From Candidatus Poribacteria bacterium (GTDB lineage Bacteria > Poribacteria > WGA-4E > WGA-3G), in NCBI GenBank assembly GCA_963665235.2, contig CAXXLX010000001.1:736001-800000 (forward strand): 64,000 nucleotides of DNA, in the 5' to 3' direction. Both the position numbers and the translations under genes were made by a program. The notes beneath the pieces were generated by a model. The model did not search any database and was not told the DNA's origin. It saw only the letters and a program-made list of their open reading frames with translations. Shown here one piece after another: positions 1 to 64,000 of this stretch; position 1 is the stretch's first letter; each line of letters starts with the position of its first letter.

Positions 1-575
1 TCTAACAGGTCTTGGACACGTTGTTCGAAATGCCGCCAGAATACAGGATTGAACTTTGTGAAGTTCCACTCCGTTAGCGGTTTTCCTTCAAACGGATAGT
101 AAACCGGTTCATTCTTGTTGTAGACATAATCCTTCGGAAAGATACACATCCGTATTTTGTTGAAGGGGGAATTGACGAGCGTTTGCAGTGTCTGTTTCTC
201 CATCGTCTTCCCTTGATGTGCCCAGGCATAACAGGTTGTCCCGAACTGATGGTACGGTGTGCCATCGGCATAACGAAGATAGAAATTTTTATGAACGTGC
301 ACGGGCCCGTGGTTCGTTTCAGACGGTTCGATGCATGTGAACTGTCCTGTTTTGCCATTGAGTTGGGCACTATTACTTTTTGTGGTATAGGTCCATTCGC
401 CAGGTTCGTCGGGCATGAATCGGATTTTGTAAATTCCGTTTCCATCGTAGAAACCGTGTGGTTCAAAAGTCTGCTCGTTCCGTTTAAATTCGGCTGTCAA
501 TTCAACGTCAACAAATGGGTTTCCTATGTCCGGTCCATCTAATGTTAGCTCATATATTCCCCAACGTTCAACCAT
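1..575 (-). CDS. DUF5060/DUF4038-type putative glycoside hydrolase, 3' part runs off the window
   Basis: Not in the ORF track. Manual minus-strand translation from ATG 575 (RBS GGAGG): MVERWGIYELTLDGPDIGNPFVDVELTAEF...GFYDGNGIYKIRFMPDEPGEW...GTTCYAW...FNKIRMCIFPK, open to the window edge. Confidence 0.8.
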   Translation of the reverse strand, partial: MVERWGIYELTLDGPDIGNPFVDVELTAEFKRNEQTFEPHGFYDGNGIYKIRFMPDEPGEWTYTTKSNSAQLNGKTGQFTCIEPSETNHGPVHVHKNFYLRYADGTPYHQFGTTCYAWAHQGKTMEKQTLQTLVNSPFNKIRMCIFPKDYVYNKNEPVYYPFEGKPLTEWNFTKFNPVFWRHFEQRVQDLL

Positions 576-737
576 AGCGTCCTCCAGTATTCGGGCACCA
601 GCCCGCTCCTAATTCTGTTTGTGTTGCGTCCAAGTATCCGCGAATGAAATGTTTGAATCATAGGCTTCCGCTCACCTGCCACCGTTGTTGCAGGTGTGAA
701 AGTTAAAATTCTAGTTTGGAATTACACGTGTTGAAAC

Positions 738-766
738 AGTATACCTGAAAAATAGATGTGCGTCAA
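738..766 (-). promoter_or_regulatory. sigma70-type promoter of the DUF5060 gene
   Basis: Minus strand reads TTGACG-N17-TATACT. Confidence 0.55.
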
Positions 767-866
767 GAAAATTGAATTTACTTTGCAGTTTAATAAGGCG
801 AATCTAAGGAAAAACGAACCGCAGGGATAGCGTACGGAGAATGCTTACTACCATAACCTAAGTTGC

Positions 867-1071
867 CACATAGTAGCATAATCTTCCAGATTGTGCATAT
901 TTGTGTGCACATAGTAGCATAATCTTCCAGATTGTGCATATTTGTGTGCACATAGTAGCATAATCTTCCAGATTGTGCATATTTGTGTGCACATAGTAGC
1001 ATAATCTTCCAGATTGTGCATATTTGTGTGCACATAGTAGCATAATCTTCCAGATTGTGCATATTTGTGTG
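867..1071 (+). repeat. 5 x 41-bp tandem array of a GTAG-REP hairpin inside a truncated MITE-A (left end at 856)
   Basis: Unit CACATAGTAGCATAATCTTCCAGATTGTGCATATTTGTGTG, five exact copies, no spacers. Confidence 0.95.
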
Positions 1072-1131
1072 CAAATTGGAAGTGGCCATTTAGTTTTCGA
1101 TATTTTTCGCCGGTTTTTTAACAAACCTCTT

Positions 1132-1398
1132 CTATGGTTTGGATAATATCAGTCCGGTTGATGCCCGGTTTTCAAAGCATTTCTGATTTTTCTCAAAGTT
1201 CCTCACACAAGTCCAACTTGTAGAAAATAGACTCGAATGCACGCAAGCGCAGCCCCATCGGGGCGGAATGTTTATAGAAGCACACAACCACCCCACAACC
1301 TAGCCCCATCGGGGCGGAATGTTTATAGGATTCGATAATTGCCAGCGTTGCCAATCGCCAATTTACAATCCGCGAAATACGTGTAATCCGCGATTTGC
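1132..1398 (+). mobile_element. MITE-D left-end fragment with two GCCCC-N3-GGGGC hairpins
   Basis: Starts CTATGGTTTGGATA and continues into the same body as the copies at 23819, 28693 and 35785; no right end seen. Confidence 0.7.
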
Positions 1399-1491
1399 AA
1401 GGCGAATTTAAGGAAAAACGAACCATAGGGATAGCGTACGGAGAATGCTTACTACCATAACCTAAGTTGCCACATAGTAGCATAATCTTCA

Positions 1492-2730
1492 TGAAGATTA
1501 AGAAATTAATTCGGTAATTTCTGTTTTTATGTTATCCTATTGTCCCAGGAGGTATTGTCTTATGTCAAAACGCCATGAACTTGAACTCAGTAAAGATGAA
1601 CGCCAAAGACTGATTGAACTCCGCGATACAGGGGAACCCGCTTATCTTCGGGAACGTGCGGCTGCCCTGCTAAAGATAGCCGCGGGAACTTCTCCACACA
1701 AAGTCGCCCTCAAAGGGCTGCTAAAGAAGCGAGATCCGGACACTGTTTATGCCTGGCTTCGCCGATACCAAGAAGAGGGCATTCAAGGATTGTTTCATAG
1801 ACCGGGCCGTGGCCGCAAACCCGCGTTCGCCCCCAAATCCCCCGAAGAAGCAGAAACCGAGGCGTTGACGGCTATAGGACAAGACCCGGGACAAGTCAAG
1901 GCACATCAAACGCGCTGGACGCTTCGCACGGTTGGCGAGGTTGTGCCGTGGCTTGCTAATATCTCTGTGCCGGGTATCCATCAAATCTTCTCACGCCTGG
2001 GCATCAGCTATAAGCGTGCTAGACTGTATTTGCAGAGTCCGGATACAGACTATGCCAAGAAAATCGAACGGATACAGCAAGTTTTAGAAGAGACCCATCA
2101 AAACCCACAGAACACGGCTGTGCTTTATCAAGATGAGTTCTCATTTTACCGAAACCCCACTATAGCAAAAGACTGGGCACAGACAGGGACAAAAACGCCA
2201 TTAGCCCATCAGAGTTATCAATCGGATAAAACTATTTATGGTATCGGTGCTATGAACCCCCATACAGGAGACGTTGTTTATCAGCAAGTGCCAAGCTGCA
2301 CAGTTGTAGCCCTCCATACATTTTATACCGAGATTTGCCAACGCTATCCCGACAAGCAACGGATTTATCTTATCCAAGATAATCGGGCGATACATTTTCA
2401 CGCCAATTTGATGGAGGCACTGCTGCCGCAATCGGTCTCCTTTGTGAAACCGACCCCGCCGAATTGGACCGGAAAACTTTCCGAGAAAATCGGTGAACTG
2501 ACAAAACTCCCGATTGAAATAGTGCAGCTGCCGACTTATGCGCCGTGGACAAATCCGATTGAGAAGTTATGGCGATGGGTGCGGCAATCGGTTCTGCATA
2601 TCCATCGCCTCTGCGATGAGTGGGAGACCCTCAAAGACAAGGTGCTTGACTTTATGACACAGTTTAGAGGCGGCTCACAAGCATTGCTACGCTATGTCGG
2701 ATTATTACCGAATTAATAAATTAATCTTCA
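1492..2730 (+). mobile_element. IS630-family insertion sequence
   Basis: Imperfect TIRs TGAAGATTAAGAAATTAATTCGGTAAT and ATTACCGAATTAATAAATTAATCTTCA enclose the transposase; the element splits a REP hairpin loop. Confidence 0.9.
1562..2716 (+). CDS. IS630-family transposase (HTH + DDE)
   Basis: RBS AGGAGG before ATG 1562; N-terminal HTH with GRGRKP; DDE motifs YQDE, IQDN and LPTYAPWTNPIE. Confidence 0.93.
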   Translation: MSKRHELELSKDERQRLIELRDTGEPAYLRERAAALLKIAAGTSPHKVALKGLLKKRDPDTVYAWLRRYQEEGIQGLFHRPGRGRKPAFAPKSPEEAETEALTAIGQDPGQVKAHQTRWTLRTVGEVVPWLANISVPGIHQIFSRLGISYKRARLYLQSPDTDYAKKIERIQQVLEETHQNPQNTAVLYQDEFSFYRNPTIAKDWAQTGTKTPLAHQSYQSDKTIYGIGAMNPHTGDVVYQQVPSCTVVALHTFYTEICQRYPDKQRIYLIQDNRAIHFHANLMEALLPQSVSFVKPTPPNWTGKLSEKIGELTKLPIEIVQLPTYAPWTNPIEKLWRWVRQSVLHIHRLCDEWETLKDKVLDFMTQFRGGSQALLRYVGLLPN

Positions 2731-3030
2731 TCCAGATTGTGCATATTTGTGTGCACATAGTAGCATAATCTTCCAGATTGTGCATATTTGTGTGCACATA
2801 GTAGCATAATCTTCCAGATTGTGCATATTTGTGTGCAAATTGGAAGTGAACGGGACAAATATTAGCTAATTCTCAGCATATTTTCAGTAAAGCCGGTGTT
2901 TCCAGGTCTAAAAACTTATAAGTAGCAACTTGGGTTACCATATCTGCCCCATATCGTGCAGCACACAACCGAAACTGCACGCTTTCGTGCAGTTTATCAA
3001 CTGAGAGCCGTGATGTATAGACTTCAGATA

Positions 3031-3047
3031 TTGGCATAGAAATTGCA
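3031..3047 (+). promoter_or_regulatory. sigma54 (-24/-12) promoter upstream of the WD40/YWTD cluster
   Basis: TTGGCATAGAAATTGCA fits TGGCAC-N5-TTGCW; inverted CGTGCAG/CTGCACG repeats at about 2955-2992 may be activator sites. Confidence 0.7.
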
Positions 3048-3089
3048 TATCATTTGATAGACATGCAAAAAGCAATTTGGAGGTCTCTT

Positions 3090-5405
3090 ATGAAAACACT
3101 TACTCCCCTTTTACGACAAAAGTTACAGGTTTTTCTCATTTTCATCGGTATAGCAGTGATACCGTGTGTTGCATTTGGACTTGAACCCATCGCTACGATT
3201 GGACAGCCGGTGCCTGAAGCACATGTCTTCCTTACGAATGATACGTTCCTTCGGGTCGTTCCAACACACCTTCAGGTTGTTGATATCGATATGAAAGAGG
3301 TCATAGCTGAATTCGGTGAGCGAACATATCTCAGCGATGTCGTGTTTAACCCGACCGGTTCACATGTCGCAATTCTAAACTATTCTACCGATACGGAGAA
3401 AACTACTGTAAACATCTGGGATGTTAACGCTAGAGAACAGATAAACGCGCTGGAGATAGAGGAAGAGAGCCGTATTTTTGATAACGCTGCTTTTAGTCCA
3501 ACACAACCTATATTGGCTCTCCCTATCGCTCGCGACATCCATTTATGGAACTGGCAGAATGGGGAGATTGTCGGAAAACTGATACGCGAAAATATGTCTA
3601 CTGGGGAGGCAATGATTTTCACGCCAGATGGCAACTATCTTATCATATCCACGTGGCAGCCGGGTATTGAGGTGTGGAACGTTGAAACCCGGCAGCTACA
3701 AGGACGGTATGAGGAACAGATTGTGCATCGGTTTGACACCTTGGCAATCAGTCCCGATGGCACAACGGTAGCGGCATTCGAAGAAAATTCAAATTTAATT
3801 TATGTTTGGAATGTGGAGACGCAACGACTGTTATGGCGCGAAAAGAATGGAATCAGCAGAATTTCAGATGTTGTCTTCAGTCCAGATAGCCAACGTTTGT
3901 ATGTTTCAAGTTGGACAGGTGGGTTACAGAGGTCTGGTGCTACTCCCTGGAAAGGTTGGGATGATAAAGTGCGCGTCTGGGATGTTAAATCGGGACAACA
4001 GATAGATACATTCGGCACCAAGTTTCATTATTTAGAAGCGATAACCCTCTCGCCGGATGAGAAAACTGTGCTCCTGCAATATTCGGATGTTGTTGTGCTA
4101 TGGGATATAGTGCAAAAGAAACTGCTGAACGTGTGGGCAGATTTTGTCGGACGCTGGAGAACTATTAGCAACTTGAGCCCTGATGGAAAAACCGTGGTCA
4201 CAATGTCTCGACAGTTTATTAAGACATGGGATGTTGCGTCCCAACAGATGGGTCTACTCATTTCTGCCGAGGACTATATGTTTGAAGGGTTTGCAATCTC
4301 TCCCGATAGCCAAAAAATCGCAGTGAGTAAAGAACCCTTGTTTGAGTTATACGACATTCGGACCGGTGAAGTTGAAACGCAATTTTCGGAGTACCTCTCA
4401 GCAGATTATGAAATCGCCTTCAGTCCCTCCGGCAGATGGATTGCAGTGGTTGATCTTTGGGGTGCTCTTATTATCTTTGACACTAAAAATCCGGGAAAAA
4501 AGCATGAACTTAATGTAAACTTGCCTATTGACAGACACTACTGCTATCAGCTCGCTTTCAGTAAAGATGGGACATATTTGGCAGCCTCCAGCCGGACAAA
4601 ACAGAATAATATCTATAAAGATTGGGTTCTGTTATGGCGGTTTGAGCGCGATACATTTACCTTTCGATACGCTTGGCGAGTGCCAGAACCCCTTGATGCA
4701 TCCCTCGCCTTTACAACCAGTCCCGATGGTTCGACAGTGTTAGCAGGCTCCGATGAGGAAAAAATCCGAATTTGGAAAATCTTGTCAGGCGGTTCTACAC
4801 TTTTAACAACGTTGAATGCAAAGGGACCGGGGCGATTTAGTTCAGCGGGTTCAATGCAATTTAGTCCAGATGGCCGCTATCTTTTTGTAAACCAAGATAG
4901 GCGTTTTCAAATCTGGGACTGGCAGACAAACAGGCCTATCGATCATGCTTCGCTTCCATATTTTAGTGCACTCAGTCAGGATGGGACTTTGTTGCTTTCA
5001 CCGGATTATATAACCGGACAATATGAGATATGGGATATAAGGAACGTCCTATCCCTCCTCCCCTATTCGGTTGAACCCCGCGGCAAGCGGCTTGTCACCC
5101 TCGGACAGATAAAACGGGCTCAACTCCTGCAAAACTTTCCGAACCCGTTCAACCCAGAGACCTGGATACCGTTTCGGCTTGCGACCGAAAGTCTTGTCAC
5201 CATTCGTATCTATACCCCCACCGGGAAGTTGGTCAGAACGTTATCCCCCGGACTCACGTCCGCCGGAGCACATGCATCACAAGCAAAGGCTGTGCACTGG
5301 GATGGGCGCAATGACGCGGGTGAACAGGTTAGCAGCGGTGTCTATCTTTATACTATCGATGCCGGTGGTTTCTCCGATACGCGCAAAATGTTGATAAAAA
5401 AATAA
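3090..5405 (+). CDS. Secreted WD40 beta-propeller protein with C-terminal FlgD-Ig/T9SS-like domain
   Basis: RBS GGAGG, signal peptide, repeated FSPD...WD motifs, tail LLQNFPNPFNPETWIPF...WDGRNDAGEQVSSGVYLY. Confidence 0.9.
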   Translation: MKTLTPLLRQKLQVFLIFIGIAVIPCVAFGLEPIATIGQPVPEAHVFLTNDTFLRVVPTHLQVVDIDMKEVIAEFGERTYLSDVVFNPTGSHVAILNYSTDTEKTTVNIWDVNAREQINALEIEEESRIFDNAAFSPTQPILALPIARDIHLWNWQNGEIVGKLIRENMSTGEAMIFTPDGNYLIISTWQPGIEVWNVETRQLQGRYEEQIVHRFDTLAISPDGTTVAAFEENSNLIYVWNVETQRLLWREKNGISRISDVVFSPDSQRLYVSSWTGGLQRSGATPWKGWDDKVRVWDVKSGQQIDTFGTKFHYLEAITLSPDEKTVLLQYSDVVVLWDIVQKKLLNVWADFVGRWRTISNLSPDGKTVVTMSRQFIKTWDVASQQMGLLISAEDYMFEGFAISPDSQKIAVSKEPLFELYDIRTGEVETQFSEYLSADYEIAFSPSGRWIAVVDLWGALIIFDTKNPGKKHELNVNLPIDRHYCYQLAFSKDGTYLAASSRTKQNNIYKDWVLLWRFERDTFTFRYAWRVPEPLDASLAFTTSPDGSTVLAGSDEEKIRIWKILSGGSTLLTTLNAKGPGRFSSAGSMQFSPDGRYLFVNQDRRFQIWDWQTNRPIDHASLPYFSALSQDGTLLLSPDYITGQYEIWDIRNVLSLLPYSVEPRGKRLVTLGQIKRAQLLQNFPNPFNPETWIPFRLATESLVTIRIYTPTGKLVRTLSPGLTSAGAHASQAKAVHWDGRNDAGEQVSSGVYLYTIDAGGFSDTRKMLIKK

Positions 5406-5418
5406 TTGGAGGTCTCTT

Positions 5419-7725
5419 ATGAAAACACTTACTCCCCTTTTACGACAAAAGTTACAGATTGTTCTCGTTTTCATCAGTATAGCAGCGATACCGTGTGTTG
5501 CGTTTAGTCTCGAACCTATCGCTACGATTGGACAGATTGGCCCGAAATCACATGCCTTCCTTACGAATGATACGCTCCTGCGGGTTGTTCCAACACACAT
5601 TGAGGTCGTTGATACCGATACTGGTGAGGTTATAGATGAATTCGGCAAGCTGAGATACCTCAACGATGCAGTGTTTAGCCCGACCAATTCGCACGCCGCA
5701 CTTCTAAGCTATTCTCGTGATACGGAGAAAACTATTATAAACATCTGGGATGTTAACGCCAGGGAACAGATAAACGCGCTGGAAATAGAGGGGCGCATTT
5801 TTGATAAAGCTGCCTTTAGTCCGACACAACCTATATTTGTGTTCCCTATCGCCCGCGAAATCTATTTATGGAACTGGCAGAATGGGGAGATTGTCGGAAA
5901 ACTGATACGCGAAAATATGTCTTCTGAGCAGGCACTGGTTTTCACGCCAGATGGAAACCATCTTATCATATCCACCCGGCAGCCGGGTATTGAGGTGTGG
6001 GACGTTGAAACCCGGCAGCTACAAGGATGGTATAAGAAACAGATTACGCATCGGCTTAACAACTTGACAATCAGTCCCGATGGCACAACGGTAGCGGCAT
6101 TCGAAGAAAATTCAAATTCACGCTTAATTTATGTTTGGGATGTGGGGACACAAGAGCTGTTATGGCGCGAAATAAGCGGCATTGGTAGAATTTCAGATGC
6201 TGTCTTCAGTCCAGATAGCCAACGTTTGTATGTAGCGAGTCAGACAGGCGCGCTGCAGAGGACAGGGGCTACTCCCTTCAAAGGTTGGGATGATAAAGTT
6301 CGCGTCTGGGATGTTAAATCGGGACAACAGTTGGATACATTCGGGCCCTCGTTTCATGATTTAGAAGCGATAACCCTCTCGCCGGATGGGCAAACGGTGC
6401 TCCTGCAATATTTCGATGCTGTCGTGCTATGGGATATAGCGCAAAAGAAACAGCAGCGTGTATGGACAGATTTTATCGGAAATCCGTGGTCCATTGGTGG
6501 ATTGAGCCCTGATGGAAAAACTGTAGTTGTAGTATCTCCACATTCTATTAAGACGTGGAATGTTACTTCACGGCGGATGGATTTATTCGTCTCTGCTGGA
6601 GACTATATGTTTGAAGAGTTCACAATCTCTCCCGACAGTCAAAAAATCGCTATTGGCAAATCTCCGTGGCTTGAACTACGCGATATTCAGACCGGTAAGG
6701 TTGAAACACGATTTCCACATCACATCACTGGTGCTAATCAGACAACCTTCAGTCCGTCTGGTAGATGGATTGTGGTGGTTGATTCCCGGCGTGATCTTCT
6801 GATCTTTGACGTAAAAAATCCTGATAAAATCCACAGAGTGCGTCCACGAGTCGAGCAGGAGACCGCAAATCTTTATCGGACTGCCTTCAGTGAAAATGGT
6901 GAATACCTTGTTGCTTCCGGAGAGACAGGAAGGAATAATCAGGAGAAATACTGGATTCTGTTGTGGAAACGCGAAGGCGACACCTTTGAATTTCAATATG
7001 CCTGGAACATTCCACAATGGGATACAAGTTTAGCACAAACGCTCACCCTCGCTTCTACTGAGGATGGCACAACGGTAGTGGCAGTCGCAGGACTAAAAAA
7101 TACCCAAATATGGGAAATTCTACCTAACACCGCTCAACTTGTAACAACACTGTTAGACACGAATGCGCCTATACATTTTAGTGCTGATAAGCGATACCTT
7201 CTTACTGATGGGAGTGATGACGAACTCCAGATATGGCATTGGCAAACAAATACGCCCATTAATCATCCATCAATATTGGGCTATTGGGCACTTAGTCAAG
7301 ATGGCTCTGCTCTTGCATCGTACAGTATGGGAAGATGCCGGATTTGGGATGCAACAAAAATCTTGCCTTCTCACTCCGAACTTACTGCTGTGGAACCGAA
7401 GGGTAAACAGCTCGTCACGCTTGGACAGATAAAGCGGGCTCAACTCCTACAGAACTTTCCGAACCCTTTCAACCCAGAGACCTGGATACCGTTTCGGCTT
7501 GCGACCGAAAGTCTTGTCACCATTCGTATCTATACCCCCACCGGGAAGTTGGTTAGAACGTTGTCCCCCGGACTCATGTCCGCCGGAGCACATGCATCAC
7601 AAGAAAAGGCGGTTCACTGGGATGGCCGCAATGACGCGGGCGAACAAGTTAGCAGCGGAGTCTATCTTTATACTATCAACGCCGGCGACTTCTCCGATAC
7701 GCGCAAAATGCTGATAAAAAAATGA
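5419..7725 (+). CDS. Secreted WD40 beta-propeller protein with FlgD-Ig/T9SS-like tail (tandem paralog)
   Basis: Same architecture, near-identical leader and tail to 3090-5405. Confidence 0.9.
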   Translation: MKTLTPLLRQKLQIVLVFISIAAIPCVAFSLEPIATIGQIGPKSHAFLTNDTLLRVVPTHIEVVDTDTGEVIDEFGKLRYLNDAVFSPTNSHAALLSYSRDTEKTIINIWDVNAREQINALEIEGRIFDKAAFSPTQPIFVFPIAREIYLWNWQNGEIVGKLIRENMSSEQALVFTPDGNHLIISTRQPGIEVWDVETRQLQGWYKKQITHRLNNLTISPDGTTVAAFEENSNSRLIYVWDVGTQELLWREISGIGRISDAVFSPDSQRLYVASQTGALQRTGATPFKGWDDKVRVWDVKSGQQLDTFGPSFHDLEAITLSPDGQTVLLQYFDAVVLWDIAQKKQQRVWTDFIGNPWSIGGLSPDGKTVVVVSPHSIKTWNVTSRRMDLFVSAGDYMFEEFTISPDSQKIAIGKSPWLELRDIQTGKVETRFPHHITGANQTTFSPSGRWIVVVDSRRDLLIFDVKNPDKIHRVRPRVEQETANLYRTAFSENGEYLVASGETGRNNQEKYWILLWKREGDTFEFQYAWNIPQWDTSLAQTLTLASTEDGTTVVAVAGLKNTQIWEILPNTAQLVTTLLDTNAPIHFSADKRYLLTDGSDDELQIWHWQTNTPINHPSILGYWALSQDGSALASYSMGRCRIWDATKILPSHSELTAVEPKGKQLVTLGQIKRAQLLQNFPNPFNPETWIPFRLATESLVTIRIYTPTGKLVRTLSPGLMSAGAHASQEKAVHWDGRNDAGEQVSSGVYLYTINAGDFSDTRKMLIKK

Positions 7726-7765
7726 CAAAGGTTTTGGCACTACACAAAAAAGGAGATGCTTGAAC

Positions 7766-8830
7766 ATGAAAACGCAAAAATGGATTGTGCTTATTTTAGC
7801 GTTATTTTTGCTGCCGTATTATATTGTTCCATGTCCGAGTTATGGACAGCGAAAAAGCAAAATATATTGGACAGAAACGGGGAGAATCAAACGGGCAAAC
7901 CTCGACGGTTCTGAGATAGAAGATGTCCTAACGGAAACATTTTCTACCCGCGACCTTGCTCTGGATTTACGCAACCGGAAGATATATTGGACGGAAGGGC
8001 CGACAGCAGCTAAGATTCGCCGCGCAACGCTCGATGGGTTCAATGTCGAAAACATTGTTACCGGATTTGAGCTGCCACCTGACGTGGAACGTGTCACTGT
8101 AAGTTGCCGTAATAGGAAGTGTGAGGGCACAGCCTTACTCAAAGATGGGGCCCCTATTAAAATTCCTCATGAATTGCTACTTAACCCATACTGCCTCGCT
8201 ATAGATACTAACGCTGACAAAATATATTGGGCAAATTGGTACTTAAGATCAATTCTGCGGGGGAATCTTGACGGCTCCGATAGAAAAGAGCTTCCTATTA
8301 GAGAACAAAATTTACCACTAATGCGAACAATTGGTGCCCTGAATATCGAACTAGATTTAAAAGCAGGAAAGATGTACTGGACTGACGCGTGGTACAGTAG
8401 AATCACACGGGCGAATCTTGATGGCTCTGATCCTGAAGACCTTATAGCCGGACTGCGGTCGGTGTACGGCTTCGCGTTGGACCTTCATGCCCGGAAGATG
8501 TACTGGTCCAACACCTCTACCGGCAAAATTCAGCGGGCAGATCTTGATGGAAATAACATTGAAGACCTCGTTACAGAATTGAAGTTCTCACCCGATATCT
8601 TTCTAGACCTACAGGCCCACAAAATATATTGGGTAAACAGGGATTTGAGTACCGGAATAGGTAAAATCCAGCGCGCAAACTTTGATGGTTCCAACGTCAC
8701 AGATATTCTTACGGGATTAAATGAACCCTTTGCTATCGTTTTGGACCCCGGCGAAACTGACGGTGTTACCCCCGTTATCCCTGATGCAAATCAGCTAACA
8801 ACTACTTGGGCAAATGTGAAGTTCCAGTAG
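7766..8830 (+). CDS. Secreted YWTD (LDL-receptor class B) beta-propeller protein
   Basis: Repeated KIYWT/KMYWTD...I.RANLDGS units; tail LTTTWANVK; RBS AAGGAG. Confidence 0.9.
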   Translation: MKTQKWIVLILALFLLPYYIVPCPSYGQRKSKIYWTETGRIKRANLDGSEIEDVLTETFSTRDLALDLRNRKIYWTEGPTAAKIRRATLDGFNVENIVTGFELPPDVERVTVSCRNRKCEGTALLKDGAPIKIPHELLLNPYCLAIDTNADKIYWANWYLRSILRGNLDGSDRKELPIREQNLPLMRTIGALNIELDLKAGKMYWTDAWYSRITRANLDGSDPEDLIAGLRSVYGFALDLHARKMYWSNTSTGKIQRADLDGNNIEDLVTELKFSPDIFLDLQAHKIYWVNRDLSTGIGKIQRANFDGSNVTDILTGLNEPFAIVLDPGETDGVTPVIPDANQLTTTWANVKFQ

Positions 8831-8926
8831 GTTTAGGACTTACGATGTCGGGTTTTCTTTAACCTATAAACTGTGCAGGCCGCCTACACGGTCCGTAAAG
8901 TTTTTGTCAAAAGGAGATGCTTGAAC

Positions 8927-9883
8927 ATGAAAACGCAAAAATGGATTGTGCTTATTTTAGCGTTATTTTTGCTGCCGTATTATATTGTTCCATGTCCGAG
9001 TTATGGACAGCGAAAAAGCAAAATATATTGGTCAGAAACGGGGAAAATCAGACGTGCCAATCTCGACGGTTCTGAAGCGGAAGATGTCCTAACCGAAACA
9101 TCTTCTACTCGCGACCTTGCTCTGGATTTACGCAACCGTAAGATATATTGGGTGGAAGGGCCGACAGCTAAGATTCGACGCGCGACGCTCGATGGATTCA
9201 ATATTAAAAACATCGTCGCTGAAATTCCTCATGAATTGCTAATTAACCCGTACTGCATTGCCATAGATGCTGACGCTGACAAAATATATTGGGCAAACTG
9301 GCGCTTGGATTCAATTCAGCGGGCAAATCTTGACGGCTCCAATAGCAAAGCACTTCCTATTAGAGAACAAAATTTACCAATAAACCGAGCAGTTCGGGCC
9401 CTGAACATCCAACTAGATTTAAAAGCAGGAAAGATGTACTGGACTGACGTTTGGAATGCTGGAATCACACGGGCGAATCTTGATGGCTCTGATACTGAAG
9501 ACCTTATCACCGGACTGCTGACAGTGTACGGCTTAGCATTGGACCTTCGCGCCCGGAAGATGTACTGGTCTAACACCTCTACCGGCAAAATTCAGCGGGC
9601 AGATCTTGATGGAAATAACGTTGAAACCCTCGTCACAGGATTAAAGTTCTCACCCGATATCCTTCTGGATCTGTGGTCTCGCGAAATATATTGGACAGAC
9701 AGGGATTTGGATACCGGGATAGGTAAAATCCAACGCGCAAACTTTGATGGTTCCAATGTCATAGATATTATTACAGGATTGAATAAACCCTTTGCTATCG
9801 CTTTGGACCCCGGCGAAACTTACGATGTTGCTCCCGGTGCAGAGAAGTTGACAACAACTTGGGCAAACGTGAAGTTCCAATAG
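8927..9883 (+). CDS. Secreted YWTD beta-propeller protein (tandem paralog)
   Basis: N-terminus and RBS identical to 7766-8830, same YWTD repeats and KLTTTWANVK tail. Confidence 0.9.
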   Translation: MKTQKWIVLILALFLLPYYIVPCPSYGQRKSKIYWSETGKIRRANLDGSEAEDVLTETSSTRDLALDLRNRKIYWVEGPTAKIRRATLDGFNIKNIVAEIPHELLINPYCIAIDADADKIYWANWRLDSIQRANLDGSNSKALPIREQNLPINRAVRALNIQLDLKAGKMYWTDVWNAGITRANLDGSDTEDLITGLLTVYGLALDLRARKMYWSNTSTGKIQRADLDGNNVETLVTGLKFSPDILLDLWSREIYWTDRDLDTGIGKIQRANFDGSNVIDIITGLNKPFAIALDPGETYDVAPGAEKLTTTWANVKFQ

Positions 9884-9897
9884 GTTTACTGTAGTTA

Positions 9898-9925
9898 TGA
9901 AGATTAAAAAATTAATTCGGTAATT
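9898..9925 (+). mobile_element. Solo IS630 left terminal repeat
   Basis: TGAAGATTAAAAAATTAATTCGGTAATT differs by one base from the IS630 left end at 1492. Confidence 0.75.
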
Positions 9926-9960
9926 GCTGTTTTTATCAAAAATCCGTAACCCGTATTGTG

Positions 9961-10354
9961 CCACAATCATCCAGATTGTGCCCATAGTAGCATAATCATC
10001 CAGATTGTGCGTAGTAGCATAATCATCCAGATTGTGCGTAGTAGCATAATCATCCAGATTGTTAGTAGCATAATCATCCAGATTGTGCGTAGTAGCATAA
10101 TCATCCAGATTGTGCGTAGTAGCATAATCATCCAGATTGTGCGTAGTAGCATAATCATCCAGATTGTGCGTAGTAGCATAATCATCCAGATTGTGCGTAG
10201 TAGCATAATCATCCAGATTGTGCGTAGTAGCATAATCATCCAGATTGTGCGTAGTAGCATAATCATCCAGATTGTGCGTAGTAGCATAATCATCCAGATT
10301 GTGCGTAGTAGCATAATCATCCAGATTGTGCGTAGTGGCATAATCTTCCAGATT
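9961..10354 (+). repeat. Tandem array of a 27-bp REP hairpin unit (13 units plus degenerate ends)
   Basis: Unit GTAGTAGCATAATCATCCAGATTGTGC, one unit with a 3-bp deletion; no spacers. Confidence 0.95.
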
Positions 10355-10499
10355 CCCTCTTCCATCCTTCCACTCTTCCCTCTATCATAGGACAAAAACT
10401 TTACACACTTGTGTTCAATTTTTTTGTTGCACAACAGTCCGAAAATTGCTATGATAGTTGCAAAGATAAGCACACCTCTTTTGATTTTCGGAGGAACGC

Positions 10500-11630
10500 A
10501 TGAACAACTACCGTATTGCAATTATCGGTCTGGGCGGCATGGGCGGTCATCATGCCCAGGCAGTACAGCAGGAGGCGAACTGTGAACTCGTTGCTGGTGC
10601 AGAAATTGTCCCGGAACGGGCGAAGGCATGGAGCGAACGTTTCGGTGTCAAAGCCATCTATGACGACTACGAGAAGATGCTGGATGAACAGCAACCGGAT
10701 ATTGTTATCGTGCCGACGCATGCCCCGATGCACTACCCGCCAACGATTGCCGCAGCACAGCGCGGCATCCATGTCTTTTGTGAAAAACCGATTGCACTCA
10801 ACCTTATTCAAGCGGATGAAATGGTTGAAACCTGTCAACGAAATAACGTCAAATTTGCCATTAACCACATCAAACGCGCTAGTCCATACAATCAGCATGT
10901 GTTTTCACTCATTGACAAAGGTGAACTGGGGCAAGTCCTGCTGATGAAGGCAACAGACAAAGGGGGCCGCAAGGTCGGCAATTCGCTGATGGAGATGGGC
11001 ACACACCTCTACGACTGGCTGCGACTCTTCGGCGGCGATGTGGAGTGGACACATGCACATCTTGTGCAAATGGGTGGACGCGAGTCAACCGTAGCAGACA
11101 TTAAACATACCCAAGAGGTTCATCCGCATGATAGGGATGCGGGAATTGTCCTCGGTGAACGGGGGCATGCCTCTTTTCGGTTCAAGAACGGTATTCATGC
11201 GGATGTCCAGTTCCTCGCTCAACCCCAGACCAACGATAATGCGTACGGCATTGATATTATCGGCACTGAGGGAAGAATTGCTATCCGAGAAAGTGTCGGC
11301 ACGACGATGTTTATTCATAAAGGACAACATCAGACCCCCGCTGAAACATGGCAACGTGTTCGTCTGCCCGATGAAGACCTTGATGAACACGGAAAGCCGA
11401 GAGATAAGGGCGCGGTCCGGTTGCTACTGCAACGGCTCATGCTCCGCGACCTCATCGAAGCGATTACGGAGGACCGTGAACCGTTCGCAAGCGGTAAGGA
11501 TGGACGGGATTGCCTTGAGATGATTCATGCAACCTGGGAATCGCATCGGCAGGGAGCCCGAGTGTATATGCCGCTTACGCCACGCGAACATCCGCTTGAG
11601 CGATGGCTGCAAGCAGAGAGGAATATATAA
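10500..11630 (+). CDS. Gfo/Idh/MocA family oxidoreductase
   Basis: IIGLGGMG Rossmann motif, HVFCEKP, MEMGTHLYD; RBS GGAGG; upstream TTGCAC-N17-TATGAT (10427-10455). Confidence 0.92.
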   Translation: MNNYRIAIIGLGGMGGHHAQAVQQEANCELVAGAEIVPERAKAWSERFGVKAIYDDYEKMLDEQQPDIVIVPTHAPMHYPPTIAAAQRGIHVFCEKPIALNLIQADEMVETCQRNNVKFAINHIKRASPYNQHVFSLIDKGELGQVLLMKATDKGGRKVGNSLMEMGTHLYDWLRLFGGDVEWTHAHLVQMGGRESTVADIKHTQEVHPHDRDAGIVLGERGHASFRFKNGIHADVQFLAQPQTNDNAYGIDIIGTEGRIAIRESVGTTMFIHKGQHQTPAETWQRVRLPDEDLDEHGKPRDKGAVRLLLQRLMLRDLIEAITEDREPFASGKDGRDCLEMIHATWESHRQGARVYMPLTPREHPLERWLQAERNI

Positions 11631-11869
11631 TGAAATGTCCACGATGTGGTTCAGAGAACATCATGCCCAATTTGCGAATTCGTGATCGCTACGAGCGTGG
11701 TTTGGGACAAAGCTTAGAGGTGGAAGTGAAAGGAAACCCTAATGCCCTATTTTTTAAGAAGACGCATAGAGAAGCGTTAAGAGCTACTGTTTGTGGCGAA
11801 TGTGGGAACGTAGGGCTTTCTGTTGAGAATCCGAAGGGATTATGGGAAACTTATACCATTTCTAATTGA
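11630..11869 (+). CDS. Small zinc-ribbon protein
   Basis: MKCPRCGS...VCGECG (two CxxC); ATG overlaps the upstream TAA; last codons and stop lie inside MITE-B. Confidence 0.75.
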   Translation: MKCPRCGSENIMPNLRIRDRYERGLGQSLEVEVKGNPNALFFKKTHREALRATVCGECGNVGLSVENPKGLWETYTISN

Positions 11870-12280
11870 AAATGTCTCTTTCTTGTAGCATAAACTTCCA
11901 GTTTGTGCGGTTCTAGTATCATAAACTTCCAGTTTGTGCGGTTCTAGTATCATAAACTTCCAGTTTGTGCGGTTCTAGTATCATAAACTTCCAGTTTGTG
12001 CGGTTCTAGTATCATAAACTTCCAGTTTGTGCGGTTCTAGTATCATAAACTTCCAGTTTGTGCGGTTCTAGTATCATAAACTTCCAGTTTGTGCGGTTCT
12101 AGTATCATAAACTTCCAGTTTGTGCGGTTCTAGTATCATAAACTTCCAGTTTGTGCGGTTCTAGTATCATAAACTTCCAGTTTGTGCGGTTCTAGTATCA
12201 TAAACTTCCAGTTTGGGTCTTCCGTTCTCCGTTTCATTTCTAAACAACCGGTAATGATAGAATAATTAATAAAAATGGTA
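11854..12280 (+). mobile_element. MITE-B carrying an 11 x 31-bp REP hairpin array (11885-12215)
   Basis: Ends TACCATTT...AAATGGTA with TTA duplicated on both sides; unit TAGTATCATAAACTTCCAGTTTGTGCGGTTC. Confidence 0.9.
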
Positions 12281-12472
12281 TTACTCCCAAAGAGAAGAAC
12301 CCGACTAACCCACCGCAAGTGTGGAGGGAATAGGTATTTTAAAATAAATTTGACTTTTCACGCGAATTGTTGCATAATAGTATTGTATGAAAAATAGGGA
12401 CAGGACAATAGCCTGCAAAGAAACCTGACACACCCACGACCCGATTTCCAATAACATCCTCAGGGAGCCTTG

Positions 12473-13933
12473 ATGGAATCAGCCAGCTTGCAGTTCAAAC
12501 GTTTTATTTTTATCTTAATTGATGGGGCCCCCTACGAAATTTTTAGAACGTTGCTTGAAAATGGCGACCTTCCGAACATTAAGAAGTACGTTGTGGAGTG
12601 CGGTAGTTTAAACAAAGCCGTCACTGTTTTTCCATCAACAACCGGTCCCGCCTTTATTCCGTTCTTTATGGGATTGTTTCCCGGCACCGCAAATGTCCCT
12701 GGGATTCGGTGGTTATCCAAATCGAAGTTTCGGAATCCACATCGATTCAAGCGGCCCGGTATCTGTAGTTATATGGGGCTTGATGGGTTGCGTTTTGAGG
12801 ACGATTTACCTTCAGGTTTCCCAACGCTTTTTGACCTCTTGTCGCCAGCGAGTAATATTTACAATTTGCTCGCTCGCGGGTGCCCCCCCGCTAAAAATCT
12901 GGCACGTCGAATTAAACCGCTTATCTATACCTACGCCCACTTTGCACATCGCTGGCGATTCGTCAATCAAATTGCGGTACGACACTTACACAGAGCTGTT
13001 GAAACAGATGACAAATTTGTGATGTGCCTCTTCCCCGCAGTTGATACGTTTTCACACCTGACACATATACAATCCCCCCAAGTCCTTGAGACGTACCGAG
13101 AAGTTGACACCGCAATTGGACACCTCATCCACAGTTTGCAAAAGGCAAATACCCTCCAAGAGACGTTGATCCTGATTAGTAGCGACCACGGCATGACCGA
13201 CACACATACACACCTCGATGTCGTTCAGCATTTGGATAAGGGCGGGTGGCGATGCCTACACTATCCAAAGATTTGGCGGCACGGTGCCGTATCTGCCAGC
13301 ATGGTCTCCGGAAACGGGATGACACACCTCTATTTCAAAAACAGTACAGACAAAAAGGGGTGGGGCCCGCGAACCTCTTTTGAAGAACTTAATCATCAGG
13401 GGGTCACTGAACATCTGCTGCAATTGGAAGGATTAGCACTTATTGCAGGGCAAAGCGAGACCGGAGGCATCGTCGTTCAAAGTCGAACTGGACAGGGGCG
13501 GATTTCCTATCAGCAGCCCGATGCAAACGGACAACGTGTGCCTACGTCTTTCTCTTACCAGTTTGAAGGCACCGACCCACTCGGGTACGGTGTTCCGTAT
13601 CAGAATCTCTCCTCACAAGAAACGCTCCAGCAGACGTACGATAGTCCGTACCCGGATGCAATTGTCCAATTATGGCAAATTTTTAAGAGTGAACGCACCG
13701 GGGACCTCATCCTCAGCGCAGAGAGCGGTTACGATTTACGGGCCCGTTATGAAATTCCGAAACATCATGCGACACACGGTGCCCTACTCGCGGAACATCT
13801 GCATATCCCACTTGCCACAAATTACCCGATTGCTGAACAGTACATCCGTTCTGTTGATATTTTTCCGACGGTGCTAAGTCTAATGGGACACACTCCCGAA
13901 GTGGATACCATTGATGGAAATGTTGTGGTGTGA
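12473..13933 (+). CDS. Alkaline-phosphatase-superfamily nucleotide pyrophosphatase/phosphodiesterase
   Basis: ILIDG, VFPSTTGP (Thr nucleophile), AVDTFSH, SSDHG and HG metal motifs; upstream TTGACT-N17-CATAAT. Confidence 0.85.
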   Translation: MESASLQFKRFIFILIDGAPYEIFRTLLENGDLPNIKKYVVECGSLNKAVTVFPSTTGPAFIPFFMGLFPGTANVPGIRWLSKSKFRNPHRFKRPGICSYMGLDGLRFEDDLPSGFPTLFDLLSPASNIYNLLARGCPPAKNLARRIKPLIYTYAHFAHRWRFVNQIAVRHLHRAVETDDKFVMCLFPAVDTFSHLTHIQSPQVLETYREVDTAIGHLIHSLQKANTLQETLILISSDHGMTDTHTHLDVVQHLDKGGWRCLHYPKIWRHGAVSASMVSGNGMTHLYFKNSTDKKGWGPRTSFEELNHQGVTEHLLQLEGLALIAGQSETGGIVVQSRTGQGRISYQQPDANGQRVPTSFSYQFEGTDPLGYGVPYQNLSSQETLQQTYDSPYPDAIVQLWQIFKSERTGDLILSAESGYDLRARYEIPKHHATHGALLAEHLHIPLATNYPIAEQYIRSVDIFPTVLSLMGHTPEVDTIDGNVVV

Positions 13934-13985
13934 GCTAAGTACATACCTATCTTCGGCATCACCTAGTAGCGCGTTCTATATCCTA

Positions 13986-14278
13986 ACGCAAGTTGCCACA
14001 TAGTAGCATAATCTTCCAGATTGTGCATATTTGTGTGCGAATTGGAAGTGAACGGGACAAATATTAGCTAATTCTCAGCATATTTTCATTATAGCCGGTG
14101 TTTCCAGGTCTAAAAACTTATAAGTAACCTAAGTTGCCACATAGTAGCATAATCTTCCAGATTGTGCATATTTGTGTGCGAATTGGAAGTGAACGGGACA
14201 AATATTAGCTAATTCTCAGCATATTTTCATTATAGCCGGTGTTTCCAGGTCTAAAAACTTATAAGTAGCAACTTGGGT
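13986..14278 (+). mobile_element. MITE-A tandem dimer (first unit lacks its right end)
   Basis: ACGCAAGTTGC...(repeat from 14127)...GCAACTTGGGT, flanked by the 7-bp duplication TATCCTA. Confidence 0.85.
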
Positions 14279-14367
14279 TATCCTATTTGAAAAATTATGC
14301 ACCTTTTCTCGCCTGGCCCGCGTCATTATATACGAACAACTGAAGATACGTTTTCTGGAGGCATCTA

Positions 14368-15627
14368 GTGGAAAATGACGATGTTGCGTTAATCCAACGC
14401 ATTCTTTTAGGGGATGAGACCGCGTTTGAAAATTTGGTGAAAAAATACCAAAAGCAGGTTCATGCACAGGCATGGCGAAAAACAGGGGATTTCCATATCG
14501 CTGAAGATATTACACAGGAAGCCTTCCTGCGCGTTTATCAGAAGCTGGAAACCTTAGAAGAGCCAGAACAGTTTCAAGGATGGCTCTATAAGATAGTCAA
14601 TCACCTCTGTATTGCATGGTTCCGAAAAAAGCCCAAATCGCTGGAAGAAATAGACATATCGGAGACAGAAGCGGAGGCATATTCCCGGTATGTCGCATCG
14701 GAACATGCGAAAACGACTGCACAGACGCAACGCGACCTGGTCAAAAAACTGCTTACGAAACTCAAAGAGAGTGAGCAGGAGGTCATCACACTCCACTACT
14801 TTGAAGAGATGACCTCTTCAGAGATAGGCACGTATTTAGGCATATCCGAAAATACGGTTAAGAGCCGCATCCGCCGTGCAAGGCAGCGGTTGAAAACGTA
14901 CGAATTTATGATTCGAGAGGCATTAGATATTACAATTGAGGGGGGACACCGTTCCCAACATCAAGTCAAAGGAGAAATTAGCATGACAAGAGATGATACC
15001 GAAAAAACGCAGCGGAGTCTGACTGAGGAAGAAATTGCGGAAGTTCGTGAATTGATGAAAACGGAAGTTCGTGAACTGATGAAAACAGAATTTCGCGAAT
15101 GGATACCATCTATCATTGCGGAATTAAAAACTCGCCGTCCTGAACATGCGCTTCGAGCTTTTGAAGACGCTCTTGTAGATCGAGATGAGGCAGAGGCATT
15201 TAAAACGTTAACTACGCTTCCCGCAGGTGCTGAAAATTACGTAGCCTGGGGGTATCTCGGTGCATATCGAGTTGCTAGTGACAGCCCGTCGTCGCGCATC
15301 GCATTTTGGACAGGTGGCGTTGATAGTTTCCTAGCGAGAGCCCCGGATGCTGACATTGTCAATTTTGCGACCCTCTTCACAAACCCAACCGTAGTTGCCG
15401 TTATAAGACAGTTAGTGACGGGTGAAAAAGCGGTCGCAGAGCTGGCACAGGAGAGTGGTATTTCAGAAAATGAGATAGAGAAAGCTGTCGCGTTGCTAAT
15501 CGACTCCAAATTAGCAGCATGCACGAAGGACAATCTCATTGAACCGATAAACGATGTCATCTCCTTCTTCCTGAACTTTGTGAGTATGACAAGCGTACAT
15601 CTCGAACACATCGAACCTGGGAATTAA
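14368..15627 (+). CDS. ECF sigma-70 factor with C-terminal extension ending in an ArsR-like wHTH
   Basis: Region 2 AEDITQEAFLRVY...WLYKI, region 4 EIGTYLGISENTVKSRIRRAR, C-terminal VIRQLVTGEKAVAELAQESGIS. Confidence 0.88.
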   Translation: MENDDVALIQRILLGDETAFENLVKKYQKQVHAQAWRKTGDFHIAEDITQEAFLRVYQKLETLEEPEQFQGWLYKIVNHLCIAWFRKKPKSLEEIDISETEAEAYSRYVASEHAKTTAQTQRDLVKKLLTKLKESEQEVITLHYFEEMTSSEIGTYLGISENTVKSRIRRARQRLKTYEFMIREALDITIEGGHRSQHQVKGEISMTRDDTEKTQRSLTEEEIAEVRELMKTEVRELMKTEFREWIPSIIAELKTRRPEHALRAFEDALVDRDEAEAFKTLTTLPAGAENYVAWGYLGAYRVASDSPSSRIAFWTGGVDSFLARAPDADIVNFATLFTNPTVVAVIRQLVTGEKAVAELAQESGISENEIEKAVALLIDSKLAACTKDNLIEPINDVISFFLNFVSMTSVHLEHIEPGN

Positions 15628-15868
15628 ATAGGTTGGGCGGCACTTGGACTTGTAGCGGAACGTTTGCTCCGAGACAGAAGATAAGTGCCGCTTTTTTTCT
15701 TGATTTTTTTAATCGGAGGTGTTATCATTTAGCGAATGGCAATTGGCGATTGGCAATTAGCAAGAAGGTTGTGATGCTAACCAGATATCTGAAGAGCATC
15801 AGACCCCAAGCCATTAGCCATAAGCCAGCGAGGTTTCCAACAGTCATAAGCCAAGTGAGGGTAATTTG

Positions 15869-16618
15869 ATGAAAACAACACGGAAAATTGTTGCAATTGG
15901 CGGGGGCGAGATTAAAGACCTGGAAACCGCCACCATCGACAAACGCATCGTTGAGTTGACCGGTAAAACACGTCCAAAGGCACTTTTTATTCCGACCGCT
16001 AGTGGCGACGCTCCTGGATACATTGAGACCTTTGCGGCGCGGTACGGGGGCGACTTCGGATGTGAAACATGCACCCTCACCCTAATTCAAAACCCGCCTA
16101 CATTTGAGGAGATGTCAACGTTGGTATTAGATTCAGATCTAATCTATGTTGGCGGTGGGAATACCTATAGGATGATGAAAATATGGCGGCGGTTGGGAGT
16201 GGACACTCTGTTAGCAGAGGCTGCGTCCCGGGGTATTGTCCTATCGGGTCTTAGTGCAGGCGCGATTTGCTGGTTCAAATACGGTCATAGTGATTCTCGC
16301 GCCTTCTCCAGCAGCGCGGAGTGGAACTATATCCGCGTCAGTGGATTGGGATTCATCAATGCAATATATTGTCCGCATTACCATAGCGAGAAGCGGGAGG
16401 CAGCATTTTCACAAATGCTTGCAAAACGGGGGGGTATCGGAATCGCCTGTGACAACAACGCTGCAATTGAGATTGTTGGCGAGCAGTACCGTGTGCTCAC
16501 CTCTGCGTCGAATGCAAAGGCATATAAACTCTTCAAACGTGGCGGGCAGGTCGTTACTGTAGAATTACCGCAAAACAGTGAATATACGCCTTTAGCCAAT
16601 CTCCTGAGACGAAAATAA
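15869..16618 (+). CDS. Peptidase E (S51) family protein
   Basis: FIPTASGD, YVGGGNT, GLSAGA nucleophile motif, CPHY. Confidence 0.88.
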   Translation: MKTTRKIVAIGGGEIKDLETATIDKRIVELTGKTRPKALFIPTASGDAPGYIETFAARYGGDFGCETCTLTLIQNPPTFEEMSTLVLDSDLIYVGGGNTYRMMKIWRRLGVDTLLAEAASRGIVLSGLSAGAICWFKYGHSDSRAFSSSAEWNYIRVSGLGFINAIYCPHYHSEKREAAFSQMLAKRGGIGIACDNNAAIEIVGEQYRVLTSASNAKAYKLFKRGGQVVTVELPQNSEYTPLANLLRRK

Positions 16619-16639
16619 AAATATATAATGGGCAGGGCA

Positions 16640-18100
16640 CTAGTGCGACGCGACACGCGGTATCATCTGTGGGTGTGCGTAAACAGTTGCGTCGAAACTC
16701 TTTTGCACAAGTTCCCACTTGATAGCTTGATAATCGGGATGTTCAGAAAGGTCGGTGTGTTCCCACGGGTCATTGTCAAGGTCATACAGTTCGCAAATCC
16801 CTTTTTGGTGGTACACAATGAGTTTCCATCGTCGGTCTCGATACATCGTTGCGTGAGTTTGGTCGGATGTCGCCAGTGCACCGAAAAATTCACATCGGAC
16901 AGCCTCCCGGTGTTGATGAATTGGTGTGTCCCCGCGCAAGAGAGACGCGAGCGAGCGGCCCTGGACATAATACGGTATATCTATCCCTAACACCTCGTAC
17001 AGGGTAGGAACGATGTCAAGGAGCTCAACGAGGACATCGCTTTTAACGTTTTGTAAAAAATGGGATGGCCATGAAATGATAAGCGGTACCCTTGCTAATC
17101 CTTCGTAAAACCTGCATCCTTTGTATGCTAATCCGTGGTCGCCAAGTGATTCGCCGTGGTCAGAAGTGAATATGATGATTGTGTTTTCACGAAGATCTTC
17201 AGCGTCAAGATAATCGAGGATGCGTCCAAATTCATGGTCAACCTGTTCAATCATGGCGTAATAGGATGCCTGCATCTTCTTATCGTCCCATTCAGAAGGG
17301 GGTTTCGCCTGCGACTGAAAGTCGATACCCGCTGCTGTTAATTTTGACTGAAAGGGTATATCGCTTTCCTGAAAGTGTGCCCCGGGTAATGTTTCTGGGT
17401 CATAGCGACGGTAATATTCCCAAGGTGCGTCAAACCCCGGATGCGGGTCGAAGGGATTGATATTTAGCATCCACGGTTGATTTTTCCTGCGATTTTTCCT
17501 GATAAATTCAATAGTTTTTTCGGTGCACCAATAGGTTTGATGGAGATGCGGTGGGATATTATCGCAATCAGGGGTCGGTTCAGGAAATCGGCCCGTATTC
17601 TTCTTCGGTTTTTGGACGACGACTCGCTGTCTCAAGAGTTCACCCAGTTCTACATCTTGTGTGCGTAACCACTCTGCGTATTCGTGCCCGAATGCGTTCG
17701 GTTTTCCGTGGTCGTGACTATATTGGAAGTAGCGATAACCGTCGTTGACGCGGTGTTCCTGTCCATCAAAAGCACTTGCGAGGTGGAGCTTGCCGATTAA
17801 TCCGCAGTCGTATCCATCTTGGGCGAGGGCATGAGAAATCAGCCGGTCTTCGTAGTATTTGGGAAAAACGGGGTTGCCGTTGCCGGTGACGCTGATAGCT
17901 GAAGGGTACATACCTGTCATAAAACTTGCACGGGACGGGGTGCAGATAGGAGATTGGCAGTACGCATGGGTGAATGCGACTGACTGCTGGACAAATTCGT
18001 CAACTCTTGGGGTGTGTATATGCGGGTTTCCTAGCGCACCGATGGTGTCAAAACGTTGTTGGTCTGTGCAATACCATAATATATTTGGGCGTTTTTCCAT
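16640..18100 (-). CDS. Formylglycine-dependent sulfatase
   Basis: RPNILW..DQQR, CTPSRASFMTG, GKLHL, SDHG. Confidence 0.95.
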   Translation of the reverse strand: MEKRPNILWYCTDQQRFDTIGALGNPHIHTPRVDEFVQQSVAFTHAYCQSPICTPSRASFMTGMYPSAISVTGNGNPVFPKYYEDRLISHALAQDGYDCGLIGKLHLASAFDGQEHRVNDGYRYFQYSHDHGKPNAFGHEYAEWLRTQDVELGELLRQRVVVQKPKKNTGRFPEPTPDCDNIPPHLHQTYWCTEKTIEFIRKNRRKNQPWMLNINPFDPHPGFDAPWEYYRRYDPETLPGAHFQESDIPFQSKLTAAGIDFQSQAKPPSEWDDKKMQASYYAMIEQVDHEFGRILDYLDAEDLRENTIIIFTSDHGESLGDHGLAYKGCRFYEGLARVPLIISWPSHFLQNVKSDVLVELLDIVPTLYEVLGIDIPYYVQGRSLASLLRGDTPIHQHREAVRCEFFGALATSDQTHATMYRDRRWKLIVYHQKGICELYDLDNDPWEHTDLSEHPDYQAIKWELVQKSFDATVYAHPQMIPRVASH

Positions 18101-18270
18101 TTTTTACTCCTTTTTTGCGATGGTCTTTCCGTTTATCGATTATTTTATCAAATGTTTAGTTTCTGGTTAAGCAAAATTTTGTGTTCCGGAATTTTCGCTT
18201 GAAGGAGAACGGGTTAGGCTGGTATACTATTGTCAAAGATTTCATTGCAGGCCTAAAACTGGAGATTTTT

Positions 18271-19758
18271 ATGAAACCATTAATAGTTGTGAATATGAAC
18301 GCGCTGAGAGAGGTCTATGCGGCGGAGGCGTTGGATATTCAAAAAGCGATTGAAGCCTTCGCGCAGGCACATGACGCGAACGTGCTCGACATCGACGCGG
18401 CATACCGAGCGAAGACTGGACACCCTATTTCAGTACCAGCGTATCCTAATACTGCCCTAACAACCATAGCAAAGGAAATCAAAGCTGAAATACGCTCACA
18501 CATGGGGAATCAATTGGATACGCTCATATTGGTTGGAGATGAGACTGCTATTCCGATGTGGGAAGTCTATCTGGATGAAACGCCTATTCACACCGATTCC
18601 TTCTATGCGGATTTGGATGGCGATGGTTTGCCAGAAGTTGTCACGACACGAGTCCTCGGGAATGCCGATGCAATACAGCGACAATTGTGTGAAACCGCTC
18701 CAATTGGGGGGCCGGTGTCCACAATTCTGTGTTCGGAGGATACCCGCATACATTTGGAAACGCAGCGGTTTCTCGACGCGCTTACACAACAGGGACATGA
18801 GGTAGGAGTGCTCGGTAGAGGGGGTGAGCAATGCCTGCCGCAGTCAGATTTGATAATTCATTTCGGGCATGGAAGTCCGAAAAGTCTGAGTAATAGATTT
18901 GGGGAAACCTTTGTGTCAGCGGAAGGTATGCCAACATTGTCGCGTCATCCCATTGCGATTGTCGATGGGTGCGCCACCACGCCGCCCGGTTCAGCATTAC
19001 TCCGCGCATTTTTGAACAACGGTTGCCGTGCTTATCTCGGCAGCACTGCAACTGTGGCAGGAATGATTCCGGCACGTTACACCAATCAAATAGTGATGCA
19101 TTTTCTGGACGCTTACGAAGCGCATCCGTCGTGGCCCGTGGCGAAACTCCTCACTGCAGCACGCACCAAATACGCTACAGTCAATCGTCTTGCCGAGGCG
19201 TTATTGGAACTTGAACAGGTAGGGTCTATCCCTCAGCTCGAGCGGGGGACAAACACACACCTGCTGACGTTTCTTGAATGGCATGCTTACGGGTCACCTT
19301 ATGCCCGTTTACATCAAGGGGAGGCGCAGCGAGTTTTTAATCGGCACCCTTTGGTCCAATCTCCAGTATCCCCGCAAACAGCGGAACAAAATGGGGTTGA
19401 GGTGACCTTCGAGTTAAAAAGCACAGATGGTAAACCGATTCTTTTCCTTCGGGCAGATTGGTTGAATTCGGTTTCAGCTTGGCTCATCGTTAAGGTTCAA
19501 CAAAATGGACAGGTTTTACACCAGTTGCATGGAGCTACGAACATTATCTATCAGCATTTGGAAGACATTTGTGTCGGCGGTTATGTGGATGGAGATATGT
19601 ATCACGCTTATTGGTTATTGCCGCTGCAGCGAGAGGTAGGGCAAAACCGCCTGCGCGTCGAATTCTCTAACGGCAGAAACGGCAGAGTGGTAGTTTTACC
19701 CGAATCTGCCGTAAACATCTGGCCTGAATGGGAGACGATTTCTGCTCCCGAGGCATAG
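18271..19758 (+). CDS. Peptidase C25 (gingipain-like) domain protein without an obvious signal peptide
   Basis: LILVGD..IP, DSFYADLDGDGLPE, HFGHGS (His), VDGCAT (Cys), AYLGST; RBS GGAG before ATG 18271. Confidence 0.75.
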   Translation: MKPLIVVNMNALREVYAAEALDIQKAIEAFAQAHDANVLDIDAAYRAKTGHPISVPAYPNTALTTIAKEIKAEIRSHMGNQLDTLILVGDETAIPMWEVYLDETPIHTDSFYADLDGDGLPEVVTTRVLGNADAIQRQLCETAPIGGPVSTILCSEDTRIHLETQRFLDALTQQGHEVGVLGRGGEQCLPQSDLIIHFGHGSPKSLSNRFGETFVSAEGMPTLSRHPIAIVDGCATTPPGSALLRAFLNNGCRAYLGSTATVAGMIPARYTNQIVMHFLDAYEAHPSWPVAKLLTAARTKYATVNRLAEALLELEQVGSIPQLERGTNTHLLTFLEWHAYGSPYARLHQGEAQRVFNRHPLVQSPVSPQTAEQNGVEVTFELKSTDGKPILFLRADWLNSVSAWLIVKVQQNGQVLHQLHGATNIIYQHLEDICVGGYVDGDMYHAYWLLPLQREVGQNRLRVEFSNGRNGRVVVLPESAVNIWPEWETISAPEA

Positions 19759-19766
19759 TTTTTACA

Positions 19767-19918
19767 ACGTGCGCTTGATAATAAATATCCGTTTGCTCTA
19801 AACCTTTTTCATCGCGAAAAAAGCGGTATAATTGTAGCATAAACTTCCTAGTTTGTGCTGTTTTTTGCTAAAACTACCAGAGAACGCTGTAGGTCAAAAC
19901 TTTTTTTCAAACTCGCGT
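19767..19918 (+). mobile_element. MITE-F carrying one REP hairpin
   Basis: Ends ACGTGCGCTTGA...TCAAACTCGCGT, flanks TTTTTACA/TTTTTGCA, internal GTAGCATAAACTTCCTAGTTTGTGC; related single ends near 33263 and 46030. Confidence 0.7.
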
Positions 19919-19999
19919 TTTTTGCACCAAAATGGCAGTCGGCAAGAGGGGGTGATTGATTTTTTAGACACCCCTCTTAACCGATAGCCGATAGCCGTA

Positions 20000-22570
20000 T
20001 TACCGATTGGCACCGAAATCAAGTTCTTTCGCAGGGCGGACTACCCACTGTTCGAAAACAGATTTGAACGACCGTGCCTTTTCACCGAGATGGAGATATT
20101 GGATGCCGTTCAACGGAATGGAAACCTCTCCGTAGATTGGTGACCGTCCAAACAGCGTGTCGCCTTTAACCTCAACAGGTTCAAAAATCAGTACCGGATT
20201 GTGGATGAGCGTGAAGCGGACTTCGGACTGCTCAGCTGTTGGCTTATGATGACCCGTGGCTTCTTTCTGTTCCGCCTGTCCGTTCGGGGTTACAGGGGGG
20301 TCTGAATTCTCAAGTGTCTCAGCACTAATATCAACGACGCGTGTTATAAGGTCTATAGGCATAGAAAGTTTTCGCAACTTTGAATCGAACCGAATTGTGT
20401 GTTCATTGATGCTTATTAATTTACCGCGCTTTAGGTCGCCGTTGTTTGCTTCAATGATATGGTTTGGTGGATTGTCCCGGTTGAAACGTGGGACGGTTAG
20501 GGCGCGTTCCAATTTTACATCTAACTTCTTAGGTTGCGTTTCAAGCGGGTCGAAGAGAAGTTCAACGCCACGCTTAAGTGCAACAGCGTCATTTTCAGCG
20601 AATTCTCTGCCGACTACTACCATTGCCCCTTCTAAGGCATCTAGGTGGTCCCCTTTGTCCGTTTTTATAGTTATTCTCAGGCCACCATCTTTAGTTCTGT
20701 TGAGGTTAGCATTAAGGATTCTGCCATCTTCCAAAATGATTCTATGTTTATCACCGCCGGTAATAGTGATAGGATTTCGGTTTTCCTTTCGGGCATGGGT
20801 TTTTTCGCGAGTAAACTCAATACCCTTAATATGCTTTGTATCCAGGCGGGTCGACTTGATAAACGGTGAACGGAAATTGACAGAAGTTTCATCGTAAGTC
20901 AAAATTTGACACGGGATGACTTCTCCGTTTTTCAGATGCATCAGATGCGGGAACATCTTGACATCAAAAGGTTGTAGTCTGGAGATATGTTTATTGTGAC
21001 GTTCTATGCGAGGAGATAGGGTGTTAGCAAAACGTACAGGTTTTGCTGAGCCGATAGGTTGCCATTGGATGGTTACAGCATTCTGAGCATGTCCGTCATG
21101 AGGGTGAGGAGACCCCGCCCCTACAGTGGATGCATCCTCATTGTTAAATATAACGTGCCCCCGTAGACTTCCGGAGGGGAAAAACATTTTGTCGTAATCT
21201 TTGGCTGGGGCTTTCGTTTTGGTTTTAGCGTTAAGCCGAAGGTGTGCCGCCCCGTTGAGCGAGCAGGTTATCGGTTCATCCGAGAAGGCTGTCTGTAGGA
21301 CAATACTCTCCGGGTTCAATTGCACAATCTGTCCCTGTATAGCAGTTCCATCGATGTAGGTCAATGCCCTATATCCATCGACGGCTGTCAATTTTCTGCC
21401 GGGCTGCACGACGCGGTCGACCTGTTTGATTTCGATATTTTGACGTGTGCCATCCGTATCGAGGACGTACGCTCGGTTTTTCTCAACAAACAATTTGCCT
21501 GGGTGGATTTCACCATTCATCATGTGTACGCGTGATTTTGAAAAGTCAACTTTCTGGTCTTTCGCGTCAGCCGACCGTTTATAGACTCTTAGCCTTTGGA
21601 CTGTTAGGTCTCCGCCTCGGTTATAGATATAGAGTCCGGCGGTTTCCACGGTGGGTTGCACCTCTTCCAATTTCAGGAGCAAATTGCCGTTCAAGTCAAA
21701 GACCTTTAGGGTGTTAGTGTCCTGATTATAAGTGATTCGCAATCGAAAGCTTCGGCGGTTCGGCTTAATCGTCAACACAGGTTCAAACAGGGTGCCTTGA
21801 ACGACGACAAGTTCATTGACCCATGTTTCCAGTCGCAGTGCCTCGTAGAGGTTTTTACCGAGGGAGAAGACGAACCCAGGGGGACGTGTCGTAGATGCTA
21901 ATTCGAGGTCAATTTCAAAATGTTTAGGCCAGGATAATGGCTTGAAAATACTCGTTTTCGCTTTATTTGTGTAGGGATGTCCCCCACGTTCGGCGTGCCA
22001 TCCAGCATGTTGAGTATTATTATCGTCTCGCCCCAGGCGGTTGAGCACATTTTCCTCGTTGACAGGATTCGGAACAGAGCTTCTACGGTTAGTTGATTGC
22101 CAAGCGGATAACTGAGAGCCGTCAAAGATAAGATTGGTATGTTCTTGGTTTTCAAGCATATAAATTGCTTCGCGCTTCACGCGAAACTGGCCGTAACGTT
22201 TATTGGAAAAGAGAAGAGTATTTTCATCTGAATCGATAATGTCCGCTGTCCAGATATCGCCGGCTACGGTCCCGACGCGAAAGGTGCCACTATCGGATAC
22301 GCTCTGTTTTTTTATTTCGGCGTTCGGGGTAGGTTTCTCCTTGTTAGGGAAAACGATTGAATCCAAAACGTTAACGTCAAGCACAAGTTCGTCAGAAAAG
22401 TAGTCGGATGCCCATCGAATTTTTCCTAGCTTGCTGTCTAACAGTTTTCCTGGAAGGGAATCTCCATTTTTCCAAAACAGCACTGTTTCTTGGGCGTTTG
22501 TGACTGTAGGAAACCAGGTCCCCGTGAGTATGATGATTATAACCAATATGTTTTTTAGATAGTGTAGCAT
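20000..22570 (-). CDS. Large secreted hypothetical protein, last gene of the MoxR/vWA cluster
   Basis: 856-aa ORF with a signal peptide and repeated 'L.NG..I.G' beta modules, directly downstream of the prenyltransferase-repeat gene. Confidence 0.8.
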   Translation of the reverse strand: MLHYLKNILVIIIILTGTWFPTVTNAQETVLFWKNGDSLPGKLLDSKLGKIRWASDYFSDELVLDVNVLDSIVFPNKEKPTPNAEIKKQSVSDSGTFRVGTVAGDIWTADIIDSDENTLLFSNKRYGQFRVKREAIYMLENQEHTNLIFDGSQLSAWQSTNRRSSVPNPVNEENVLNRLGRDDNNTQHAGWHAERGGHPYTNKAKTSIFKPLSWPKHFEIDLELASTTRPPGFVFSLGKNLYEALRLETWVNELVVVQGTLFEPVLTIKPNRRSFRLRITYNQDTNTLKVFDLNGNLLLKLEEVQPTVETAGLYIYNRGGDLTVQRLRVYKRSADAKDQKVDFSKSRVHMMNGEIHPGKLFVEKNRAYVLDTDGTRQNIEIKQVDRVVQPGRKLTAVDGYRALTYIDGTAIQGQIVQLNPESIVLQTAFSDEPITCSLNGAAHLRLNAKTKTKAPAKDYDKMFFPSGSLRGHVIFNNEDASTVGAGSPHPHDGHAQNAVTIQWQPIGSAKPVRFANTLSPRIERHNKHISRLQPFDVKMFPHLMHLKNGEVIPCQILTYDETSVNFRSPFIKSTRLDTKHIKGIEFTREKTHARKENRNPITITGGDKHRIILEDGRILNANLNRTKDGGLRITIKTDKGDHLDALEGAMVVVGREFAENDAVALKRGVELLFDPLETQPKKLDVKLERALTVPRFNRDNPPNHIIEANNGDLKRGKLISINEHTIRFDSKLRKLSMPIDLITRVVDISAETLENSDPPVTPNGQAEQKEATGHHKPTAEQSEVRFTLIHNPVLIFEPVEVKGDTLFGRSPIYGEVSIPLNGIQYLHLGEKARSFKSVFEQWVVRPAKELDFGANR

Positions 22571-22587
22571 TGCTTTTCTCCTGATAT

Positions 22588-23700
22588 CTACCTTTCGTAG
22601 ATGGGTAGAAGTCGATAGTTCAAAGCTAAGGTAAGGACTGCCATGCCTGTGCCGTACGCTTTGCCGTAGGAGCTGTGGAAGCTTCCATCCTCCTGTTGCA
22701 TTTTTTGAAGTCGCTCAATAGTGCGTTGATTCCACGCTTGCCACGCTTCAAAATCGCTTTGAAATAGTGCCTGCGCCATATAGTATAAGGTGTAGAACAT
22801 GTAGCCACCCCTGAGATTACTATAGTTTGCTCTGCGTTTGATAAATTCGGCAGTCGCTTTGTATTCTGGGGTGTCTGTCCTTTTTCCAATTGCATAGACA
22901 AGCGTCGCAATTGCGGAACGGGTAAGTCCATCGCCGTGGCTCCCTGAAGGGGTATAGGAGACCCCGCCGCCTTGCATTGTGCAGGTTTGAAAAAAGTTCA
23001 ACGCCTTGTTGATAGCTTCATTGGGAATTTCAATACCGGCGTTTCGTGCACCGAGGATTCCCATTAGTACGGTACCAGCAACGGTTGTATCTGCGTCTCG
23101 TGCTTGTGGACCATAACGCCAAGCCCCCCAGGGATTCTTTTCTTGGGCGGTGAGGGCACATCTTACTGAAAGTTCCAAAGCGTCACTGAGGGTTCGCCTC
23201 TGATTTTGGGGTGTGTCACTATCCTCCTTATAGAGCAGTTCTTCGCTAACCGCACCGTACGCCTCGGAGAGTGCTAACATAGCAAACCCGTGATGGTACA
23301 TTGAAGCGTGCCCACTTGTTCCTACGTAGCCTGTTTTGGCGTTCTGCTTGCTGATAATGTTCCGCAAGGCTTTACGGATATGTGTGGCATAAGGTCCGTA
23401 ATCCGGGTCTTCCCCACTTGCCATCAATGCCATGACGCAAATGCCTGTTATACCCGGCCCGTTCTGCGTTCCTGCCCAACTTCCATTCTCCAATTGGGTG
23501 CTAGCGAGGTATCGCAAGCTTCGGTCGTTGATGCTTCTAACCGCTGGCGGGACACCTGTACCATAGCGGAGAGTTGGAGCTTGGGCGTAAGTGAAGTCAC
23601 CGAAAAAGATGGATAGCAGTAGGAATACCCCGGAAAATCCGATAAGGTAGTAGGCATTCCCGGTAAGACCGTCACCTGTTTTTCTGTATTTAGTTTCCAC
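22588..23700 (-). CDS. Prenyltransferase/squalene-oxidase repeat (QW-motif barrel) protein
   Basis: YLASTQLENGSW, MYHHGFAMLAL, GAWRY, QQEDGSF; GTG start with RBS AGGAG. Confidence 0.88.
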   Translation of the reverse strand: METKYRKTGDGLTGNAYYLIGFSGVFLLLSIFFGDFTYAQAPTLRYGTGVPPAVRSINDRSLRYLASTQLENGSWAGTQNGPGITGICVMALMASGEDPDYGPYATHIRKALRNIISKQNAKTGYVGTSGHASMYHHGFAMLALSEAYGAVSEELLYKEDSDTPQNQRRTLSDALELSVRCALTAQEKNPWGAWRYGPQARDADTTVAGTVLMGILGARNAGIEIPNEAINKALNFFQTCTMQGGGVSYTPSGSHGDGLTRSAIATLVYAIGKRTDTPEYKATAEFIKRRANYSNLRGGYMFYTLYYMAQALFQSDFEAWQAWNQRTIERLQKMQQEDGSFHSSYGKAYGTGMAVLTLALNYRLLPIYER

Positions 23701-23818
23701 TGTTTATCTCCTCACAGTTTCATAAGAATTTTTGTAGTTGGGTTGAACACGCCGAAGGTTTCCATACATGCATTCGGCAAGAAACCCGACACTTGATTTT
23801 AGGCTCATGTAAAGAATA

Positions 23819-24443
23819 CTGTAGTTTGGACACTATCTGTCCGGTTGATGCCCGATTTTCAAAGTATTTCTGATTTTTCTCTAAGTTCCTCACACAAGTC
23901 CAACTTGTAGAAAATAGACTCGAATGCGCGGAAGCGCAGCCCCAGCGGGGCGGTATCTTTATAGAAAACACAACCACACCACAAACTAGCCCCAGCGGGG
24001 CGGTATCTTTATAGAAAACACAACCACACCACAAACTAGCCCCAGCGGGGCGGTATCTTTATAGAAAACACAACCACACCACAAACTAGCCCCAGCGGGG
24101 CGGTATCTTTATAGAAAACACAACCACACCACAAACTAGCCCCAGCGGGGCGGTATCTTTATAGAAAACACAACCACACCACAAACTAGCCCCAGCGGGG
24201 CGGTATCTTTATAGAAAACACAAGAGCGGGGCGGTATCTTTATAGAAAACACAACCACACCACAAACTAGCCCCAGCGGGGCGGTATCTTTATAGATTTT
24301 AGCCAAACCCCTCTTCTTTCCGCGTCCTCTGCGTTCTCTGTGCCTTCCGTGATTCAGACAACACAAGCAAACTCCACCCTTCCATTCTTCCACCTATCCC
24401 TTTGACAATAACGTTACGCCCCCTAAAATTGTCCAAAGTTTAG
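23819..24443 (+). mobile_element. MITE-D, complete, with an internal 50-bp tandem array (about 23936-24295)
   Basis: Ends CTGTAGTTTGGACA...TGTCCAAAGTTTAG, perfect 9-bp duplication TAAAGAATA; array of GCCCCAGCGGGGC hairpin units with period 50. Confidence 0.9.
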
Positions 24444-24545
24444 TAAAGAATAAGTGCATAAGAAAATTTAACCCTTGTGGCCATTGCGTTTATTAGAACG
24501 ATCGCACACATCTTTAACATGAGCCGATTTTATATCTTGTTTCCA

Positions 24546-26083
24546 TTATTCATAAAGTCGCCTCAAAAAACTCAGTATCTCAGGATTCATCTTTATGAAT
24601 ATTTCGGCAACCATCATGTGAAGTCCCTCCGCGCTCAACGAGAAAAGCGTCAGCTGTGCCCCCGTTGTTTCTAACTGTTTCCGGTGTGTCTCCTTCAAAA
24701 GCAGCAACGCGTCTATGGAGGTCACAACCAGTGCCTGCGAAGCCTGCGTCTGGAAAACCTGTCTTTCGGTTTGGCGTTCGGTATATTGCCGATAAGCCTC
24801 ATCAGAGAGCACATTTTTGATTGCCCGTTGGTAAAGCGGATGACTCGTAAGGTCGGGCAGTTCAGGCCCACGCCATCGTTTACCCATAACCGTTTCGTCC
24901 GCCAACTTCTTCTTCAGGACTTCGAACTGTTCAGTAGCCTGTTCGCGAGGCAATTTTGCATCATGAATCTATTCGAGCTCAGATGAGGCATCAATATAGT
25001 TGATTTTTTTCTCAATATCCAGCTTTTGCGCTTCAATAGCTCGTTGGATTACATCCTTGATAACCCCTTGTAAATGCGGTTTTCCTGTTCCCTGAGCGTT
25101 CCTAGCTGTTGTTCGTATGTGCTGTTAATATAGCGTCTGCCAGCTCCGACAGTTGAGATTCGCGGGAGCTTTCTTCCGTTTCATTAGGAAGGACTTGCAC
25201 CAACCTCCCTTAGCATTTTTCAGTCTTAATCAATCCGCTCCAGATTTTTATCTGATTTGGAGTCAATATTGGCTGTAGTGATATTTTCAATCCATCAGAT
25301 AGAAATCCCAACTTCGCGCTGTAAATTATAGCTGGTAAACATATATGCTACGGGTGGTTCCAGCGAATGCGCTATTATTGTGTCAAGCAGTAATTTGAGC
25401 ACATCCTCGCGTTGCTCGTGGTTCAGACTGAGGGTTTCGTCGAGGAACGCTGTTAGGAAGTGAGCGCCCGTTTGCCGTGCCTGCTGTTGCCGATTCTCGA
25501 TAAACTCTATATAATCGTGAAGCTGCGTTTCGGTTAGATGCTTCGCGAAGGCTGCCTTGCTATCAGGTTCTGACAACAACAATGCTATTATCGCCAACAT
25601 ACCGCCTTTTTGTAATTTCGCTCCTAGATTTCTCGGTTCCAACACAGCGAGTACTTCAAGAAGCGACTGATAGAGTGCCTCCACAGAAGATTTTTCCAAT
25701 TTGTAACGCTTGCCTATATCTCCAGTGACGTGCTTAAGGGGTCTCTCGATAACACGAATTATATTGTCTCTGCCGGCATCGCCCGTTTTGCTCATTATAA
25801 TCTGCTTGAAGTGCTCTCCATTATCAATGATAATAACAGGTCTACCGACTCGATCAACGTATCCCTTTTTGCTGGTACTCATCAGATAGAGTCCTGCGGG
25901 GAGCCTATCGAATTGATAGTGACCTTCGGCATCCGTTTTTACTGTAACTACCTTGTTATTTGTATCAGCAATCTGAACCTCAACCCCCTCAATTGGGTTC
26001 TGTTCTGGGGTTGTATCAACAGCAGTCCCATGGAGGGTGCCGCCGTTCGGCACTTGCAGCAAGTTCTCTTCTACAAAAGTCAA
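24546..26083 (-). pseudogene. Frameshifted paralog of the 26112-27722 gene
   Basis: Fragments 25295-26083 and 24546-24953 align by eye to the N- and C-terminal parts of the neighbour (NGGT..G..VDTTPE.NPIEGV; HPLYQ.AIK.VL.DEAY); no signal peptide; frame breaks between the fragments. Confidence 0.75.
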
Positions 26084-26111
26084 CGTTATATCGCCTCAAA
26101 TACGGGTGTAT

Positions 26112-27722
26112 CTACTGTGTAAGTGGGTTCGCCAATCCGCCTTGTTCAAGGGCATCCTGATACCAAGGCATGAGAATCTCGGGGCCTGTTCTTAGAATAA
26201 GTTCAGTCTGCATCATTTCCAAGCCCTCCAGACTCAACGAGAGAAGTGTCACCTGCGCTGCCGTTGTTTCCAGCTGTTTCCGTTGTGTCCTTTTCAAGAG
26301 CAGTCCCGTATCTATGTATACCACTAACATATCACGGGCAGCTTCTGATTGGAAAACCTGGCGTTCGATTTGACGGGCGACATATTCCGAATATGCCTCA
26401 TCAGGAAGTACATCTTTGATCGCCTGTTGGTAGAGCGGATGATTTGTAATGTTGTACAGCTCCGCTCCGCCCCACAGCTTGTTAGGCCAGCTTTCGTCCG
26501 CCAACGTTTTCTTCATCGCTTCAAGTCCCTTAACAGCCTGTTCGCGAGGCATATTTTGCTTTAGGACCCCCCCTAAAAAGTTGTGTAAGTCAAGCAGGTA
26601 CCTAAACTTTGCGTTGTCGTTCTGTTTTCGCACTTCAATGTATTGTTGGAGCACCCCTTTGGTAACGACTTCCAAACGTTTTTCTGCCATTTCGTTAAGC
26701 GGTCCAAGCTGTTGTGTATGTAGTCCCAGGATTGCTTCTGCCAAGTGCCAACGTGGCGGTTTGAATTCGGTCTGAAGTGCATCTGGAAACGTCTCCCTAT
26801 TTCCCTTTTCGAAAATCACCACGCCTTCCCAAATTTCTGCTTGTGTTGGGGTCAATACCGGATCGAGAGATATATTCAATTGTCCCCGTAGTAAATTTAC
26901 GACTTTCGTCTGTAAAGAGAGTTCGTTAAATATACCTATAACATCCTCCACTGTATCATAACTGATTGTGTCATTCAGCAATGCTGTAACATTTTCGCGT
27001 TGCTTGTGTGTCAACCAGAGTAATTGGTCTAGGAATGCTGTTATGAAGTGAGCGGCTGCTTGCCGAACTCTCTTTTGCCGTACCTTGATGAAATCTATAT
27101 AATCCTGAATCTGCGTTTCGGTTAGATGTTTCTCGAATGCTGGCCTGCAATCGGGGTGCGACAACAACCCCATAATCAACCCGGGGACTCCCCCGTCTGC
27201 TGTTTCTAAGACGGCATCCATGTTTCGGTTCGTCTCCTCAAGCACAGTATTGAGTGCCTCAAGAATGGACTGATGGAATGCTTTAACGATACGCTCGTCT
27301 AGATTGTAACGTTCACCGATACTTTCAGCGATGTATTGAAACATCCGCTCGGTAAGACGTTCCTCTATATCGTCCCGTTTTGTTATTTTAAGCTGAACGA
27401 AGTGGTCTCCGCCATTAACGATTGTAACAGCCTTACCGACTCGCTCATTATATCCCCTTTTGTGGATATTCATCAGATAGCGTCCGGCGGGGAGGTTATC
27501 GAATTTATATTCACCTTTGGCATCGGTTTTGACTGTGAACACCTTATTATCTGTCCCAACAATATTAACTGTAACGCCTTCGATAGGGTTCCGTTCTGGG
27601 GTTGTGTCAACAACAGTGCCCCGGACGGTTCCGCCGTTCAGCGCGTTTTCTTGTGCAAAGGCAACGCTTGTGAATATAGCGATACAAACAGTGATTATTA
27701 GTCCCAAAATAGAACGGTTCAT
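26112..27722 (-). CDS. Secreted protein with a carboxypeptidase-regulatory-like domain and helical C-terminus
   Basis: Signal peptide ending AFAQ, GTVRGTVVD...PIEGVTV...TDAKGEYKFDNLPAGRY. Confidence 0.85.
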   Translation of the reverse strand: MNRSILGLIITVCIAIFTSVAFAQENALNGGTVRGTVVDTTPERNPIEGVTVNIVGTDNKVFTVKTDAKGEYKFDNLPAGRYLMNIHKRGYNERVGKAVTIVNGGDHFVQLKITKRDDIEERLTERMFQYIAESIGERYNLDERIVKAFHQSILEALNTVLEETNRNMDAVLETADGGVPGLIMGLLSHPDCRPAFEKHLTETQIQDYIDFIKVRQKRVRQAAAHFITAFLDQLLWLTHKQRENVTALLNDTISYDTVEDVIGIFNELSLQTKVVNLLRGQLNISLDPVLTPTQAEIWEGVVIFEKGNRETFPDALQTEFKPPRWHLAEAILGLHTQQLGPLNEMAEKRLEVVTKGVLQQYIEVRKQNDNAKFRYLLDLHNFLGGVLKQNMPREQAVKGLEAMKKTLADESWPNKLWGGAELYNITNHPLYQQAIKDVLPDEAYSEYVARQIERQVFQSEAARDMLVVYIDTGLLLKRTQRKQLETTAAQVTLLSLSLEGLEMMQTELILRTGPEILMPWYQDALEQGGLANPLTQ

Positions 27723-28666
27723 CTGTTTACCTCAGCTAGGCCGGTCTGCCACTCTTTGCCTCTCTTACCTGCGTAGAGCATAACGTATGTGTCACCGATG
27801 TGGAGGATTTGGCCTGTCAACACGCCATCACAATCAAACGCTTCAGGGTCATCCGATGGGGTGAATATGGGATTGGAAGGGTTCGGCTCGAAGGTGCAAA
27901 AATCACGAGTCCGTACATGTCCAATCCGCCAGACTTCGCCATCGTATCCCCCATAAAGGATATGGAAGTACTGCGGTCCTTTGAACAGTTCGGTTTCCCG
28001 AACGGCTTGTCTGTCCCAAGCTTGTCCGCTCCCGGTGAAAACGGGATTCGCTGGATTTTTTGTGACAACTGCTGGATTGCTCGTCGGCGCGGTTGCGTGG
28101 CACATCGTCAACCCCTCACCGAACGACTGTGTCGCTTTTCCCGTATAAACGATATGAATCGTGTCGCCATCCACAGCGACAGAGGGATGCGTAGCACCGT
28201 GTCGTTCATGTTCGGTATCCGCAGAGATGACAGGCGTTGGTTGGACGCGCCGCCATTTGCCAAGGTCGCCATTGCTCACAAGCAAACCGGTCTGTTCAGG
28301 GGTCGTTTTTCCTTTACCGCGATAGTACATGTAGAACTTACCATCAGCAGGGTTTCGGAAGGGAAACGGATACTCGACAGCTGCATTATCGAAACCGTCG
28401 GCTGAAGGTTCCAAAATAGGATTGCGTGCATCCTGTGTGATGCTAGTAATGCTATGAATAGGCGCAGTTGCGTGCATCATCAGCCAACGGACGTTTTCCG
28501 GTTCACGTTTACACCAGATGTAGTGTAAGGTATCCTCAACAATGATAGCATGTGTCGCTGCTGCCCAGAGAGGTGGCGGCAGGGAGATAATAGGATTGCC
28601 CCCCGCTATTCTCTTGAAACTGGCAAATACCTCAAACCGGATAGCCTCTTTTTGCACATCAGCCAT
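27719..28666 (-). CDS. Five-bladed beta-propeller glycoside hydrolase-like protein (GH43/32/130 type)
   Basis: Repeated NPIL/NPVF...D...YMYY.G blades; RBS GGAGGAG before ATG 28666. The longer track start lies inside MITE-D. Confidence 0.8.
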   Translation of the reverse strand: MADVQKEAIRFEVFASFKRIAGGNPIISLPPPLWAAATHAIIVEDTLHYIWCKREPENVRWLMMHATAPIHSITSITQDARNPILEPSADGFDNAAVEYPFPFRNPADGKFYMYYRGKGKTTPEQTGLLVSNGDLGKWRRVQPTPVISADTEHERHGATHPSVAVDGDTIHIVYTGKATQSFGEGLTMCHATAPTSNPAVVTKNPANPVFTGSGQAWDRQAVRETELFKGPQYFHILYGGYDGEVWRIGHVRTRDFCTFEPNPSNPIFTPSDDPEAFDCDGVLTGQILHIGDTYVMLYAGKRGKEWQTGLAEVNR

Positions 28667-28692
28667 CGATTTCTCCTCCGTTAAAAGTCCTA

Positions 28693-29069
28693 CTATAGTT
28701 TGGACACTATCTGTGAGACAGGTGCCCGATTTCAAAGCATCGCTGATTTTTCTCTAAGTTCTTCACACAAATACAAACAGTAGAAAATAGACCTAATGTG
28801 CGAAAGTGCGGTTTCCCCAGCGGGACGAAATGTCTATAGAAAACCCAAACAACATACAAACTAGCCCCAGCGGGGCGGAATGTTTATAGAATGTTGGAAA
28901 CCATTGGTTTATGGAAACCATTAGCAGTTAGCAAGAGGATTGTGATGCTAAGCCTATCTCTGCTGCGCGTCAAAACCCGCTTCCCCTCTTCCACCTTCCA
29001 TTCTTCCACCCTTCCACCTATCCGTTTGACAAGAACGTTGTGCCTCCCTAAAATTGGTCCAAAGTTTAG
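28693..29069 (+). mobile_element. MITE-D, complete
   Basis: CTATAGTTTGGACA...GGTCCAAAGTTTAG; 11-bp flanks TAAAAGTCCTA/TAAAAGTACTA. Confidence 0.85.
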
Positions 29070-32000
29070 TAAAAGTACTATTTTCCCTTCTAGCGTGTTG
29101 AAATAGGTGTCCAATCCCTGTCGAAATTCTTCGGGTAATACGCGTCCCGCCTTACCTATTGCCTGTTTGGGTGAACGTTTTTCAATAAAAGCTTCTCCGC
29201 TGTCATCACCCTCTCCGGTGAGCCCTAATGCGGCGGCTAATGCTGCGAGTGCTTGCGCGCCACCGCCGGGTGCCCCACCGCCGCCGCCACCGCCGGGTGT
29301 ATTCGGGAGGCGTCGCGTTTCAAGGAGGATTTCAATCACTTCCGAAATAGCGGCGATTGCCTCCGGTCCGGTGTCAGGTCTTGCGAGGATTGATTCAGCT
29401 TCGTCCATAACTTCAGCGGCTCTGCTAACCTTTACAAATTGCCCTTGAATCAGCGGTTCATGTGCGTTCGGCAATAGACTGATTTCGCGTGCTATTTCGA
29501 GGGTATCCTCTGCAAGCTCGTATTGCGTATCGCTTAAGGCATCGCTTCGTTCAAAATATGTATCCGCATTGAGTGCCTCTTTTGCGTGTTCAAGCTCGCG
29601 CGTCTCTTCGCGTAATTGAATTTCGCGATTGAGAACGCGCAACACCTTTAGGATAATTTCTGGGGGTAGGTTCGGCAGATTGACGAGCCCCCCCTGTCCT
29701 GGCTGTCCTTCTGGTAGCGGTCCGACCAGTTGTTCTGCCCAGCGGTCAAGCATATCCGCCAAATATTCCGCCTCTATAGTCGATTGTCCGACAAAATTCC
29801 TGCTAATTGCGTTGGCAAGGTCTCGCATCTGGGTGGCGACAGAGGCATCTTCCATCTCTGCAAGGACACGCAAGTAGTTTGGAGAGGGACGGCGGTCGGT
29901 ATATGCTGACATATCCTGGATAATAGTATTCACTTTTTTCAATTCTGCCGTCTCAAGTTCACCTAAACGTTTCCGTGCGTCCTGATTGTCCGCTGCGTTA
30001 TTTGCGAGACCGAAGCTGTCCAAATTGTTAAGGTCTACCGCAATATCAATCTGTTTTCGGGAGGCGGCTTTCAGCCGTTTGACGAACGTGCTGTTTTCAA
30101 ACCCGACGAGTAGTCTTTTCATCTCATCCGATAACTTAGCAAAGGCATCGAGCAATTCCTGCTGTTCTTCGACAGCTTCTATTACAAGCTCGGATGCCTG
30201 TGGGGTTTCCGTGTCCTGATTCTGGTCTTGGTCGTCCCTGCCGCTTCCTTTTAGGGTAGTGGTCGGAATACTCATTCCGCCGACAATCTGCGGGGGTTGT
30301 CCGCCCGCGGGTTTATCTGCTTTGTTAAATCCTGATTCAACATCTCCTACGCCGGGTGTGGGATTCTTCGGTGAAAACCCCGGTTTTCCCTCTGTTGGCG
30401 GTTTACTCCGGTCCACGCCTGCTCCCTCCCCTTGTTCGTTCGGATCATCGGGTGTTTCATCTGCTGTTTCCGGAATGTTTTTTCCTTCCGGACCATATTT
30501 CTTGATATCATCCTCTGAGCCGCTGGATGCGTTATCTGATTTGCCGGCTGCTGCTGGCTGCTGACTATCAGTTTCTGAAGAGCTCGGATTTTGCTGACTA
30601 CTCCCTTCCGACTGTTGGCTGCTACTCTGGCCCGGGGCTTCAGCTGCTTGGGCAAGTAGGTCCGCGACAGAGGGCATCCGCTTTTCTGCTATTTCCTCTA
30701 ACTGTTTGAGCATTTTAGCCCAGGATTGGAGTCGGTCCGGATCGAATTCATCGTTTTTGGCTGCTTCTTGGAGCAGTTCTCCTCCGGAATCGATGAGGCT
30801 CTCAAGTTTTGCTGCGTTAGCGCGTTCAGCCGCGGCTTGATTCTGTAGTTTTTTGCGCTGTGCGGGGTCATCAAGAGCTTCAGCCGGCAGGTCGCGCAGT
30901 TCACGATTAGTTTGATGTAGTTGCAATTCTTTATCGCGGACATCCTCCGCTGCGCCTGCCCAAAGTTGCATCTGTCCGATAAGCCATTTGAAGTGTTCAG
31001 CGGGTGTCAGCACATGTATTACAAGTTGAGGGGAATAGACGCGTTGACGGTTCGGGAAATAATCTTCCGCAAAAGCCCGCAAACGTAGGCTCTGGGGACG
31101 GACGTTTTCACGTTCTACAGAAAATGTGGCAGGAACAATCAGTGCTTCCGAAGTAGGCGTTCCAGATGATACGGTTTTTTCGCCGCTATCTGGGTTCGGA
31201 TTTTGGATAGGGTTCGGAATACCTTGCCATTCCAAACCGATGTGCTTCACGCCGAAATCATCGCCTGCTTGGAGCTCAAAGGCAAGGACTTCTGTAGAGA
31301 GAATAACCTGATTATGCTTTAGTCTGTTTATAGCGACCGTCGGTGCGACATCGTCTTCCACATCAAACTGTAGCACCTGCGGTTCGCTTGCCGTGAGGCC
31401 AAAGCGGTCTTTCCATGTGAGGTGCATCTCCGTCGTTGTGTCTACCGCTATTGGTTCTGTTATAACACGCGCGCCCGCCACCTGTTGTGGCTGATTGTTT
31501 AGCGTCGCCTCAGCGAGTTCGCGCGTTGTGGTAGCTTCTAACGTGGCAGTACTCCCCTTCACTAAATTGACTATTCCGCCGCGTACGTCTGCTATTTGCG
31601 GTTCATCCCGTTGGAGGTAGTCGGGCAGTTGCACCTTGGCAATGAGTTCTTTAAGTGCAGGTCTTAGCTTCGGTTCGATAGGAATTGCCCGGCGTGCGTC
31701 TCCGATGCGAAGTTTAACGCTGCCATCCTCTGTTTGGGGTGGTACTTGAAATTTGTAGGTCTCGTCCGCTCGGGTCGCAACTATAGGGGTCTGTTTTTCA
31801 TATCGTGCTTCCCCCGATTCAGGTTTCCAGGGTGAGTCATCTTTTAGTCGTGCTTCCACATCAAAAGGTTCAGCGTAGGCTACGACGCGAAGATCCGGTT
31901 CACCTTCCAATTGCGCGAAGGTGTAGCGTGACACGTCCCGCCAGGGAGTTAACCATCGCGCGAAGGTATTCCAGCTCGGCGCGGGAATCAGGAATGCCCC

Positions 32001-32519
32001 GACGATGACAAGAACTATAGGTAAACCTACCACCCATGCCCAACGTCGATGTTGCGGATTCGGGACAGCTTCTAAAAGATTGTGTTTTGCGACCTCTTCG
32101 TCAACTTGACGCATCGCCGCTTCAACCAAGGCAGGGCTTGATACCTGATCAGCCCGGTTTGCAGCCAGTTCCACTATGCCCAGCACGTGGTCACCGAATC
32201 TCGGAAATTTATGTTTTAACAACCGAGCGATGCCCGCTAACTGCCGATGTCGCCACACCCAGTTGTAATATTTCATTGGCAACAGGACGACCATTCCAAC
32301 CATACCAATTAGAAGGATGAAGACACGTAAAAGCGTAGGCGTATCAAACAACCTGTCTAAGCCAAACACAATGAGATACGAAATTATGAGGCCAAAGATT
32401 GCGGATAGTATGCCTTCGGTGAGTTTGATTATCCATACCCGTTTTCGATACCGTTCGAGGGCGTTTTTCATACGCGGGGGTAGGTTGATACTGTTTTCTT
32501 TTGAGTGTGTTGGGTTCAT
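28884..32519 (-). CDS. Large membrane-anchored coiled-coil protein (DUF4175-like) of the MoxR/vWA cluster; tail reads into MITE-D
   Basis: N-terminal TM segments, Ig-like middle (DVAPTV, AGDDFGV), helical part ending LPEEFRQGLDTYF; RBS AAAGGAG before ATG 32519. Confidence 0.82.
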   Translation of the reverse strand: MNPTHSKENSINLPPRMKNALERYRKRVWIIKLTEGILSAIFGLIISYLIVFGLDRLFDTPTLLRVFILLIGMVGMVVLLPMKYYNWVWRHRQLAGIARLLKHKFPRFGDHVLGIVELAANRADQVSSPALVEAAMRQVDEEVAKHNLLEAVPNPQHRRWAWVVGLPIVLVIVGAFLIPAPSWNTFARWLTPWRDVSRYTFAQLEGEPDLRVVAYAEPFDVEARLKDDSPWKPESGEARYEKQTPIVATRADETYKFQVPPQTEDGSVKLRIGDARRAIPIEPKLRPALKELIAKVQLPDYLQRDEPQIADVRGGIVNLVKGSTATLEATTTRELAEATLNNQPQQVAGARVITEPIAVDTTTEMHLTWKDRFGLTASEPQVLQFDVEDDVAPTVAINRLKHNQVILSTEVLAFELQAGDDFGVKHIGLEWQGIPNPIQNPNPDSGEKTVSSGTPTSEALIVPATFSVERENVRPQSLRLRAFAEDYFPNRQRVYSPQLVIHVLTPAEHFKWLIGQMQLWAGAAEDVRDKELQLHQTNRELRDLPAEALDDPAQRKKLQNQAAAERANAAKLESLIDSGGELLQEAAKNDEFDPDRLQSWAKMLKQLEEIAEKRMPSVADLLAQAAEAPGQSSSQQSEGSSQQNPSSSETDSQQPAAAGKSDNASSGSEDDIKKYGPEGKNIPETADETPDDPNEQGEGAGVDRSKPPTEGKPGFSPKNPTPGVGDVESGFNKADKPAGGQPPQIVGGMSIPTTTLKGSGRDDQDQNQDTETPQASELVIEAVEEQQELLDAFAKLSDEMKRLLVGFENSTFVKRLKAASRKQIDIAVDLNNLDSFGLANNAADNQDARKRLGELETAELKKVNTIIQDMSAYTDRRPSPNYLRVLAEMEDASVATQMRDLANAISRNFVGQSTIEAEYLADMLDRWAEQLVGPLPEGQPGQGGLVNLPNLPPEIILKVLRVLNREIQLREETRELEHAKEALNADTYFERSDALSDTQYELAEDTLEIAREISLLPNAHEPLIQGQFVKVSRAAEVMDEAESILARPDTGPEAIAAISEVIEILLETRRLPNTPGGGGGGGAPGGGAQALAALAAALGLTGEGDDSGEAFIEKRSPKQAIGKAGRVLPEEFRQGLDTYFNTLEGKIVLLLNFGPILGRHNVLVKRIGGRVEEWKVEEGKRVLTRSRDRLSITILLLTANGFHKPMVSNIL

Positions 32520-32662
32520 AAGAGGTTTCGCTCCTTTAAACTCAGACTTATGCGTATAAGCATGCATTTATCTGGTTTGAAATTTCTATTTTCCTCATCC
32601 TTGTCTGCAATGTAAGCTCGGACAAGATATGCATTAGTAGACATTATGCCGATTTAATTGTT

Positions 32663-32732
32663 GTAGGGGCGGGGTCTTCCCACCCTGTTTCGTTAGGAGT
32701 CACTGGGCGTAGGGGCGGGGTCTCCCCGCCCG
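32663..32732 (+). repeat. Two GTAG-type REP hairpins
   Basis: GTAGGGGCGGGGTCTTCCCACCCT (32663) and GTAGGGGCGGGGTCTCCCCGCCC (32709). Confidence 0.85.
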
Positions 32733-32761
32733 AAATGTCTAGTGTTTTACGTCATTGCTAT

Positions 32762-32995
32762 TCACTCTTCGGTTTCTTCCAAAACCTGTTCGAAGTCTTC
32801 GGGCGTATTCGCCAACGGCGCAGCGCGGAGCAGTGCCGCAAGCTGCTGCGGGTCGTCGATTTGCTCCAATGCGGGTTTAAAGCGAAGGGCAGCATCGAAC
32901 TGCAAGCGAAGGGTTAACACATCAAAGATGCTTTGCTGTCATGCTTCCGCTGCGGCTTTCTCTGTTAGGTGCCGGATAATATCTAATTCGTACAT
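32762..32995 (-). pseudogene. Small DUF4351/Rpn C-terminal-like gene with an in-frame TGA at codon 19
   Basis: RBS AAAGGAGG, then MYELDIIRHLTEKAAAEA*QQSIFDVLTLRLQFDAALRFKPALEQIDDPQQLAALLRAAPLANTPEDFEQVLEETEE (manual translation). Confidence 0.65.
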
Positions 32996-33272
32996 CGTCT
33001 CCTCCTTTACAATAGCTAAAATCATCATTGGCGATTAGCGATTGGCGATTGGCAATTAGCAAGAGGTTTGTGATTCTAAGAACATATCTGAAGCGCGTCA
33101 AAGTTCTCTTTCTCTTGCTATACGTTTCTAACGGTTTCCATGAGCTAACAGCCATAATGCTGTAACATATCGTCCCTACAAAATTAGGAGAAGAAGCAGA
33201 AACACCTGCACCTAGGCAGCCAGCCGGTTCCTCATACTAGGGAAAACTTTTTCCAAACTCACGTTAATATTA

Positions 33273-33558
33273 TACCATTTCTAATTGAAAATGTCTCTTT
33301 ATTGTAGCATAAACTTCCAGTTTGTGTTCTTTCTTAGTAGCATAAACTTCCAGTTTGTGTTCTTTCTAGTAGCATAAACTTCCAGTTCTTTTTGTGTTCT
33401 TTCTAGTAGCCTAAACTTCCAGTTTGTGCTGTTCTTTAAACTTCCGTAGCCTAAACTTCCAGTTTGTGTTCTTTCTAGTAGCATAAACTTCCAGTTTGTG
33501 CCGTTCTCCGTTTCATTTCCAACAACCGGTAATGATAGAATAATTAATAAAAATGGTA
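33273..33558 (+). mobile_element. MITE-B with about 6 irregular REP hairpin copies
   Basis: TACCATTT...AAATGGTA with TTA duplicated on both sides. Confidence 0.88.
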
Positions 33559-33639
33559 TTACTAGTTGGTAGTAGGGCGATTCATCGCCCGTCGCAGGAG
33601 CTGGGCAAACAGTTCCCCGCTCCTTAAGGACGATATGTT

Positions 33640-33912
33640 TATAGAGGCACAAACCGCCCTCGTCTCTTAGTCTCATCGGGACGGTATGTTTATAGGCACC
33701 TAGGTTTCTGCCCGCCTCAAAAAAACTGAACCTATAATCACAAAACTTCTATTGTTACGCAGCCTGAACTCCGCGTTCCCTGCGTTTTCCGCGATAATCC
33801 GCGATTCAGACAACACCCGCTAAATCCACCCTTCCACCCTTCCACCCTTCCACCCTTCCACTCTTCCACTTGACAAAAACTTCACGCCTCCCTAAAATTG
33901 TCCAAAGTTTAG
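33640..33912 (+). mobile_element. MITE-D right-end fragment (left boundary approximate)
   Basis: CTTCCAC repeats, TTGACA-N17-TAAAAT, ends TGTCCAAAGTTTAG; supplies the TAA of the adjacent gene. Confidence 0.7.
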
Positions 33913-35751
33913 TCATTTTTGGGTAAACCTAAAAATTGATACGGGTCAATACCGGCTTCATCATAAGGTACGAGTTTGATATCATCTGGCACGTCTTTTT
34001 CGGTAAAAGGTTTGCCCTGTTCTGCCAATGCCTTGATGATACCTTGTAGGCGTATGCATGTCTTTGGGTCTCCGCTTAATCCGGAGAGGGTGCCGGACTC
34101 AGACCATTCAACATAAGCAGTGCCGGGGGTGTTAATATAGACCAACCCATTTTTCATGGTCATCCCTGTAATCTCTTTTTCCTCCGAGGCAAGTTTTATG
34201 CGAATCCGTTGCATAAGTTCAAATTCGGCAGATTCACAGGGCCAGTATTTGACATCTGCCGGCCAGGTATCCGGAATAGGCGGGTATGGCCCGAAACCGA
34301 AAGGTGATTCAAGTGTCGGGTCAATGTCCATATCCGTGTTGTCCGCTTCGGCGGGTATTGTGGAGAGCACGCCATCTTTTTCAATAACCGCGTGCCGCGC
34401 TATCTCCCAAGATGGACTTCTAGGTCCGGTGGTTTGCCACTTTCCATCCCGATGTAAGAGGATAACGTAATCTTTTTCCGTGTCTGGCAGCCTATCAGGT
34501 CTGATTTCAAAGGTTGTCCAGTTCGTGTATGTGACAGGTTCACCGCCATCCCATTTCCATTCACCCTCTTTTTCTACATCTGTAAGTCCAATCCAAAAAG
34601 AGTGGCTTCCGAATGCGCCCTCAAGCCAATGTTGTTCAGCTTCATCGTTGATAGTGACGAGATGCGCCTCCTCTTTAATAGCGCGTTGGCGTGCATCGTG
34701 CCAGTGCTCACACGGAATTTTTTTGTAAGCGTGCCCATTCGCCGGATTAATGACCCAGACGCTGTTTGCTTCCTGTAGCTGGAAGGGGAGTTGTCCATCA
34801 ACTTCAGCTTCAGCTGCTGACAGGTTATCCGGGTTGCGCGGTTTAGCAACATCCGCTTTGTTCCCATCTAATTTTAAGACCAATTTATCAGGGGCAACCG
34901 TATCGTTGAGTAAAAATGGGCCCGCGCCTGTTGATAGATTTCGGTATTCAATTGCAACCGTATAATGTCCTGGGTCATCAGCGATATATTGTAAAATATC
35001 CATCTGCATCGGTAGAATCTTCGACCGTAGAGGTGGAGCGTCGATTCCCCCGTTCATCGGAAAGCAGGATATTAAACTTTACCTCAGCGTTCGCGAGCGG
35101 GGTGCCATCGGCATAAACGATATGCCCCTGAATTTGCAACCGGGCAAAGACAGTGATTTTGACGTTTTCAACGGCCACACCGGGCTTTAAGGCAAATGTG
35201 AACCCCTGAAACAGGTTCTGTCCCTTCGGGTCGTTCAGAAAGGTTACATCTCCAAACTGAATAGAGATGAATTCCCTATCCGGTTCACTGTCTTCCTGAC
35301 GTTGCAGCTCTGCAAGTATTTCGGGGGGTACCTCAACGCCTTCCGGAAGGTCAGCAAGTTCAGGGTCTAAATTCACGGTAGGTTCAAAGTTGATTCGGAG
35401 GAAACCTGGTTGGATGTTGCTAATCTTGAAATTCCCTTCCGAATCGGTTTTGACCTGCTGAGGTAACGCTTGTATAGCAATCAATTCTCTTGGCTGTTTC
35501 ATCTCCTCAGGGAGTTCTTGAAAAAACCTTTGAAACTCAGCTGCTGGCACAAGATGTCCCTCAAATTCAACCATCGGCTCCAGGGTGAAGGTGCATTCCG
35601 GAACAGGTTTTCCTGCCGTATCAACAACCTTACCAGACATTCCACTCAATTCGTTTTGTAGAGGCACTTCTGCTGCTGCGAAGACGATTACGGTAAACAG
35701 GAATATCAGTGTCAATATTGTAAGTTTTCGTGTTGTGTCAATACATTTCAT
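33909..35751 (-). pseudogene. Carboxypeptidase-regulatory-like + C-type lectin protein split by a frameshift near 34990
   Basis: ORFs 34978-35751 and 33909-35057 join to match paralog 36312-37634 (DGYF|...DDPGHYTV versus GRFVRYLDSPGHYTV); lectin motifs HLVTINDEAEQ, FWIGLTD, W.W..GEP.TYTNW. Could be a sequencing indel. Confidence 0.75.
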
Positions 35752-35784
35752 TTTTTAATATTTCCTTGCGGTTTGATAAGGATT

Positions 35785-36297
35785 CTATAGTTTGGACAAT
35801 TTCTGTGAGGTTGATGCCTGATTTGCAAAGCATTTCTGATTTTGTTCACAGTTGTTCAAACACATACAAATAGGAGAAAAATAGACTCCGATGTGCCGAA
35901 GCGCAGCCCCATCGGGGCGGTATGTTTATAGCAAACGCAACCACCCCACAACCTAGCCCCATCGGGGCGATATGTTTATAGAATGTTGGCTTATGGCGAT
36001 TGGCTTATGGAAACCAATGGCAAGAGGTTGTAATTCTAATCAACGCTTTGACGCGCGTCAGAGGGTTCGGAATACTCTCTTGCTAATTGCTAATTGCTAA
36101 GTGCCAAATCCGTGTAATCCGCGATTCGCACAAAAAAACGCAACATCCCTTAATCCCAAAACCTTGATGCCCACACCTCTTAAAATCCGCGAAATCCGTG
36201 TAATCCGTGTAATCCGCGATTCGCACAAAAAACGCGAAATCTAATCTTCCACCCTTCCACCCTTCCACCTATCCCCTTTGAATTGTCCAAGGTTTAG
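35785..36297 (+). mobile_element. MITE-D, both ends present, no matching TSD
   Basis: CTATAGTTTGGACAATT...AATTGTCCAAGGTTTAG. Confidence 0.8.
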
Positions 36298-36311
36298 TCC
36301 TATAATGATAC

Positions 36312-37634
36312 TCAACGCTTTTTGCTATCACCGTTAGACTTCGAGGACTCAGCGATAGGTATCTCTTTTTCGAGCACAGCTTTTTTCGTCATGCGTTCGA
36401 CGAGACCGCCTTTTCGCACTGTCTGCCACTTCCCGGTGAATCCGATAAGGACGGTGTAATTTTTGCCCGTATCGTTATCCTCACCATCATCGGTCTGCCC
36501 TGAAGGGTTCCAATTGGTATAAGTAAGCGGTTCTCCGTTATCCCAACGCTGTTGCTCCTGTTTCAAACCATCTGTCAATCCTATCCAAAAATTTTGTTTT
36601 CCAAAGACAGCACGGAGCCAGTCCTGTTCTGCTTTGTCATTGATAGTGACGAGATATGCGTTTTCAGCCGTAGCGCGTTGCACTGCTTCCTCACGGGTCC
36701 GACAAGAAATCTGTTTATAAACGTGCCGATTTTGCGGATTGCCTATCCACACCCCAGCGAGCCGCCGCTGTCTTGCGGCCTTTTGAGCTTCCGGGTCGAA
36801 TCTGCGCGCAGGATTGGGTTTAGGTTTGGGTTTAGGCGGTGCTACGGGTTTCCTAACGTTATCCGTAGACTCCCGCTTAGGCGGATTCGGTTCACCCTTC
36901 AACGTTAGGACAAGTCCATCAAGACGTTGTCCATCCTCAAGTAAAATCTCTTGGGACGTTGCGACCTGTCCGTGATGGGACACAGAGACGGTGTAATGGC
37001 CGGGGCTATCTAGGTATCGCACAAAGCGACCTTCTGCATCAAGCCTTGCCGTTCCAGTACTTCTCCCAGTGTTGCCGTACTTATCACGGGAATTTGTTCT
37101 AAAGTCAACATGTGTGTTGCGAAGCGGAGTGCCATCGGCGAGCAGCACTTGCCCACGGATACGCATCCGGGGCCGAACCGTAATTTTTACGTTCTTAATA
37201 TCAGCCCCAGGTGCAATCACAAACGCAGGACCAGGACTCTCCCGCTCCCAATGAGGCATGCGACCGCTAACATTGAACGAAATTCCCTCAATTTCGACGC
37301 GGATAACATCATAATCGGGTTCGGGGCCTATCGGGAACAGTGTTAATTTCGTCACAGAAGATGGCGTGATATTTGCTATTGAGAACGCACCGGTTTCATC
37401 TGTTCGGCTTGGCTGCGGCTGTGGAAAGACCGGCTCAGGGTCGGACATCTGTCGTCCCGGAATCGAGGTGCCCTTAAATGACCGAACGGTTACGATAATG
37501 CCCGGAACCGGTGTTCCCTCATTATCAACGATTTTGCCTGAGAAGGTTGCGGCAGTGCCCGGGAGGGATGTTGTCAGTAAAAGCACAACACTTACCACAA
37601 ACATGACGAAAGGGGTAGAATCAAAATATTTCAT
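36312..37634 (-). CDS. Secreted carboxypeptidase-regulatory-like + C-type lectin domain protein
   Basis: Signal peptide, two G.V...G.P beta-sandwich repeats, Pro-rich linker, YLVTINDKAEQ...FWIGLTD...YTNW; RBS GGAGG. Confidence 0.85.
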   Translation of the reverse strand: MKYFDSTPFVMFVVSVVLLLTTSLPGTAATFSGKIVDNEGTPVPGIIVTVRSFKGTSIPGRQMSDPEPVFPQPQPSRTDETGAFSIANITPSSVTKLTLFPIGPEPDYDVIRVEIEGISFNVSGRMPHWERESPGPAFVIAPGADIKNVKITVRPRMRIRGQVLLADGTPLRNTHVDFRTNSRDKYGNTGRSTGTARLDAEGRFVRYLDSPGHYTVSVSHHGQVATSQEILLEDGQRLDGLVLTLKGEPNPPKRESTDNVRKPVAPPKPKPKPNPARRFDPEAQKAARQRRLAGVWIGNPQNRHVYKQISCRTREEAVQRATAENAYLVTINDKAEQDWLRAVFGKQNFWIGLTDGLKQEQQRWDNGEPLTYTNWNPSGQTDDGEDNDTGKNYTVLIGFTGKWQTVRKGGLVERMTKKAVLEKEIPIAESSKSNGDSKKR

Positions 37635-37987
37635 AGTGTACACCTCCGTTAAATGTTACACTTTTTGACACAAAGTGTGACATCCACTTTTGGGTTTTGA
37701 GTTCGCATGAACTCACTGCCCATCTATCTTTGTAGGCGTTGGACACCCGATTTTCACGATTTTGAAAAAAACGAAATGTCACACTTTCGCTAAAAAGTTT
37801 TGGTATTCTGTCATGTTAGTTGCGAACCGTCTCATTTTTCTTCAAAAAAACGCGCATGTCAAAGGGGTCGCAGTTGTTTTTAATGAAGACAATGGCCACA
37901 CAAGTTAAACGTTTTCGTTAACACTCATTCTTTACATGAGCCTGTGAGCGGTGGCTCTTGGGGCCTTCATAACTCGGTTCCAACTTA

Positions 37988-38870
37988 TACCATTTCTAAT
38001 TGAAAATGTCTCTTTCTAGTAGCCTAAACTTCCAGTTTGTGCTTTGTAGTAGCCTAAACTTCCAGTTTGTTCTTTGTAGTAGCCTAAACTTCCAGTTTGT
38101 TCTTTGTAGTAGCCTAAACTTCCAGTTTGTTCTTTGTAGTAGCCTAAACTTCCAGTTGTGTAGCCTAAACTTCCAGTTTGTTCTTTGTAGTAGCCTAAAC
38201 TTCCAGTTTGTTCTTTGTAGTAGCCTAAACTTCCAGTTTGTTCTTTGTAGTAGCCTAAACTTCCAGTTTGTTCTTTGTAGTAGCCTAAACTTCCAGTTTG
38301 TTCTTTGTAGTAGCCTAAACTTCCAGTTTGTTCTTTGTAGTAGCCTAAACTTCCAGTTTGTTCTTTGTAGTAGCCTAAACTTCCAGTTTGTTCTTTGTAG
38401 TAGCCTAAACTTCCAGTTTGTTCTTTGTAGTAGCCTAAACTTCCAGTTTGTTCTTTGTAGTAGCCTAAACTTCCAGTTTGTTCTTTGTAGTAGCCTAAAC
38501 TTCCAGTTTGTTCTTTGTAGTAGCCTAAACTTCCAGTTTGTTCTTTGTAGTAGCCTAAACTTCCAGTTTGTTCTTTGTAGTAGCCTAAACTTCCAGTTTG
38601 TTCTTTGTAGTAGCCTAAACTTCCAGTTTGTTCTTTGTAGTAGCCTAAACTTCCAGTTTGTTCTTTGTAGTAGCCTAAACTTCCAGTTTGTGCTTTATTG
38701 TAGCATAAACTTCCAGTTTGTGCTTTATTGTAGCATAAACTTCCAGTTTGTGCTTTATTGTAGCATAAACTTCCAGTTTGTGCGTTCTAGTAGCATAAAC
38801 TTCCAGTTTGTGCCGTTCTCCGTTTCATTTCTAACAACTAGTAATGGTAGAATAATTAATAAAAATGGTA
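37988..38870 (+). mobile_element. MITE-B expanded by a 27-copy, 30-bp REP hairpin array (about 38017-38813)
   Basis: TACCATTT...AAATGGTA (flanks TTA/TAA); unit TAGTAGCCTAAACTTCCAGTTTGTTCTTTG. Confidence 0.9.
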
Positions 38871-39040
38871 TAATATGCGGGGGGCAATCGCTGTTTCTAT
38901 AAATATATCGTCCTTAAGGAGCGGGAAACCGTTTGCCCGAATACTGGGACTAATATGCGGGGGGCAATCGCTGTTTCTATAAATATATCGTCCTTAAGGA
39001 GCGGGAAACCGTTTGCCCGAATACTGGGACTAATATGCGG
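38871..39040 (+). repeat. 80-bp tandem duplication of a CTATAAA...GGAGCGGG..CCCGAATACTGG repeat module
   Basis: TAATATGCGG recurs at 38871, 38951 and 39031; related modules near 46070-46120, 33590-33645 (inverted) and 584-610 (inverted). Confidence 0.85.
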
Positions 39041-39189
39041 GCGGCAACGGTTTCTTCTATAAACATATCGTCACTCACGTTTCGAGATAGGTGTGGCTTA
39101 ACCCTACCCTTGCAATTCATTCTTGCGAAAGCGCAGCCACAACCGGCAGCAACTATCAACCCAGATGAAATATACTTGCAATTCATTTT

Positions 39190-39837
39190 TGCGAAAGCGC
39201 AGCCCCAGCGGGGCGGTATATTTATAGCAACCGCGAACGACACATAAACTAGCCCCATCGGGGCGATATGTTTATAGAATATTGGCTGTTGGTTTATGGT
39301 TATTGGAAACCATTAGCAAGATGTTGTGATTCTAAAATGCGCTTTGACGCGCTCCAGATTTCTCTTTCTCTGGTTTCCAATTGCCAATTGCTAATTGCCA
39401 ATTGCTAAATTGCGATATGTTTATAGATTTTAGCCAACCCCTCTTTTTCCGCGTTCTCCGCGTCCTCTGTGTAATCCGCGATTCAGACAACACCCGCGAA
39501 ATCCCCTCTTCCATCCTTCCCTTCTTCCTTCTTCCACCCTTCCATTCTTCCCCTCTTCCATCCTTCCCTTCTTCCTTCTTCCACCCTTCCATCCTTCCCT
39601 TCTTCCCCTCTTCCATCCTTCCATCCTTCCCTTCTTCCTTCTTCCACCCTTCCATTCTTCCCCTCTTCCATCCTTCCCTTCTTCCCTTCTTCCACCCTTC
39701 CCTTCTTCCTTCTTCCACCCTTCCATTCTTCCCCTCTTCCATCCTTCCCTTCTTCCCTTCTTCCCCCTTCCACTTCTTCCATTCTTCCCCTCTTCCATTC
39801 TTCCACCTATCCCTTTGACTAATTGTCCAAAGTTTAG
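39190..39837 (+). mobile_element. MITE-D right part with an approximately 300-bp polypyrimidine tract (left boundary approximate)
   Basis: Ends AATTGTCCAAAGTTTAG; body nearly identical, inverted, to 59409-59790; CTTCC-based tract at 39503-39813. Confidence 0.8.
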
Positions 39838-39839
39838 AA

Positions 39840-42047
39840 TTATATCGTCCCAGACATCTTGCGGGCAACCCAGAATAAACCGAGCAGCAGAATAATCAAA
39901 CCTGCCCAAATAGGATGTGCCCAGAGGCGCGTTCGTTTAACAATCGGTTCAGGCTCCGGTAAAGCAGCTAGATGCTCCAATAGAGTTCGCACCTCAGCAA
40001 TCGGGACCAATTTGCCAGCGGTGATTTTAGCGATTTCCTCTAACACATCAAAACGCGCCAAACGGCCCTGCTGCTCACGATTTAAGCCTTGCACGGACAG
40101 CTCCGTTTGAATAGATGCCCCGGTTTCGCTACTCGTCGCAATGAGCCGATAGTTGCCAGCCTCCTCCGGAACAAACGTGCCGATAAACAATCCCCACGCG
40201 TCCTCTGTACCGGGTTGTAACCGAATTGTCTCCGTTTTACCTGAAGGTGAAATCGCTTGCACAGTCACAGTGCCTCTATCCAATGGGCCCCCGACGTTGT
40301 CGATTACGTTTGCATTTAACGTTAGCACGTCATCGACATGCGGTCTGTCAGGCGAGTAGAAGAGTCGTATGAATTCACCTTGTGCCATCTGTCGGCGATA
40401 TGCCATCCAGCGTGCAACTTGGCTCCAGAAGCGGTAGTGATATTTGTCTTCCACCCCGTGTCGCCAACGCCATGCGCTGTCCGTTCCCATGAACAGAACT
40501 TTCCCGGTGCCGTAAGTCTTTGTGACGATAAGGGGCACACGTCCAGAAACTGTTGCAACCTGAGCGTGAACAGCTAAAGTTTCGGTGCCTGCTTTCGCGC
40601 GTTCGACACCGGCATACCAGAAAAACCCGGGTAAGGTGCGCCATACCTCACTGTTGTCAAGGTCGGTATCGCTGAGACGTGTTAGCAAGCTTCGCTGTCC
40701 CGGCTCGGTGAGTGCGAAATAACCTTGCATGCTTGAACCGATGCCGTTCGGTATTGCGGGGTCTAAAACAACCGGATAGAGGTCAGCCAGCGGGCCGATA
40801 GTCAACGAATTATGTCCACCGGTGCGTCCTGGTAGAAAGACGAGCCCCGCTGCTTGCGCACTGACAAGTTGACGCAAATCTTGTGCATGTTCAATCGTCA
40901 GCTGTTCGGGAGATATACCGACATCCCCCAAGAACACCACATCAAATTTGCTGAGTTCTCTTGCGTCAGGAAACCGTTTGATATAACCGCGTCCGCCACC
41001 GACCTTCGGCAATTTCGGGTGAAAAAGTAGGCACGTTACATCAACCCCAGCATCCCGTTCTAAGGCGTTACGGAGATACCGGTATTCCCAGCGCGGATAA
41101 GATTCAATGACAAGAACTTTCAACTGCTCCTTCCGTATAGATATAGGGGCGGAGAGCTCATTATTTTCGGGAATGAGCTCCTGTACATCCTTCGTAATAC
41201 GTAAGGTGAGGGTATACTCTCCGGTTTCCTGTGGTGTCCAGGCAATATTGTCCTGTGCTTTTCCCATAGCAGGCACAGTGATAACTTTGGTAACCGTTTG
41301 CGCGTCATTGACCCTTAACGTGAGGTTCACATCCCTATCCTGTCCCAAGGTGTTTCGGACGACGAACGGAATGCGCAGCTGCTTTTTCGTTACGCCGTAA
41401 GTTGGCGCGTCCATGCTGACCAATTCAAGGTCCGGCAGCGGCACTTCACTCCCGATACCGACAGTGAAAACAGGAATGCCTTTCATGTGAAACCGTGTAG
41501 CTGCTTCCACGGGCGAGTTGCCGACATTCCAATCTCCATCAGATAGGAGAACTACACCGCGAAGGTTATCGTGATTTTCCAGCACATGAGACAGCCCGGC
41601 GTTCAAATCGGTTGCTTCCTCCGCTGGGTCTAATAGAGAAGAGAACGGCTCAAATACTACGTTGAGTTCAGTATCGCCTTCTACTTTCCATACCTCCGCT
41701 GCCATAAGCGGCTGAATTGTTTCGGCGCGACTTTTGCGTGTGGCAGTTGTATCCTGCTCGTCAATCACATCCTGCGTTTGCATACTGTTAGATTTATCCC
41801 ATAACACAGCAAGCGTAGAACGGCGTTCAGGTAGTTGTGATTCCAACCATTCCGGTTGATTTAGGGTGACAACTACGAGACAGACGAGTACAAAACGGAG
41901 CAGTTCAAGCCATCCGATGCGTTTTCGGTACCCGCTGCGGTGCCATGCGTACCAACATAATATGCCGGTGATGATAACAATAATCAGGCCTACAATTAGG
42001 ATGGAGGCACTTGAGAAGAATTCGAGATGTCCTTGTTGATTTGGCAT
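39840..42047 (-). CDS. Membrane vWA-domain / glutamine-amidotransferase-like protein of the MoxR cluster
   Basis: N-terminal TMs, MIDAS-like WDKSNSM and LLSDG, PRWEYRYLRNAL, C-terminal TM; RBS GGAG before ATG 42047. Confidence 0.88.
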   Translation of the reverse strand: MPNQQGHLEFFSSASILIVGLIIVIITGILCWYAWHRSGYRKRIGWLELLRFVLVCLVVVTLNQPEWLESQLPERRSTLAVLWDKSNSMQTQDVIDEQDTTATRKSRAETIQPLMAAEVWKVEGDTELNVVFEPFSSLLDPAEEATDLNAGLSHVLENHDNLRGVVLLSDGDWNVGNSPVEAATRFHMKGIPVFTVGIGSEVPLPDLELVSMDAPTYGVTKKQLRIPFVVRNTLGQDRDVNLTLRVNDAQTVTKVITVPAMGKAQDNIAWTPQETGEYTLTLRITKDVQELIPENNELSAPISIRKEQLKVLVIESYPRWEYRYLRNALERDAGVDVTCLLFHPKLPKVGGGRGYIKRFPDARELSKFDVVFLGDVGISPEQLTIEHAQDLRQLVSAQAAGLVFLPGRTGGHNSLTIGPLADLYPVVLDPAIPNGIGSSMQGYFALTEPGQRSLLTRLSDTDLDNSEVWRTLPGFFWYAGVERAKAGTETLAVHAQVATVSGRVPLIVTKTYGTGKVLFMGTDSAWRWRHGVEDKYHYRFWSQVARWMAYRRQMAQGEFIRLFYSPDRPHVDDVLTLNANVIDNVGGPLDRGTVTVQAISPSGKTETIRLQPGTEDAWGLFIGTFVPEEAGNYRLIATSSETGASIQTELSVQGLNREQQGRLARFDVLEEIAKITAGKLVPIAEVRTLLEHLAALPEPEPIVKRTRLWAHPIWAGLIILLLGLFWVARKMSGTI

Positions 42048-42069
42048 ATTTGTTCGGTCTCCGGGGGTG

Positions 42070-45000
42070 CTAAAACATTCTTTCCTCGTCGATTTTCGCG
42101 TGTTTAATTTGTTCTTCCAATGTTGCGATATATTCATCGAGCCAACATATCACGTTCCCGTCGTCTTCGGTGTTCTTGATATGAAGCAGCTTCTGTTTTA
42201 TTGTGTCGTAGTGTAAACTGGCAGGGCCCAACCCCACACCTTCTAAATAATTCGATATCAGTGCGTGTCGGACATCCTCTCGTTCACCATAACGCGTAAG
42301 AATTGTCCGCGCCAGGGAAGTTTGCCATTCCGTTTCTATGAGGGTTTTAGGAACGAAACTACGCGCAAGTACGGAGGCACGATTTTCCACGTTTTTATCA
42401 ATCCATTCCCAGATTTTTTTGTGTGGAATAAGCGTTATGGCTCCTTTTTCTGTTTTCGAGAGCTCTGCTCCTTGTAGCCACCATTCCAGCGCGGTACTCC
42501 TTGAAAAATTGGTGTTTGTCTCTACGGATGCATCTAGATATTTGCTAACCCGTTCCCACACCTGTTCGGGGAACTTTTTCATCACTTCAGTTAGAAGTGA
42601 AGTTGTTTTCGCTTTAAATCCTGGAACGATGGTCCCTTTTGTTCCGAAGTGCGCGAGCATTAACGCCACAAGTTCTAAACACTTTTCTGGATAGCGTTGC
42701 AGGAATGCTTTTCCGAGCTCTATCCAATAGTGCTCTATCATTGTCCTAAACCGATTTTCATTCGATTCTTCAAAAAAGGATGGATGGGTGAGCAGCTGGA
42801 ACGTCAGGTCAGCAGGTAAAGTTGGTTTCGGTTTCTGGCCAACGTAGTAGCGGTGATAAAGGCATAATGCGATTGACACGGCGGATTTTTCGGAAACGTT
42901 CAGCAAGAACTCAATCCACGCTGTGAAAACCGCCTCGGATAGATTTTCAATCGCTCTGCTGTAGGTAAAAATGTCAAATCGATTGATATCGATGATGCCC
43001 TCTTTAGCAAGATGGAGGAGCCGCAATCCGGCTCGAGCGGTCAAGCCTGAACGGTGTGTGAGTTCCGGAATTAGCAGATTTAACGTGTTATCCTCAATAA
43101 GTGCGTCAAGTTGTTTTTCCCATTTTGCCGTGTTGGTCTCAAAGAGTGCACGGAAATAGCCGCCTAGGAAATAGGCACTCTCGGTGTCACCTGTGTTTCG
43201 TTGGGCATCAAGTAGGGTTGGCAGCAACGCAAATCTGCTGTCTTTCTGTCCGAGTTGGTACCCAAACCTGTATCCATTCTTCGCCTCGGATGTCACAAGC
43301 CATGGGAGTTCCCCTTTCAAAAGGGTAGGATTTTCAACGACTTGATTAGCGAGTGTTTCAAGGTGAGATTGAACAGGATTGATTACTTCACCGTTATCGA
43401 GAGGTGCATCTTCAGGGAGATACATCCCTACGTATCGTCGCATTAGGGAATGAAAATCGGAACCAACCAATTCATCTCGAAGCACTTCAAAACGTTGTCG
43501 AATTTCCGCCGGGAGTCCCGTGTTGTCAACATAAGCATCATCATCAAGCAAGATTCGACTCACTGTTTCAATAATCTGTTTTTCGTTCGCATATCTGTTT
43601 TCGGTAATAGTTATAAGAGTGTTGATAACCATCTCGCTTAGATGTGGGATTCTTGCAAGCGAGCCTGCTTGTTCAAGCAGAATCTCTACAGCCTCCTCCC
43701 GTTCATCTTCTGGCAAGAGTGCTAATTGTTCAGATAAAAGTTGCCATACATGTCGATAGGCATCCCAGAGTTCTCCATAAGTTTTAGGTTGCCAAAGTTT
43801 AGGGAGCATCCATAATTCTTGATATTCTGCCCCAAGCATCCGTGAAAAGCGGTCAGATACTAGCCCTTTACGGCAAGCTTTCAATGCCAGAATTCGACGT
43901 TCTTTCGATTCAGACTCGAACGCCTCTTTCAAGACCGGCAAACGCTCTACGGGAGGTGCTTCGGTTCGCGCCCCTGCACCCCAGCCCGGTGAAAAAAGAT
44001 TGGCAAATACACCACTAGCATTATTTGAACACCCCTCATTCTCTGCTTCGCCGAGGGCGAGAAGTAGTCTTGCAGCCTCAACAAACAGCTCCCGATGCAT
44101 AGCAATTTTTTCAAGTGCCCAGACTACGTACCTTCGGCCATCTTTAAATTGCAGGAGGGCTTTTCTATCTAATATTCCTATCGTTCGCGTCAGGCATTGT
44201 AACGCAGATTTAGGGTCTGCTTCAGTCAATGCTGAAAAAAAACGGCTACCCCTCCTCGTATTCAAATATTCACTATTCTGAAAGGGACCGTTTGGCCCTA
44301 GGAGCCCCTTGACAATTTCTGAGGCGGGTTCTGATTCAGCCGCGTATCGGAACATTTCATGGAACGCATCAACTAATTCAGGCGGTAAACCTTGGGTGAA
44401 GGTTTCAAGGTCAAACGGGTTTCCATAAACTTGCCACCACTCTACCCATAACTTAATATGGAGTGCTTCCGGTGTGATGTAGAGCGTAAACTCCCCTTGA
44501 AGGATTTTGCGTCTTTTCAACTCATCAACAATTTTCTGAAACCTACTCCAAGTAATCTGTTCGTCGGCCTCTTTAACCTTTGCAGTAATCGCTTGGGCTT
44601 CTACGACAACGCGCCCCCCAAAACCAAATCGCCTAAAGAGCGCTATATGCTGAAGCACCAACTCCCTCTGTTGAACCTCTAGGCTCTCCGGACTTTCTCT
44701 ACTGAAGTCAACGTAGAAACTCTTGTAGAGATAGTCATCATTCAGCAGCTCGGATGGCGTGTCCGGATGAGTGAATAGAACTTCACCTGTGCGATGTGCC
44801 ATGCGTGGCGAACCACCACAGAACGGCAGATATCCTTCTGCTTTTTCTTTCGAAACCCTGTATCCCTGAATGATATCCAGAATCTTATCGTTATTCAATC
44901 GCTCTACTTCAAAGACAGAAATATCGCGACTGACAACCGGATCGCGCTCGTTATAGATGCTAACCAACTTAATCCGGGGTCCCTGATTTTGCAGCTTATC

Positions 45001-45900
45001 CCATATATAAAACCGGCTGTCCGGCGCGCACTCATCAATTACTAAAACAGCAGAAAAGTGATTATCGTCCCGGAGGATTTCACGCATTAACTCTCCGGTA
45101 CGAAACTGTGCAGCCGTAGAATAAATAACAAGCGGTGCTAAATCGTCTGTTCTTGTAGCTTCTAAAACGAGCTTCGTTTTACCAATGCCAGGTTTACCCA
45201 ACACCCGCACATGAACCGCACTAATGTCCTCCCGCAATTTGTCCCTGATTTCTTCAATTAAGGCTCCCTGTGTTGCCCCAGGAACAAACGGCACATCCAT
45301 AGTTCCATCTTGAGACCAACTCTGATGTGTTTGAAAGTCCGCTCCAGAGCGTTCATTAACCGACAACGCCAACGATGGAAACGCCTGAAGAAAACCAATT
45401 AGCGTATTTTGCGTAAACACCTCTACTTTGGGCTCTGAATAACCACACTGCTTTAAGTATTCCGCAATGTTAGAAAGAATTTTTTCTCTTTGTGGTACAA
45501 CCGGATCGATTCCGGTGCAGACCAAAACGTAAGTGCTCTCAGCATTAAGGCAGGCGCGAATACTCTCCCCTAAGTTCTGTAACTCAGGTGTTTTTTCTCC
45601 GAAGAGTGCTTTCTTGATGACCGATTTCCGCCACGGTTTAAACTCCGCCCCCGATTTAATCTGATAACTCGTTTTGCCTGGTTTAATGAGCTCGGGTTTT
45701 GCGATTTGTGCGTCATCAACGGTAGCGTCAACGCCGCCATCTGGGACATTAACCCAACTAGACACACTAATCTTGCTGATTTCTATACCAAGCCGGCGCG
45801 CTTCTGCCCAGAGCAGGTTCCGAAAAAATTCGACCGACGTGTTTAAATCAAGTTCCTTAAGATGTTCCTTTGTTACGGTAAAAATTGTGTCGCGATTCAT
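42070..45900 (-). CDS. REase-STAND NTPase-helical repeat protein (Avs/NLR-like candidate anti-phage protein)
   Basis: N-terminal PDGGVD...YQIKS (Mrr-like PD-(D/E/Q)xK), Walker A GKPGIGKT, Walker B LVIDE, GSP motif, long helical C-terminus; own promoter TTGACA-N17-TATCCT (45932-45960). Confidence 0.8.
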   Translation of the reverse strand: MNRDTIFTVTKEHLKELDLNTSVEFFRNLLWAEARRLGIEISKISVSSWVNVPDGGVDATVDDAQIAKPELIKPGKTSYQIKSGAEFKPWRKSVIKKALFGEKTPELQNLGESIRACLNAESTYVLVCTGIDPVVPQREKILSNIAEYLKQCGYSEPKVEVFTQNTLIGFLQAFPSLALSVNERSGADFQTHQSWSQDGTMDVPFVPGATQGALIEEIRDKLREDISAVHVRVLGKPGIGKTKLVLEATRTDDLAPLVIYSTAAQFRTGELMREILRDDNHFSAVLVIDECAPDSRFYIWDKLQNQGPRIKLVSIYNERDPVVSRDISVFEVERLNNDKILDIIQGYRVSKEKAEGYLPFCGGSPRMAHRTGEVLFTHPDTPSELLNDDYLYKSFYVDFSRESPESLEVQQRELVLQHIALFRRFGFGGRVVVEAQAITAKVKEADEQITWSRFQKIVDELKRRKILQGEFTLYITPEALHIKLWVEWWQVYGNPFDLETFTQGLPPELVDAFHEMFRYAAESEPASEIVKGLLGPNGPFQNSEYLNTRRGSRFFSALTEADPKSALQCLTRTIGILDRKALLQFKDGRRYVVWALEKIAMHRELFVEAARLLLALGEAENEGCSNNASGVFANLFSPGWGAGARTEAPPVERLPVLKEAFESESKERRILALKACRKGLVSDRFSRMLGAEYQELWMLPKLWQPKTYGELWDAYRHVWQLLSEQLALLPEDEREEAVEILLEQAGSLARIPHLSEMVINTLITITENRYANEKQIIETVSRILLDDDAYVDNTGLPAEIRQRFEVLRDELVGSDFHSLMRRYVGMYLPEDAPLDNGEVINPVQSHLETLANQVVENPTLLKGELPWLVTSEAKNGYRFGYQLGQKDSRFALLPTLLDAQRNTGDTESAYFLGGYFRALFETNTAKWEKQLDALIEDNTLNLLIPELTHRSGLTARAGLRLLHLAKEGIIDINRFDIFTYSRAIENLSEAVFTAWIEFLLNVSEKSAVSIALCLYHRYYVGQKPKPTLPADLTFQLLTHPSFFEESNENRFRTMIEHYWIELGKAFLQRYPEKCLELVALMLAHFGTKGTIVPGFKAKTTSLLTEVMKKFPEQVWERVSKYLDASVETNTNFSRSTALEWWLQGAELSKTEKGAITLIPHKKIWEWIDKNVENRASVLARSFVPKTLIETEWQTSLARTILTRYGEREDVRHALISNYLEGVGLGPASLHYDTIKQKLLHIKNTEDDGNVICWLDEYIATLEEQIKHAKIDEERMF

Positions 45901-46154
45901 TGTAAAACTCCGAAAAATCTAGGATACAAATAGGATACCATACATAGCGTCCCGTGTCAAGGACAATCAGAGACATTCGGTCAAAAGCGGGCAAACCTAA
46001 AACTATGTGAGCACTAAATATCTTTACAAACGTGAGCTTGATAATAAAGGTCCGTTGGTTTCCCTAACCTCTATAAATATATCGTCCTTGAGGAGCGGGC
46101 TGCTTGCCCGAATACTGGGACTAAGAGTTGTGGCGGAAACGGTTTTCTATTGGA

Positions 46155-46505
46155 CAAAAGCGCGGTTTCCCCAGCGGGGCGGTATCTTTATAGAAAACCC
46201 AACCACACCACAAACTAGCCCCAGCGGGGCGGTATGTTTATAGATTTTAGCCAAACCCCTCTTCTTTCCGCGTCCTCTGCGTTCTGTGCCTTCCGTGATT
46301 CAGAAAAAAATGCGTAGATATTAGAAACAACCCTCTTTTTTCCTCGTTCTCCGTATTTTCCGGGCTTTCCGTGATTCAGACAACACACGCCAAATCCACC
46401 CTTCCCCTCTTCCAATCTTCCGCTCTTCCAATCTTCCCTCTTCCAATCTTCCCCCCTTTCCTTTGACAAAAACGTTACCCGCTCCTAAAATTGTCCAAAG
46501 TTTAG
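46155..46505 (+). mobile_element. MITE-D right part (left boundary approximate)
   Basis: GCCCCAGCGGGGC hairpins, CTTCC tract, TTGACA-N17-TAAAAT, TGTCCAAAGTTTAG end. Confidence 0.75.
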
Positions 46506-46516
46506 TAAACTTCGCG

Positions 46517-48538
46517 CTAATCTGTGCTTTCAGCTGCGGGGGTAAAATCAAGTTGCGGGTTGTCTTCGAGCTTCTTGCTCGGTAAACTCAGTATTGCCTC
46601 AATGATAAGTGCTAGCATCATCGCGATGAGAAAGGTGCGCCAGAGTTCATTCGCCAAGGCAGATGTATCTCCGACCTCCACATCTATTCGCCGATAGGAC
46701 AATCCATCAAACAAGCTATCCACTGTGTCAACGGGTGCCGCCTTAGCCGTATCTTCAGCATCGCTGCGATTGATAGCTACCCAGTCCGTTTCGTTTTGGT
46801 AAACCCCTGCATGTAATCCGCGTTCTGAAAGAGAGGGGGTATCTTCTACAGGCGCGACCGCTTCCCACTGTTCACGGTCTGCTAGCGCATCAGGTGCCGC
46901 GTCGCGTTGAGATGCGGATGCTAATGCCCGACACCCTATAGCTAACGCCCGTTGTAGCATAACATAAAACACAACACCGTCGCGTTGTAGTGAAGAGAAC
47001 TCTGCTGTAGGGAGTGTGCTACAGAAATAGGCCGCACCGGGCTCCGTTGCCACACGGATTAGGAGCGGTGCCTCGTTTCCAAACTTTGCTAACGTTGTGC
47101 CGGTACTTTCAAGGGCGCGATATCGGTAGGTGCGGAGTTCATTTAAGGGTAAGGCATCGCCGCTGGCTACATGTGCAAACAGCTCGGTGTCGCCACGCCA
47201 CCATGCAAGCTTATGAAACTGCTGTTCATCCGGTGATTGCCAGTCATTCCAACGTGAGTCGAAGATTTGCCCACCGGGGTTTTGATTCGGTGGAAAGAAG
47301 ATAACAACCCGTCCGCTGTTGACGAAATTCTGAAGCTGTTCTGCGAGCAGACCGCTAGGCAAAGCTGCCTGCCAGATTAACAATCCCGTCCTTTCCCAAT
47401 CAATTTCCCCAATACGATTTACGGAAATCACCTCTGCTTGATGTTGCAGCCGAGCATCGGGGGGGATAGCAAGAGCGAGCCGAAACGCTTCACTAATTCT
47501 CGCGTCATCACTGACGATAACCGATTTCCGCATCGGTGGTTCAGAGAACACAAAGAAAAATCGGTTATCCAACGGATTGGCATCCCCGGGCAACCGAACT
47601 GCCCCCCAGCCTGAAGTAAGCTTACCATCAATTGGGATACGATGTCCTTGCAAAGATGCCCCCCGTGTATCAAGTTCAACTTCAACCACAGACCGGACGT
47701 TGTTGACTTCAAATTCAATCGGCACCTTTCGTGTGTCGCTCCTGTTGCCTTCGGTGCGAACTATCACGTCAAGAATGAGTTCCGCCTCGTTGCCGCGTTG
47801 CCACCGTTGCACGTTTTCGACCCGTACGGATAAATTGTTTGTGGCTGGGGCTGAATAGGAAAGCAGGAAATGGTGGACTCCCTCCAATTTTCCAAATTCT
47901 TCGCGTATCGCCTCCCAGCGTCCGCTATCAACACTCCAATCGTTCTCGTGAAGGTCGGAGCAGAGCCATACATCGGCACGTCCTGAGTTGTTCGCCTTCA
48001 GATAAGTTAATGCCGATTCAAGCATACCCGGGATGTTAGCCGTCGTGACAGTAGCATCGGTCATCGGCAGGCTTAATAGGGCTTTAGGTGAATCTACTTC
48101 CTGTAGCTGTCCGGTGGCACTATCGATGAGAATCAGGTGTGTTCCGTAATCTCCCTGTTCCAGCAATTGTGCGAGTCTTTTCAGTGCCGTGGAACGTTTC
48201 GATTCCCCCGCTTGTAGGTCCTGTATCTCCATACTTGCAGAGCGATCGAGGAGGACCATAGTGACATCAGGTTTCGCCAATCCGATGCTTCCCAGCCATC
48301 CGCCGGAGAGCGGGCGGCTGATAGCAAATATTAACGCTGCGATAGCGAGAGTACGCATGAGGAGGATGAGAATATGACGAATCCGCGCCATGCCTTTACT
48401 CATGCGTTTCGCAGTCATCAGGAACATCATCGCTGCCCAGGGGACAGTCCGATGCCGCTGCTGATTGATAAGATGGATGATGACTGGCAACAGCATCAAT
48501 GGAAGTGCAATTAATGCAAGCGGTTGTAGGAAATTCAT
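46517..48538 (-). CDS. BatA-domain + vWA protein
   Basis: MNFLQP...PVIIHLIN...VPWAAMMFL (BatA), LLDRSASM (MIDAS-like), C-terminal TM. Confidence 0.9.
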   Translation of the reverse strand: MNFLQPLALIALPLMLLPVIIHLINQQRHRTVPWAAMMFLMTAKRMSKGMARIRHILILLMRTLAIAALIFAISRPLSGGWLGSIGLAKPDVTMVLLDRSASMEIQDLQAGESKRSTALKRLAQLLEQGDYGTHLILIDSATGQLQEVDSPKALLSLPMTDATVTTANIPGMLESALTYLKANNSGRADVWLCSDLHENDWSVDSGRWEAIREEFGKLEGVHHFLLSYSAPATNNLSVRVENVQRWQRGNEAELILDVIVRTEGNRSDTRKVPIEFEVNNVRSVVEVELDTRGASLQGHRIPIDGKLTSGWGAVRLPGDANPLDNRFFFVFSEPPMRKSVIVSDDARISEAFRLALAIPPDARLQHQAEVISVNRIGEIDWERTGLLIWQAALPSGLLAEQLQNFVNSGRVVIFFPPNQNPGGQIFDSRWNDWQSPDEQQFHKLAWWRGDTELFAHVASGDALPLNELRTYRYRALESTGTTLAKFGNEAPLLIRVATEPGAAYFCSTLPTAEFSSLQRDGVVFYVMLQRALAIGCRALASASQRDAAPDALADREQWEAVAPVEDTPSLSERGLHAGVYQNETDWVAINRSDAEDTAKAAPVDTVDSLFDGLSYRRIDVEVGDTSALANELWRTFLIAMMLALIIEAILSLPSKKLEDNPQLDFTPAAESTD

Positions 48539-48568
48539 CAAAATCTTCGGATTGGAAACCCCCAGCAT

Positions 48569-49597
48569 TTATGCGGGGGAGGAAAATCCGCCTTTATAGT
48601 TGAAGTTCAAGCGTGTTAGCACTTGAAAATCTGTGCGTTTCGCACCCGTTGTTAATCGGTGTCCATCTAAACTATAGACAGAGAATAGGCCTTTAGCATT
48701 AACACCCGCAAGGCGTGTGAGTCCATATTTTTCGTGCTTTATCAATGTGTTTTTAACAAGTCCATCGCCTAATAAGGTGCCACCATATCGCGGACGATTG
48801 CCACCTTTCTGCGGATTTTGTCTGTGGAGTTGTCGCCTGCGTATCGGTATCGGTGAGATACAGAATATATCGGTATTGTCGGGTATCTCTAAACCGCCAA
48901 CGGTGTGATAGGCCAAGCACCAACTATCAACGCAATGTGCCTCAAAGGTTTCAGCTAACTTCTTTGACGACTTGTTGAGACCAAGCCGCTCGCGTATCTC
49001 TTTGGTTTCAAACCCTTGTAATGTTAGGAGTCTCCATCGCTTTTCTACCTCTGAATAGAACCAATGCTTGCCGACTTCCAAAGGACTAAAGGACTGATTC
49101 CACTGCTTTTGATACTGTTTTGTTTGCGCCTTAATGTCCTCAACACAGACGTGTGTGACAGGATAGAGGTTAGACAACCAATCTAATATCCGAAGTTTCC
49201 AATCCCATCTCGCACGTGTGCCTGCAGGGATACGCTTCCGGTTCGACAGGTTGTGCTGCTTCTTTTTTCGATTCGGGCATTTCCGTGTGCGTCTGCTTCT
49301 CCGCAACTTCCGACGCTTCTCGATTTTCTTTCCAACCTTGTTGTGAGCGTCTGCTTGCACATTTAGGTAGGTATGTGCCTCGCTTTTGACGGTAAAGCCT
49401 TCCTTCTTACTGCCAGGGTCTACGCCTACGCATATCTGTTGGAAGTATCTATCCGAAGGCTCGGCGTTAAGGCGCACACAAAAAACGCCATTCTTCCAAA
49501 ACGGTGTGGCTTTCTTGTCTCGTATCCACTTCCTTGCCCGCGAAGGCTTTGTCGGCATCAGTGGATTTTGGTTTTTGTCAACAACAGGAACAAACAT
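48569..49597 (-). CDS. isrB: IsrB RNA-guided nickase (PLMP/RRXRR + split RuvC, no HNH), 342 aa
   Basis: MFVPVVDKNQNPLMPT (PLMP), RuvC-I GVDPGSK, Arg-rich bridge helix RRKLRRSRR, RuvC-II VED, RuvC-III HCVDS; no HNH or CxxC insert; RBS GGAG before ATG 49597. Confidence 0.9.
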   Translation of the reverse strand: MFVPVVDKNQNPLMPTKPSRARKWIRDKKATPFWKNGVFCVRLNAEPSDRYFQQICVGVDPGSKKEGFTVKSEAHTYLNVQADAHNKVGKKIEKRRKLRRSRRTRKCPNRKKKQHNLSNRKRIPAGTRARWDWKLRILDWLSNLYPVTHVCVEDIKAQTKQYQKQWNQSFSPLEVGKHWFYSEVEKRWRLLTLQGFETKEIRERLGLNKSSKKLAETFEAHCVDSWCLAYHTVGGLEIPDNTDIFCISPIPIRRRQLHRQNPQKGGNRPRYGGTLLGDGLVKNTLIKHEKYGLTRLAGVNAKGLFSVYSLDGHRLTTGAKRTDFQVLTRLNFNYKGGFSSPA

Positions 49598-49604
49598 AGT
49601 TTGT

Positions 49605-49802
49605 AATTCTCCGTAGAGTTTGTATTTCCCCATCCAGATCGGTATATCAGCGTTTACATCGGACTTGGGGAGCATCCGAAACACCTTTGTGCACCACCAC
49701 AGATATACCGATATATTACTGTAGTGAAGAACTTAATCTTTGACAGGGAACGTGTGGTTACGCTATGTCAAAGCACCCAGGCTTTAGCAGGGTGATCTTT
49801 AC
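49605..49802 (-). ncRNA. Putative omegaRNA scaffold; guide predicted from the flank at about 49803-49822
   Basis: About 200-nt non-coding structured region directly upstream of isrB, with pairings TTTGACA/TGTCAAAG, ATCGGTATATC/GATATACCGAT and TCGGA-TGCTCCCCAAG-TCCGA whose loop can pair with the downstream TGGGGA. Confidence 0.75.
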
Positions 49803-49814
49803 TGATGGCCTGCC

Positions 49815-50720
49815 TCACTTACGCTTTTTTGGGGTTCGGCCCAGTAAGAATTTTGCCAATACATCCCCGTAGTCCTCATTTATACAGATACGGTGATAGT
49901 CTATTTCGGTGTCGCGGCTGACCTCGTCCATGCTTTCGAGATATACCTCAAGGGCGCGGCGGTATTGTGTGCCGATGATAATTGGGTCTGCCAGCAAGGG
50001 TTCACCACCTTCCATATCGACAAACCGCATCGGTCGGTCGAATTCAAAATCCAGTTCGTTCTGTTCGATGAGATGAAACACCGCCACGTCATGTTTTCGG
50101 AATCGGAGGTGTTCGAAACAGTTGCGCGCCACTTCCGGTTCAATAAAAAGGTCTGAAAGGATGACAATCAGTGCGCGTTGCGGGATGCGTTCGGCAGCTT
50201 CGTGTAACGTGTCCGCCAGTCCTGTCTCGCCTGTCGGTTCAGCGGCACCGAGTTCATCAAGAACTGTGCTGAGATGGGTTGCACTCCGCTTTGGCGGAAT
50301 CTCTTTGTGAAATCTGTCTCCCGCGCAATAGAGCCCAACAGCATCGCCTTGAAGTGCAGCGATATAGGCGAGGGTGCCGCCGATGCGTCGTGCGTAATCG
50401 AGTTTACTCATACCGTTGTAAGCGAAACCCATCGACCCGCTGGTATCGACAATTAGGCACATACGTAGGTTTGTGTCGGCTTCAAACTCCTTGATATAAT
50501 AGCGGTCGTTCCGGGCATAAGCACGCCAATCGAGTCGTCGGGTATCATCGCCTGGGACGTACTTTCGGTATTCAGCGAATTCTAGGCTGGAACCGCGAAT
50601 CGGGCTGCGGTGTTTGCCGGACACATTACCTATCATCGGCAACCGGGCATGCAATTGCAGCGTTGAAAGCCGCTCCAACACCCCCTGGTCGAGATAATCC
50701 CGTTTGAGTTGCAGTGCCAT
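49815..50720 (-). CDS. DUF58 domain protein
   Basis: G.HRS...G.SLEFAEYRKYVPGDD.RRLDW, VDTSGSM, ILSD. Confidence 0.93.
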   Translation of the reverse strand: MALQLKRDYLDQGVLERLSTLQLHARLPMIGNVSGKHRSPIRGSSLEFAEYRKYVPGDDTRRLDWRAYARNDRYYIKEFEADTNLRMCLIVDTSGSMGFAYNGMSKLDYARRIGGTLAYIAALQGDAVGLYCAGDRFHKEIPPKRSATHLSTVLDELGAAEPTGETGLADTLHEAAERIPQRALIVILSDLFIEPEVARNCFEHLRFRKHDVAVFHLIEQNELDFEFDRPMRFVDMEGGEPLLADPIIIGTQYRRALEVYLESMDEVSRDTEIDYHRICINEDYGDVLAKFLLGRTPKKRK

Positions 50721-50731
50721 AATTTATCCTT

Positions 50732-51748
50732 TTACGCTTCAGACAGCTCTTCAACGAGTCGTTCAACGATATCCTGGCTGGTGATATTTTCAGATTCAGC
50801 GGCGAAGGAGGTAATGACACGGTGTGCTAATACCGGGTTTGCCACTGCAATGACATCTTCAAGCCGTGCCATGTAGCTGCCGCTCAGCGCAGCACGTGCC
50901 TTAGCCCCGAGGATTAGGTATTGGACTGCACGCGGGCCGGCCCCCCAAGCGACGAGCGGTTTAAGCCAATCCGGGGAAGCATCATCTTTCGGCCGCGTGC
51001 TACGCGCTAAGTCAACAGCGAATTCGTAGATGTGCCCGGATACAGGAACGCGTCGAACAAGATTCTGAAACGCTATAACCCGCTCACCTGTTAAAACGTG
51101 TTCCAGCATTGGCAGTGCTAAGCCGGTTGTAGTTCGGGCAATTTCAATCTCTTCAGCGCGTTCCGGATAGTCCACCTCAATCCTGAACATAAACCGATCG
51201 AGTTGTGCCTCCGGCAGCGGATATGTCCCCTCCTGCTCAATCGGATTTTGCGTGGCTAACACAAAAAACGGTGGTGCAAGTTGGTAGGTCCTACCAATTA
51301 CGGTGATTCTGTATTCCTGCATTGCCTCCAGCATGGCGGCCTGTGTTTTTGAAGGGGCACGGTTAATCTCATCGGCAAGGATCAGATTAGCAAAGAGTGG
51401 CCCTTTTACGAACTCAAACTCACGTTTTCCGCCCGGAATTTCTTGAAGGATGTCAGTGCCAGTGATGTCCATCGGCATCAGATCAGGGGTGAATTGGATT
51501 CGACTGAACTGCAATGCCATCGTTTCGGCGAACCGACTGACTAACAAGGTTTTTGCCAAGCCAGGTACGCCCATCAACAATGCATGTCCCTGCGAAAATA
51601 GACAAATTGCAAGGTGTTCAATCACCTGCTCCTGCCCGATGATAATTTTGGCAAGTGATTCTTTCAACTGGCCGTAGACATCACGGAGTTCATCAATTGC
51701 AGCAACGTCATCGTCGTGCATTGCGTCAATATCTTGTGGTGTTTGCAT
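50732..51748 (-). CDS. moxR: MoxR-family AAA+ ATPase
   Basis: GVPGLAKT, RIQFTPDLMPMD, LADEINRA, ATQNPIEQEGTYPLPEAQLDRF. Confidence 0.95.
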   Translation of the reverse strand: MQTPQDIDAMHDDDVAAIDELRDVYGQLKESLAKIIIGQEQVIEHLAICLFSQGHALLMGVPGLAKTLLVSRFAETMALQFSRIQFTPDLMPMDITGTDILQEIPGGKREFEFVKGPLFANLILADEINRAPSKTQAAMLEAMQEYRITVIGRTYQLAPPFFVLATQNPIEQEGTYPLPEAQLDRFMFRIEVDYPERAEEIEIARTTTGLALPMLEHVLTGERVIAFQNLVRRVPVSGHIYEFAVDLARSTRPKDDASPDWLKPLVAWGAGPRAVQYLILGAKARAALSGSYMARLEDVIAVANPVLAHRVITSFAAESENITSQDIVERLVEELSEA

Positions 51749-51820
51749 AATTTTTCCTTTATTAGGGGGTATCGGTTGTCTGTTGACTGTCAATTGTTAA
51801 TTGCTAATCTCGGTGCCATT

Positions 51821-52471
51821 TTACAGCACCGCGGCAGGCTGTTCGTTCGATGTCCTCTGTGGGTAATGTCCATTGCAGCTCGCTTTGAATACAGCATCAA
51901 CTGCTCCGAAGAGGCGGGGCAAATCGTACATTGTCACACTTATTCTGTTTCGGGTGAAATCCTCGCCGACAAGCTGCCCAAATTGCCAAGTCGTTCCATC
52001 GCTCACAATACCGTAGACAGGACAATCGGCATCCTCGTTAATTTTTTGTAAGGCTACTAACACTGCTATGCATTGCCCCCACCCCTGCTCGAAATCGTTT
52101 TTCTTTGCTTCAACGAGGATTATCAACGGTGTTCCAACAACGGGGATGCCCAATTCAGACCTGGTAGCGATGAAGTAATCCGGTGTACCGCTAAGCGTTT
52201 CATCGTAAGAGATAGATTTCTTAATCCAGAGTGCGTAATCGTCTGCGTACCCCTTATAGATTTCCTTCAAAATCGGGAAAATTATCGCCTCACAACGTGC
52301 CGCCTCGGAGGCGAAAACATCGATGTGTTGTAAGCAAAACTCAAATTCCTTCAAAAATTGTTCGGAGGGGGTACCTGGGGTTTCCTCGATGTGGACAAAA
52401 TCTTTTACGGCATATCTGATTCTGAATTTCTCTAGGACTTCGGAAATCGTTTTGAAATCGCTAAAAGCCAT
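51821..52471 (-). CDS. Hypothetical PD-(D/E)xK-fold protein (HsdR_N-like)
   Basis: G.PDY...LVEAKK..F.QGWGQC.A...VYGIVSDG..WQF; RBS AGGAGG. Confidence 0.7.
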   Translation of the reverse strand: MAFSDFKTISEVLEKFRIRYAVKDFVHIEETPGTPSEQFLKEFEFCLQHIDVFASEAARCEAIIFPILKEIYKGYADDYALWIKKSISYDETLSGTPDYFIATRSELGIPVVGTPLIILVEAKKNDFEQGWGQCIAVLVALQKINEDADCPVYGIVSDGTTWQFGQLVGEDFTRNRISVTMYDLPRLFGAVDAVFKASCNGHYPQRTSNEQPAAVL

Positions 52472-52491
52472 GTGTACAACCTCCTATTTTA

Positions 52492-52643
52492 ACCTAAGTT
52501 GCCACATAGTAGCATAATCTTCCAGATTGTGCATATTTGTGTGCAAACTAAAAGTGGACGCTACAAATATTACCTAATTATCAGCATATTTTCATTAAAG
52601 ACGGTGTTTCTAGGTCTAAAAACTTATAAGTAGCAACTTGGGT
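52492..52643 (+). mobile_element. MITE-A, single 152-bp unit
   Basis: ACCTAAGTTGC...GCAACTTGGGT with a perfect 7-bp duplication TATTTTA. Confidence 0.9.
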
Positions 52644-52654
52644 TATTTTAGAAT

Positions 52655-52684
52655 ATTGTAGCATATTACTGGGAGATATGTCAA
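52655..52684 (-). promoter_or_regulatory. sigma70 promoter heading the 52471/moxR transcription unit
   Basis: TTGACA-N18-TACAAT with an extended -10 TG. Confidence 0.6.
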
Positions 52685-52709
52685 GGATTGAGGAATCTCT
52701 GGTATCTAA

Positions 52710-52825
52710 TACCATTTCTAATTGAAAATGTCTCTTTCTTGTAGCATAAACTTCCAGTTTGGGTCTTCCGTTCTCCGTTTCATTTCTAACAACTAGTAAT
52801 GGTAGAATAATTAATAAAAATGGTA
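52710..52825 (+). mobile_element. MITE-B, minimal 116-bp unit with one REP hairpin
   Basis: TACCATTT...AAATGGTA with TAA duplicated on both sides. Confidence 0.9.
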
Positions 52826-52876
52826 TAACTATAGTGACGCTAGTTAGCCGCAAAACGGTTGCTTAATTCTACCTCC

Positions 52877-54331
52877 TTAGTATCGATACCGTCGAGTGTA
52901 TCGCTGCGCTTGCGGCAGCAATTCTATATTTTTATCCATCCACTGTAGCCGAGTTTCCAACCATGTTTTCATCGCTTGCACCTCTCCTTCATAAGTGCGT
53001 TCTCCAGGTCCGGGGTTACCGAAAATGGAACGTCCGAGTACACGCCACCTCTCGAAGTTTCGCTTTTGTGCTTCGGAGAGGTATTCAGCAGTCCTATCAA
53101 TTTCGCCGAGGATTTCTGATGTAGCGAGTTGGTTTTTACGAAGTGTTTTCCACTTCTTAACCAGTTCCTGTTTGAAGTTTTCGTCCGATAAGAGACGATG
53201 CCACCAAAAAGGAACAGGGTTAGTATAGATAAGCCAACTATCGGTTTCCCAACCGTTATGGAAAACCGTATTCCCCATAGATAAATTGAAATCCCAGACC
53301 GGGCCCATCGCAAGTTTGCCCCCTCTATCTTTGTACATATAGGTGCTGTTGCGAAATCCGTCGGTGTTTTTGAAAAGCTCGTTGATGATGAAATGGTCGA
53401 TGAAAGAATCTACGTCAATATACTTGACATAGCCGAGTTCGGGGTCTTTAAAATGCGGTCCGGCTAATGCGACTTCAAACATGCTCATATAATCCTGAAT
53501 CCACGTTTTTTGTCCCTGTGGCATCCTGTGCCCTTTCGGATATACGTTGGCTAGACGTGTTCCTTGCCACGTATAGAAAAACGTCTCATTTCTGTCCATT
53601 TTGTCGATTTTGATTATATACCCACCAGTGATTTCCGGGGGGGTGTTGTGAGTTGGCTGCAAGGATTGAATATCGACGCGGTCTTTTCCGCGTTTAATCT
53701 TTTCTATCAGTAGATAGACACCGACATAATGTCGAGCTTGAATAGTCTTATCCCCATTCGTATTGAGAAACACCTCAACAAACTTTGTTCTGCTTGCATA
53801 TCTGCCGATTCGATTGCTGAACTCATAAGCCAAATAGTTCCGCATGAGAGTTTTATCGGAGTAAGGGCCATTCAGCACCCAATCAGATTCGGCGGGCAGT
53901 TCTAAGATAGATACATCCGTGTCATTACCTGCATCGTCCCTGAATTCAAAACCGTACTGTCTTTTTGGAAACATTTGCGAGGTTTGTCCTCTCACCTCTA
54001 TTCCGATTTTTCCCTCGAAATGTACGTGTGAACTCTCCAAACCGTTCCTACCACCGGACTCATCGTAAATGATTTTCATCCGGGCAGGAATTTTGGGCTC
54101 ACTCGGAATCCATCTGTCGTCCGTATCGATAATAACGAGCGGTAAATTTGACGTGTGTTGCCAGGGCTGGTTCCCGAAGGTTTGTCTATTTCCGAAATCT
54201 CGGCGGTTCCGGAAGCCTCGCCGGTCGGCTGTGCTTTCTTGCCGACGCGTGTTATCACCTGCGCAGCTTATGAGTATGGCAAATATGAGACTGCTTAGCA
54301 GCAGAAGTACTGTTTTTCTCGAAGGATACAT
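52877..54331 (-). CDS. CotH kinase family protein, probable lipoprotein
   Basis: IEVRGQTS..FPK, SDKTLMRN, YVGVY.L.E, NTDG, GPVWDFNL; lipobox-like LISC. Confidence 0.88.
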   Translation of the reverse strand: MYPSRKTVLLLLSSLIFAILISCAGDNTRRQESTADRRGFRNRRDFGNRQTFGNQPWQHTSNLPLVIIDTDDRWIPSEPKIPARMKIIYDESGGRNGLESSHVHFEGKIGIEVRGQTSQMFPKRQYGFEFRDDAGNDTDVSILELPAESDWVLNGPYSDKTLMRNYLAYEFSNRIGRYASRTKFVEVFLNTNGDKTIQARHYVGVYLLIEKIKRGKDRVDIQSLQPTHNTPPEITGGYIIKIDKMDRNETFFYTWQGTRLANVYPKGHRMPQGQKTWIQDYMSMFEVALAGPHFKDPELGYVKYIDVDSFIDHFIINELFKNTDGFRNSTYMYKDRGGKLAMGPVWDFNLSMGNTVFHNGWETDSWLIYTNPVPFWWHRLLSDENFKQELVKKWKTLRKNQLATSEILGEIDRTAEYLSEAQKRNFERWRVLGRSIFGNPGPGERTYEGEVQAMKTWLETRLQWMDKNIELLPQAQRYTRRYRY

Positions 54332-54458
54332 CTTCAGGGCCTCTTTCAGGGTAAAATGAACTGAGTTATGATATCGTATGTGCATTTCCTGTCCGTTGGA
54401 GGTGTTAAACAAAAATAAGCCATAAAAAATGTCTTACGGGTTGTTGGCGAATGAATTG

Positions 54459-54612
54459 TTTTATGACCATTTTTATGGCCATTTTTGGAGCTTTCATGAC
54501 CATTTTTATGACCATTTTTGGAGCTTTCATGACCATTTTTATGACCATTTTTGGAGCTTTCATGACCATTTTTATGACCATTTTTGGAGCTTTCATGACC
54601 ATTTTTGGAGCT
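54459..54612. repeat. 33-bp VNTR (about 4.5 copies) between the cotH promoter and start
   Basis: Unit ATGACCATTTTTGGAGCTTTCATGACCATTTTT, built from 12- and 21-bp subunits. Confidence 0.9.
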
Positions 54613-54676
54613 ATTCGCGAGTTTTTAGATATAATAAATGTTTAGCGAGTGAACCATTTAAGTGACGTTATCTCGA

Positions 54677-54764
54677 ATTATACATTTTTTTCTGTGAAGT
54701 TGTCAAATGAAAATGAAATCCCCAAAAAAGTCACTTGACAACATCTTGTGTAAAATGATACAAT
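54677..54764. promoter_or_regulatory. Back-to-back divergent sigma70 promoters
   Basis: Minus strand TTGACA-N18-TATAAT (54677-54706); plus strand TTGACA-N18-TACAAT (54735-54764). Confidence 0.7.
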
Positions 54765-54797
54765 CAATTGGTAACGTTAAAAAGAGAGGAGAAAGAT

Positions 54798-55904
54798 ATG
54801 GCATCACAAACTGAATTAAAGGCACTGTTGGATACACCTATTGCCTTAGCACCGAATACCTACCTGCATTTTTACAATGGCGGAAAACTTCGTGCGGAGT
54901 TTATGGGCGAACCTGACCCGAAAGATGACTACTACTCTGAAGAATGGATTTTTTCAACGAATAGGGCAATCACCCCCGGTAGAGAAAATCCGCCAGACAA
55001 AGGGTTTAGCCGGGTCGAACTGCCGAGTGGTGAAGTAGTCTTACTTAAGGCATTGTTGGATGCATTTCCGGAGGAGACACTCGGCAGCACACACGTTGCG
55101 AAATACGGCACTGACCTAGGGGTGCTCCTCAAAATTTTTGATGTCGGTGAAGGGGCACATATCCCTATCCATTGGCATCCGAATCCGGATTTTGCCCAGG
55201 AACATCTCAACTCGCCTTTCGGCAAAAATGAGGCGTGGATTTTAATTGGCACACGCCCCGGAGCAAAGGCATGGATAGGATGGAAGGAGGCGATAGACAA
55301 AGCTGAATTCCGCAGGCTGATGGAAGCACAAGATGTGCAAACCTTACGAAGCTTGATGCATGTCGTTGAACCGAAGGTGGGAGAGGTCTATTTCTTACGG
55401 ACCCCGATTGTGCATTCGCTTGGCACAGGGCTCTGTGTGCTTGAACCGCAAGAGCCCACCGATTGGAACATCCTTGCTGAATGGAAAGGATTTCCGTACG
55501 GCAAGGAGGATGGGCACCTCGGGCTCGGCTGGGATTTAGCGGTAGATGCGGCTGAATTTGATAAACTGGAATTGGACTATCTCAACAACTACATACGGCG
55601 TACCCCCGAACTTGTCAGAGGTGAAGGCGACAACCGAGAAGACCGTATTGTGCCAGCAGAGGCATCGCAATTTTTCGGGTGTTCCCGTTTGACAGTGGGC
55701 TCTACGTTAGATATGCCAGCAGGGAAGGGGTTCTATGCCCTCGTGACGTTAGGTGGTGAAGGCGTACTCCGTGGTGATTTCGCGGATGTCCCGCTCAAAC
55801 GCGGTAAATCCGTTTTCATTCCGCGATGTTTACCCGGTTATGAGATTGTCAGCACAAGCAACACGCCAATGGAGGTTATCTGTTGTTATCCACCGAGCGT
55901 TTAA
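54798..55904 (+). CDS. Class I mannose-6-phosphate isomerase-like cupin
   Basis: LLKIFD...IHWHP...GKNEAW...VHSLG...EPQEPTD; RBS GAGGAG. Confidence 0.8.
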   Translation: MASQTELKALLDTPIALAPNTYLHFYNGGKLRAEFMGEPDPKDDYYSEEWIFSTNRAITPGRENPPDKGFSRVELPSGEVVLLKALLDAFPEETLGSTHVAKYGTDLGVLLKIFDVGEGAHIPIHWHPNPDFAQEHLNSPFGKNEAWILIGTRPGAKAWIGWKEAIDKAEFRRLMEAQDVQTLRSLMHVVEPKVGEVYFLRTPIVHSLGTGLCVLEPQEPTDWNILAEWKGFPYGKEDGHLGLGWDLAVDAAEFDKLELDYLNNYIRRTPELVRGEGDNREDRIVPAEASQFFGCSRLTVGSTLDMPAGKGFYALVTLGGEGVLRGDFADVPLKRGKSVFIPRCLPGYEIVSTSNTPMEVICCYPPSV

Positions 55905-55992
55905 TGGAATAAGCACACGCTGTAAGGTTGTGTTCTACAAATAGAGGTGGAGCCCCGTTTCTGAAGAAAAATTTCAGCAGAGCTCATTACTC

Positions 55993-57207
55993 ATGTTAGA
56001 CTTTAAACCCCCTAAACCGAATACGGTTGCGATTAAGGTTGCCAAATCAATTGTGCCACTTGCGAATCGTTGGTTTTTGAAGGGGCTCACTTTGGAAATT
56101 GATGATGCCTCTGTGGGGCATCTAAAGATGACTCACGGATCTCCTACGGTTTTAGCTCCGAATCACGCGGCCTCCGCTGACCCGGCTGTTATGTTTCTGT
56201 TATCAAAACGGCTCTCTCAGCCGTACTACTATATGGCAGCACGGGAAAGTTTTGATAAGGGGCGTTTTGGGGGTATCCGAAGCTTTTTGATGCAACAGTT
56301 AGGAGCATATTCCATTGTGCGCGGCACAGTGGATAGAAATGCCTTCCGAACGACCCGGCAACTTCTCACTGAGGGAAAATGGCCGCTTGTCATCTTCGGA
56401 GAGGGGGAGATTTCACACCAGAATGACACCGTCATGCGGTTTGAGCGCGGCATTACCCAACTCTGTTTCTGGGCTTTGGACGATATTAAAAAGGCGGGAA
56501 CTACGAAACCGCTCTATATTGTACCAATCGGTATCAAATATCGCTATACACAAGACATGTGGCACGTTATTGATACCGCGCTAACAAAATTAGAGCGAAA
56601 TATTCTGCCCACTACAGCCCGAACGCCGGTAGAACGATACCAACGCTTGAGACGTATCGGGATAGCCGTGTTGTCAACACTTGCGGAGGAATATCAATTT
56701 AAAGTGGACCTCACCGCTTCCCTCAATGAGCAAATTCGGGGCTTAAAGGAACAGATATTATCCCACGCTGAGCAAATTATGGGAACGAAGACCGATGGCG
56801 ATATTCTTACGCGGGTTCGCGCATTGAAGAACACTGTTGATGTTGAAGTCTATAGAGATGTTGAACAGGCGACGGAGTACGAACGAAAAATACATGAAGA
56901 ACTCCTCCAGAAATTTCAACAATTCTATCCGGATTTAAATCGGTTAATTAATTTTATCGCGATTTCTGATGGATATGTCGCTGAAGACCACTCCCCGGAA
57001 CGTTACCTTGAGGTAATTTTTCGGTTGGAAACAGAGGTCTTTGGGACAGCAAAGATATGGGGCTCCCGGGTCGCCTTAATCCGTGCTGGCACGCCTGTAA
57101 ATCTAGCAGAATTCTACGATAACTACAAGACAGAAAAAAAAGAGACAGTCGAACAGATTACCACCGAACTAGAGAGAACGGTTCAGAATTTGGTCATCGG
57201 AAGCTAA
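55993..57207 (+). CDS. Phospholipid/glycerol acyltransferase (PlsC-like)
   Basis: PNH...AD, YMAARE, GAYSI.RG, IFGEGE motifs. Confidence 0.85.
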   Translation: MLDFKPPKPNTVAIKVAKSIVPLANRWFLKGLTLEIDDASVGHLKMTHGSPTVLAPNHAASADPAVMFLLSKRLSQPYYYMAARESFDKGRFGGIRSFLMQQLGAYSIVRGTVDRNAFRTTRQLLTEGKWPLVIFGEGEISHQNDTVMRFERGITQLCFWALDDIKKAGTTKPLYIVPIGIKYRYTQDMWHVIDTALTKLERNILPTTARTPVERYQRLRRIGIAVLSTLAEEYQFKVDLTASLNEQIRGLKEQILSHAEQIMGTKTDGDILTRVRALKNTVDVEVYRDVEQATEYERKIHEELLQKFQQFYPDLNRLINFIAISDGYVAEDHSPERYLEVIFRLETEVFGTAKIWGSRVALIRAGTPVNLAEFYDNYKTEKKETVEQITTELERTVQNLVIGS

Positions 57208-57283
57208 AACAGTAGATACGCTCCGATGTGCTATTCAGAACATAATGGCGATTGGCAAATGCTAATTGCTATAGGAGGAAAAC

Positions 57284-58198
57284 ATGGCAAAAAAATTGTC
57301 AATTGGAAGTTGGGCTTACGCATTTGGCCCATATCAAGACAACCCTGTTCCGTTTGATGATGTCGTTAAACGTCTGGGTGAATTGGAGTTTGATGGCATC
57401 GAAGTCGGCGCATTTAAACCGCATATCGATATTAACGATTACCCGATGAAAAGCGACCGGGACGCTGTCAAAGGCTTAATTGCCTATTACGGTCTGGAGG
57501 TCTCCGGATTGGCAGCTGATTTCTGGTCACACCCCGGCCCGGCAACAGATGAGGCACAAGAGGACGATAAATACTACAAGCTGTTTAAGGAAAACCTCCA
57601 ACTTGCGCTAGATTTAGGGTCGCCATCGATTCGGGTGGACACTGTCACACCTGCTGAGACTGAAATTGAGGGAGTTGACCAGGAAACAGCTTGGAACCGC
57701 ATCGTTTCGCTCTGGCGGCGGTGTGCCCAGGTCGCAGAGGACCACGGCGTTTTACTGCTCTGGGAGTTTGAACCCGGCTTCATGTTCAACAAACCCAGCG
57801 ACATCATCGCTCTGCCACAAGAGGTAGACCACCCTAATTTCAAGGTGTTGTTTGACACATGCCACGCGCAGATGTGTGCAACTGTCGGGGCACGACAGGT
57901 AGGTGACCAGGAGACACTCGGTGATAACGGGGTTGTCGAACTTGCACGTCAACTCAAGGGACAGATTGGGCATTTCCATCTCATCGATTCTGATAATACG
58001 CTCCACGACGATGAAACGAGTACACACGCGCCCTTCGGGGATGGCGTGCTAGACTTTGACGAAATCATCCCGGTCATCATGGACGAAACAGGATACGATG
58101 GGGAGTGGTTCTCAATTGACCTCTGTTTCTGGCCGGAGGCATGGGAGGTCACGGAGAACGCGAAGAAGTTCCTCACCCCCTATCTAGAAAGATATTAA
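57284..58198 (+). CDS. Sugar phosphate isomerase/epimerase (xylose-isomerase-like TIM barrel)
   Basis: FDGIE, WEFEPGF, LFDTCH, HFHLID..., PFGDG.LDF. Confidence 0.85.
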   Translation: MAKKLSIGSWAYAFGPYQDNPVPFDDVVKRLGELEFDGIEVGAFKPHIDINDYPMKSDRDAVKGLIAYYGLEVSGLAADFWSHPGPATDEAQEDDKYYKLFKENLQLALDLGSPSIRVDTVTPAETEIEGVDQETAWNRIVSLWRRCAQVAEDHGVLLLWEFEPGFMFNKPSDIIALPQEVDHPNFKVLFDTCHAQMCATVGARQVGDQETLGDNGVVELARQLKGQIGHFHLIDSDNTLHDDETSTHAPFGDGVLDFDEIIPVIMDETGYDGEWFSIDLCFWPEAWEVTENAKKFLTPYLERY

Positions 58199-58241
58199 GG
58201 AAAGTTATTTAGATGTCGTGGTAGGTGCGGTTCCGAGACCA

Positions 58242-58493
58242 CACCTACCAAGGTGTGCCACATTTCTTTAAATTTTACTGTAGCATCTAATCGGTAAGCC
58301 CAAACAACGTGCCGGGCTGGATATACGGAGGAGAACGTTTTTCTTACATATATCCTCAACGAACCGCACCTACCAAGGTGTGCCACATTTCTTTAAATTT
58401 TACTGTAGCATCTAATCGGTAAGCCCAAACAACGTGCCGGGCTGGATATACGGAGGAGAACGTTTTTCTTACATATATCCTCAACGAACCGCA
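58242..58493 (+). repeat. 125-bp tandem duplication preceded by a GTAG hairpin (GGTAGGTGCGG...CCACACCTACC)
   Basis: CACCTACCAAGGTGTGCC... starts at 58242 and at 58367. Confidence 0.9.
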
Positions 58494-58507
58494 AGGAAAT
58501 ATTAAAA

Positions 58508-59389
58508 ATGCTAATAAATTTGCAGTTATTAGACCCCTTGTTGGAGCTTGCCTTTGCAGAGGACATCGGTATAGGCGACATTACGACTGAAGCGACAGTG
58601 TCCCCCTCCCAACAAGGCGTTGGCAGAATGCATGCGAAGAGTCCGGGCATTGTGGCTGGGCTGCCTGTCGCTGAGCGGGTTTTTGAGAAGTTAGATGCTA
58701 CGATAGTTAAAAATAGTGGGCAACCTGCACCGTCGTGCCGTTTTCGTGCGTTGGTGAACGATGGCGATTCGGTTTCGGCAGGGACAGCAATTGCTGAGGT
58801 GCACGGCAGTGCCAAAACAATCCTGAGTGGCGAACGAACGGCACTCAATTTTCTACAACGACTCTCTGGGATAGCGACGCTCACTTCGCAATTTGTCAAG
58901 GCGGTTTCGGACTACGATGTAAAAATCGTGGATACGCGGAAAACAGCCCCCGGGTGGCGTGCGGTACAGAAATACGCAGTGCGGGTTGGCGGTGGACACA
59001 ACCACCGCTTTGGTCTGTACGATGCTGTGCTTATCAAGGATAACCATATTGTCGCTGCGGGGGGGATACAGAGTGCTGTTCAAAAAGCACGACAGATTAT
59101 GCCACACACTGCAAAGATTGAAGTTGAGGTTGAGACCGTTGAACAGGTTGACGAAGCACTCGCAGCAGGGGTTGACATTTTACTGCTTGACAACATGCCC
59201 CTCAGCATCATGGAACGGGTTGTTAAACAGGTTGGCAACCGCGTGCTCACCGAAGCCTCCGGTGGAATTACGTTAGAAAGCGTGCAAGCTGTTGCAGCGA
59301 CAGGTGTTCAGCTCATCTCTGTCGGAGCATTGACCCATTCCGCCATGCCGATGGATATTAGTCTAACCCTTTCACTACTTGATGGATAG
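58508..59389 (+). CDS. nadC: Quinolinate phosphoribosyltransferase
   Basis: EDIGIGDITT, ERTALNFLQRLSGIAT, DTRKT.PG, NHRFGLYD..LIKDNH, LLDNM, EASGG. Confidence 0.97.
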   Translation: MLINLQLLDPLLELAFAEDIGIGDITTEATVSPSQQGVGRMHAKSPGIVAGLPVAERVFEKLDATIVKNSGQPAPSCRFRALVNDGDSVSAGTAIAEVHGSAKTILSGERTALNFLQRLSGIATLTSQFVKAVSDYDVKIVDTRKTAPGWRAVQKYAVRVGGGHNHRFGLYDAVLIKDNHIVAAGGIQSAVQKARQIMPHTAKIEVEVETVEQVDEALAAGVDILLLDNMPLSIMERVVKQVGNRVLTEASGGITLESVQAVAATGVQLISVGALTHSAMPMDISLTLSLLDG

Positions 59390-59408
59390 GGTACCTTCTT
59401 AACCATTA

Positions 59409-59951
59409 CTGAACTTTGGACAATTTTAGGGGTGCGTCCAGTCAAAGGGATAGGTGGAAGGGTGGAAGAATGGAAGAATGGAAGAATGGAAGGATGGAAG
59501 GATGGAAGAGGGGAAGAATGGAAGAGGGGATTTCGCGGGTGTTGTCTGAATCGCGGATTACACAGAGGACGCGGAGAACGCGGAAAAAGAGGGGTTGGCT
59601 AAAATCTATAAACATATCGCAATTTAGCAATTGGCAATTAGCAATTGGCAATTGGAAACCAGAGAAAGAGAAATCTGGAGCGCGTCAAAGCGCATTTTAG
59701 AATCACAACATCTTGCTAATGGTTTCCAATAGCCATAAACCAACAGCCAATATTCTATAAACATATCGCCCCGCTGGGGCTAGTTTGTGATGTGGTTGCG
59801 TTATCTATAAACATTCCGCCCCGCTGGGGCTGCGTTTTCGCACATCCTATCCTATTTTTCTCCTATTTGTCCTTGTGTGAGAAACTTAGAGAAAAATCAG
59901 AAATGCTTTGAAAATCGGGCATTAGTCTCACGGATATTGTCCAAACTATAG
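59409..59951 (-). mobile_element. MITE-D, complete, inverted orientation
   Basis: CTGAACTTTGGACAATT...TTGTCCAAACTATAG; no matching TSD. Confidence 0.82.
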
Positions 59952-59986
59952 TATACCCTCAACGAACGGCAAGGAAATATTAAAAA

Positions 59987-61081
59987 ATGCAAGAAGAATC
60001 GGTGGGACGAACCCTGACCCGCGAAAATATGATTCGCGGGGTGCTTATTTTCACGTTCTGTACGTTAGTCGGGTTATTGCTCAGTTTTTTGTGGAGCGGG
60101 ACGCAAGATGACTTAAGGAGCGGGACGCAAGATTTAAAGCAGGTCCTCTTCGGCATGCGGTTCGAACTTCTGCCCTGGGCGTTCCTGTGCATGGTTTTGG
60201 ATTGGTTTTGTGGGGGGATGCGGTTTCATATCTTCGTAAAAAAGGTGTTTCCTACGCTACGCGTGCGCGATAGTCTTCGGGCAGTTTTAGCAACGCTCTG
60301 TGTTTCAGCGATTACACCGTTCCAGACAGGTGGCGTTGGGCATCTCTATATTTATGCACGAGTAGGGGTTCCGTTATCAGGCGCGATAACATCGGGTATT
60401 ATCGCCTTTCTTTCGACTTTAATTATCTTAATTATTGCAGCATGCGGTATACTCTACCTGGACCCCGCCTTTGTTCCGAAAGGGACGACGTTGGTGAGTC
60501 TATTTAGTTTTCTGATATTTAGTCTGGTAACAACGACATTTCTGTTGTTGCTTCTGAAACCGGAGATAGTGTTCCGTGTTTTTGATTGGATTTGTGCTGC
60601 TGCCCGGCGTAGGTTTCCTCGCATCGCGCCTTTCCTAGAACGTGCCGTGCTTAAAGTAGAAGAACTCGTTACGGAACATAAAACGTTCAGTCAGATGTTT
60701 ATTCGTCAACATAAAGGAGTTTGTGCGCTCAGCCTGCTGCTCACCTGCGGTTTTCTCGGTGCTCGTGTCCTCGGCAGCTATGTCGTCGTCAAAGCCTTGA
60801 ACGGCGATGCAACCCTGTGGGAACTCACTGTTATTGGGATGCTGCTCAACTTCGTTCTGCTGTTCGCACCAACGCCAGGTGCAAGCGGCGTGGCGGAGCT
60901 TGCAACAGGCGGATTGGTTGGTAAACTGATTGCTACCAAATTGGTAACACCCTATGTGCTGCTGACGCGCTTTTTCACTGTTTATTCTACTGTCATTGCG
61001 GGAGGGATTGTTATCGGTGGACAATTGGTGAAGGATTTTAAAGGGAGTAAACATCCGCCAAATGCCGACATAGAGCCGTGA
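59987..61081 (+). CDS. Lysylphosphatidylglycerol synthase TM-region (flippase-like) membrane protein
   Basis: Multiple TM segments, SAITPFQTGG, APTPGASGVAE, L.RFFT.Y. Confidence 0.85.
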   Translation: MQEESVGRTLTRENMIRGVLIFTFCTLVGLLLSFLWSGTQDDLRSGTQDLKQVLFGMRFELLPWAFLCMVLDWFCGGMRFHIFVKKVFPTLRVRDSLRAVLATLCVSAITPFQTGGVGHLYIYARVGVPLSGAITSGIIAFLSTLIILIIAACGILYLDPAFVPKGTTLVSLFSFLIFSLVTTTFLLLLLKPEIVFRVFDWICAAARRRFPRIAPFLERAVLKVEELVTEHKTFSQMFIRQHKGVCALSLLLTCGFLGARVLGSYVVVKALNGDATLWELTVIGMLLNFVLLFAPTPGASGVAELATGGLVGKLIATKLVTPYVLLTRFFTVYSTVIAGGIVIGGQLVKDFKGSKHPPNADIEP

Positions 61082-61116
61082 AAAAAACCATAACTGATAA
61101 TTGCTAAAGGAGAAAT

Positions 61117-62034
61117 ATGCAACACACTATTAAGAAAATTGAACCTACCACAACGAAAGTAGGTTGGATTGGCACCGGTGTAATGGGACGCTGGATGTGC
61201 CAACATTTAATGGACCTCGGATACGAAATGACTGTCTATAACCGGACGCAATCAAAGGCGGAGCCCCTGATAGATGCAGGTGCGACTTGGGTAGATTCTC
61301 CAAGTGAAGTTGCCACCGCTTCGGATGTTATCTTCACGATTGTCGGGTTTCCGCCCGATGTACGGGAGGTCTATCTAGGCGATACCGGTATTTTGAAGGG
61401 TGCCAAGGCTGGCAGTATCCTCGTCGATATGACGACAACGGAGCCATCTCTTGCAATAAACATTTATGCCGAAGCGCAGGCTCAACAGGTTAGTTCTGTG
61501 GACGCGCCCGTTTCAGGGGGGGATGTCGGTGCACGCGAAGCGCGCCTCTCTATCATGGTCGGCGGCGACGAGACGGCTGTGCAAGCTGTGATGCCGCTCC
61601 TCTCAGCGATGGGGAAAAACATTGTCCATCAAGGTGGAGCAGGCGCAGGGCAGCACACCAAAATGTGCAATCAGATTACTATCTCCGGCACCATGATTGG
61701 TGTCTGTGAGGCGTTGCTTTATGGCCACAAAGCGGGATTGGATTTGGAAACCATGTTATCCTCAATTAGCGGCGGCGCAGCTGCCTGTTGGTCATTAGAT
61801 AACTTAGCTCCCCGTGTCCTTAAACGCAATTTTGACCCGGGATTCTTCGTTGAGCACTTCATTAAAGATATGCGTATCGCTTTAGACGAGGCGCGCAAGA
61901 TGAATCTGAGCCTTCCTGGGCTTGCCTTAGTCCATCAACTCTATACCGCGGTGCAAGCACAGGGGCACGGCCGTTTAGGCACGCAAGCCTTGATGTTGGC
62001 GTTAGAGCAGATGTCCGGGACAGAAGTGAACTAG
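61117..62034 (+). CDS. NAD(P)-dependent beta-hydroxyacid dehydrogenase (3-hydroxyisobutyrate/tartronate semialdehyde family)
   Basis: [30 protein letters not shown]. Confidence 0.92.
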
Positions 62035-62078
62035 GACGATATGTTTAGAGAGTGGCGTTTGTAGAAGTACTTACGTCC

Positions 62079-62202
62079 TGAAGATTAATTTTTAAATTCG
62101 GTAATTTGGGAACGGGTGATAAATCACCCTACTACGAGCTCTTATGTTTGTAGTAGGGCAATTCATTGCCCGTCGATTACCGAACTATTTATTTAAACTT
62201 CA
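62079..62202 (+). mobile_element. MITE-C: IS630-type ends enclosing an inverted pair of GTAG REPs
   Basis: TGAAGATTAATTTTTAAATTCGGTAAT...ATTACCGAACTATTTATTTAAACTTCA resembles the IS630 TIRs; REPs at 62112-62135 (minus) and 62150-62173 (plus). Confidence 0.85.
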
Positions 62203-62280
62203 TCAAAGCGCGCCTACAAATAGCGCGGATGGCCTACAAACGTTGGGGCTCGCCTGTAGGGAATAAAGGGGAGGCGCGGT

Positions 62281-63384
62281 TTAAGACTCTAGGCGCATCG
62301 GCATGATGACGCACAGATGCTCTTCATCCCCCATAGGTTTAATAGCGAATTGTGTAAACTCTCCCGCAAACTCTAAGATGAGAGATTCTGTCTCTATGCT
62401 CGATAAGACACCTATCAGCACGCGGGCATCAACGCCGAGGCGGACGCTCCCAGTCCCAGATTCTACAGGGAGGGTTTCAAGTGCCTCTCCAAGTTCGGGG
62501 GACTTCGCTGAAATCCGTATCTGTTCCGTATCCATCTCTAAACAGGTCAAAAAATTGTTCGGATTTGACAACTGTGAGACTCGCTTCGTTGCCCGTAAGA
62601 TGGCATCCTTTGATACAACGACACGGCCCTCAGAGCCCTTTGGTATAACCTCCTGGTACTTCGGATATTCCCCCTCCACTAAACGGGTTGTCAAAGTGGT
62701 GTTGTCATTCTCGAGGAGGAGTTGATTCTCTGCGAGTGAAATTTTCACCTCGGCTGAATCCGCGAAGATACGTTGAATCTCTTTAACCGCCTTCAGCGGT
62801 ACGATAAAGCCGCTGACTCCTTCAGGCGTGTCAAGCGGCGCACAATGCACTAAAGCGAGCTGTTTGGTTCCATCCGTTGCAACCACTTCGGTTTTATCTT
62901 CAAGCAGATTGAAATAGAGGCCGTTCAGAAAATAGCGTACTTCATCTCTTGACGCGGCAAATTCTGTTTTGTGAATGACTGAGCCGAGGGTTTCTCCAGC
63001 AATCGTTATCGCTTCGCCATCAACAGAGGGGAGTTGTGGAAAATCTTCATCGGAAAGCCCGATAATCTTGTAAACCCCATCGCCACACGTCAGTTCAACC
63101 CGGTCGTTTGCGGTTGTAACGACGTCAATCGGTTTGTTCGGCAATTCCTTAACGATATCCGCCAATTTTTTGGCAGAAACCGTAATGCCTCCCTCTTCCC
63201 GGATAGTTCCAACCACTTTGATTTTGATGCCAACTTCCAAATCGGTAGCCGAAAATTCAATGTTCCCTTCTTCGGCACGAATGAGGACGTTAGACAGTAT
63301 TGGCAAGGTGTTACGACCACTTGCTACACCTTGAACTAGTTGTAAGGAATATAAGAGTTCATCTCTTTCAAAAACGAGTTCCAT
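62281..63384 (-). CDS. dnaN: DNA polymerase III beta sliding clamp
   Basis: LPILSNVLI, ATDLEVGI, R.FLNG, VATDG, RL.EG.YP.Y, IMPMR; RBS AGGAG. Confidence 0.95.
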   Translation of the reverse strand: MELVFERDELLYSLQLVQGVASGRNTLPILSNVLIRAEEGNIEFSATDLEVGIKIKVVGTIREEGGITVSAKKLADIVKELPNKPIDVVTTANDRVELTCGDGVYKIIGLSDEDFPQLPSVDGEAITIAGETLGSVIHKTEFAASRDEVRYFLNGLYFNLLEDKTEVVATDGTKQLALVHCAPLDTPEGVSGFIVPLKAVKEIQRIFADSAEVKISLAENQLLLENDNTTLTTRLVEGEYPKYQEVIPKGSEGRVVVSKDAILRATKRVSQLSNPNNFLTCLEMDTEQIRISAKSPELGEALETLPVESGTGSVRLGVDARVLIGVLSSIETESLILEFAGEFTQFAIKPMGDEEHLCVIMPMRLES

Positions 63385-63423
63385 CGCAAAAGCTCCTATA
63401 GATTTTAATTTAGGTATTCAAAA

Positions 63424-63452
63424 ATTATACGATAAAAAAACATTAAAGTCAA
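63424..63452 (-). promoter_or_regulatory. sigma70 promoter of dnaN
   Basis: TTGACT-N17-TATAAT, about 40 bp upstream of the ATG. Confidence 0.7.
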
Positions 63453-63779
63453 GTCTTTTTTTACTTTATGTTAAAAAATTGTGCCATCACAACGATATTG
63501 TGTTTGTAGGTCCGGTTGAACATAGACACCCAATAGATTATATTGTCCTAAAAGAGGTGGCTTCATGTCTATATTATCACAAGTTCCGAATAAAATGCAA
63601 GAGATTCTCCAAACAAGGGTAAAGTTTTTGTCACAGGGATTGTCTGAATGCACGTCGCATTTGGGCGAGTACGCCGCAAATCGCGGATTATCGCGGAGAA
63701 CGCGGAAAACGCGGAATTAAGAGGGTCTTTGTTCCCGACCCGTTTCTTGTACAAGGAAATGTCCGGGCCACAAAATCGT

Positions 63780-63912
63780 TTTCCGTGTCCTCTATGTTCT
63801 CCGTGCCTTCTGCGATTCAGACATCCAGTCTATGGAAAACACCACAACCCCAGCCTTTCACCTATCCCTTTGACAAGAACGTTACACACCCCTAAAATTG
63901 TCCAAAGTTTAG
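63780..63912 (+). mobile_element. MITE-D right-end fragment (left boundary approximate)
   Basis: TTGACA-N17-TAAAAT followed by TGTCCAAAGTTTAG. Confidence 0.7.
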
Positions 63913-64000
63913 TATTTTTTTTAAGTTGATATTTTTTGTAACCGAGGTGCGGATACAAACGTAATTCATTATAGTTCAGAATATTAAGCGCGTGCAACAT

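Follow-up and report, generated by a model that had tools for sequence, protein, structure and literature searches.

The 1,264-bp segment at 48539..49802 (minus strand) of the 64,000-nucleotide stretch of Candidatus Poribacteria DNA analysed here (the window) is a whole non-autonomous element of the IS200/IS605 type (ISC1), and it represents a known kind of small jumping gene, made up of isrB and a guide RNA, of which it is an intact but ordinary copy. Taken as a whole, the locus is very probably best explained as an ISC1-type element with isrB and a gene for a HEARO-like omegaRNA, inserted directly 5' of an ATGA. Its host site is a moxR-DUF58-batA operon, where it is inserted into the 12-nt spacer that separates the stop codon of DUF58 from the start codon of batA. 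The DUF58/VWA gene (49815..50720, minus strand; Pfam DUF58, E 1.6e-44) lies upstream and runs in the direction of the element, and downstream is a batA-like gene (46517..48538, minus strand; Pfam BatA) of 673 aa, counted from the ATG of the inferred target-adjacent motif (TAM). Neither promoter-like nor terminator-like sites were found between the DUF58 gene and the omegaRNA, or at the junctions. A preliminary description had set the locus at 48534..49822, an interval that does contain the element, with the candidate guide and the TAM as excess; its DUF58 stop codon, given as TAA, has to be corrected to the TGA at 49817-49815, as that TAA sits inside GTAAG. Judged from its sequence, the element has the traits of the IS200/IS605 group, namely subterminal hairpins, a fixed adjoining target and no target duplication.

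The limits of the element were drawn from 17 paralogous copies, element-free relatives, one occupied/empty pair from another genus, and an empty allele in a public sequencing run. At the 5' side, homology among the copies of the same genome begins at 49802/49803 (GTAAAG...), with variable bases before it, which is where the preliminary description had placed this boundary. The 3' junction reads ...CCGAAGATTTTG|ATGAATTTC, and the ATG at 48538-48536 is the start codon of batA, as had been proposed: the Pfam BatA domain spans residues 2-77 of its product, matching positions 2-77 of the 77-position profile, and batA begins ATGAATTT in 10 of 10 readable relatives. The ATGA at 48535..48538 (minus strand; TCAT on the plus strand) is the target of the transposase TnpA, and we infer that it also serves as the TAM of IsrB. 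It follows 41 of the 42 element ends in this genome and 66 of the 79 ends in Poribacteria, where two more ends are followed by ATGG and the remaining 11 are apparently out-of-register or partial matches.

Whether the ATG belongs to the flank or to the element deserves attention. The string TTGATGA does not vary among the ends of the 17 intact copies that were examined, so the boundary cannot be placed from conservation alone, and all of TTGATGA could be read as transposon, in which case the insertion would have given batA a new start codon. This is almost certainly wrong. The element-free relatives have a batA start of their own, ATGAATTT, preceded variously by CG, TT, CT or AT. In the pair of G013 (occupied) and G023 (empty), the insertion lies directly 5' of ATGA without duplication, and the empty site retains the ATGA. 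In addition, contigs of public run X6 join window position 48538 straight to 49810, an empty allele in which the ATG is kept and is preceded by T or A. Moreover, if the flanks of other copies were rejoined with the ATG left out, known genes would lack a start codon. An element-supplied ATG was therefore rejected on the empty junctions of relatives, the G023 site and the X6 alleles, and the earlier assignment of ATGA to the flank stands. The exact empty allele that had been predicted (GGCAGGCCATCA-ATGAATTTC) was not found, as the X6 alleles differ in the spacer, its last 7 bases being replaced by 10 or 40 different letters. The flank contigs of runs X1 and X5 extend 25-29 nt into both element ends with no mismatches.

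The protein encoded by the element holds its place in the IsrB class by a RRXRR match, the predicted RuvC D/E/D residues, the lack of HNH and an omegaRNA upstream. The open reading frame at 48569..49684 encodes 371 aa, and translation probably begins with the ATG at 49597, so that isrB proper (48569..49597, minus strand) encodes 342 aa plus stop. Pfam RRXRR (PF14239) matches residues 32-193 of the 371-aa frame (E 5.4e-33), and no HNH family of Pfam matches the isrB frame at E<=0.01. The N-terminal part contains NPLMPT, VGVDPG and the Arg-rich bridge helix RRKLRRSRRTRK, and the three RuvC acidic motifs noted earlier are all present on the minus strand: D60 in VGVDPG, E153 in VCVEDIK and D224, with H221, in EAHCVDSW. 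All four of these residues are invariant in nine of nine family members.

The best PDB match is IsrB of Desulfovirgula thermocuniculi (DtIsrB; 8dmb_P), with E 1.8e-37 for the single sequence and 7.9e-44 for the family profile. With the profile, 8DMB matches positions 3-318, whereas HNH-bearing IscB chains match only up to 113-159. E153 aligns with TEDV of DtIsrB, and H221/D224 (HCVDS) with HANDA. The alignment enters the TAM-interacting domain as far as the DGKRIGQ segment of 8DMB, the last ~25 residues falling outside it. On a deduced numbering of the 8DMB residues, R314 aligns with the presumed R323 of DtIsrB, and T317 falls, at the very end of the local match, opposite Q326, the reader of the fourth TAM base, a tentative Thr for Gln exchange.

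The second product, the omegaRNA, is encoded at 49603..49802 (minus strand), where a 13-sequence alignment delimits a scaffold of 200 nt that ends in UUAC, 5 nt ahead of the isrB ATG, and corresponds, in reverse complement, to the transposon right end (RE). RNAalifold found 17 of 38 pairs compensatory in this alignment (A1), and in our own structure both partners change in 20 of 48 pairs. Pairing in that structure holds in 91.8% of cells, versus 78.8 +/- 1.0 in shuffled alignments, with none of 500 shuffles reaching 91.8%, and it falls to 30-45% of cells when the partners are slid. The covariation, with a scaffold that begins at the copy boundary, bears out the omegaRNA-like region that had been suspected.

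Searches with omegaRNA models, which had been suggested as a check, gave no match of the window copy to any Rfam model at the gathering threshold, nor at E<=10. Seven of ten paralogous loci have weak matches to HEARO (RF02033) of 21.8-31.1 bits, far below its gathering score of 83; they lie at the 5' end of the element copy, as checked by coordinates for two loci (L009 and L013). HEARO RNA shares with the scaffold its position, the motif GUCAA..CCCCC-GCUAAAGC-GGGGG, GAUGCUCCCCAAGUC and the terminal UUAC. The omegaRNA thus resembles HEARO in motifs and role, yet by threshold is outside the Rfam family. Since the scaffold starts at the transposon end, its guide must derive from the flank on the DUF58 side, in agreement with the 5' guide from flanking DNA of the preliminary description and with the rule given in the text of Meers 2023 (10.1101/2023.03.14.532601). 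The candidate guide flank (GTAAGTGAGGCAGGCCATCA; 49803..49822, minus strand) lies directly 5' of the scaffold start and overlaps the DUF58 stop TGA, a guide length of 16-20 nt being assumed. The 20-mer is unique in the genome, and the letters that follow it are GTAAAG, not NTGA.

Subterminal hairpins are conserved at both ends across copies. At the left end (LE), an imperfect hairpin (CCCCCAGCA-TTTA-TGCGGGGG; 48559..48579) on the plus strand, opposite isrB, spans the isrB stop codon; it folds as DNA at -11.8 kcal/mol (z -2.43) and is conserved among the 3' ends found by nhmmer. We infer that its strand is the top strand for TnpA. Between this hairpin and the cleavage point is a tail (TTTCCAATCCGAAGATTTTG; 48539..48558, minus strand) like the LE tail of IS605 TnpA+TnpB elements. 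The RE hairpin, which is also the first omegaRNA stem (CACCCUGC-UAAA-GCCUGGGUG; 49774..49794, minus strand), is weak in the window copy (DNA fold z 0.01) because of a C at 49780 that is private to it. Of the terminal hairpins described earlier, the left one is thus well formed, and the right one is present in weakened form.

A tnpA gene is absent from the element and from the window, as had been stated; the genome itself has 13 Y1_Tnp matches, 12 of them above the Pfam cut-off, and two TnpA types are candidate mobilisers. The genome's IS605 TnpA+TnpB elements closely resemble the present one in their RE hairpin, which shares its GCTTTAGC loop and is followed by an 8-nt tail, and their LE is similar as well; they encode TnpA and TnpB on the strand opposite to that of isrB. 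With 47 BLAST matches to the element in the genome and 42 3' ends that reach the end of the end-profile, the element is more than a chance resemblance. Its nearest relatives are in Poribacteria metagenome-assembled genomes (MAGs).

The condition of the window copy raises the question of whether it is still active. Six substitutions are private to it, one of which breaks a pair in the first omegaRNA stem/RE hairpin; the broken pair and the weak RE fold suggest that this copy may have lost some mobility or activity relative to the other copies. A stronger version, that it is a decaying, immobile relic whose site is no longer guarded, owing to this lesion and to age, could appeal to its distance of 38-70 positions from the six nearest copies, three of which are only 1-5 positions apart from each other, and to an RE hairpin that folds no better than shuffled sequence. 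We consider this quite unlikely. The pair broken by the private C (alignment columns 14 and 23) is in any case not formed in 8 of the 13 family members, and the remaining omegaRNA helices are intact in the window copy. The 342-aa frame is intact with all catalytic residues, as it is in all seven near copies (three of these differ by 1-5 nt only), and the occupied allele occurs with no mismatches in sequencing runs from two studies.

Systems of this kind are not unprecedented, and the element type, the N|ATGA target (2016), the NTGA TAM and the TTCAT TAM are all already published. According to the text of Kapitonov 2016 (PMC4810608), N|ATGA is the insertion site of ISC1 elements, which do not duplicate their target and have ends in common with IS605B; this bears out the remark that the family had been described. 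Elements such as ISC1-1_MA of Microcystis aeruginosa are, like the present one, non-autonomous with an HNH-less Cas9 homolog as sole product, and likewise start with 5'-GT and have the subterminal hairpins common to IS605-type elements with antisense TnpB; ISC1-1_MA comes from another phylum, and the 3' terminus is ...CG in ISC1 but ...TTG here. The NTGA TAM that had been mentioned for a characterised IsrB is that of DtIsrB as reported in Hirano 2022 (PMC9581776), where ATGA was also cut. DtIsrB (8DMB) shares with the present protein the PLMP motif, the RuvC D/E/D residues, the lack of HNH and an omegaRNA upstream, although its omegaRNA is 284 nt long against a scaffold of ~200 nt here (PMC9581776). 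For ISGst5 of Geobacillus stearothermophilus, Meers 2023 (10.1101/2023.03.14.532601) describes an IscB scaffold that comes from the RE, a guide outside the boundary, a need for read-in transcription and a TAM, TTCAT, that is the reverse complement of ATGAA. TnpB elements with a TTTAT TAM occur alongside this IscB, and here ATAA(A) follows the ends of the IS605 TnpA+TnpB elements. ISGst5 receives its TnpA in trans, as is presumed for the present element, which does not encode one. The ISGst5 IscB, however, bears HNH and makes double-strand breaks, whereas the enzyme here is the RuvC-only form.

By extension from these three studies (Meers 2023, Hirano 2022, Kapitonov 2016), a mechanism may be proposed. 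Read-through of the operon, with the DUF58 gene as the source of read-in transcription for the omegaRNA, would yield an RNA that has the final 16-20 nt of this flank (...GTGAGGCAGGCCATCA) as its 5' part, joined to the scaffold, and IsrB would bind this flank-guided RNA. A Y1 TnpA supplied by another locus of the genome could excise the element and restore a junction in which the guide match is followed by ATGA; IsrB would recognise this junction and nick its non-target strand, and repair from a sister copy would reinstate the element. The occupied site would be safe because the guide match there runs into GTAA instead of NTGA. As IsrB only nicks, the homing step known for IscB and TnpB would be an extrapolation here. 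The RNA data consist of contigs of related copies, which carry neither transcript ends nor strand.

A further question is why the ATGA so often lies at a gene start, a bias that the preliminary description had predicted and that the counts bear out, even if its cause looks mostly different from the proposed one. The ATG of the TAM opens an open reading frame of at least 100 codons at 26 of 41 ends in this genome, compared with 17.5% of all 39,677 ATGA sites (p 8e-11), under a criterion in which the gene map is crude and the copies are non-independent. The excess survives a null of non-disruptive sites only (20.8% expected; p 4e-9). In eight relatives, 13 of 20 sites coincide with gene starts, among them GTGA sites whose GTG opens a long frame, and Pfam domains begin within 15 residues of the ATG in LeuC-like, ArgJ, 5-FTHF cyclo-ligase and BatA proteins. 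All this would fit active targeting, in which the element or TnpA favours (A/G)TGA where translation begins, perhaps through single-stranded or ribosome-exposed DNA or the guide system of IsrB, so that the excess would reflect insertion preference and not survival. This seems unlikely to us. Across Poribacteria MAGs the share is only 30 of 68 ends, and in OZ244616.1, which has the most loci (many 72-74% identical to the query), it is only 6 of 19, near the 17.5% background, itself taken from another genome. Requiring co-orientation with transcription would raise the expected share to about a third, a rough estimate from the counts. The figure for OZ244616.1 suggests that retention after insertion, rather than targeting, is probably behind most of the bias: sites at start codons are most likely harmless and transcribed in the right direction, and copies there persist. 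Start codons are not mentioned in the text of Kapitonov 2016 (PMC4810608), and we did not find a start-codon excess of element insertions in print.

It is tempting to go further and to suppose that the (A/G)TGA target and TAM of the IsrB lineage is a start-codon address: an element inserted in sense orientation between the ribosome-binding site and the start codon would gain read-in transcription of its guide together with a harmless site. We regard this as tentative and rather doubtful. If it were true, translation of the host gene would have to proceed from the 3' tail of the element itself. Among the genes concerned are leuC-like genes and argJ, together with genes that their N-termini mark as ddl-like and murJ-like. 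In the window copy, the TAA stop of isrB is immediately followed by an in-frame ATG, 10 codons ahead of the batA ATG, and translation of the host gene might be coupled to that of isrB in the subfamily of this copy. A start-codon address, if real, would make ISC1 elements systematic rewirers of translation initiation, with a TAM shaped by the grammar of host genes.

The IsrB element (window 49802..48539, minus strand; 1,264 bp) lies between a DUF58/VWA gene (49815..50720, minus strand; Pfam DUF58, E 1.6e-44) and a BatA-family gene on the same strand, which starts ATGAATTTC... directly 3' of the element and whose protein residues 2-77 are matched by positions 2-77 of the 77-position Pfam BatA profile. 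As a MoxR AAA_3 ATPase gene (Pfam) is found upstream of DUF58, the element interrupts a moxR-DUF58-batA operon, whose orientation it shares. The DUF58 gene ends in TGA (49817-49815), not in TAA as the preliminary description had it, and a 12-nt spacer, GGCAGGCCATCA, separates this stop codon from the element. One relative has a 1,539-nt gap between DUF58 and batA (G017 C21:1824900-1826680, L075), which holds other sequence, apparently a gene, and no IsrB element.

The boundaries are well defined by the copies. The source genome holds 47 BLAST matches to the element. In the six closest (95-97% identical), homology begins at GTAAAG (window 49802) after variable bases or, if the adjoining flank base matches by chance, 1-2 bases earlier. 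Every one of the 17 intact copies examined has ...TTGATGA at its 3' end, and the 42 3' ends that reach the terminus of the nhmmer end profile are followed by ATGA in 41 cases and AGGA in one. Among relatives, a 66-nt 3'-end query gave 10 matches in three of five genomes, too few for this purpose, and ends were fetched by coordinates instead. The 342-aa frame is kept in all seven nearest copies, three of which differ by only 1-5 nt, and we therefore consider transposition to be recent. Six substitutions are private to the window copy, and one of them, at 49780, weakens the first stem, that is, the hairpin of the right end (RE).

Several observations together assign the ATGA to the flank. DUF58 and batA are adjacent, with the element absent, in 19 relatives, and batA starts ATGAATTT in 10/10 readable junctions of this kind, preceded by CG, TT, CT or AT (the other 9 of 19 were unparsed). 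A copy in the relative G013 can be compared with an empty counterpart in G023. The empty G023 sequence is ...TTTATGGAG|ATGATTC, and the two ends of the G013 insertion are ...GGAG|GTCAATAA... and ...GAGGAG|ATGAATC; the 4-nt ambiguity of this junction is resolved because the GTCAA start is fixed. Contigs of about 95% identity from public run X6 join window 48538 directly to 49810, with 10 or 40 other letters between them, and flank contigs of two further studies (runs X1 and X5) extend 25-29 nt into both element ends without mismatch. Thus, the proposal that the 3' junction falls at the batA ATG, with ATGA as flank, is borne out by the element-free junctions, the G013/G023 pair and the X6 contigs. 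The exact empty allele that had been predicted was not found; the empty X6 contigs differ between 48538 and 49810.

The only Pfam match in the open reading frame at 48569..49684 is RRXRR (E 5.4e-33), and no HNH family was matched there. Its conserved start is the ATG at 49597 (MFVPVVDKNQNPLMP), giving a protein of 342 aa. The closest solved structure is IsrB of Desulfovirgula thermocuniculi (DtIsrB, 8DMB), at E 1.8e-37 from the single sequence and 7.9e-44 with a profile built from nine family members; the match to HNH-bearing IscB chains reaches profile positions 113-159 at most. The RuvC residues of DtIsrB align with D60, E153, H221 and D224, invariant in 9/9 members. We take the sequence match to 8DMB as decisive for assigning the protein to IsrB. 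The TAM-interacting domain is aligned in part, with R314 opposite the Arg of DGKRIGQ in 8DMB, which we take to be R323 if a deduced 150-residue tag offset holds; by the same numbering, the position of Q326 is occupied by Thr. According to Hirano (2022; PMC9581776), R323 reads the G of the TAM. A phmmer search using the C-terminal 103 aa stopped short of the residues that read the TAM.

The HEARO model search suggested in the preliminary description gave no match for the window copy, either across the whole window at the gathering threshold or in 48400-50000 at E up to 10; the sole Rfam yield of both searches was a chance lncRNA match, which was set aside. Paralogs answered weakly, with sub-threshold matches in 7/10 loci (21.8-31.1 bits, where the gathering score is 83), and in the two checked by coordinate (L009 and L013) the match lies on the isrB strand and begins at the copy's 5' boundary. 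The scaffold spans 200 nt (49802..49603) with 3' terminus UUAC, 5 nt upstream of the isrB ATG, and the GGAG preceding that ATG sits inside its last hairpin. For 13 scaffolds from the source genome and six relatives, aligned with MAFFT, RNAalifold returned 38 pairs, 17 with compensatory changes. This plain consensus was rejected as a structure in its own right: P1, hairpin B and the terminal hairpin are absent from it, because in the MAFFT alignment their 3' strands do not line up from one subfamily to the next. A hand-made structure following the HEARO consensus (P1, first hairpin, long-range helix, three inner helices and a loop-to-3' pseudoknot) pairs in 91.8% of cells, compared with 78.8 +/- 1.0 in shuffles (0/500 reach the observed value) and 30-45% with slid partners. 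Both sides have changed in 20 of its 48 pairs, a count that omits hairpin B and the terminal hairpin, for which covariation was judged by eye only (CUUUGAC/GUCAAAG vs CUUGUG/CACAAG, and CUC-UACG-GAG vs CCC-GAAA-GGG, respectively). In contigs of the RNA library X7, the omegaRNA 5' part of related copies has higher word depth than the ORF part; contigs cannot reveal transcription, ends or strand, and this was therefore not counted as evidence. Some source-genome copies (C1:3020110-3021521, L008/L021; C1:3598792, L015; C1:2522249 and 3814966, L022 and L025) have insertions of 40-90 nt inside the last omegaRNA hairpin, just 5' of the isrB ATG, which carry small hairpin-like repeats of their own (..AAAACAAATGACC..GGTCATCCGTTTT..).

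The reported lack of tnpA holds for the element and the window, but not for the source genome, which has 13 Y1_Tnp matches. Three IS605-type elements there encode TnpA (134-137 aa) and TnpB (368 aa) (C1:31454-33300, C1:3153000-3154827 and C2:338524-340340), and in a fourth (C2:434881 region) only TnpB was found. All four terminate in ...CCCCC.GCTTTAGCTGGGGGTCTATCAC, closely resembling the reverse complement of the IsrB element 5' end, with the GCTTTAGC loop and an 8-nt tail common to both, and their left ends resemble the IsrB element 3' end. This matching layout places isrB on the strand opposite TnpA/TnpB, with the omegaRNA beginning at RE, an arrangement described by Meers (2023; 10.1101/2023.03.14.532601) and Kapitonov (2016; PMC4810608). 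Ends of a second class in the source genome precede ATAA(A), which is TTTAT in reverse complement; they include the left ends of these IS605-type elements, and about 25 similar solo ends are scattered through the genome. The ATAA(A)/ATGA pair has its parallel in Geobacillus, with TTTAT for TnpB and TTCAT for IscB (Meers, 2023).

The source genome also holds ORF-less mini-elements of 450-490 bp (L039-L044; C1:19462-19942, 337433-337905, 504553-505006, 681345-680873 (minus) and 1888563-1888070 (minus)), in which about 170 nt of common non-coding sequence replaces isrB. They have a HEARO-like omegaRNA start (GTCAATAA.. or GTAAAGAT..) and share the hairpin of the 3' end, its tail and the ATGA with the IsrB elements; weak HEARO matches were obtained in 4/6 fetched loci. 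They could be guide-only passengers dependent on IsrB made elsewhere.

Since no promoter-like or terminator-like site was detected at the element junctions, operon read-through would yield an RNA joining the flank guide to the scaffold. The 20-mer guide occurs once in the genome, with GTAA rather than NTGA behind it in the occupied allele, so that a target would arise only on excision and rejoining. IsrB would then nick the restored junction (...GTGAGGCAGGCCATCA followed by ATGAAT), and repair-based restoration, demonstrated for IscB and TnpB, would follow by analogy to them. These steps draw on three studies, which describe 5'-GT termini, N|ATGA targets, no duplication and ends common to antisense-TnpB IS605B elements for ISC1 (Kapitonov, 2016), an NTGA TAM with ATGA cut as well for DtIsrB (Hirano, 2022), and an RE-derived scaffold, required read-in transcription and a TTCAT TAM for ISGst5 IscB (Meers, 2023). 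With N|ATGA target, flank guide and NTGA-type TAM already described, the element adds nothing new in kind.

The position on start codons is stated in none of the literature searched, and a search there for published start-codon bias in this context returned nothing relevant. The 2009 HEARO paper by Weinberg may mention ATGA or GTGA next to HEARO elements, and the point may thus be less new than the searches suggest. The predicted bias toward gene starts is real in the counts, which come from non-independent copies and a background from the source genome alone. At 26/41 ATGA ends in that genome the ATG opens an ORF of at least 100 codons (background 6,927/39,677 ATGA sites, 17.5%; binomial p 8e-11), and among rebuilt empty sites an ORF of this kind has it as its first ATG in 13/29 (background 5.0%). 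A stricter null limited to non-disruptive sites, from a crude gene map (1,516 ATGA gene starts vs 5,774 intergenic ATGA sites), expects 20.8% (p 4e-9 and 0.003, respectively). Pfam domains begin within 15 residues of the ATG in LeuC-like, ArgJ, 5-FTHF cyclo-ligase and BatA proteins, and GGAG-type motifs are frequent at the ends of the 5' flanks, a few bases away from the element. In eight relatives, 13/20 sites open at least 149 codons, including GTGA sites where GTG begins the ORF. Among the best 80 loci in genome contigs, all Poribacteria MAGs, 30/68 scorable ends open at least 100 codons, with just 6/19 in the genome with most loci (OZ244616.1). Overall, one third to two thirds of the copies are positioned exactly at a start codon, which may also be GTG.

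That ATGA occurs at starts agrees with the earlier proposal; target-driven insertion, which it gave as the cause, is upheld at most in part. In our reading, the excess arises mainly because copies survive better where the site is transcribed and insertion does no harm, with a targeting component possible for some part of it. An IsrB element directly precedes the argJ start codon in two genera (source genome C2:342214, L012, MKQIDGGITAV..; G012 C1:1835840-1836380, L121, MKEIDGGITAV..), reflecting either an old common insertion or repeated use of one site. In window 48568-48536 (minus strand), an ATG comes directly after the TAA stop of isrB; it is in frame with that of batA and lies 10 codons upstream of it (MLGVSNPKIL), and termination-reinitiation could yield an N-terminally extended BatA. 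As subfamilies with other tails do not keep this arrangement, we treat it as incidental.

Elements also end directly before ORFs with the N-termini MKVALIFGGRSPEHEVS and MNQSVTRAAGVVSLAVMGSRVLG (source genome C2:361853 and C1:3543565), which resemble D-Ala-D-Ala ligase and MurJ, respectively; if these names are right, probably essential genes tolerate insertion. Among Poribacteria genomes of the sponge-symbiont type, the element offers a clean natural example with well-defined limits. It has many diverged copies and ORF-less omegaRNA mini-elements, and the co-resident IS605 TnpA+TnpB family with TTTAT-type ends mirrors the Geobacillus network. For the host genes, some of them probably essential, insertion at the start codon poses the question of how translation proceeds once the ribosome-binding site has been displaced by 1.26 kb.
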